A stretch of DNA of 28,792 bases from Actinomycetota bacterium (GCA_043725585.1 JAYSLK010000305.1:1-28792), one strand, 5' to 3'; numbered from the stretch's first letter, positions 1 through 28,792 are shown. Program-made: numbers and translations. Notes: generated by a model not told the origin, from the sequence alone.

Positions 1-753
1 CGCCCCGTGGGTGCGAACCACGAAGTTCTCACCGATCGTGGCCGCTCCACCTTCGTAGATGTAGTCGCCCAGGAACACCACGAAGTCGAGCTGCTGATCC
101 GCGATGTCGCGGTGTGCCGTGTAGAAGCCGTCCTGGTAGTTCTGACAACTCGCGCTCGCGAAGCGCACGAGCTGAGGTTCGGCAGTCATCGAGGGTGCCG
201 GCTGTGTACGGCCTACCAGGCTGGTGTATCCGCCGACTCGAAACCGGTAGTACCACCAGCCAGGGTCGATCGTGGCGAGCGCATGGACGCTGTGACCGTA
301 GGCGGCTGTGGCGACCACCGTGCCGTTGGCCGAGACGGTGCCGAAGCCCTCGTCGGAGGACACCTCCCACAGCACCTCGACGTCGTCGGGGGGCATGCCG
401 CCACCGTTCAGCGGATCGGGAGCGAGGCGGGTCCAGAGCACCACACCGTGGATGGCAGGATCACCGCTGGCGACACCCAGGGTGAACGGATCGCCACCGA
501 GGTCGATCGCGATCGTTTCGGGAGTGGTGAGGACGCTGGACACCGGCGTCGTGGGCGGCGGCTGCGTGTCCGGGGTCGGCGCCGGGGTCGATGATGTGTC
601 GGTCGTGGATGTTCCGGTGGTCGACGCCGTGGTGGTCGACTCGTCCACATCGGCCGCCGGCCCGTCGTCGCTGCACGCCCCCAGGGCCGTCGTGCCTCCG
701 GTCAGGATCGCAGCCGATCCGGTGAGGAACACGCGGCGGGAGATGGGAGTCAT
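1..753 (-). CDS. phoD: Alkaline phosphatase D family protein, Tat-exported lipoprotein (runs off the left edge)
   Basis: Hand translation (absent from ORF track): MTPISRRVFL (Tat motif) ... ALGAC (lipobox), Thr/Pro-rich linker, then PFTLGVASGDP, VVLWTRLAP, YYRF, FASASCQNYQDGFY, VFLGDYIYE, typical of PhoD. Confidence 0.92.
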   Translation of the reverse strand, partial: MTPISRRVFLTGSAAILTGGTTALGACSDDGPAADVDESTTTASTTGTSTTDTSSTPAPTPDTQPPPTTPVSSVLTTPETIAIDLGGDPFTLGVASGDPAIHGVVLWTRLAPDPLNGGGMPPDDVEVLWEVSSDEGFGTVSANGTVVATAAYGHSVHALATIDPGWWYYRFRVGGYTSLVGRTQPAPSMTAEPQLVRFASASCQNYQDGFYTAHRDIADQQLDFVVFLGDYIYEGGAATIGENFVVRTHGA

Positions 754-854
754 GCCGCCAAGTCTCGCCGAGATGGGATCGACCGCGGCGGCAGATGTCG
801 AGGGGTGGCTGGCTCAGATCGCCCGCAGAGGCGCTGATGGGTGAAACTGTGGCC

Positions 855-2177
855 ATGACCACCACGGATCGTCCTGCACCGGTCTCCCTCGACGGGTTCA
901 ACCCGTTCAGTGAGGCTGTCCAGCAGTGCCCGCACCTCTACTACCGAGCCATGCAAGAGCAAGCGCCGGTGTTCCACGTGCCCGGCACCGACCTGTACAT
1001 GGTCACCCGCCACGAGATGGTCACGCCGATCCTGCGCGACACCCAACTATTCTCCAACCGCTTCGGCAGCGCCGGCGAGCCCGCGACGGGCGAGGCGGCA
1101 GCCAGGATCAGGGAGGTGCTCGCCACGGGCTGGCCGCAGATTCCCACGATGCTGACCGTGGATCCGCCGTACCACACCCGCTATCGCGGCACGGTTGCGA
1201 GCTACTTCACGCCGCGCAAGATGGCCGACCTCCGCGCCCCGGTCGAAGCGATCGTCGATCGTCTGATCGACAACCTGCCCGAAGGCGATTTCGATCTGGT
1301 GCCGAAGTTCGCGGTTCCCCTGCCGATCGAGGCGATCGCGTGCATCCTGAACGTGCCGTCGGATCGCATGGCGGACTTCAAGCGCTGGAGCGACGACTCG
1401 ATCGCAAACATCGGCACCGCGATCACCGACGACCAGCGCATCGCGGCCTTCAGCGGGATCATCGAGTTCCAGCACTACTTCGCGGCTCAGCTCGAGAGCC
1501 GGCGTACCGATCCGCAGCAGGACCTGATGACCGATCTGGTCAACGCGCTGATCGACACCGACCCGGCAGAGGACGGGACCCCAGGCGAGAAGCGATTGCT
1601 CGACATGGCCGAGATGCTGTCGATCGTCCAGCAACTGCTGGTCGCCGGCAACGAGACGACCACCAAGGCGATCACCGAGGGCATCATGTTGCTCGCTCAG
1701 AACCCGGAGGTGTTCGCAAAGCTGCGAGCCGACCCTGCCGGGTACGCACTGCTGGTGACCGAGGAGGTCCTCCGCTTGTCCACCCCCACGCAGGGCATGT
1801 TCCGCGTGGTCACCCGCGACACCGAGCTCGCCGGGGTGCAGATCCCGAAGGGTTCGCGCCTGGTGGTGGTGTACGCGGGCGCCAACCGAGACACCAACAT
1901 CTGGGGTGACGACCCTGATCGTTTCGACCCCGATCGTCCGAACCTGAAGGATCATCTCGCGTTCGGCAAGGGCATCCACTTCTGTCTGGGGGCACCGCTG
2001 TCGCGCCTCGAGATGCAGGTCGCGTTCGAGCGGTTGGGTCGTCGGATCGAAGCGATCGAGTTGTCCGACGACAACCAGTTCCGCTACTTCCCGAGCTTCA
2101 TGCTGCGCGGTCTCACCGGCCTCAACGTCAGGATGCGCAAGGCCGAGACCGCATCTGCGGAGATGGCTGATGTCTGA
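855..2177 (+). CDS. Cytochrome P450
   Basis: I-helix AGNETT, EEVLR (ExxR), heme motif [10 protein letters not shown]. Start moved to ATG 855 (GAAACT 6 nt upstream suggests a leaderless start). Confidence 0.95.
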
Positions 2178-2565
2178 CCGCGTGCTCGTGGCCAAGGTGG
2201 GCCTCGATGGCCACGACCGCGGCGTGAAGGTGGTGGCGCGCATCTTGCGCGACGCCGGCTTCGAGGTGATCTACACCGGGTTGTTCCAAACCCCCGAGAA
2301 GGTCGCTGCCGCGGCGATCGACGAAGACGTCGACGCCGTGGGGTTGTCGATGTTGAGCGGTGCACACATGACGCTGGCGCCCTTGGTGGTGGCCAAACTT
2401 CGGGAGATGGGCGCCGACATCCCGGTGGTGGTCGGTGGCATCATCCCCGACCGTGACGCGACCAAGCTCCGTGACGTAGGAGTCGCCGGCGTCCTCACCC
2501 CCGGTGCGACCGCCGACGAGGTCGTCGCGTGTCTGCGTGACGTGATCGCAGCCAGCCGGGCCTGA
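2170..2565 (+). CDS. Stand-alone cobalamin-binding domain (acyl-CoA mutase small subunit / methylmalonyl-CoA mutase C-terminal type)
   Basis: [11 protein letters not shown] (DxHxxG), [25 protein letters not shown]. Overlaps the P450 3' end by 8 nt. Confidence 0.93.
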
Positions 2566-2572
2566 GCCGGAC

Positions 2573-2596
2573 CAGATCCGGCCCTGAGCGGGTCTG
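2573..2596 (+). terminator. GC-rich hairpin after the P450/B12 pair, possible terminator
   Basis: CAGATCCG-gccctgag-CGGGTCTG (8 bp, one G-U), 7 nt after the stop; no U-tract. Confidence 0.45.
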
Positions 2597-2674
2597 CGGT
2601 CAACGGTCGGCACACGGGTGCGCAGGCGCGCCGCTGTCCGCCGGTGCGGCACGGAATCCCCTACATTCAATGCG

Positions 2675-3655
2675 ATGGGTCCGTCGCCGCTCGAACGAGT
2701 CACGAATCTCCTGACGCTGTTGCTCGAGACACGTGTGCCGCTGACGCTCAAGCAGGTGTCTCACGAGCTGGCTGGCATGTACCCCGATAAGCACGTTGCC
2801 CTGCGGGGGGCGTTCGAGCGCGACAAGGCGCTCCTGCGCGACATCGGTGTGCCCATCGAGACCGAGGTGTTGGGTGGCGATCAAGCTGGTGAGACGGCGT
2901 ATCGCATCGATCGCGATCGGTACGAACTCCGTGGACTGCACCTCGATGACGATGAACGTCACGCGCTCCAGATGGCGGTCGCGACGATCAGATCGGACGC
3001 CGGCCAGGAGGGTCTGTGGAAGCTCGGCGGCTCGGTGCTGGCCAGCTCGTCGGTGGTGACCAACGTGGTCCAACACGTTGCCCTCCCGATCCTGCGGGCC
3101 GCATCGGGCAGTCGCAACGCGGTCACCTTTCGTTACCGCGGGATCGAGCGCGAGCTCCACCCGTACGGGCTGTTGCTCCGAGAGGGATTCTGGTACGCCA
3201 TCGGTCACGATCGAGACCATGCCGAGGTGCGCACCTACCGCGTCGATCGGATCGAGGGCGATGTGGTGTCGCACCCGAACAAGACGTTCGAGCGTCCCGA
3301 GGGTTTCGACGTTCGTGCTGCGTTCCCCGCCGATGCCAAGCTCCTGGGTGAGTCCGACGATGGTGCCGGCACCGCCGAAGTGGCCGTCGATCCACCGCTC
3401 GCCGACGTGGTTCGAGCCGAACTGGGCGCTGCTTCCGTGGCGCGCGAGGACGCAGGCGTCGTGGTGTTCAACGTGCCGTGTGTGAACCGAGACGCGTTCC
3501 GTTCCTGGGTGCTCGGCCTCGGTGCTCGCGCCGAGGTGCTCGGACCTCCGCAGGTCCGCGCCGACCTGGTCGCATGGTTGCGGTCGGTCGCCGCCCTGCC
3601 TGGTCACCCCCCACACCCGCAAGCCGACGCTGACCCGCAAGCCGGTGCGACATGA
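2675..3655 (+). CDS. pafB: WYL-domain transcriptional regulator, PafB-like
   Basis: N-terminal HTH with FERDKALLRDIGVPIET and YRID; WYL core PYGLLLREGFWYAIGHD, RTYRVDRI; WCX-like C-terminus. TACATT lies 7 nt before ATG 2675. Confidence 0.88.
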   Translation: MGPSPLERVTNLLTLLLETRVPLTLKQVSHELAGMYPDKHVALRGAFERDKALLRDIGVPIETEVLGGDQAGETAYRIDRDRYELRGLHLDDDERHALQMAVATIRSDAGQEGLWKLGGSVLASSSVVTNVVQHVALPILRAASGSRNAVTFRYRGIERELHPYGLLLREGFWYAIGHDRDHAEVRTYRVDRIEGDVVSHPNKTFERPEGFDVRAAFPADAKLLGESDDGAGTAEVAVDPPLADVVRAELGAASVAREDAGVVVFNVPCVNRDAFRSWVLGLGARAEVLGPPQVRADLVAWLRSVAALPGHPPHPQADADPQAGAT

Positions 3656-4605
3656 CCCAGAAGGGACCGTCGTCGCTCAAGGTGCGGCTGCGTCGGCTGC
3701 TCGTGATCCTTCCGTGGCTCGCAGAGCGGGGCAGTGCATCGCTGGCCGAGATGTGCGAGCGATTCCAGATCAGCGAGAAAGAGCTCGTCGCCGATCTCGA
3801 ACAGGCGGCGATGTGTGGGTTGCCGCCGTTCCTCGACGAGTTGGTCGACCTGTACATCGATGACGATGGCGTCGCCCACATCGACGTCCCTCGCTTCTTC
3901 ACCCGGCCGTTGCGGCTCACCGCTCCCGAAGGCTTCTCGCTGCTGATGGCAGGACGGCATGCGCTCGCACTGCCCGGTGCTGAGGCCGATGGGCCGCTGG
4001 CTCGGGCACTTGCCAAGCTCGAAGCCGTGCTCGGATCTGATGGCATGGTGCTCGACCTGGCTCAGCCGGCCTCGACCGCTGAGTTGATGGCAGCGGTCAC
4101 GACGGCGGCCGAGGTCAGCATCTCCTACGTGTCGGCGTCGAGCGACGAAGTGTCCGAGCGAATCATCGTGCCGCGCGCGGTCTTCTCCGATCGAGGCCGT
4201 TGGTACGTGCTCGCCGATGACGATCGTTCGCGGGAGGAACGCACCTTCCGCATCGATCGGATCCTCGCGTGCGAGACGACCGGTCGGCATGCCCAGGCCC
4301 GGGAGGTGAGGGTGCCGAGCGGTGATGACTGGTTCGACGACCTGCCTGCGATGGCCACGGTGACGTTGCGGGTTGCCCCGGCGGGTCGGTGGGTGGTGGA
4401 GCGATTCCCCGTTCGTTCGGTACGCGACCACGAATCGGGCGACGGTTCGCTCGTGGTGGAGATGGCCGTGGTGAGCGAAGGTTGGCTGCGCCAGGTGCTC
4501 GTTCGGCTCGGACGGGATGCGGCCGTGCTCGCTCCCGACGAGTGGTGCGACCTCGGCGCTCGCGCCGCTGCCGAGCTGCTCGCAGCCCGCTACGTCGCCG
4601 ACTGA
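3652..4605 (+). CDS. pafC: WYL-domain transcriptional regulator, PafC-like
   Basis: RLRRLLVILPWL, MCGLPPF..DELVDL, RPLRLTAPE, WYVLA, RTFRIDRI; ATGA overlap with pafB. Confidence 0.88.
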   Translation: MTQKGPSSLKVRLRRLLVILPWLAERGSASLAEMCERFQISEKELVADLEQAAMCGLPPFLDELVDLYIDDDGVAHIDVPRFFTRPLRLTAPEGFSLLMAGRHALALPGAEADGPLARALAKLEAVLGSDGMVLDLAQPASTAELMAAVTTAAEVSISYVSASSDEVSERIIVPRAVFSDRGRWYVLADDDRSREERTFRIDRILACETTGRHAQAREVRVPSGDDWFDDLPAMATVTLRVAPAGRWVVERFPVRSVRDHESGDGSLVVEMAVVSEGWLRQVLVRLGRDAAVLAPDEWCDLGARAAAELLAARYVAD

Positions 4606-5243
4606 CGCTTCCCGCGGCTTCTCGCGCGGTCTGCCCTTCCGGCATGAGCCACCCGGTCGACAGCCTGCCGGGCGATGTGCTCGTCGAGCTGCTGACCGGT
4701 GGTGATGCCGTGCGCTTCCAGGAGATGCGGCAGCACGGCGGCGGTGGCGTCGGCGTCGGCCAGCGCATCGTGAGGTCGGACGAGGGTGACCCCGTATCGC
4801 TCGCACAGCGCGCCCAGCCGATGTGGCATCGTTCGGCCGGGATCGAGGCGGCGCGACAGCCGGAGCGTGCACAGCGTGCGACCCACGGGGAGCGCCGTGC
4901 CGACCTCGTCGGCAGCCTTGCGCAGGAAGGCGAGATCGAAGTCGGCGTTGTGGGCGACGAACACTGCGTGATCAACCGACGTGGCCAGCCGTTGCATGAC
5001 CTGGGACAGCGATGGGGCGTCTCGGACGTCGCGGCGACGGATGCCGTGGAGCTTGGTCGGACCGACCCGATAGAAGAGCCGCCGGCGTGGTCGAGCCAGG
5101 CTTGCCCATCGATCGATCACCGTGCCGCCGCCATCGACGACGACGACGCCGACCTGCAACACCCGATCACGCCGGACCGACAGACCCGACGTCTCGACAT
5201 CGACCACCGCGAACCGCACGGAGGGGCCGTCGAGGGAGTGCAC
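4590..5243 (-). CDS. DEDDh 3'-5' exonuclease (DnaQ/epsilon-like)
   Basis: VVDVETSG, TKLHGI, VAHNADFDLAFL, CTLRLSR, HDALADA. 3' end overlaps pafC by 16 nt. Confidence 0.92.
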   Translation of the reverse strand: MHSLDGPSVRFAVVDVETSGLSVRRDRVLQVGVVVVDGGGTVIDRWASLARPRRRLFYRVGPTKLHGIRRRDVRDAPSLSQVMQRLATSVDHAVFVAHNADFDLAFLRKAADEVGTALPVGRTLCTLRLSRRLDPGRTMPHRLGALCERYGVTLVRPHDALADADATAAVLPHLLEAHGITTGQQLDEHIARQAVDRVAHAGRADRARSRGKRQSAT

Positions 5244-5249
5244 GTCGCC

Positions 5250-5271
5250 ACCCTATTCCGCAGGTGTGACG
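5250..5271 (-). promoter_or_regulatory. Leaderless promoter of the exonuclease, candidate PafBC-type
   Basis: Minus strand CGTCAC-acctgcggaa-TAGGGT, then 6 nt, then GTG start. The -10 is convincing; the upstream hexamer matches TGTCGG at only 3 of 6. Confidence 0.5.
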
Positions 5272-5284
5272 ACTCCCATGGCGA

Positions 5285-5320
5285 TGTCGGAGGAGGTGTC
5301 AGCGGAGGTGCCGGTGGGCA
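5285..5320. repeat. Three degenerate 12-bp direct repeats
   Basis: TGTCGGAGGAGG / TGTCAGCGGAGG / TGCCGGTGGGCA starting at 5285, 5297 and 5309. Confidence 0.5.
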
Positions 5321-5344
5321 ATCGGGAGATGGCTGCGATGTCGA

Positions 5345-5689
5345 TCAGTTCGCGTGTGCCCGGGCGCGAACGCCGATGGGTGCAGCGACCGTGAAGCCCG
5401 CCAGGTGACGGTCCTCTTCGCTCTCGCCGCCCCAGAAGCCGTACTCGTGCTTGCCGCGAGCGAACTCCTGGCAATGTTGCTGGACCGGGCAGGTGTTGCA
5501 CAGCAATCGGGCGTGAGCCTCTCTCCGCACTCGCGCCTGAGGCCGTTCGGCACGAGGTGGGAAGAACAGATTGGTTCGACCTTTGCAGGCTGCAAGGCTC
5601 ATCCATGCCGTTTCATCCGCCGCATGACCGACGAGCCTCAGAAGCTGGTGCTGGTGACCCTCGGACTGAACGAATTCGACTGCTGCCAT
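5345..5689 (-). CDS. whiB: WhiB family Fe-S transcriptional regulator (WhiB3/WhiD-like)
   Basis: Four Cys (AAC, CNTC, HC), YGFWGG, and FFPPRAERPQARVRRE resembling the WhiB3/WhiD subgroup; GAGGGG before the ATG. Confidence 0.92.
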   Translation of the reverse strand: MAAVEFVQSEGHQHQLLRLVGHAADETAWMSLAACKGRTNLFFPPRAERPQARVRREAHARLLCNTCPVQQHCQEFARGKHEYGFWGGESEEDRHLAGFTVAAPIGVRARAHAN

Positions 5690-5904
5690 CGCCCCTCTGC
5701 CCCCGCCCGTGCCGGAGATGCGGCACCGCCCTGTCGTCGACAGACGCCGGGAATCGCGAGATCACGGTTCCCCGTCGCGCCGACGAGATTTAACACTAAT
5801 TGATACGGAGGCAACAAGGAAGCGGATTTTCGTTTCTGAAGAACGTCGGTGAGTCCGGTGTCGTGTGGGCCGCCCAAGGTGTTCCGGTGGGGGTGTTCTG
5901 GTCC

Positions 5905-7260
5905 TCAGAGCAGCGTGGCGGCCAGGCTGGCCACTGCGCTGCGTTCGCAGGACGACAACGTGATGTGGCCGAAGCAGCGCTGTCCGCCGAACGCTTGGAT
6001 CAAGACGGCGAGCGCGTTGTTCGACTCACCGAGGTAGGGCGCATCGATCTGGCTGGTGTCACCCGTGAAGACCACCTTGGTGCCCTCGCCGATACGTGTG
6101 AGGATCGTCTTCAGGGTGGTCGGTTCCAGGTTCTGCGCCTCGTCGACGACCACGAACTGGCGGTGCAACGAGCGCCCACGCAGGAATGTGACGCTCTCGA
6201 GCGACAACTGGCTGCGGTTCGTGAGCTCGTCGATGAGCGAGCGGGCGTCATGGCTGCTGCGCTGATCGGTGAGAGCAACGATCGCGTCGTGAATCGCCGA
6301 CATCCAGGGATCGAGCTTCTCGTCGAGACCGCCAGGCAGGAAACCGACGTCGGCTTTGCCCACCGCGACGAGCGGACGGTAGATCGCCAAGCGTTCGAAC
6401 GTGCGAGCTTCGACGACTTGCTCGAGGCCGGCGGCGATCGCCAGCAGCGTCTTGCCCGTGCCGGCGCATCCGTCGAGTGCGACCACGCTGACGTCGGGAT
6501 CGAGCAGGAGTTCGAGTGCGAATCGCTGCTCTTTCGAACGCGAGCGGAGTCCCCACGCCTCGGGCGGCTGATGGGGCAGCAACACCCATTCGTCGTCGAC
6601 GCGGCGTACGAGGGCGGACTGAGATCCGAGGCGCAATACGGCGAACGTGTTCTCCTTGGTGTCTCTGCCTTCGTCGAGGGCGTCGACGGCGATCGCGCCG
6701 GCAGCGTAGAGATCGTCGATCTGTTCGTGCTGTGCGCTGAAGGTGCGCCAGCCCGTGTCGCGTGTATCCGCGCTGCGACCCACCGGGCGATGCTCGGCGG
6801 CGCGCAGCCCCAGATGGGCAGCCTTGATCCGCAGTGCAGCGTCGTTCGACACGATCGTGGTGGGTGCGTGCTGGGCTTGACCGAGCGCTGCGCCGATGAT
6901 GCGATTGTCGGCCACCTGTGGGTCGAGCCCGTGTTCGACGAGGAGATGGCGCTGAACGCCGTTGATCTCGATCCGCAAGGTGCCCGGAGCGCCTGCGATG
7001 AGCGGCACAGCTGTTGCGAGGGAGCCGCCTGCCCCGACACGGATCTCCTCGATCGACCGCAGGGCCGTTCGCGCCGCACGGCCGACGTCGTCGAGTCGCG
7101 TCTTCAACGAGTCGAGCTCTTCGATCACGGTGAGAGGGATCACCACGTCGGCGTCCCCGAAGCCGTGGATGCTGCCTGGGTCTGCCACGAGCACCGATGT
7201 GTCGAGGACGATTCGGACACGAGTCGATGCACCGGTGCCTCCGTGCTCACCCCCTTCCAT
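5905..7260 (-). CDS. PIN-PhoH fusion (PhoH2-type RNase/ATP-dependent RNA helicase)
   Basis: PIN VLDTSVL, VIEELD, DNRII, VSND; Walker A GCAGTGKT; GFLPG; RGRS; DEAQN; GDTSQID. Start at ATG 7260 is my choice. Confidence 0.92.
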   Translation of the reverse strand: MEGGEHGGTGASTRVRIVLDTSVLVADPGSIHGFGDADVVIPLTVIEELDSLKTRLDDVGRAARTALRSIEEIRVGAGGSLATAVPLIAGAPGTLRIEINGVQRHLLVEHGLDPQVADNRIIGAALGQAQHAPTTIVSNDAALRIKAAHLGLRAAEHRPVGRSADTRDTGWRTFSAQHEQIDDLYAAGAIAVDALDEGRDTKENTFAVLRLGSQSALVRRVDDEWVLLPHQPPEAWGLRSRSKEQRFALELLLDPDVSVVALDGCAGTGKTLLAIAAGLEQVVEARTFERLAIYRPLVAVGKADVGFLPGGLDEKLDPWMSAIHDAIVALTDQRSSHDARSLIDELTNRSQLSLESVTFLRGRSLHRQFVVVDEAQNLEPTTLKTILTRIGEGTKVVFTGDTSQIDAPYLGESNNALAVLIQAFGGQRCFGHITLSSCERSAVASLAATLL

Positions 7261-7469
7261 CGATCCGTCGGACGACAGCGGGAAAGCCAGGTCGGTCAAC
7301 GCCACTCCTCGATGGGAAGAACCCGTGACGGGCAATGTCGGATGCAGGAATGCAACATGCACTGCTTACCCGATCGACGTCGGCGCCGGGCGGATATCCG
7401 TGAGGCGTTCACGCTCCGTTCATCGGGAACGATCGCATCGCGCTTCCGGATGGGCTCACTCGGTTGGGC

Positions 7470-8018
7470 TCACAGGGTGTCGGGGATGCCGTCGTCGAGC
7501 TGAACCCCGCAGCTGTTCAGCGCCATCGACACGAGGTGGTAGTTGCCGACGGTGAAGATCAGGTCGAGCATCTGTTCCGTGTCGTAGCGGCCGGCGAGGG
7601 TGGCCCAGGTGACGTCGGAGATCTTGCTGTCATCGTGCAGTTCGTCGACGGCGCGGAGAAGTGCTGCGTCGAATGACGACCAGGCTGGATGATCCGGGCC
7701 GGCCTTCACCCGGTCGATCTCGTCGACGGTGATGTCGCACCGCTGCGCGATCACGTGATGCTGGCCGAACTCGTACGGTGCCGAACAACGGACGCCGACG
7801 CGAAGGATCAACAGTTCGCGATCGCGCGGTGCGAGCGTGTTCTTCGACATCACGTGAGTCGCGAACACCAACCACCGGCGCAGCAGCGCAGGATGGTGAG
7901 CGAGGGTTGCGAAGATGTTCAGGGTCGTGCCGTCGGGGGCGCGCATCCCGCCTTTGATGTACAGCTCCACCACGTCGGGCGAGGGATCATCGACAGGGAA
8001 GATGCGAGGTGTGCTCAT
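7470..8018 (-). CDS. Carboxymuconolactone decarboxylase (CMD/AhpD-like) family protein
   Basis: LNIFATLAHHP, RDRELLILR, YEFGQH, AVDELHD, DLIFTVGNYH. Confidence 0.85.
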   Translation of the reverse strand: MSTPRIFPVDDPSPDVVELYIKGGMRAPDGTTLNIFATLAHHPALLRRWLVFATHVMSKNTLAPRDRELLILRVGVRCSAPYEFGQHHVIAQRCDITVDEIDRVKAGPDHPAWSSFDAALLRAVDELHDDSKISDVTWATLAGRYDTEQMLDLIFTVGNYHLVSMALNSCGVQLDDGIPDTL

Positions 8019-8046
8019 GGCTCGATCTTCGCGCCAGACTGAGCCG

Positions 8047-8466
8047 ATGGACGAGGGGTGCGTGTTCTGTGGGATCGTTCACGGTGAGGTGGCGGCCGAT
8101 GTGGTCTTCGACGACGACGTCGCTGTCGCCTTTCTCGATCGATCACCGGTGTTCAAAGGTCACGTCCTCGTGGTGCCGCGCGCACATGTCGTCACGCTCG
8201 CCGATCTCGATACAGCTCTCGTCGGTCCGTTCTTCGAACGAGTTCAGCTCATCTCACGGGCGTTGCCGAGTGCGCTCGATGCGCACGGAACCTTCGTCGC
8301 GAACAACAACGTCGTCAGTCAGAGCGTGGCCCACCTCCACGTGCACATCGTCCCCAGGCGATGGCGCGACGGGCTTCGCGGCTTCTTCTGGCCGCGCCAG
8401 AATTACGTGCCCGGAGAGGCTGAGCGTTACGCCGATGCGATTCGCGCCTCCTTGCGTACAGGCTGA
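8047..8466 (+). CDS. HIT family nucleotide hydrolase
   Basis: CVFC zinc motif, GHVLVVPR, histidine triad HLHVHIV; start at ATG 8047. Confidence 0.93.
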   Translation: MDEGCVFCGIVHGEVAADVVFDDDVAVAFLDRSPVFKGHVLVVPRAHVVTLADLDTALVGPFFERVQLISRALPSALDAHGTFVANNNVVSQSVAHLHVHIVPRRWRDGLRGFFWPRQNYVPGEAERYADAIRASLRTG

Positions 8467-8518
8467 CAACTTGCACTCTCCAGGGGAGCAGATCCGGATC
8501 GCACGAGACGAGCGTCAC

Positions 8519-8597
8519 TCATTGCATTTGCAATGATGAGGGTACTTGCTATTCGTCATCGAAACGGGTTCGATACGCGGGCGTAACGAACCGTTAC
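8519..8597. promoter_or_regulatory. AT-rich HU upstream region with two operator-like palindromes
   Basis: TCATTGCA-tt-TGCAATGA (8519-8536) and GTAACG-aac-CGTTAC (8583-8597). Confidence 0.5.
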
Positions 8598-8633
8598 ACC
8601 GGGAACAACCGATACGAAGAGGTATCAGCAGAC

Positions 8634-8918
8634 ATGACCAAAGCAGAGTTGATCGACGCGGTGGCCACGAAGTCGGGCGTCACCAAGGCTGACGCTGAGC
8701 GCGTCGTTGGTGCGTTCTTCGACATCGTCACGACGACTGCGAAGAAGGGCGACAAGGTTGCGTGGCCGGGCTTCGGCTCGTTCAGCACCTCGAAGTCGAA
8801 GGCTCGCACGGGCCGCAACCCACAGACCGGCGAAGCAGTGAAGATCGCTGCCTCCACCCGGATGAAGTTCACCTCGAGCAGCACGCTCAAGGGTGTTCTC
8901 AACCCCAAGAAGAAGTAA
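8634..8918 (+). CDS. hup: HU family DNA-binding protein, short form with no fused tail
   Basis: MTKAELIDAVA, GFGSF, ARTGRNPQTGE; GAAGAGG ribosome-binding site. Confidence 0.96.
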   Translation: MTKAELIDAVATKSGVTKADAERVVGAFFDIVTTTAKKGDKVAWPGFGSFSTSKSKARTGRNPQTGEAVKIAASTRMKFTSSSTLKGVLNPKKK

Positions 8919-8946
8919 CCCAGGACCAGAGAAGGAACAAACACTG

Positions 8947-9069
8947 ATGGCTGCAAAGAAGGCACCCGCCAAGAAGGCTGCACCGGCCAAGAAGGCTGCA
9001 CCGGCCAAGAAGGCTGCACCGGCCCAGAAGGCTGCACCCGCCAAGAAGGCTGCTGCCAAGAAGAAGTGA
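8947..9069 (+). CDS. 40-aa Lys/Ala/Pro-rich histone H1-like peptide MAAKKAPAKKAAPAKKAAPAKKAAPAQKAAPAKKAAAKKK
   Basis: Own RBS GAAGGAA (8931-8937), ATG, 18-bp tandem units GCCAAGAAGGCTGCACCG, TGA at 9067-9069, then a terminator-like hairpin. Too short for the ORF track. Confidence 0.85.
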   Translation: MAAKKAPAKKAAPAKKAAPAKKAAPAQKAAPAKKAAAKKK

Positions 9070-9096
9070 TTGCCCCGAGCAATTCGGAGCGTTCGC

Positions 9097-9122
9097 AGCG
9101 AGGGGCCTTCGGGCCCCTCGTT
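9097..9122 (+). terminator. Terminator-like hairpin closing the hup-peptide unit
   Basis: CGAGGGGCC-TTCG-GGCCCCTCG (9 bp, cUUCGg loop), extendable by outer pairs. Confidence 0.75.
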
Positions 9123-9158
9123 CGCGTTCCGACGCCTTGACTCGGCAACAATGCTCGG

Positions 9159-9935
9159 ATGGAACTCATCTGCAACGACCTTGTCGACGAGCACTCACAA
9201 CTCGATGAGGTGTTGGCCGAGCTGAGCGAGTCGCAGTGGGGGTTTGCGACCGCCTCGGCCGGATGGGCCATCCGCGACCAGGTGAGCCATCTCTGGTTCT
9301 TCGACCAACGCGCCCTCATGGCGCTCACTGATCCCGGCGAGTTCGAAGACGATGCCAAGCAGCTGATGTCGTCGGGTGGCACCGAAGTCTCCGTGGGGCC
9401 CGGACGAACGATGAGCGGGCGGGAGTTGATCGAGGCGTGGCGGAGCGACCGCGCGCGGCTCGTCCAAGTTGCTCGTGGCGTCGATGCGTCGACTCGAATT
9501 CCGTGGTACGGGCCGGCGATGGGGGCCCGATCGTTCATCACCGCTCGGCTGATGGAGACCTGGGCACATGGGCAGGACGTCTATGACGCTCTCGGCGTGA
9601 CGAGAGAAGCGACGGAGCGGCTTCGTCACGTCGCTCACATCGGAGTGCGCGCTCGACCGTTCAGCTACGCCATTCGCCAGATGGAGTTACCCGATGACGA
9701 CGTCTACGTCGCGCTCACCACACCTTCGGGCGACACCGCGACGTGGGGTCTCCCGACAGCGGCCGATTCGGTACGAGGGCCGATGCTCGACTTCTGCCTC
9801 GTCGTCACTCAACGACGGCATCGCGCCGATACGGCACTCGACATCAGCGGCCCCGCAGCGGAGGAATGGATGGCGATCGCCCAGGCGTTTGCCGGTGCGC
9901 CAGGGCCGGGTCGCACTCCAGGGCAGTTCGGCTGA
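9159..9935 (+). CDS. MDMPI / TIGR03084-type metal-binding protein
   Basis: GWAIRDQVSHL, PWYGPAMGARSFITARLMETWAHGQD, DFCLVVTQRRH. Confidence 0.85.
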   Translation: MELICNDLVDEHSQLDEVLAELSESQWGFATASAGWAIRDQVSHLWFFDQRALMALTDPGEFEDDAKQLMSSGGTEVSVGPGRTMSGRELIEAWRSDRARLVQVARGVDASTRIPWYGPAMGARSFITARLMETWAHGQDVYDALGVTREATERLRHVAHIGVRARPFSYAIRQMELPDDDVYVALTTPSGDTATWGLPTAADSVRGPMLDFCLVVTQRRHRADTALDISGPAAEEWMAIAQAFAGAPGPGRTPGQFG

Positions 9936-9936
9936 T

Positions 9937-10710
9937 CTACAGGTCGGCGATCAGTTTGAAGATCTCTGCGGCGCCGACACCGTGAGCTGCGCCGAGACCT
10001 GACAGCCGCGCACGAATCCGCGCTCGGAAGGCGTCGATCTGTGCACCGTCGGTTGCCTTCATCGTGCTCTCGAACTGTGATTCGTGGGCCTCGAGCGCAT
10101 GGAGCTTCGCCTCGACGGCGTGTGTGACGTCTTCCACGTGATCGGCCACGTCGGCCTCCCACAGCAACAAGGCGCCGGGGCGATGGTGGTCGATGCCGTG
10201 CTCTCTGAAGAAGTGCGGGTCCCGCGCGGCGACGATTGCATCGCACGCGAGGAGCCCTGCATGCCGATGGTCGGGATGGAGGCGATACCGCTTCCACGGA
10301 TCGTGGCCGAGCACCACCTGCGGACGGAGCATCCGGATCACCCGGGCGACCGCGCTGCGGAGCTCGAGGGTGCTCTCCAGCTCACCGTCGATCTGGGCGA
10401 GGAACACGACCTCGCCGGCGTTCGCGCCCGACACGCGCCGTGCGGCCTCGCGCTGTTCGTCGCGGCGACGGATCACGAGGGCATCGGTATCGGCATTCAC
10501 GTCCCACGTGCCCTTGGAACCGTCGGTGCACACGAGGTGGTGCACGATGCAGCCCGCCGACGCCCACTTGGCGAGCGTGCCCCCCGCCCCGAACTCGACG
10601 TCATCGGGATGCGCGCCGATGGCGAGCGCTGAAGAAGGTGTCGCGAGATCGCGTGTGAAGGGCGCGATCAGCGGCTCGGGAGCCGGTTGTCCGGGTTCGT
10701 TTGCAGCCAT
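9937..10710 (-). CDS. PIG-L/LmbE family deacetylase
   Basis: AHPDD, TDGSKG, RRDEQ, DGEL, HPDH, AHESQ. Confidence 0.92.
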   Translation of the reverse strand: MAANEPGQPAPEPLIAPFTRDLATPSSALAIGAHPDDVEFGAGGTLAKWASAGCIVHHLVCTDGSKGTWDVNADTDALVIRRRDEQREAARRVSGANAGEVVFLAQIDGELESTLELRSAVARVIRMLRPQVVLGHDPWKRYRLHPDHRHAGLLACDAIVAARDPHFFREHGIDHHRPGALLLWEADVADHVEDVTHAVEAKLHALEAHESQFESTMKATDGAQIDAFRARIRARLSGLGAAHGVGAAEIFKLIADL

Positions 10711-11354
10711 GGTGGCAGCACGTCCTTCACGAGTGGGTGGATGAGGTCGGCCGGATGGTCGATGTCGAGCGCGAGGTACGCGTCTCGCACCACCTCGACG
10801 GCGTATCGAGTGGCCATCGCCAGTGCGAGATGTCGACGGAACGAACCGCCGCCATACGCGGCCCGCAGCCCATCATCGGCCGCGTCGATCGGGAACGACA
10901 TCACGTTCGTGCCGTCGCATCGGTCGTCGGGCACGAGCAGCACGGTGTCGGGCTGTGCGAACGATGCGAGCCTGGCCGGCCGGGGAAGATCGCCGTGGGC
11001 CACGATCACATGCGGGTGGCCCGCTTCACGGAGCTGGTCGATGGCCCGATTGACGGCGCCGTTCAGGCCGAGACCCTCCTGCCACAGGACGATTGCACCG
11101 TGCTGACGAGCCCAGGCGGCAACGGCATGGTCGTCGCATGCGACGGCGACGGGGCCGTCGCCCGCTGCGGCGATGACGCGCTCGGCGGTCCATCGGGCCA
11201 GCCGCTCTCGGCGAGCCGAGTCGAGGACCGGTTCGAGGCGGCACTTCGCCAGATGGAACGCCTTGATGGGAACCAGCACGACGGCATCCAACCTCGCAGT
11301 GGAACCAGGCGCCACGGCGCCGGAGTGGGGGTGCGCCTCGGTCACAGGGCTCAT
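10668..11354 (-). CDS. cofC: 2-phospho-L-lactate/PEP guanylyltransferase (F420 biosynthesis)
   Basis: VPIKAFHLAKCRL, GLNGAV, HGDLP, DGTN, DIDHPADL. True start may be GTG 11345 (TACCAT 7 nt upstream). Confidence 0.88.
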   Translation of the reverse strand: MSPVTEAHPHSGAVAPGSTARLDAVVLVPIKAFHLAKCRLEPVLDSARRERLARWTAERVIAAAGDGPVAVACDDHAVAAWARQHGAIVLWQEGLGLNGAVNRAIDQLREAGHPHVIVAHGDLPRPARLASFAQPDTVLLVPDDRCDGTNVMSFPIDAADDGLRAAYGGGSFRRHLALAMATRYAVEVVRDAYLALDIDHPADLIHPLVKDVLPPWLQTNPDNRLPSR

Positions 11355-11412
11355 GGTAGGCAGCTGGTCGTCGCCGGGTGTGGCCGAGGTCGTCCCTCGC
11401 TACGGTGGTGGC

Positions 11413-11442
11413 ATGCCCAGCTTCGAGGCCGACAGATCGTGA
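11413..11442 (+). other. Putative leaderless 9-aa uORF MPSFEADRS
   Basis: TACGGT, 6 nt, ATG; its TGA overlaps the downstream GTG (GTGA). Confidence 0.4.
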
Positions 11443-12686
11443 CCGCTGCGAAGACAGCCCTCGGCGCACCCGTGGCGCACCCGCCCACCATCGGCGTGCT
11501 CGGTGGCGCATGGCGCGCGACCGTGGCGCCGTGGGGAGCCGTGCAGGTGTGGGACGGCCTCGGCACCCTCGACTGGTTCATCGCCGCCGACGACCGGTGG
11601 TACGTGCCGGCCGATGAGCCGACCGTCCGCCAGTCGCTCGTGGAGGGAACGCCGGTCGTCGAGACGCGCGTGCGCATCCCCAACGGCGATGCCGTTCACC
11701 GCGCGTACGTGGTTGCAGACCGTGGCGGCATGACGATCATCGAGGTCGAGAACGACTCGTCGATGCCCATCGCGATCGCCTTCGCAGGGGCGGCGCTGCT
11801 CTCCCAACGGCCGCCGACGGACATGCCGCTCCAGGGCATCGAGCTGCCGGCAGGGGCCGTGGCGTTCCCGATCGGCCATCGTTCGTCCATCACCGTTGCG
11901 ATCGCTCACGATCCCACCACCGGCGCGGCTCGCAACCGCCAGTTGCCCGCAGGCCTTCCCCCGGCAACGCAGGTGGTGCGCGGTTGGCTCGCGGCCGCCG
12001 AACGCGCCAGTCGTCTGTTGGTGCCCGACACCACGATGGCATCGTGCGTGGTGCGCGACCGGTGTCAGCTCATGCTCGACGGACCGGTAGCGGTCGCGAA
12101 GGACCCGATCGCGTTCCTGCTCGGCATCGCCGATCTCGTACGGATGGGCAGCATCGCCGAGCCGTGGATGCCCGAGGTCGTCGATGCGGTTGCAGCGCTC
12201 GCTGCGCACACGGGCGACCCACTCGTCGCCGCGGCGTTCGACGCTGCCGAACGGGTGTGTCTCGGCGCCGATGAGGTGCGGGCTGCGAAGGACCTTCGCA
12301 AGATGCGTAGCCGCGTGCTCGGCGGAGCAGCGGTCGCGTTTTCGATGCCCGCTGTTGTCGACGGCGTGCGCGGGATCTCCCAGCTCGAACGAGCGATCGC
12401 CGACGGTGGTGATCTGTTTCCGAGTGGGATGCCCACCGCCTGGCTGGGCCAGAACTTCGAGTTCTACGGCGTTCCGACCGGCGCTGCCTCGGAGGTGTCG
12501 TGCGCGATTCGGTGGCACGGGGAACGCCCCGCTGTCCTGTGGGAGTGCACCGGCGACCCGGTGATGCTGACGTCGACGGGCGCCGCGCCAGGTTGGAGCA
12601 CCACGGAACGAACCGGCGAAACGCTCTGGCCCGTGCCTGCCGGCGCAGTGCCGATGCAACCGACGGACGGCGTCTCCTTCAGCTGA
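11439..12686 (+). CDS. Hypothetical protein, about 415 aa
   Basis: The C-terminal part of the track ORF 10701..12686 reads as a normal globular protein; the upstream part is the antisense shadow of cofC. TGATG overlap with the next gene. Start uncertain. Confidence 0.75.
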   Translation: MTAAKTALGAPVAHPPTIGVLGGAWRATVAPWGAVQVWDGLGTLDWFIAADDRWYVPADEPTVRQSLVEGTPVVETRVRIPNGDAVHRAYVVADRGGMTIIEVENDSSMPIAIAFAGAALLSQRPPTDMPLQGIELPAGAVAFPIGHRSSITVAIAHDPTTGAARNRQLPAGLPPATQVVRGWLAAAERASRLLVPDTTMASCVVRDRCQLMLDGPVAVAKDPIAFLLGIADLVRMGSIAEPWMPEVVDAVAALAAHTGDPLVAAAFDAAERVCLGADEVRAAKDLRKMRSRVLGGAAVAFSMPAVVDGVRGISQLERAIADGGDLFPSGMPTAWLGQNFEFYGVPTGAASEVSCAIRWHGERPAVLWECTGDPVMLTSTGAAPGWSTTERTGETLWPVPAGAVPMQPTDGVSFS

Positions 12687-13591
12687 TGTGCGACACGCTC
12701 GTGGCACTGCCGTCGGCGACGGGTACGGGTGCCACGCTCTTCGCCAAGAACAGCGATCGGCCACCCGACGAGGCGCAGGACGTGCGCTGGTTCGCGCCGC
12801 GAGTCGACCACGCGGTGACCAGGACCACACACATCGAGGTTCCTGCCCTCGTCGGCCCCACGCGCGGCTGTCTGTTGTCGGTGCCACGTTGGTGTTGGGG
12901 GGCCGAACACGGCGTGAACGACGCCGGCGTCGCGATCGGGAACGAAGCGATCTACACCACGCTCGATCCGCGGCCGGCGCCGCCCGCGCTGACGGGCATG
13001 GATCTGGTGCGGCTCGGACTCGAGCGCGCCGACTCCGCTCGCGGCGCCCTCCAAGTGATCGTCGTGCTGCTCGAGCGACACGGACAGGGTGGTACGGGGC
13101 ACGACCCGGCCGGCTGTCGCGGAGAGCTCGCGTACTGGAGCAGCTTCCTGATCGCCGACGCGACCGAGGCCTTCGTTTTGGAGACCTCGGGTCGGGAGTG
13201 GGCGAGCGAGCAGGTGGCGCAGGCCCGTGCGATTTCGAACCGCACCACGATCGCGTCGTTCGATGCCGGGCACCGGCATCCGCGGCAACCCGTCGAGCGG
13301 CTCGTCGATCCTCGCTGGCACGCCTCGAAGGCAGTGCTGGAGCGGCGGCCGGTCACCTTCGATGCCGTGGTCGCCCATCTGCGCTGCCACGACTCGTGCG
13401 CGGTGCCGGGCTGGGGAGTGTGCATGCACGCCACCGATGACTCCGGCGACCCGGTCGAAGACACGACCGCTTCGATGATCGCCGAGCTCCGTGCTGATGG
13501 TGACTCGCGAGCCTGGGTGCTCGTCGGTCACCCGTGCGAGCGCGACTACATCGAGGTCGCGGTCGGCCAACCGTTCGAACTCACCGCCTGA
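12686..13591 (+). CDS. Peptidase C69 / secernin-like Ntn-hydrolase
   Basis: MCDT (Cys2 nucleophile), FAKNSDRP, WGAEHGVN..GVAIGNEA, GMDLVRLGLERA, SSFLIAD. Confidence 0.88.
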   Translation: MCDTLVALPSATGTGATLFAKNSDRPPDEAQDVRWFAPRVDHAVTRTTHIEVPALVGPTRGCLLSVPRWCWGAEHGVNDAGVAIGNEAIYTTLDPRPAPPALTGMDLVRLGLERADSARGALQVIVVLLERHGQGGTGHDPAGCRGELAYWSSFLIADATEAFVLETSGREWASEQVAQARAISNRTTIASFDAGHRHPRQPVERLVDPRWHASKAVLERRPVTFDAVVAHLRCHDSCAVPGWGVCMHATDDSGDPVEDTTASMIAELRADGDSRAWVLVGHPCERDYIEVAVGQPFELTA

Positions 13592-13630
13592 ACCAGGTCA
13601 GGCGATCCGGCCGGGCGGATCACACCTGGT
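13592..13630. terminator. Hairpin between convergent genes, probable bidirectional terminator
   Basis: ACCAGGT/ACCTGGT outer stem plus GATCCG/CGGATC inner stem. Confidence 0.6.
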
Positions 13631-13633
13631 GGA

Positions 13634-14185
13634 TCAGCGGGCGTCCAGAGCCGACATCACGTTCGCCAGCTTCAGGCGAACCAGCTCGGTGATCTTGTCG
13701 TCGGTGACGCCATCGGCGGTGATGCGGGTCTGTCCCATCTTCACGTTGATCGCCGGCGCGTCGACGACGGTGTTGCCGAGATAGCCGAGGATCAGCGCGA
13801 GCGGAGGCTGCACCCGCGAGCCGCCACCCATGCCCCCACTCGTCATCATCGCGATCACCTTGCCCGTGAGCGCGTGCGCGCCCGGTGGGCGCGTGAGCCA
13901 ATCGATCGCGTTCTTCGCCACCGCCGATGGGCTGAAGTTGTGCTCCGGCATGCCGATCAGCAGCGCGTCGGCGCGCACGACGAGCTCGCGCCAGCGGATC
14001 ACCGATGCCGGGGGATCGGACTCGAGGTCCTCGTTGTAGAACGGCAGGGCCTGGATGGCCGCCTGCGGTTCGTCGAAGTCGATCGTCAGGCCAACCGGCG
14101 CGATCTGCTGCGCGAGGCGGACGAGACCGGTGTTCGACGAGCTCGAGCGGAGGCTTCCGGAGATGGCGATGACGGAGAAGGTCAT
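13634..14185 (-). CDS. NADPH-dependent FMN reductase
   Basis: ISGSLRSSSSN, LPFYNEDLE, PEHNFS, KNAIDWLTRP, GK. Confidence 0.92.
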   Translation of the reverse strand: MTFSVIAISGSLRSSSSNTGLVRLAQQIAPVGLTIDFDEPQAAIQALPFYNEDLESDPPASVIRWRELVVRADALLIGMPEHNFSPSAVAKNAIDWLTRPPGAHALTGKVIAMMTSGGMGGGSRVQPPLALILGYLGNTVVDAPAINVKMGQTRITADGVTDDKITELVRLKLANVMSALDAR

Positions 14186-14865
14186 GGCTCGAGTACCGCC
14201 GGATCGGCCAGATCGATCGAGCCCGGCTCGATCACGGTGGCGTAGGCCCGGCTCACCGGTCCGCGTTCGTGGTGCATGCGATTGAAGTCACCGTCGCTGA
14301 ACCAGGCCCGGTTGTGCGTGCAGGGAAGCGCCCACGCGCTCACCTCGCACAGCACCGATCCGAGCTGCAGTCGGACTCCTGGGCGGACGGCCGACCAATC
14401 GAGTCCGGTCACGGTGACGTTCTCACCCGCCGAGCCGGCGGCGATGGGATGTCCGCCGAGGGCGAACCCGTCTACCACCTCCGTCGACCAGATGCAGAGT
14501 GCCTGCCACGGGCGCCCGTGATGCTGCCGGCTGCGCTGACGATCGCCGATCACGCCGCTCCAGCCCACGTCGACGCGGGGAACCGGCGTCTTGGGCACGC
14601 CGCCGTCACTTCGGTTCAGCTGGGCCACCACGCCGGTCGCCCGCTGTGGGAGCTGACCAGCGGCCCGCAATGCCGGTCCGACGGCGAGCATCGCCTCCCA
14701 TGCCCTGGGCAACACCTCGGCCACGGGGCCGTCGAGGTCGGGTCGGAGGTGGGCGACGACCGATGCGTCGCGTCCGAGCACCATCTCGTCCCAGATGCCC
14801 GGCAGGTTGGCGATGGTTCGGGCCGCGTCGGTCTCGGTGAACTCGTACGGGTCGAGACGGTACAT
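14182..14865 (-). CDS. MOSC domain protein with an N-terminal extension of about 75 aa
   Basis: GGVPK, GDRQ, HHG..QALC, GENVTV, GSVLCEVS, PC, RAY. TAGCAT 8 nt before ATG 14865. The rest of track ORF 14182..16800 is a shadow. Confidence 0.88.
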   Translation of the reverse strand: MYRLDPYEFTETDAARTIANLPGIWDEMVLGRDASVVAHLRPDLDGPVAEVLPRAWEAMLAVGPALRAAGQLPQRATGVVAQLNRSDGGVPKTPVPRVDVGWSGVIGDRQRSRQHHGRPWQALCIWSTEVVDGFALGGHPIAAGSAGENVTVTGLDWSAVRPGVRLQLGSVLCEVSAWALPCTHNRAWFSDGDFNRMHHERGPVSRAYATVIEPGSIDLADPAVLEP

Positions 14866-14971
14866 GTGGCCCGATGCTAGGCGAGCCCCGAATTGCCGGC
14901 AGGCCGGCGGGGGGTGGCGCGGGGTGTCGTCTGGTAGGGCAGGTTCTGGCCCGTTTGTGGCCTGGTTGCCG

Positions 14972-14993
14972 TGTCGGTCGGTGCTCCTAGGCT
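14972..14993 (+). promoter_or_regulatory. PafBC (RecA-NDp)-type leaderless promoter of selD
   Basis: TGTCGG-tcggtgctcc-TA-ggc-T, an exact match to TGTCGG-N10-TA-N3-T, 7 nt before ATG 15001. Confidence 0.65.
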
Positions 14994-15000
14994 GTGCGCC

Positions 15001-16065
15001 ATGACCGCCATCGACGCAGCGCAGGCCGGCGACACCGCCGACGTGCACGATCCCTTCGCCGATCTGCGGCTCACCGAGTGGACAACGTGCGGTGGATGCG
15101 CCGCCAAGTGGGGAGCGTCTCTGCTCACCGACCTGGTGCGCGACATGCCGATGGGCGCCGACCCGTCGTTGTTGGTCGGGCTCGCACCGTTCGACGACGC
15201 GGCCATCTACCAGGTGTCTGCCGACGTCGCGCTCGTGAGCACCACCGACTTCTTCCCGCCGCTCGTCGACAACCCGTACGACTTCGGCGCGATCGCTGCT
15301 GCGAATGCCTGCAGCGACGTCTTCGCGATGGGCGGGCGGGTGGTGATCGCCGTGAACGTGGCGGCGTTCCCCGAGCACTTCCCTCGCGAGGCGATCGTCG
15401 CGATCTTCGATGCTGCGGCCGCCGTGGTGGCCGAAGCGGGTGGCACCATTGCCGGCGGACACACGATCCGCAATCCGGAACCGATCTTCGGCTTGGCGGT
15501 GCAGGGTGTGGTGCACCCTGATCGCGTGTTCCGAAAGGGTGGAGCGAAGCCGGGTGACGTGCTGGTCCTGTCGAAGCCGATCGGCACCGCGCTCGCTCTC
15601 GCGGGCGGTTCGAGCCACGACAAGGCCGCGGCGATCGCCGGGATGCGTCGCATCAACCGAGCCGCAAGCGAGGACTTGCAGGAACTCGGCGACGCGGTTC
15701 ACGCCGTCACCGATGTCACGGGGTACGGCCTCGCTGGTCACGGCTGGGAAATGGCCGAGCGCGGTGGCGTGCAAGTCGTGGTCGACACCGATTCGATCGT
15801 TGCGTATCCCGGCGCTCGCGAGGCGGCCGCGCGCGGCGTTCGTACGGGAGGCGATCCGCGCAACCGCGAGTACGTGCACGACAACCTGCTCAGCACGGCG
15901 AGCGACGCCGGAGAGGCCCTGTGCATGGATCCGCAGACCTCCGGCGGTCTGCTCGCAGCCGTCGATCCGGCCATGGTGGCTCGACTGCTCAGCGGTGATA
16001 CCGGGACATCGTGGTGGCGAGTCGGTGAGGTGGCCGAAGGCCCCGCTCGACTCGTGCTGCGTTGA
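15001..16065 (+). CDS. selD: Selenide, water dikinase (Cys form)
   Basis: LTEWTTCGGCAAK (catalytic Cys codon TGC plus Lys), DDAAIY, TTDFFPP, FGAIAAANACSDVFAMGG, GGHT, TDVTGYGL.GH, DPQTSGGLL. Confidence 0.94.
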   Translation: MTAIDAAQAGDTADVHDPFADLRLTEWTTCGGCAAKWGASLLTDLVRDMPMGADPSLLVGLAPFDDAAIYQVSADVALVSTTDFFPPLVDNPYDFGAIAAANACSDVFAMGGRVVIAVNVAAFPEHFPREAIVAIFDAAAAVVAEAGGTIAGGHTIRNPEPIFGLAVQGVVHPDRVFRKGGAKPGDVLVLSKPIGTALALAGGSSHDKAAAIAGMRRINRAASEDLQELGDAVHAVTDVTGYGLAGHGWEMAERGGVQVVVDTDSIVAYPGAREAAARGVRTGGDPRNREYVHDNLLSTASDAGEALCMDPQTSGGLLAAVDPAMVARLLSGDTGTSWWRVGEVAEGPARLVLR

Positions 16066-16143
16066 GGTGCGTCCCGGGCTGAACCACGCACGGCACCACG
16101 CACGGCGCGGCTGAACGGCGCAGGCACGGCAGACTGCACATCG

Positions 16144-16818
16144 ATGGCCGGACGCGCTCCCACTCGCACGATCGAAAAGGAGATGTGGGCGCGCGGGCAC
16201 GATTGGGTGGTCGGCATCGACGAGGTGGGACGAGGGGCGTGGGCGGGACCGCTGATGGTGGGCGCCGCTGTCCTGCCGCGTGACCGGCGGGTCAACGGGG
16301 TGCGCGACTCGAAGATGCTCAGCGAGGCGAACCGGGAGTTCCTGTTCGACCGCATCGCCGGATGGTGCGAGTCGTGGGCTGTCGGCTCGGCGAGCCAGGA
16401 GGAGTGCGACGAGCTCGGCATGGCCGCGGCGCAGAAGCTCGCCGCTCGCCGCGCGCTCGAACAGCTGTCGATTCGTCCCGATGTCGCTGTCGTCGACGGG
16501 AAGTGGAACTTCGTCGCACCGTACGTGCCGAACGTCGAGATGCGCGTGAAGGCCGATCTCCACTGCCTGTCGGTGGCGGCAGCGAGCATCCTCGCCAAGG
16601 TGACTCGCGACCGGCTGATGCGTGTCGAGTCGGTCAACTATCCGCAGTGGAGCTTCGACACGAACAAGGGCTACCCGTGCCCCGTGCACAAGGCAGCACT
16701 GCAGGGCTACGGGCCATCGGCGATCCACCGTCGGTCGTGGGTCTTCATGGACAACTACGTGCCATGGACGGGAACGCCGCGCCTGGTGAAGCACGAGCAA
16801 GGAGTGCTCTTCCGATGA
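16144..16818 (+). CDS. rnhB: Ribonuclease HII
   Basis: GIDEVGRG, DSK, VDG, KAD, AAASILAKVTRD, NKGY, HR.S. Confidence 0.95.
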   Translation: MAGRAPTRTIEKEMWARGHDWVVGIDEVGRGAWAGPLMVGAAVLPRDRRVNGVRDSKMLSEANREFLFDRIAGWCESWAVGSASQEECDELGMAAAQKLAARRALEQLSIRPDVAVVDGKWNFVAPYVPNVEMRVKADLHCLSVAAASILAKVTRDRLMRVESVNYPQWSFDTNKGYPCPVHKAALQGYGPSAIHRRSWVFMDNYVPWTGTPRLVKHEQGVLFR

Positions 16819-16843
16819 GATTCGATCTGGCCACGGTGAGCCG

Positions 16844-18127
16844 GTGAGCCATCACGACGTGATCGTGGTCGGGGCGGGACTCGCCGGACTCCGATGTGCT
16901 GCAGATCTCGTTGCCGGCGGGCGCGAACCGATCGTGCTCGAGGGGCGATCGCGAGTCGGTGGTCGTGTGTGGAGCCATCGCTTCTCGAACGGGCAGTGGG
17001 CCGATCGCGGTGCCGAGTTCGTGGATCACGCTCACCAGGACGTGCTGGCGCTCGCGTCGTCGCTCGGTCTTGTGCTCAGCGACGTGTCGTGCGGTCGCGA
17101 CGATGAGCGACGGATGATCGACATGGGAGGGCGGTCGGCACCGTATGCACTCCATCACAGCCTCGCTCCCGACCTCGCTCGATTCGAGACAGCGATGACC
17201 GATCTGGCCGGGATCGTCGACATCGACGATCCAGCCGGGCCGCGTTCGGCGGTGCTGGACACGTTGCCGCTGAGCGCAGTGGTCGAGTCGCTCGGTCTGT
17301 CACTGGTGGCGCGGGTGGTGATCGGTCGCGACATCCGCACCGAGTACATGCTCGCGCCCGACGAGATCAGTCAACTGATGGCGGCGTGGATGACGGCGCT
17401 GCATCGGCGATCGGGGGATGGCTTCGAAGGTCATCGCATCGTGGGTGGCAACGACCAGCTCGCCACCGGCCTCGCTGACCGGCTGGGAGATCGGGTGCAG
17501 CTCGACACCCCCGTTGCGATCGTGGAGCCCGACGTCGGTGCGGTGGTGCTGCGCTCCGGGCACCGGATGACGGCGGATCATCTCGTCGTCACCGTGCCGT
17601 TGCCGGTGCTTGGCCGGATGTGGCACGACATCCCACCCGAGCTCAGCCGACCGGACTACGGCGTGGGTGGCAAGGTGAGCGTGCAGTTCGGTCGACGGGT
17701 GTGGCTCGATGATGGGCGCGACGGATCGGTGCGCACCGAACGGGCGTGGGGTGAACTGTGGGAGACCACCGACGGTCAATCGGGCGACGCGGGAGTGATG
17801 ACGGCCCTCTTGTCGTCGCACGACGGCGCAGCCCTGATGTCGTTGCCCGACATCGCTGATCGTGTGGTCGCCGAGATCGACCGCATCTTCCCCGGTTCCA
17901 AGGGTTTGGCAGGGGAGCGGGTGATCACCGACTGGACCGATGACGAGTTCAGCCTGGGGGCATACGTCACCTTCGGTCTGGGACAACTGGTGCCCGCGTG
18001 GCCCTTGCTGCGCGCTCCGCACGGCCGGATGTTGCTCGCCGGCGAGCACACCGACGAGTGGTGCGGCTACATGGAAGGCGCGTTGCGCAGCGGAACGCGG
18101 GTCGCCCGTACGATCCTCGCCGGCTGA
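16844..18127 (+). CDS. Flavin amine oxidase family FAD-dependent oxidoreductase
   Basis: VVGAGLAGL, LEGRSRVGGR, GAEFV, AGEHT, GYMEGALRSG. Confidence 0.92.
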   Translation: MSHHDVIVVGAGLAGLRCAADLVAGGREPIVLEGRSRVGGRVWSHRFSNGQWADRGAEFVDHAHQDVLALASSLGLVLSDVSCGRDDERRMIDMGGRSAPYALHHSLAPDLARFETAMTDLAGIVDIDDPAGPRSAVLDTLPLSAVVESLGLSLVARVVIGRDIRTEYMLAPDEISQLMAAWMTALHRRSGDGFEGHRIVGGNDQLATGLADRLGDRVQLDTPVAIVEPDVGAVVLRSGHRMTADHLVVTVPLPVLGRMWHDIPPELSRPDYGVGGKVSVQFGRRVWLDDGRDGSVRTERAWGELWETTDGQSGDAGVMTALLSSHDGAALMSLPDIADRVVAEIDRIFPGSKGLAGERVITDWTDDEFSLGAYVTFGLGQLVPAWPLLRAPHGRMLLAGEHTDEWCGYMEGALRSGTRVARTILAG

Positions 18128-18133
18128 CATGAT

Positions 18134-18184
18134 CGTTCTGGTCGCGCATCACTGCGCCGAATCGAGCGATTCGCGACCAGAACG
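18134..18184. repeat. Intergenic inverted repeat (REP-like or terminator)
   Basis: Perfect 13-bp arms CGTTCTGGTCGCG / CGCGACCAGAACG enclosing a 25-nt spacer. Confidence 0.7.
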
Positions 18185-18217
18185 CGTGCCACGACCGAGT
18201 ATGGAAAGAGACCACTG

Positions 18218-18703
18218 ATGCTCGCTGAGGAACTGACCCGACCCGCACGGACGATCGGCGAGTTGTTACGGGAGCGCGGCGAGATGGTTGCCGTAGCAGA
18301 AGGGTCCGCGGGAGGGTTGATCTCCGCCGCGCTGCTGTCGGTACCCGGTGCATCGGCGTACTTCCTCGGCGGCGCAGTGGTGTACACCCGCCAGGCGAGC
18401 TTGGCCTGGATGTTCGGTGCGGTCGAGACGCCGCAGAAGATGCGTGGTGCCACGGAGGTGTTCGCGCAGTACCTGGCGCGGTCGTGTCGGGTGAAGCTCG
18501 AGGCCACGTGGGGCATCGGCGAGGCAGGCGCCGCCGGTCCACCCAATCCGTACGGCGATCCGGCCGGCCACTGCTGGCTCGCCATCGCGGGCCCCGCCGA
18601 GTCGACGCGACACATACTCACCTGGATCGACGACCGCGAACCCAACATGGTCGCTTTTGCCGCCGCCGCGCTCACCCTGTTCGCTGAGGTCCTGGCGACC
18701 TGA
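18218..18703 (+). CDS. CinA C-terminal / NMN deamidase (PncC)-like protein
   Basis: VAVAEGSAGGLISAALLSVPGASAYFLGGAVVY, GEAGAAGP. Ser-to-Gly change in the usual AESxTGG motif. Confidence 0.85.
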   Translation: MLAEELTRPARTIGELLRERGEMVAVAEGSAGGLISAALLSVPGASAYFLGGAVVYTRQASLAWMFGAVETPQKMRGATEVFAQYLARSCRVKLEATWGIGEAGAAGPPNPYGDPAGHCWLAIAGPAESTRHILTWIDDREPNMVAFAAAALTLFAEVLAT

Positions 18704-18770
18704 TCTTCGGGAGTGAGAGGGCCGAGCACGGGCCGCACGGGCCCACTACGGGCCCAGCAAGTCACGATGG

Positions 18771-19703
18771 TCAGGTGGTGAGGATGTGGGCTCGGCCGTC
18801 GCGGACGATGACGGTGTGTTCGAACTGGGCGGTGGGCAGAAGATCGTTCGTCACCACGGTCCAGCCATCGTCCCAATCGTGGTGCTCGGGGGTGCCCGCG
18901 GTCAGCATCGGCTCGACGGTGAAGGTGAGGCCGTCGACCGCAAGGTGGGTGACCGGTCGGATCACGTGATCGATGTGCGGAGCCGCATGGAAGTGGCGGC
19001 CGATGCCGTGGCCGCCGTAATCGGCCACGACACCGAGGCCGCGGGAGTAGGCAAACGGTTGGATCGCCCGACCGATGAGGGCCAGCGGTTCACCGGTGCG
19101 GATGGCCTCGACGCCGCGCATCATCGCCTCACGTGTGGTGTCCACCAGTGAGGCGACGGGTATCGACACCTCGCCGACCGTGAACGTGGCCGAGCAGTCG
19201 CCGTGCATGCCGTCGATGTAGGCAGTCACGTCGACGTTCACGATGTCGCCCTCGCGCAGCGGTCGGTCATCGCCGATGCCGTGGCACACCACCTCGTTCA
19301 CCGAAGTGCAGATCGACTTCGCGAAGTGCTGGTAGTGCAGCGTGCTCGGGTAGGCGCCGTGTTCGATGTAGGCATTGTGTGCGATCTCGTCGAGCTCGTC
19401 GGTCGTGATGCCCACCCGCACCGCCGTGCCGACCGCATTGCGCACCTCCGCTGCGACGCGGCACGCGTGTTGCAGGCGGGCGAACTCGTCGGGGTCGGTG
19501 ATGATCTGCACCGAGCCGCGATCAGGGCGAGTGTCGCCGTCGCGCACGTACCACGGGCGCTCGATCTCGGAAGGCACATGCCGCGGCGGCGCGACCGTGC
19601 CGGGCCGCAGGGGCTCGATCGGCACCCGGAACTCGCCGTGGCACTTCTTGAACTTGCGCTTCGACCCGCACCAGCACACGTCGTTGCCTCGCCGTCGGAT
19701 CAT
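18771..19703 (-). CDS. map: Type I methionine aminopeptidase with N-terminal SEC-C zinc motif
   Basis: CWCGSKRKFKKCH; CTSVNEVVCHG, NVDVT, HGDCSAT, GHGIG..FH, FTVEPM, AQFEHT. Confidence 0.95.
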   Translation of the reverse strand: MIRRRGNDVCWCGSKRKFKKCHGEFRVPIEPLRPGTVAPPRHVPSEIERPWYVRDGDTRPDRGSVQIITDPDEFARLQHACRVAAEVRNAVGTAVRVGITTDELDEIAHNAYIEHGAYPSTLHYQHFAKSICTSVNEVVCHGIGDDRPLREGDIVNVDVTAYIDGMHGDCSATFTVGEVSIPVASLVDTTREAMMRGVEAIRTGEPLALIGRAIQPFAYSRGLGVVADYGGHGIGRHFHAAPHIDHVIRPVTHLAVDGLTFTVEPMLTAGTPEHHDWDDGWTVVTNDLLPTAQFEHTVIVRDGRAHILTT

Positions 19704-19815
19704 GTGATCACCCTACGGCCGGTGCCAGGAGGAGCGACTGCCGAACCGGCCATGCTCGGGGGGTCCGAGTACCAGCGGCCACCCCGGGGTGACGTGTGTT
19801 CCTCGATTCGACCTC

Positions 19816-19847
19816 GTGGGACTCGGGTGGGGGTGTGGGACTCGGGT
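19816..19847. repeat. 13-bp direct repeat forming a five-tract G-rich motif
   Basis: GTGGGACTCGGGT at 19816 and 19835, separated by GGGGGT. Confidence 0.6.
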
Positions 19848-22270
19848 CAGATGCCCTCGGCAGCGCTGAGGCCGGCTTCGTCGACGGCCTGTCCGGCGGC
19901 CAGGCGGGCGAAGATCGAGGGCGGGTCGCGCCAGGGGTCGGGGAGCGTTCCGGCTTCGGCATCGCGGATCGTGCGCCACACCCGCTCGCTGGTGCACGGC
20001 ATGTCGATGTGGCGCACACCGAGGTGGGCGAGCGCATCGATCACTGCGTTCTGCACGGCCGGGGTGCTGCCGATCGTGCTCGCCTCGCCGATGCCCTTGG
20101 CGCCCAAGGGGTTGAGTGGGGTGGGAGTCTCGGTGCTGTGCACCTCGAAGCTGGGGAACTCGGCGGCCGAGGGGAAGGCGTAGTCCATGAAGTTGCCCGT
20201 GAGCGGGTTGCCGTCGGTGTCGTAGTGCACCTGCTCGTACAACGCCTGGCTGACGCCCGAGGCGACGCCGCCGTGCTGTTGGCCTTCCACGAGCAACGGG
20301 TTCAGCACGGTGCCGCAGTCGTCGACCGCGATGTGGCGCAGCAGGGTGACCTTGCCGGTGTCCTGGTCGACTTCGACCACGGCGATGTGGGCGCCGAACG
20401 GGAATGTAGCGTCGCCCTGCTCGAAGTCGAGTTGCGCAGCGAGCCCGAGCGTGCCGTCCTCGTGGTCGACCGGGTCGTCCTCGCTTCCCGCCGACGCGGC
20501 CGCAGCGGTGGCGAGTGCACTCCAGTCGAGAGCGGTGGCCGGCGCGCCCACCACGCCGACGGTGCCGGTGGTGGTGTCGACGACGATGTCTGCCTCGTCG
20601 GCCTCCAGCATCTGGGCGGCGAGCTTCTTCGCCTTGTCCACCATCGCCTCGGTGGCCCGCAGCACCGCCGAGCCGCCCAGTTGCAGCGAGCGCGAGCCGC
20701 CGGTGCCGCCGCCCGACCGCACCAGGTCGGTGTCGACGGCGATCAGCGTGACCTTGTCGACGTCGATGCCGGTGAGGCTGCTCACGATCATCGCGAACGC
20801 GGTCTGGTGACCCTGCCCGTGGGCCGAGGTACCCGCCTTCACCGTGACGGTGCCGGCGGGATGGATCTCCACCGCGCCGTACTCGCTGGCCCCGCCGCCC
20901 GCGGTCACCTCGACGTACGACGCGACGCCGATGCCCAGCATCTTGCGATCGCCGCGTGCGCGGCGGGCGGCCTGCTCTCGTCGCAGGTCGTCGTAGCCGG
21001 CGTGACGGGCCGCGGTGTCGAGCGGAGTGGTGTACTCGCCCGTGTCGTAGGTGACGCCGGTGAGGGTGGTGAACGGGAAGACGTCGTCGGCGAGAAGGTT
21101 GCGCTTGCGGAGCTCGATCGGGTCGATGCCCAGTTCGATCGCGGCCTGGTCGACGGCACGCTCGAGCAGCGCCGTCGCCTCCGGGCGGCCGGCGCCGCGG
21201 TAGGCACCGGTGGGTGTGGTGTTGGTGGCCGCGACGGCGATGTCGAACTGGATCGCGGGGAAGCGGTACGTGCCGTTGCTCATGCGACGGGTGCCCGCCG
21301 GCAGGAATGCGCCGAGGCCGGGGTAGGCGCCGCCGTCGCCCACCAGATGGACGCGCAAGCCGGTGAAGGTGCCGTCGGACGTGCACCCCAGCTCGACGTA
21401 CTGCACCTGAGCCCGACTGTGAGCGAGGGCGACCATGTCCTCGCTGCGGGTCGACATCCACGAGCACGCCCGCCCGAGGCGTTTGGTGACGGCCGCAACC
21501 ACGGTCTGTTCGGGGTAGAGCCCGGCCTTGCCGCCGAACCCGCCGCCGACGCTCGGGGTGATGATGCGCAGCTCTTCGGGCTTCACGCCGAGCGCACGCG
21601 ACAGCAGTCCGTACAGCAAGTGCGGCATCTGGGTGCTGCCGTAGAACACGAGTCGACCGTCGTCGGCGATGTACGCCGCAGCGCCGTGCGGCTCCATCGG
21701 GGCGACAGCCACGCGCTGGTTGACATATCGGCCGCGCACCACCACGTCGGCGGTGGCGAAGATGTCTGGCTGGGCGGTGTCGGTGGTGGCGACGGCCACG
21801 TTGTCGCCGTGCTCCTCGAACAGCAGCGACGCGTCGTCGAAGGCGAGTTCGGGGTCGACCACCGCCGGCAGTGCCTCGTAGTCGACCATCACCATGTCGG
21901 CTGCGTCCTTGGCCTGCACTGCGGTCTCGGCGACCACCACGGCGATCGCCTCGCCGACGAAGCGCACCTTGTCGACCGCCAGCGGCGGCCGGGCGAAGTT
22001 GTCGTGAACCTTGGCCATGCCGTGCATCGGTCGCAGCCCGAGATCGGCCGCGGTGTAGACAGTCACCACCCCGGGGGCAGTGCGTGCCTCGCTGGTGTCG
22101 ATCGCGGTGATGCGGGCATGTGCCAGCTCGGATCGCACGAACACCAGGTGCAGCGCTCCTTCGAGCGGCCCGCCAGGTGCGGACAGGTCGTCGACGTAGC
22201 GCACCTCACCGAGCAGCAGCTCGGGATCTTCCGTCCGCACCACACGTGTTCCCAGGATCGAACCAACCAT
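19847..22270 (-). CDS. Xanthine dehydrogenase family Mo-binding large subunit (form II CoxL-like)
   Basis: EDPELL.G..RYVDD, PMEPHG, STQMPH, VGGGFGGK, AYRGAGRPE, HGQGH, GGTGGSRS, DDCG..LNP, GAKGIGE. Confidence 0.94.
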   Translation of the reverse strand: MVGSILGTRVVRTEDPELLLGEVRYVDDLSAPGGPLEGALHLVFVRSELAHARITAIDTSEARTAPGVVTVYTAADLGLRPMHGMAKVHDNFARPPLAVDKVRFVGEAIAVVVAETAVQAKDAADMVMVDYEALPAVVDPELAFDDASLLFEEHGDNVAVATTDTAQPDIFATADVVVRGRYVNQRVAVAPMEPHGAAAYIADDGRLVFYGSTQMPHLLYGLLSRALGVKPEELRIITPSVGGGFGGKAGLYPEQTVVAAVTKRLGRACSWMSTRSEDMVALAHSRAQVQYVELGCTSDGTFTGLRVHLVGDGGAYPGLGAFLPAGTRRMSNGTYRFPAIQFDIAVAATNTTPTGAYRGAGRPEATALLERAVDQAAIELGIDPIELRKRNLLADDVFPFTTLTGVTYDTGEYTTPLDTAARHAGYDDLRREQAARRARGDRKMLGIGVASYVEVTAGGGASEYGAVEIHPAGTVTVKAGTSAHGQGHQTAFAMIVSSLTGIDVDKVTLIAVDTDLVRSGGGTGGSRSLQLGGSAVLRATEAMVDKAKKLAAQMLEADEADIVVDTTTGTVGVVGAPATALDWSALATAAAASAGSEDDPVDHEDGTLGLAAQLDFEQGDATFPFGAHIAVVEVDQDTGKVTLLRHIAVDDCGTVLNPLLVEGQQHGGVASGVSQALYEQVHYDTDGNPLTGNFMDYAFPSAAEFPSFEVHSTETPTPLNPLGAKGIGEASTIGSTPAVQNAVIDALAHLGVRHIDMPCTSERVWRTIRDAEAGTLPDPWRDPPSIFARLAAGQAVDEAGLSAAEGI

Positions 22271-22295
22271 GCGTCGAACCTACAGCCGACCGAGA

Positions 22296-22342
22296 CCGCG
22301 ATGAGAGATGAGTGGCCCAGCGCCGCTCATCTCTCATCACGG
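22296..22342. repeat. REP-like palindrome, copy 1
   Basis: CCGCGATGAGAGATGAGTGGC-ccagc-GCCGCTCATCTCTCATCACGG (21-bp arms, 2 deviations); overlaps the vapC stop. Confidence 0.85.
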
Positions 22343-22776
22343 CTCGTGCGGGGACCAGGTCTCGCCGCTGCTGTCGGGCAAGGCCATCCATCGGCCTCCC
22401 TCGTCGTGCACCATCGCCAACAATGCCGGATCGCTGGTGGCGAGCACAGTGTCCCGGTCGAGCGTCGCGGCGGCGGCACAACAGTCGGCGATGCTGATCG
22501 ACCGTCGGGCCCGGTGGTAGTGCTGCGCACGCAGCGCCGCCGCATCGAGGGCCGTCGGTGGGTCGACGTCCGAGATCATCACGCCGAGCGTGAGCAGGTC
22601 CTGCTCGAGGTCGAGTCGTATGAATCCGTGGACCCGCATCAGCCGGTCGGCAACCTCGGCGAGGTTGATCGCCGACACGACGACCTGCTCGCCCCCACGA
22701 GGACGTCGCGCACGATCGGCGCAGCGAACTCGCCGGTGAAGAACGCCTCAATGGCGAACGCGTCGAGCACGATCAC
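22337..22776 (-). pseudogene. vapC: PIN-domain VapC-type toxin with a 1-nt frameshift
   Basis: GTG start VIVLDAFAIEAFF..., shift in the C5 run 22692-22696, then EQVVVSAINLAEV...SIADC...LATSD. 440 nt plus 1 base gives a 146-aa PIN protein. Confidence 0.8.
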
Positions 22777-22891
22777 GCCCGTCCTCGCGTTCGGTCTGCT
22801 CTTCCAGGATCGCTCGACGCATCTCGTCACTCGTCTCGGTGACGAGGTGTTTGTACTTCCCCATCAACTTCGTGACGGCGTCGGGATCGAG
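22748..22891 (-). pseudogene. Probable C-terminal remnant of the cognate antitoxin
   Basis: LDPDAVTKLMGKYKHLVTETSDEMRRAILEEQTERED overlapping the vapC start. Upstream of 22891 the sequence belongs to a different gene on the other strand. Identity inferred from position and acidic helical character. Confidence 0.5.
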
Positions 22892-23070
22892 GTGCTGGTG
22901 CTCGGCGGCGAACACGATCCCGTGTGCCCGATCGCCGGCTCCGAGGAGATCGCTGCGCACCTACCGGCCGAGCACGTGCAATTCGAACGCTTCGCCCACA
23001 GTGGCCACGGCGTGTTCCGCGACGAGGCCCCAAGGCGTACGCAATCCTCCGCGACTTCGTCACGACCTGA
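22892..23070 (+). pseudogene. C-terminal remnant of an alpha/beta hydrolase
   Basis: VLVLGGEHDPVCP (Asp) ... RFAHSGHGVFRDE (His); a shift at the C4 run 23028-23031 gives KAYAILRDFVTT-stop. No N-terminal half or GxSxG serine. Confidence 0.75.
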
Positions 23071-23116
23071 CCGCGATGAGAGATGAGTGCCGCTACCGCA
23101 CTCATCTCTCATCGCA
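23071..23116. repeat. REP-like palindrome, copy 2
   Basis: Perfect 18-bp arms GCGATGAGAGATGAGTGC / GCACTCATCTCTCATCGC with a 7-nt loop. Confidence 0.88.
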
Positions 23117-23132
23117 GTGGTTCGACGGCCGA

Positions 23133-23178
23133 CCGCGATGAGAGATTGGGGCGGCAGGGGCACTCATCTCTCATCGCG
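23133..23178. repeat. REP-like palindrome, copy 3 (left arm partly diverged)
   Basis: CCGCGATGAGAGAT ... GCACTCATCTCTCATCGCG. Confidence 0.85.
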
Positions 23179-23182
23179 AGGG

Positions 23183-24335
23183 TCAGATGTGGTCGAGGGC
23201 CTGTTCGAGGTCGGCGACGAGGTCGGCGGCCGACTCGATGCCGACGCTCAAGCGCACGAGAGAATCGGGAACCTGCAGCGGTGAGCCGGCGGCGGACGCG
23301 TGCGTCATCTGGCCGGGGTGCTCGATCAGGCTCTCCACCGCGCCGAGCGACTCGGCAAGGGTGAACACCTGGGTGTGACGCACCACCTCGAGTGCAGCGT
23401 CGAGACCGCCCTTCAACGTGAAGCTCACCATGCCGCCGAAGTCGCGCATCTGCTTCGCCGCGGCGGCATGGCCGAGATGATCGGGCAACTGCGGGTAGAG
23501 CACGCGCTCGACCGCTGGGTGACCGACGAGCATGTCGACGACCGCTCGTGCATTCGAGCAGTGCCGGTCCATGCGCACGCCGAGGGTCTTCACCCCGCGC
23601 AGCACGAGGTAGCAGTCGAAGGGGGCGGGCACGGCGCCGGCCGCGTTCTGGGTGAAGCGGATCCTGTCGGCCAGTTCGTCGTCGTCGAGCGCCAGGAACC
23701 CGCCGAGCACGTCGCTGTGGCCGCCCAGGTACTTGGTCGCCGAGTGCACCACCACGTCGGCGCCGAGCGCGAGCGGAGTCTGCAGGAACGGCGTGGCGAA
23801 GGTGTTGTCGACCACGACGATCGCTCCGTGGGCATGGGCGACCGCGGCCACCGCCTCGATGTCGACACAGGTGAGCAGCGGATTGGTGGGCGACTCGAGC
23901 CACACCATGCGGGTGTCGGCCGGCCAGTTCGCCGACAACGAATCGACGTCGGTGAGGTCGACGGCGGTCCACGAGACCCCGAGCGGGCCCCACACCTTGG
24001 AGATCAGCCGGAACGTGCCGCCATACGCGTCGTTGCCGAGCAGCACTCGGTCACCTGGCGACAACAGACGCAGCACGTTGTCTTCTGCCGCCAGCCCGGA
24101 TGCGAATGCGAGGCCGTGACGCGCGCCCTCGAGCGACGCGACGCACGCCTCGAGTGCAGCTCGCGTGGGGTTGCCGCTGCGCGAGTACTCGAATCCCTTG
24201 TGATTGCCCACGCCGTCCTGGGCGAACGTGGTCGACAGCGTGATCGGCACGACGACCGCCCCCGACGCGGCATCGGGGGCCTGCCCGACGTGGACGGCGC
24301 GGGTCTCGAAACCCCAACCCTGCTGGTGCTCCTGG

Positions 24336-24343
<8 letters not shown>
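23183..24343 (-). CDS. metB: Cystathionine gamma-synthase/lyase
   Basis: [28 protein letters not shown]-lysine motif [23 protein letters not shown]. Confidence 0.94.
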
Positions 24344-25757
<1,414 letters not shown>

Positions 25758-25836
25758 GCGGTCGAGGGTAGTCGGCCCCGCATCGGTCGTGAATGGGGTC
25801 TGTGCACGGCGCATGTCACCGCAGGGACGGGAATGT

Positions 25837-26604
25837 TCAGCGAGCGTCGCGGCCGGTGGTCTCGATCGCAGTCGTCTCGATGCTCGAGTAGGGGAGCTTG
25901 GCGAAGAACCGGTCGGCGTTGCGGGCGAGCACTTTCACTGCGCTGTAGTTCGCCGTGCCACCGATGGCTGCGCCGATGCCGAGCGGGAGCGCGGTGCCCA
26001 ACGCGATCGCACCCCGTTTCGTGCCATAGCGGCGGAGCAGCTTGTTGCGGAGCAGCCCATTGATCGCCCGCAACGTTGCGAGCGGCACTCGCGAGTTCGG
26101 TTGTTCGAGCTCGAGGCCCAACTGCTTCGCAGCGGAGGTGAACCCCTCGCGAGCGCTGCTGCCGAAGATGAGCACTGCGAGCACCCATGCGCGGCGCTCG
26201 TCGAGGGTCGGTGCACGTCGCCCGTGGAGCGCGGCCATCGTGAGGATCAGATCGCCCGACCGTGCCGTGAACCACCCGAGTTCGGCCACCGCGGCAGCCA
26301 TCGACGCCGCCGTGCCCACAGCGGGAGCGGCGGCGGCGGCGCCGGTGGCGGCACCGACTGCAGCGAGCTCGCGGGCGAACGTGTCGGTGAGGGCCTTCAC
26401 CTTCTGCGGCTTCACCGATCCGGGGAGCTGTGCTGCGCGTTCGACCGCTGCGTCCCACCTCGCCTCTGTCGCTTTGTCGATCCCTGCCATCAAGGCGTCG
26501 CCGACCGCGCTCGCATCGAGCGTCGCCACTCGCTCCGTGAGCCATCGGTTCGCCCGGTCCCTGGCCTCGCGGGCGCCGCTGCTGATGGTGCGCGCCATCA
26601 CCAC
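25837..26604 (-). CDS. Hypothetical protein, possibly EcsC-like
   Basis: Ala/Gly-rich helices (AVGAATGAAAAAPAVG; LPLGIGAAIGGTANY) typical of EcsC-like proteins. Confidence 0.65.
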   Translation of the reverse strand: MVMARTISSGAREARDRANRWLTERVATLDASAVGDALMAGIDKATEARWDAAVERAAQLPGSVKPQKVKALTDTFARELAAVGAATGAAAAAPAVGTAASMAAAVAELGWFTARSGDLILTMAALHGRRAPTLDERRAWVLAVLIFGSSAREGFTSAAKQLGLELEQPNSRVPLATLRAINGLLRNKLLRRYGTKRGAIALGTALPLGIGAAIGGTANYSAVKVLARNADRFFAKLPYSSIETTAIETTGRDAR

Positions 26605-26667
26605 GTTGTAGCCGCTCCGGCAACCGTTGCATGGTCGCGCAGAGCGGGCCCGGGCCCGGGCCGTGCG

Positions 26668-27282
26668 CTACGGATGGCGTGCCATCGAATCAGCGATCTG
26701 TTGACGTGCGCGGTCATGAGATCTGAGACCGTCGATCACGCCGCCGCGATCCTCGTCCGATCGGTTCTGACTGAGCTTGCGCTTGGCCTCGACGCGGTCG
26801 ACGTGCAGCTCGACGCCGACGATCCCCTTGGCGAGGGCCGCGATGTAGTCGGCGGGGGCGTCGCCGGACGACCATGGTCGAGGCATCGACGCTTCGTTGA
26901 GATCGGTGAGCTCGTCCACCTGACGCCGCACCCAGGCGGGATCGTCGTGCGCTTCGAGCCGCCCGTGCAGGTGGACGACCTCGTAGTTCCAGGTCGGCAC
27001 CACCTTGGCGTGCGCTCGCTTGGACGGATACCAGGTCGGCGACACATAGGCATTCGACACGGTCACGATCAACAGCGCATCGCATGGAGCGGCTCGCCAG
27101 ATCGTGTTCGGTCGGGCGACGTGTGCACGCACCGAACCGATCGAGTCGTCCACGACGAACGGCAACGGTGTCGCTTCCAGTCCACCGTCGATGGAGCACA
27201 CGAGGTGCCCGAAGCCGGCCCGCCGTACGAGCGCGAGGATGACCTCGTCGCCGGACTCCACGAAATCGCGTGGCAGGTACAT
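26668..27282 (-). CDS. FMN-binding PaiB-like negative transcriptional regulator
   Basis: MYLP, ATPLPF, HVARPN, AYVSPTWY, VPTWNYEVVH, KLSQNR. TAGGGT 7 nt before ATG 27282. Confidence 0.92.
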   Translation of the reverse strand: MYLPRDFVESGDEVILALVRRAGFGHLVCSIDGGLEATPLPFVVDDSIGSVRAHVARPNTIWRAAPCDALLIVTVSNAYVSPTWYPSKRAHAKVVPTWNYEVVHLHGRLEAHDDPAWVRRQVDELTDLNEASMPRPWSSGDAPADYIAALAKGIVGVELHVDRVEAKRKLSQNRSDEDRGGVIDGLRSHDRARQQIADSMARHP

Positions 27283-27363
27283 GAGGCCGACCCTACCGGT
27301 GCCGATTCCATCGCGCCGGGGCCCACCGGGGTGGCGATTGTCCGCCACGCCGCTGCGTGGTGC

Positions 27364-27717
27364 TCATCGGCTGAGGTGCCACTCGCCCGACGCGAGTTGG
27401 TCGGTGGTGATGGTGAGCGTCGGGACGCCGCGAAGGGGGTAGTAGTCGAGCGCCAACGTGACGCTCGCCGGGTTCACCTCTTGGATGCACACCACCTGCT
27501 CCTCCCCGGTCGCTCCATTGTGGAGCGTCCAGCGCTCGGCGAGCGCGGCGAGTCCCTCGGCGAGGATCTGTGCCTCGGCCGACTCGCGGCTCTCGTGGCG
27601 GCCGAGCACGGCGCCGAACACCGCGAGCGCGAGCCAGTGCGCGTCGCGCCCGACCACATGGCCGCACAGCTCGTCGTCCTCCGGTCGGCGCACTTCCTCC
27701 ACCTCGCTCGCATGCAT
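27364..27717 (-). CDS. Hypothetical protein (117 aa)
   Basis: Protein-like C-terminal part of track ORF 27364..27984; CATGCT 6 nt before ATG 27717. Confidence 0.7.
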   Translation of the reverse strand: MHASEVEEVRRPEDDELCGHVVGRDAHWLALAVFGAVLGRHESRESAEAQILAEGLAALAERWTLHNGATGEEQVVCIQEVNPASVTLALDYYPLRGVPTLTITTDQLASGEWHLSR

Positions 27718-27879
27718 GTGACGAGCATGGCACTCGGACGACGGCGTTCGAGCCGGAGTTCCCGCGACGCGACGCAGCACCACCCGCGCCGAGACACTCC
27801 ATGGCATCCCGCACCGCCCGATGCCGCACCAGCCTGCCCGGAGGAACGTCGTCCAGGCCAGCCGAAGGCGGCGGATCGG

Positions 27880-27901
27880 TGACACACCCCGGCGGTACGG
27901 T
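27880..27901 (+). promoter_or_regulatory. Promoter of the SWIM gene, candidate PafBC-type variant
   Basis: TGACAC-accccggcgg-TACGGT, 9 nt before ATG 27911; same geometry as the 5250-5271 element. Confidence 0.45.
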
Positions 27902-27910
27902 GACGGCCTG

Positions 27911-28792
27911 ATGAGTGTTCGTCCCACCCCGGAGCAGGTGCTGTTGCTGGCACCCGATCGAGCTGCGGCCGCAGCGGCTGCCACCGCGGCCGACCCCGGT
28001 TCGTGGTCGGCAGCCGGGTGCGACGACGACGCGGTGTGGGGTCAGTACATCGCCAGGTCGGCCGAGCCGTACGAGGTGGCCGTCGACCTCGGCGGTCCCG
28101 CCTTCCGGTGCACCTGCCCAAGTCGCAAGGTGCCCTGCAAGCACTGCCTGGGACTGTTGCTCATGCACGCCCAGCAGCACGTCGTGCCCGCCAAGCGTCT
28201 GCCGTTCGCTCAGCAGTGGATGCAGCGTCGCGATCGGCACCCGACGGTTCATCGTGCCGATGTGGTGCCCGACGTCCAGGGCGCTGGCGATGACGAGGTG
28301 GGCGTGGAGGGCGATGCCGCCGGGGTGCGCACGGGGGTGCGCGGCGGGGGAGCCGACCCGCAACGAGAGCAACGCCGGCTCGACCGGGCCGAGCGCATGC
28401 GGGCGGGTCTGATGGAGCTCGACCGGTGGTTGGCCGATCGTGTGCGCACCGGCCTGGCCGCCCCGGCGCTCGCCGAAACCGACACGTGGGACCGCGTGGC
28501 CGCTCGGCTGGTCGATGCTCAGTGCGGCGGCCTTGCCAATCGGGTGAAGCGGGTGGCCACCCGCATCGGTCAGCACGCTCGTTGGCACGAGGACGTGCTC
28601 GAGGAGATGGCCCTGCTTCACGCCCTCGCCCAGGGAGCGCTGCGCACGTCGACACTGCCGATCGAGCTCGCCGATGGCGTGCACGCAGCATCGAGCCTCA
28701 CGATCAGCAAGGACGACGTGCTTTCCGGCGTGCCGACCACCGCCCGTTGGACTGTGTTGGGCGAGAGCCGCGTGCGCGAGGACAAGATCACG
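27911..28792 (+). CDS. SWIM zinc-finger protein (YehQ-like; runs off the right edge)
   Basis: Hand translation (absent from ORF track): MSVRPTPEQVLLLAPD...AVWG...EPYEV.VDL..PAFRCTCPSRKVPCKHCLGLLL (CxC...CxH), then RLVDAQ.GGLA. Confidence 0.9.
   Translation, partial: MSVRPTPEQVLLLAPDRAAAAAAATAADPGSWSAAGCDDDAVWGQYIARSAEPYEVAVDLGGPAFRCTCPSRKVPCKHCLGLLLMHAQQHVVPAKRLPFAQQWMQRRDRHPTVHRADVVPDVQGAGDDEVGVEGDAAGVRTGVRGGGADPQREQRRLDRAERMRAGLMELDRWLADRVRTGLAAPALAETDTWDRVAARLVDAQCGGLANRVKRVATRIGQHARWHEDVLEEMALLHALAQGALRTSTLPIELADGVHAASSLTISKDDVLSGVPTTARWTVLGESRVREDKIT

What the first reader, a model, noticed from the sequence alone, without database searches (positions are those of the whole stretch)
8634..9122. 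Split HupB: HU followed by a separately encoded 40-aa histone H1-like AKKAAP peptide
Seen: HU stops at TAA 8918. After 28 nt, a different-frame ORF with its own RBS encodes 40 aa (19 Ala, 14 Lys, 5 Pro, no acidic residue), and a UUCG hairpin follows the peptide, not HU. Known: mycobacterial HupB and Streptomyces HupS carry PAKK-type repeats as a fused C-terminal tail that aids DNA compaction and is post-translationally modified. Inference: a two-gene nucleoid system supplying the tail in trans as a free polycation, with tunable stoichiometry and a length set by an 18-bp tandem repeat. Gene callers would usually miss it. This is the best candidate here for an undescribed system.
Basis: partly seen in the sequence, partly recalled or inferred. 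Interest (0 to 1): 0.85.

Follow-up and report, generated by a model that had tools for sequence, protein, structure and literature searches.

The report
HU gene with separate lysine-rich tail gene
In this uncultured freshwater or sediment actinobacterium (class Acidimicrobiia), the DNA-packaging protein HU is followed in the same transcript by a separate small gene for a 40-residue lysine/alanine/proline peptide that resembles the histone-H1-like tail mycobacteria fuse to HU; this two-gene layout is conserved across the class, so it is real, but what the free peptide does is untested.

Summary
The hup gene (8634-8918, Pfam HU E 3e-31) stops at TAA. After 28 nt, a Shine-Dalgarno-led ATG opens a 40-codon ORF (8947-9069) with 19 Ala, 14 Lys and 5 Pro, built on 5.1 copies of an 18-bp repeat. 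A strong UUCG hairpin follows it.

It is not an assembly artefact. An independent assembly of a DNA run matches the junction exactly. About 95 of 110 related loci, plus 31 of 60 class-wide genomes (15 families), carry the same HU-stop / start-codon / Lys-Ala ORF layout.

All three relative reading frames occur, and 20 of 105 junctions have a stop inside the spacer, so frameshifting or readthrough is excluded as the general mechanism. The Lys/Ala frame is under strong purifying selection (pN/pS 0.05, against 0.42 and 12 in the other frames). Metatranscriptome contigs bridge hup and the ORF but do not cover the flanks.

Three points need correcting:
- The HU core is not shown to be HupB-type; it is closer to tail-less HupA-type HU.
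- Gene callers do call the ORF.
- The peptide's function and its stoichiometry with HU are untested.

I found no paper describing this. The same scan has already reported it in other Acidimicrobiia genomes. It is a new variant of a known kind.

The parts
8519..8597 (+). Conserved hup upstream region. It holds an AT-rich palindrome (core TTGCATTTGCAA, 8522-8533), a -35-like TTGCTA (8546-8551), a conserved GTTCGATA (8568-8575), and a small inverted repeat GTAACG-N3-CGTTAC (8583-8597).
   Evidence: These blocks are invariant or covarying in an alignment of 16 congeners. The small hairpin folds at -9.5 kcal/mol, z -2.2. RNA contigs begin near 8598-8607. The promoter role is inferred; the sigma-70 consensus scan found nothing.
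8634..8918 (+). hup, an HU-family DNA-binding protein of 94 aa that ends ...LNPKKK and stops at TAA.
   Evidence: PF00216 E 3.2e-31, full length. It is the only HU match in the 79%-complete genome. The best solved relatives are bacterial HU proteins.
8919..8946 (+). 28-nt intercistronic spacer with a Shine-Dalgarno-like GAAGGA (8930-8935). It has no terminator.
   Evidence: unstructured, -1.4 kcal/mol. Purine-rich SD motifs are conserved ahead of the start codon in relatives. Median spacer energy across 67 loci is -1.3 kcal/mol.
8947..9069 (+). Small gene for a 40-aa Lys/Ala/Pro polycation that begins MAAKKAPAKK and ends AAAKKK (stop TGA). It resembles a stand-alone histone-H1-like tail.
   Evidence: ORF list and composition. 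Orthologues lie downstream of hup in about 125 loci. pN/pS is 0.052 in this frame, against 0.415 and 12.4 in the other two. RNA contigs from two studies run from hup into it. A gene is called here on other contigs.
8962..9053 (+). 18-bp tandem repeat, 5.1 copies, each encoding one AAPAKK unit. It drives length variation.
   Evidence: TRF score 163, 94% matches. Unit-number differences among near-identical strains. Contigs often end inside the array.
9094..9126 (+). GC-rich hairpin with a UUCG tetraloop, the likely terminator or 3'-end stabiliser of the hup-tail transcript. No U-tract follows in this genome.
   Evidence: -28.6 kcal/mol, z -4.2. A hairpin of -21 to -35 kcal/mol lies 0-50 nt after the tail ORF in 67 of 67 complete loci, with different stem sequences. 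In low-GC relatives it is followed by T-runs.

Best explanation
hup and the small ORF form one bicistronic operon. It makes two separate proteins: a standard 94-aa HU, and a free, intrinsically disordered 40-aa polycation (charge about +13) of AAPAKK repeats.

**Shown here**
- The two ORFs are separately initiated.
- The layout is conserved across the class Acidimicrobiia.
- The Lys/Ala frame is under strong purifying selection.
- RNA-library contigs cover hup plus the ORF but not the neighbouring genes.
- A strong hairpin closes the unit after the small ORF.
- The array changes length quickly by gain and loss of repeat units.

**Inferred**
- The peptide binds DNA without sequence preference, like the C-terminal tail of mycobacterial HupB/MDP1, Streptomyces HupS or eukaryotic H1.
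- It neutralises charge and helps HU-coated DNA to condense, so the cell gets the function of a tailed HU from two untethered parts.

Natural fusions of HU and tail in sister lineages of the same HU clade argue that the two products work together. Within this clade the split form dominates, and at least one fused form (L131) is nested among split forms. So here a fusion probably arose from a split operon rather than the reverse.
For: **Anatomy:**

**Conservation**
- Twenty same-genus genomes have the HU stop followed by a start-codon-led AKKAAP ORF.
- 89 of 110 loci passed an automatic filter. At least six of the failures are also split on inspection.
- 31 of 60 class-wide genomes are split. 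This includes 16 of 16 sampled genomes (9 genera) of the window's family, and 14 families in that sample, with a fifteenth seen.

**Independent initiation:** across 105 distinct junctions:
- the relative frames 0/1/2 occur 22/41/42 times;
- ATG starts 56 and GTG starts 49;
- 20 junctions have a stop in the tail frame inside the spacer.

**Selection:** over 73 orthologue pairs, pS is 0.45 and pN 0.024, giving pN/pS 0.052 in the Lys/Ala frame. The same procedure gives 0.415 and 12.4 in the other two frames.

**Junction confirmed:** a DNA-run contig covers 8863-8996 with 0 differences at depth 16.

**Transcription**
- RNA contigs span 8607-8979 (run X15) and 8679-9050 (run X21, depth 59), from two different studies.
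- RNA depth is zero over 8300-8586 and 9079-9500, whereas the DNA run covers both stretches at about 17x.

**Terminator:** a hairpin follows the tail ORF in 67 of 67 loci (median -27.8 kcal/mol), while the hup-tail spacers are unstructured (median -1.3).

**Rosetta-stone fusions:** fused forms occur inside the same HU clade (L022, L027-L029, L131, L137). L131 sits inside a starred clade of 47 split rows.

**Known biology:** the fused tail raises the DNA affinity, DNA protection and compaction of HupB/MDP1 (PMC2932737; PMC5974015).
Against: - There is no direct evidence of translation (no Ribo-seq or proteomics) and no DNA-binding data for the free peptide.
- For mycobacterial MDP1, the isolated disordered tail and the isolated HU domain are each reported to have only limited DNA affinity (PMC5974015). 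An untethered tail may therefore not reproduce the fused function.
- The RNA evidence comes from assembled contigs of close relatives (95-98% identical), not from reads of this strain. A contig across two genes does not prove a single transcript.
- The hairpin lacks a U-tract in this genome.
- A few relatives in the same HU clade have no tail gene next to hup (L021, L082, L096, L129), so the partnership is not obligatory.
- The 40-aa length may be an assembly under-count of repeat units.
Confidence: 0.7

Rival explanations
1. Assembly or sequencing artefact: the real gene is one fused hupB-like ORF, and a one-base error near 8900-8950 split it.
For: The tail frame is open back to 8866 and overlaps the end of hup, so a single indel would fuse them. 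Repeat arrays in some relatives do show frame hopping typical of indel errors (L004, L048).
Against: An independent assembly of a DNA run reproduces 8863-8996 exactly. About 125 loci from unrelated projects have the same stop-plus-start layout, in all three relative frames. Start codons and SD motifs are conserved.
Confidence: 0.02
2. Programmed recoding: ribosomes frameshift on the AAG-AAG-AAG run, or read through the hup stop, to make a fused HU-tail protein. The separate ORF would be incidental.
For: In the window the +1 frame is open from 8866 through the spacer into the tail, and hup ends in a lysine-codon run. 15 of 105 junctions are in frame and separated only by the hup stop.
Against: The shift needed differs between close relatives (frames 0/1/2 = 22/41/42). 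20 of 105 junctions have a stop in the tail frame inside the spacer. The translated spacer is not conserved, whereas an SD and an ATG or GTG always are. A minor fused product in some species is not excluded.
Confidence: 0.04
3. The peptide is a real, separate protein, but its main target is not HU-bound DNA. It could act as a general polyanion binder (RNA, ribosomes, polyphosphate, cell-envelope polymers), or as an independent H1-like nucleoid protein that merely shares a promoter with hup.
For: Free-standing Lys/Ala micro-proteins occur in many genomic contexts unrelated to HU (earlier notes of this scan). In this genome AKKA-type tails are also attached to other proteins, on contigs C455 and C785. 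The isolated MDP1 tail binds DNA weakly. Some relatives keep hup without the tail gene.
Against: Class-wide synteny directly downstream of hup, short or overlapping gaps (-4 to +92 nt, median 27) and a shared terminator. HU and tail have fused repeatedly in the same HU clade and in HupB/HupS.
Confidence: 0.2
4. The ORF is not translated. The repeat is a DNA or RNA element in the hup 3' UTR, for example a structured or protein-binding repeat.
For: All three frames are open inside the repeat, so openness alone is uninformative. There is no Pfam, NCBIfam or Rfam hit above threshold.
Against: Changes concentrate at synonymous sites of one frame only (pN/pS 0.05 with pS 0.45). Lys/Ala composition is kept across lineages with very different repeat units. 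Start codon, SD and a common ...AAAKKK stop context are conserved.
Confidence: 0.03

Closest known systems
Mycobacterial HupB / MDP1 / Hlp (Rv2986c type) and Streptomyces HupS: two-domain HU with a fused Lys/Ala/Pro tail
   Same: An HU fold plus a PAKKA-type, acid-free, disordered polycationic repeat sequence, expressed from one locus. In those proteins the tail raises DNA affinity, DNA protection and compaction (PMC2932737, PMC5974015, PMC5676037).
   Different: Here the tail is a separate polypeptide with its own start codon. The HU core is only 35-38% identical to HupB/HupS-type cores and is not placed with them in the free tree. At 40 aa the tail is much shorter than the roughly 110-aa fused tails.
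HupA-type tail-less actinobacterial HU (clade HU_acti_0 of Kamashev et al. 2017, PMC5683647)
   Same: About 94 aa with no fused tail. It has the highest identity to the window's HU among Actinomycetes HUs (41-44%) and is the sister group in the free tree. The paper assigns Acidimicrobiia to this clade.
   Different: HupA-type genes in the sampled genomes have no Lys/Ala ORF downstream. The paper does not mention a separate tail gene.
Free-standing bacterial histone-H1-like proteins: Chlamydia Hc2/HctB (PF07382, NF038052), the Burkholderia-type H1-like protein (NF038053), Pseudomonas AlgP
   Same: Stand-alone Lys/Ala-rich repeat proteins whose length varies with repeat number (Hc2: PMC2848022). 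Longer orthologues of the tail give sub-threshold, composition-driven hits to these models.
   Different: Scores lie well below the curated cut-offs (28 vs 40 bits; 41 vs 80 bits), and the 40-aa product gives no hit at all. Those proteins are not encoded in an operon with hup (from my own knowledge; not tested here).
C-terminal domain of eukaryotic linker histone H1
   Same: Lys/Ala/Pro-rich composition, intrinsic disorder, and a presumed role in charge neutralisation of DNA.
   Different: No globular winged-helix domain and no evolutionary relationship shown. This is an analogy only.
Earlier notes of this same scan on other Acidimicrobiia genomes (e1-3977640, e1-4428833, e1-5069094, e1-4268615, e1-4374304)
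   Same: The same split HU plus Lys/Ala micro-gene layout, judged conserved and co-transcribed.
   Different: Different genomes. These are AI notes, not publications. I re-derived conservation, selection and transcription independently here, and added the test of HU-core placement.

Membership tests
HU/IHF family (Pfam PF00216 Bac_DNA_binding) | Full-length match to the 90-residue HU fold profile above the gathering score | tested here: met
   107.9 bits against a cut-off of 22.4, covering 1-90 of 90 positions. Solved HU structures match at E 1e-20.
Two-domain actinobacterial HU (HupB/MDP1/Hlp, HupS; clade HU_acti_C) | HU core and Lys/Ala/Pro tail in one polypeptide | tested here: not met
   TAA at 8916-8918, then a separate ATG at 8947 in another frame. 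The junction is confirmed by an independent assembly and conserved in relatives.
Two-domain actinobacterial HU (HupB/MDP1/Hlp, HupS; clade HU_acti_C) | HU core belongs to the HupB/HupS-type clade rather than the HupA-type clade | tested here: inconclusive
   Identity is 35-38% to HupB/HupS-type cores and 41-44% to HupA-type cores. The free tree places the tail-linked Acidimicrobiia clade beside the HupA type (SH-aLRT 90, not starred). The AU test rejects neither constraint (p 0.60 and 0.80). PMC5683647 assigns Acidimicrobiia to HU_acti_0.
Two-domain actinobacterial HU (HupB/MDP1/Hlp, HupS; clade HU_acti_C) | PAKKA-type acid-free Lys/Ala/Pro repeat sequence | tested here: met
   A19 K14 P5 with no Asp or Glu, in AAPAKK units.
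Histone H1-like nucleoprotein Hc2 (PF07382 / NF038052) | Profile match above the curated cut-off | tested here: not met
   No hit for the 40-aa product. Longer orthologues score 22-28 bits against a cut-off of 40, and 11-17 bits against 135.
Burkholderia-type histone H1-like DNA-binding protein (NF038053) | Profile match above the curated cut-off | tested here: not met
   Orthologues score 10-41 bits against a cut-off of 80. The window's peptide gives no hit.
Bicistronic operon (co-transcription of hup and the tail gene) | No terminator between the genes, a shared terminator after the second gene, and RNA spanning the junction | tested here: met
   The spacer is unstructured. A hairpin follows the tail ORF in 67 of 67 loci. 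RNA contigs from two studies bridge the junction while the flanks have zero RNA depth. Caveat: these are assembled contigs of close relatives.
Canonical intrinsic (Rho-independent) terminator | GC-rich hairpin immediately followed by a U-tract | tested here: inconclusive
   The hairpin is present (z -4.2). No T-run follows it in the window, and the consensus scan does not report it. In low-GC relatives the equivalent hairpin is followed by T-runs.
Translated small protein | Direct evidence of translation (ribosome footprints or peptide detection) | not testable with these tools
   Only indirect evidence is available: SD plus start-codon conservation, and frame-specific purifying selection.

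The most novel reading that the evidence does not exclude
Acidimicrobiia run a two-component, non-covalent 'HU plus linker-histone-like peptide' chromatin system. The free tail is dosed and length-tuned independently of HU, through its own ribosome-binding site and a fast-evolving repeat array. This split operon is the ancestral state of the clade. HupB-like fused proteins arise from it repeatedly by loss of the hup stop codon. The classic fused HupB/HupS architecture of other Actinomycetota may have started the same way.
Probability: 0.3. Interest if true: 0.7.

Novelty: new variant of a known kind. Interest (0 to 1): 0.55.

Why it matters
The lysine-rich tail of mycobacterial HupB/MDP1 has been reported as indispensable. 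Published in-vitro work says that neither the HU domain nor the tail binds DNA well when separated. A whole bacterial class that encodes the two parts as separate, co-expressed proteins is therefore a natural experiment on whether tethering is needed.

Some close relatives have re-fused the two parts and others have lost the tail gene, which gives ready-made comparisons. Cultured relatives exist, such as Ilumatobacter strains, so the question can be tested at the bench.

The finding also corrects the published view that Acidimicrobiia HU is simply 'tail-less'. It adds to a growing set of very small, highly charged proteins that homology-based annotation cannot name. Finally, the fast repeat-number change offers a simple heritable way to vary a chromatin protein's charge.

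Tried and rejected
- **Homology search with the 40-aa peptide** against 5.8 billion protein clusters. 8000 candidates were scored and none passed E 0.001; the composition filter removes them. The result is uninformative.
- **Exact look-up** of the peptide and of ten orthologous tails. None is in the 15-billion-protein collection. I do not read this as 'never called', because one search shows genes called at this position on other contigs.
- **Exact look-up of the HU of a complete-genome relative (L124)**, to see its annotation. It is not on record.
- **Pfam, NCBIfam and Rfam on the peptide and region.** Nothing passed threshold. The weak Rfam hits (a CRISPR repeat on the hairpin, ssnA on the repeat) are chance.
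- **Sigma-70 consensus scan.** It found no promoter and did not report the hairpin as a terminator. I therefore relied on comparative alignment and folding instead.
- **AU tests of HU-core placement.** These were inconclusive with only 90 columns.
- **Same-length orthologue pairs for codon-position counts.** Only 5 pairs were available (11 of 14 differences at position 3). I replaced this with the three-frame pN/pS comparison.
- **Complex prediction of HU with the peptide.** I did not run it. I do not claim that the two proteins bind each other, and a disordered polycation is a poor subject for that test.
- **Assembly artefact and programmed frameshift.** Both were considered and rejected; see the rival explanations.

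Full report
**1. What is in the sequence**

- The window holds a 94-aa ORF at 8634-8918 that ends ...LNPKKK and stops at TAA. It is a full-length HU: PF00216 at 107.9 bits, E 3e-31. It is the only HU match in this 79%-complete, 906-contig genome.
- After a 28-nt purine-rich spacer carrying GAAGGA (8930-8935), an ATG at 8947 opens a 40-codon ORF in the +1 frame, ending at TGA 9067-9069.
- The product has 19 Ala, 14 Lys, 5 Pro, 1 Met and 1 Gln, no acidic residue, and a charge of about +13.5.
- It is built on 5.1 copies of an 18-bp unit, with 94% matches, at 8962-9053.
- A hairpin with a UUCG loop lies at about 9094-9126: -28.6 kcal/mol, z -4.2, with 0 of 200 shuffles as stable. The spacer between the two ORFs is unstructured.

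**2. Is it an artefact?**

No.

- Contigs assembled independently from a public DNA run (probably the source sample) match the window with zero differences over 8300-8771, 8768-8888, 8863-8996 and 9026-9500, at depth about 16-18. The hup stop, the spacer and the ATG are therefore confirmed.
- The interior of the repeat (8996-9026) is not bridged, so the copy number stays unverified.
- The comparative evidence is more decisive. All 20 same-genus genomes that have this HU stop it at ...NPKKK(K), and a start-codon-led Lys/Ala/Pro ORF follows.
- In a set of 110 loci, 80 of them from named GTDB species of Ilumatobacteraceae, Acidimicrobiaceae and Acidimicrobiales MAGs, 89 passed an automatic filter for such an ORF.
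- At least six more are also split on inspection. They had failed because of N gaps, Thr/Ser-rich tails, or frame hopping inside the array.
- The record titles place the organism in the class Acidimicrobiia, from freshwater and sediment samples.

**3. Independent initiation, not recoding**

Across 105 distinct junctions:
- the tail ORF lies in frame 0, 1 or 2 relative to hup in 22, 41 and 42 cases;
- it starts with ATG in 56 cases and GTG in 49;
- the gap is -4 to +92 nt, median 27;
- in 20 cases a stop codon in the tail frame lies inside the spacer.

Purine-rich SD motifs (GGAAGGA, AAGGAG) precede the start throughout. No single frameshift or readthrough mechanism could serve all these genomes. 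A minor fused product in individual species is not excluded.

**4. Protein-level selection**

- All three frames are open inside such repeats, so I applied one procedure to each frame: translate, align globally, and count synonymous and non-synonymous differences by the Nei-Gojobori method. I used 73 pairs of complete orthologous tails.
- The Lys/Ala frame gives pS 0.451, pN 0.024 and pN/pS 0.052. The other two frames give 0.415 and 12.4.
- The pairs are not independent, but the contrast between frames is very large.
- Composition is also kept in lineages whose repeat units differ completely: AAPAKK here, AAKKRKKAAKKAPAKRK-type in low-GC freshwater lineages, and TARK/PAKR-rich in other orders.

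**5. One transcription unit**

- In 67 of 67 complete, distinct loci the strongest 40-nt fold within 110 nt after the tail ORF is a 10-14-bp GC-rich hairpin. Energies run from -21 to -35 kcal/mol, median -27.8, against -15.9 for a control stretch inside hup.
- Stem sequences differ between lineages. In low-GC relatives the hairpin is followed by T-runs, which makes it a canonical intrinsic terminator.
- The hup-tail spacers are unstructured, median -1.3 kcal/mol.
- Contigs from metatranscriptome runs of two different studies run from the hup leader or body into the tail ORF. One spans 8607-8979 with 9 differences; the other spans 8679-9050 at depth 59 with 19 differences. They come from close relatives.
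- All three RNA runs have zero depth over the flanking genes (8300-8586 and 9079-9500), which the DNA run covers evenly.
- This fits a short, abundant hup-tail mRNA and argues against DNA carry-over. It is not read-level proof of a single transcript in this strain.

**6. Length variation**

HU proteins 99-100% identical to the window's are followed by tails of several lengths:
- 40 aa in the window;
- 45 aa in L003;
- 87 aa in L002;
- 53 aa on an 89.6-kb ENA contig;
- at least 59 aa in L111, where the contig ends inside the array.

Many contigs break inside the array. Repeat-unit gain and loss is fast. It also makes short-read copy numbers unreliable, including the 40 aa reported here.

**7. 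Spread and direction of change**

- I sampled 60 high-quality genomes across the class (regions fetched). The best HU locus was split in 31, fused in 5, and HU-only in 24.
- The split form occurred in 16 of 16 sampled genomes (9 genera) of the window's family, and in 14 families in that sample. A fifteenth family was seen.
- In other orders the tail proteins are 64-181 aa and often share an N-terminus around ...PPAKK/R.
- I built a maximum-likelihood tree of 141 HU cores (90 columns, quick search; support is limited).
  - All tail-linked Acidimicrobiia HUs fall in one clade of 71 rows: 59 split, 6 fused and 6 HU-only (SH-aLRT 86).
  - The window lies in a starred sub-clade (97) of 47 split, 2 HU-only and 1 fused row.
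  - The fused L131 is nested among split forms. Within this clade, at least that fusion is most simply derived from a split operon.
- Several split genomes have gaps of -4 to +7 nt, one mutation away from fusion.
- Losses also occur. L096 keeps the same downstream neighbour, a DinB/MDMPI-type gene, but has no tail gene.
- One row of the tree (L184, genome G290) comes from a genome flagged as unpublished.

**8. Is it a 'split HupB'?**

This is not shown.

- I used tool-derived sequences from sampled Actinomycetota. The window's HU is 35-38% identical to mycobacterium-type and Streptomyces HupS-type fused cores, and 41-44% identical to Streptomyces HupA-type tail-less HU.
- Among solved structures, the M. 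tuberculosis HU domain (4PT4) scores 49.5 bits, below many ordinary HUs at up to 76.7 bits.
- In the free tree the tail-linked Acidimicrobiia clade is sister to the HupA-type clade (SH-aLRT 90), and the HupB/HupS-type clade lies elsewhere.
- AU tests reject neither alternative: p 0.60 for grouping with the HupB/S type, p 0.80 with the HupA type.
- Kamashev et al. 2017 state that Acidimicrobiia contain only the tail-less clade HU_acti_0 (PMC5683647). That agrees with my placement, and it shows the separate tail gene was not noticed there.
- The HU-tail association in Acidimicrobiia may therefore be independent of the HupB/HupS fusion, or it may reflect an older shared state. The data cannot tell.

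**9. Mechanism**

*Shown:* two separately initiated genes, co-expressed, conserved, with the small one selected as a Lys/Ala/Pro polypeptide.

*Inferred from known biology of the fused proteins:*
- The peptide is a disordered polycation that binds DNA non-specifically and helps HU-bound DNA condense.
- In M. tuberculosis the tail gives HupB tighter and more protective DNA binding (PMC2932737).
- In M. smegmatis the tail is needed for genome organisation. The same paper notes that the isolated HU domain or isolated tail have only limited DNA affinity in vitro (PMC5974015).
- That last point is the main reason for caution, and also the main reason the natural split is interesting.

The recurrent natural fusions support a functional link between the two products. 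I put about 0.9 on the genomic claims and about 0.6 on the DNA-condensation role, giving 0.7 overall.

**10. Gene calling and databases**

- A gene is called at exactly +29 after the identical HU on five other contigs, from NCBI and ENA. The statement that gene callers would miss it is therefore wrong as a generality.
- Even so, the exact 40-aa product and ten orthologues are absent from a 15-billion-protein collection.
- Profile and homology tools return nothing usable. The family is effectively un-nameable by standard annotation.

**11. Novelty**

- Five full-text literature searches (one search returned only an error) found much on fused HupB/HupS tails. None described a separate tail gene next to hup or in Acidimicrobiia.
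- The absence of a paper in this library is not proof that none exists.
- This same scan has already reported the layout in other Acidimicrobiia genomes (e1-3977640, e1-4428833, e1-5069094, and first-reader notes e1-4268615 and e1-4374304). My results agree with those notes and were derived independently.
- Both components are of known kinds: HU, and H1-like Lys/Ala repeat proteins. What is new is the conserved operon and the untethered arrangement. I rate it a new variant of a known kind, with moderate interest.

Noticed in passing
window 8519-8597: The hup upstream region is strongly conserved in 16 congeners. It contains an AT-rich palindrome (core TTGCATTTGCAA, 8522-8533), a -35-like TTGCTA, a conserved GTTCGATA block, and a small inverted repeat GTAACG-N3-CGTTAC (8583-8597). 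The inverted repeat covaries in one lineage (GCAAC...GTTGC). This looks like a promoter with an operator-like site and a 5'-terminal stem-loop. RNA contigs begin near 8598-8607.
   Followed up: partly
L096 (MAG contig JACDHN010000202.1), downstream of its hup: This relative (HU 69% identical) keeps the same downstream neighbour as the window, a DinB/MDMPI-type gene, but has no Lys/Ala ORF between them. It is a natural loss of the tail gene in conserved synteny. L021 and L082 also lack the ORF.
   Followed up: partly
L004 (same genus) and L048 (Ilumatobacteraceae MAG MFD05442), tail arrays: The Lys/Ala reading hops between frames several times inside the repeat array, and in L048 the hup stop is also missing. 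This is most likely indel errors in the repeat during assembly. Real decay is not excluded.
   Followed up: no
own genome contigs C455 (minus strand, about 1214-1834 on that strand), C785 (minus strand, about 3405-3941) and C711 (plus strand, 1905-2312): Other proteins of this organism carry C-terminal PAKKAPAKK-type or Lys/Ala/Thr-rich tails. The peptide after hup is the only stand-alone Lys/Ala ORF found in the 79%-complete genome.
   Followed up: no
L144-L168 (other orders of Acidimicrobiia), tail genes downstream of hup: Outside the window's order the tail proteins are 64-181 aa, richer in Arg and Thr, and share a conserved N-terminal stretch around V-(T/P/S)-(V/M)-P-P-A-K-(K/R). The true start may be the codon just before PPAK.
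   Followed up: no
window 9025-9027: One repeat unit has CAG (Gln) where all the others have AAG (Lys). It is the only non-Lys/Ala/Pro residue after the initiator Met.
   Followed up: no
window 7915-8466 and 9159-9935: The flanking genes are a HIT-family hydrolase (PF01230) upstream and a DinB/mycothiol-dependent maleylpyruvate isomerase N-terminal domain protein (PF11716) downstream. The same neighbours occur on contigs of close relatives.
   Followed up: partly
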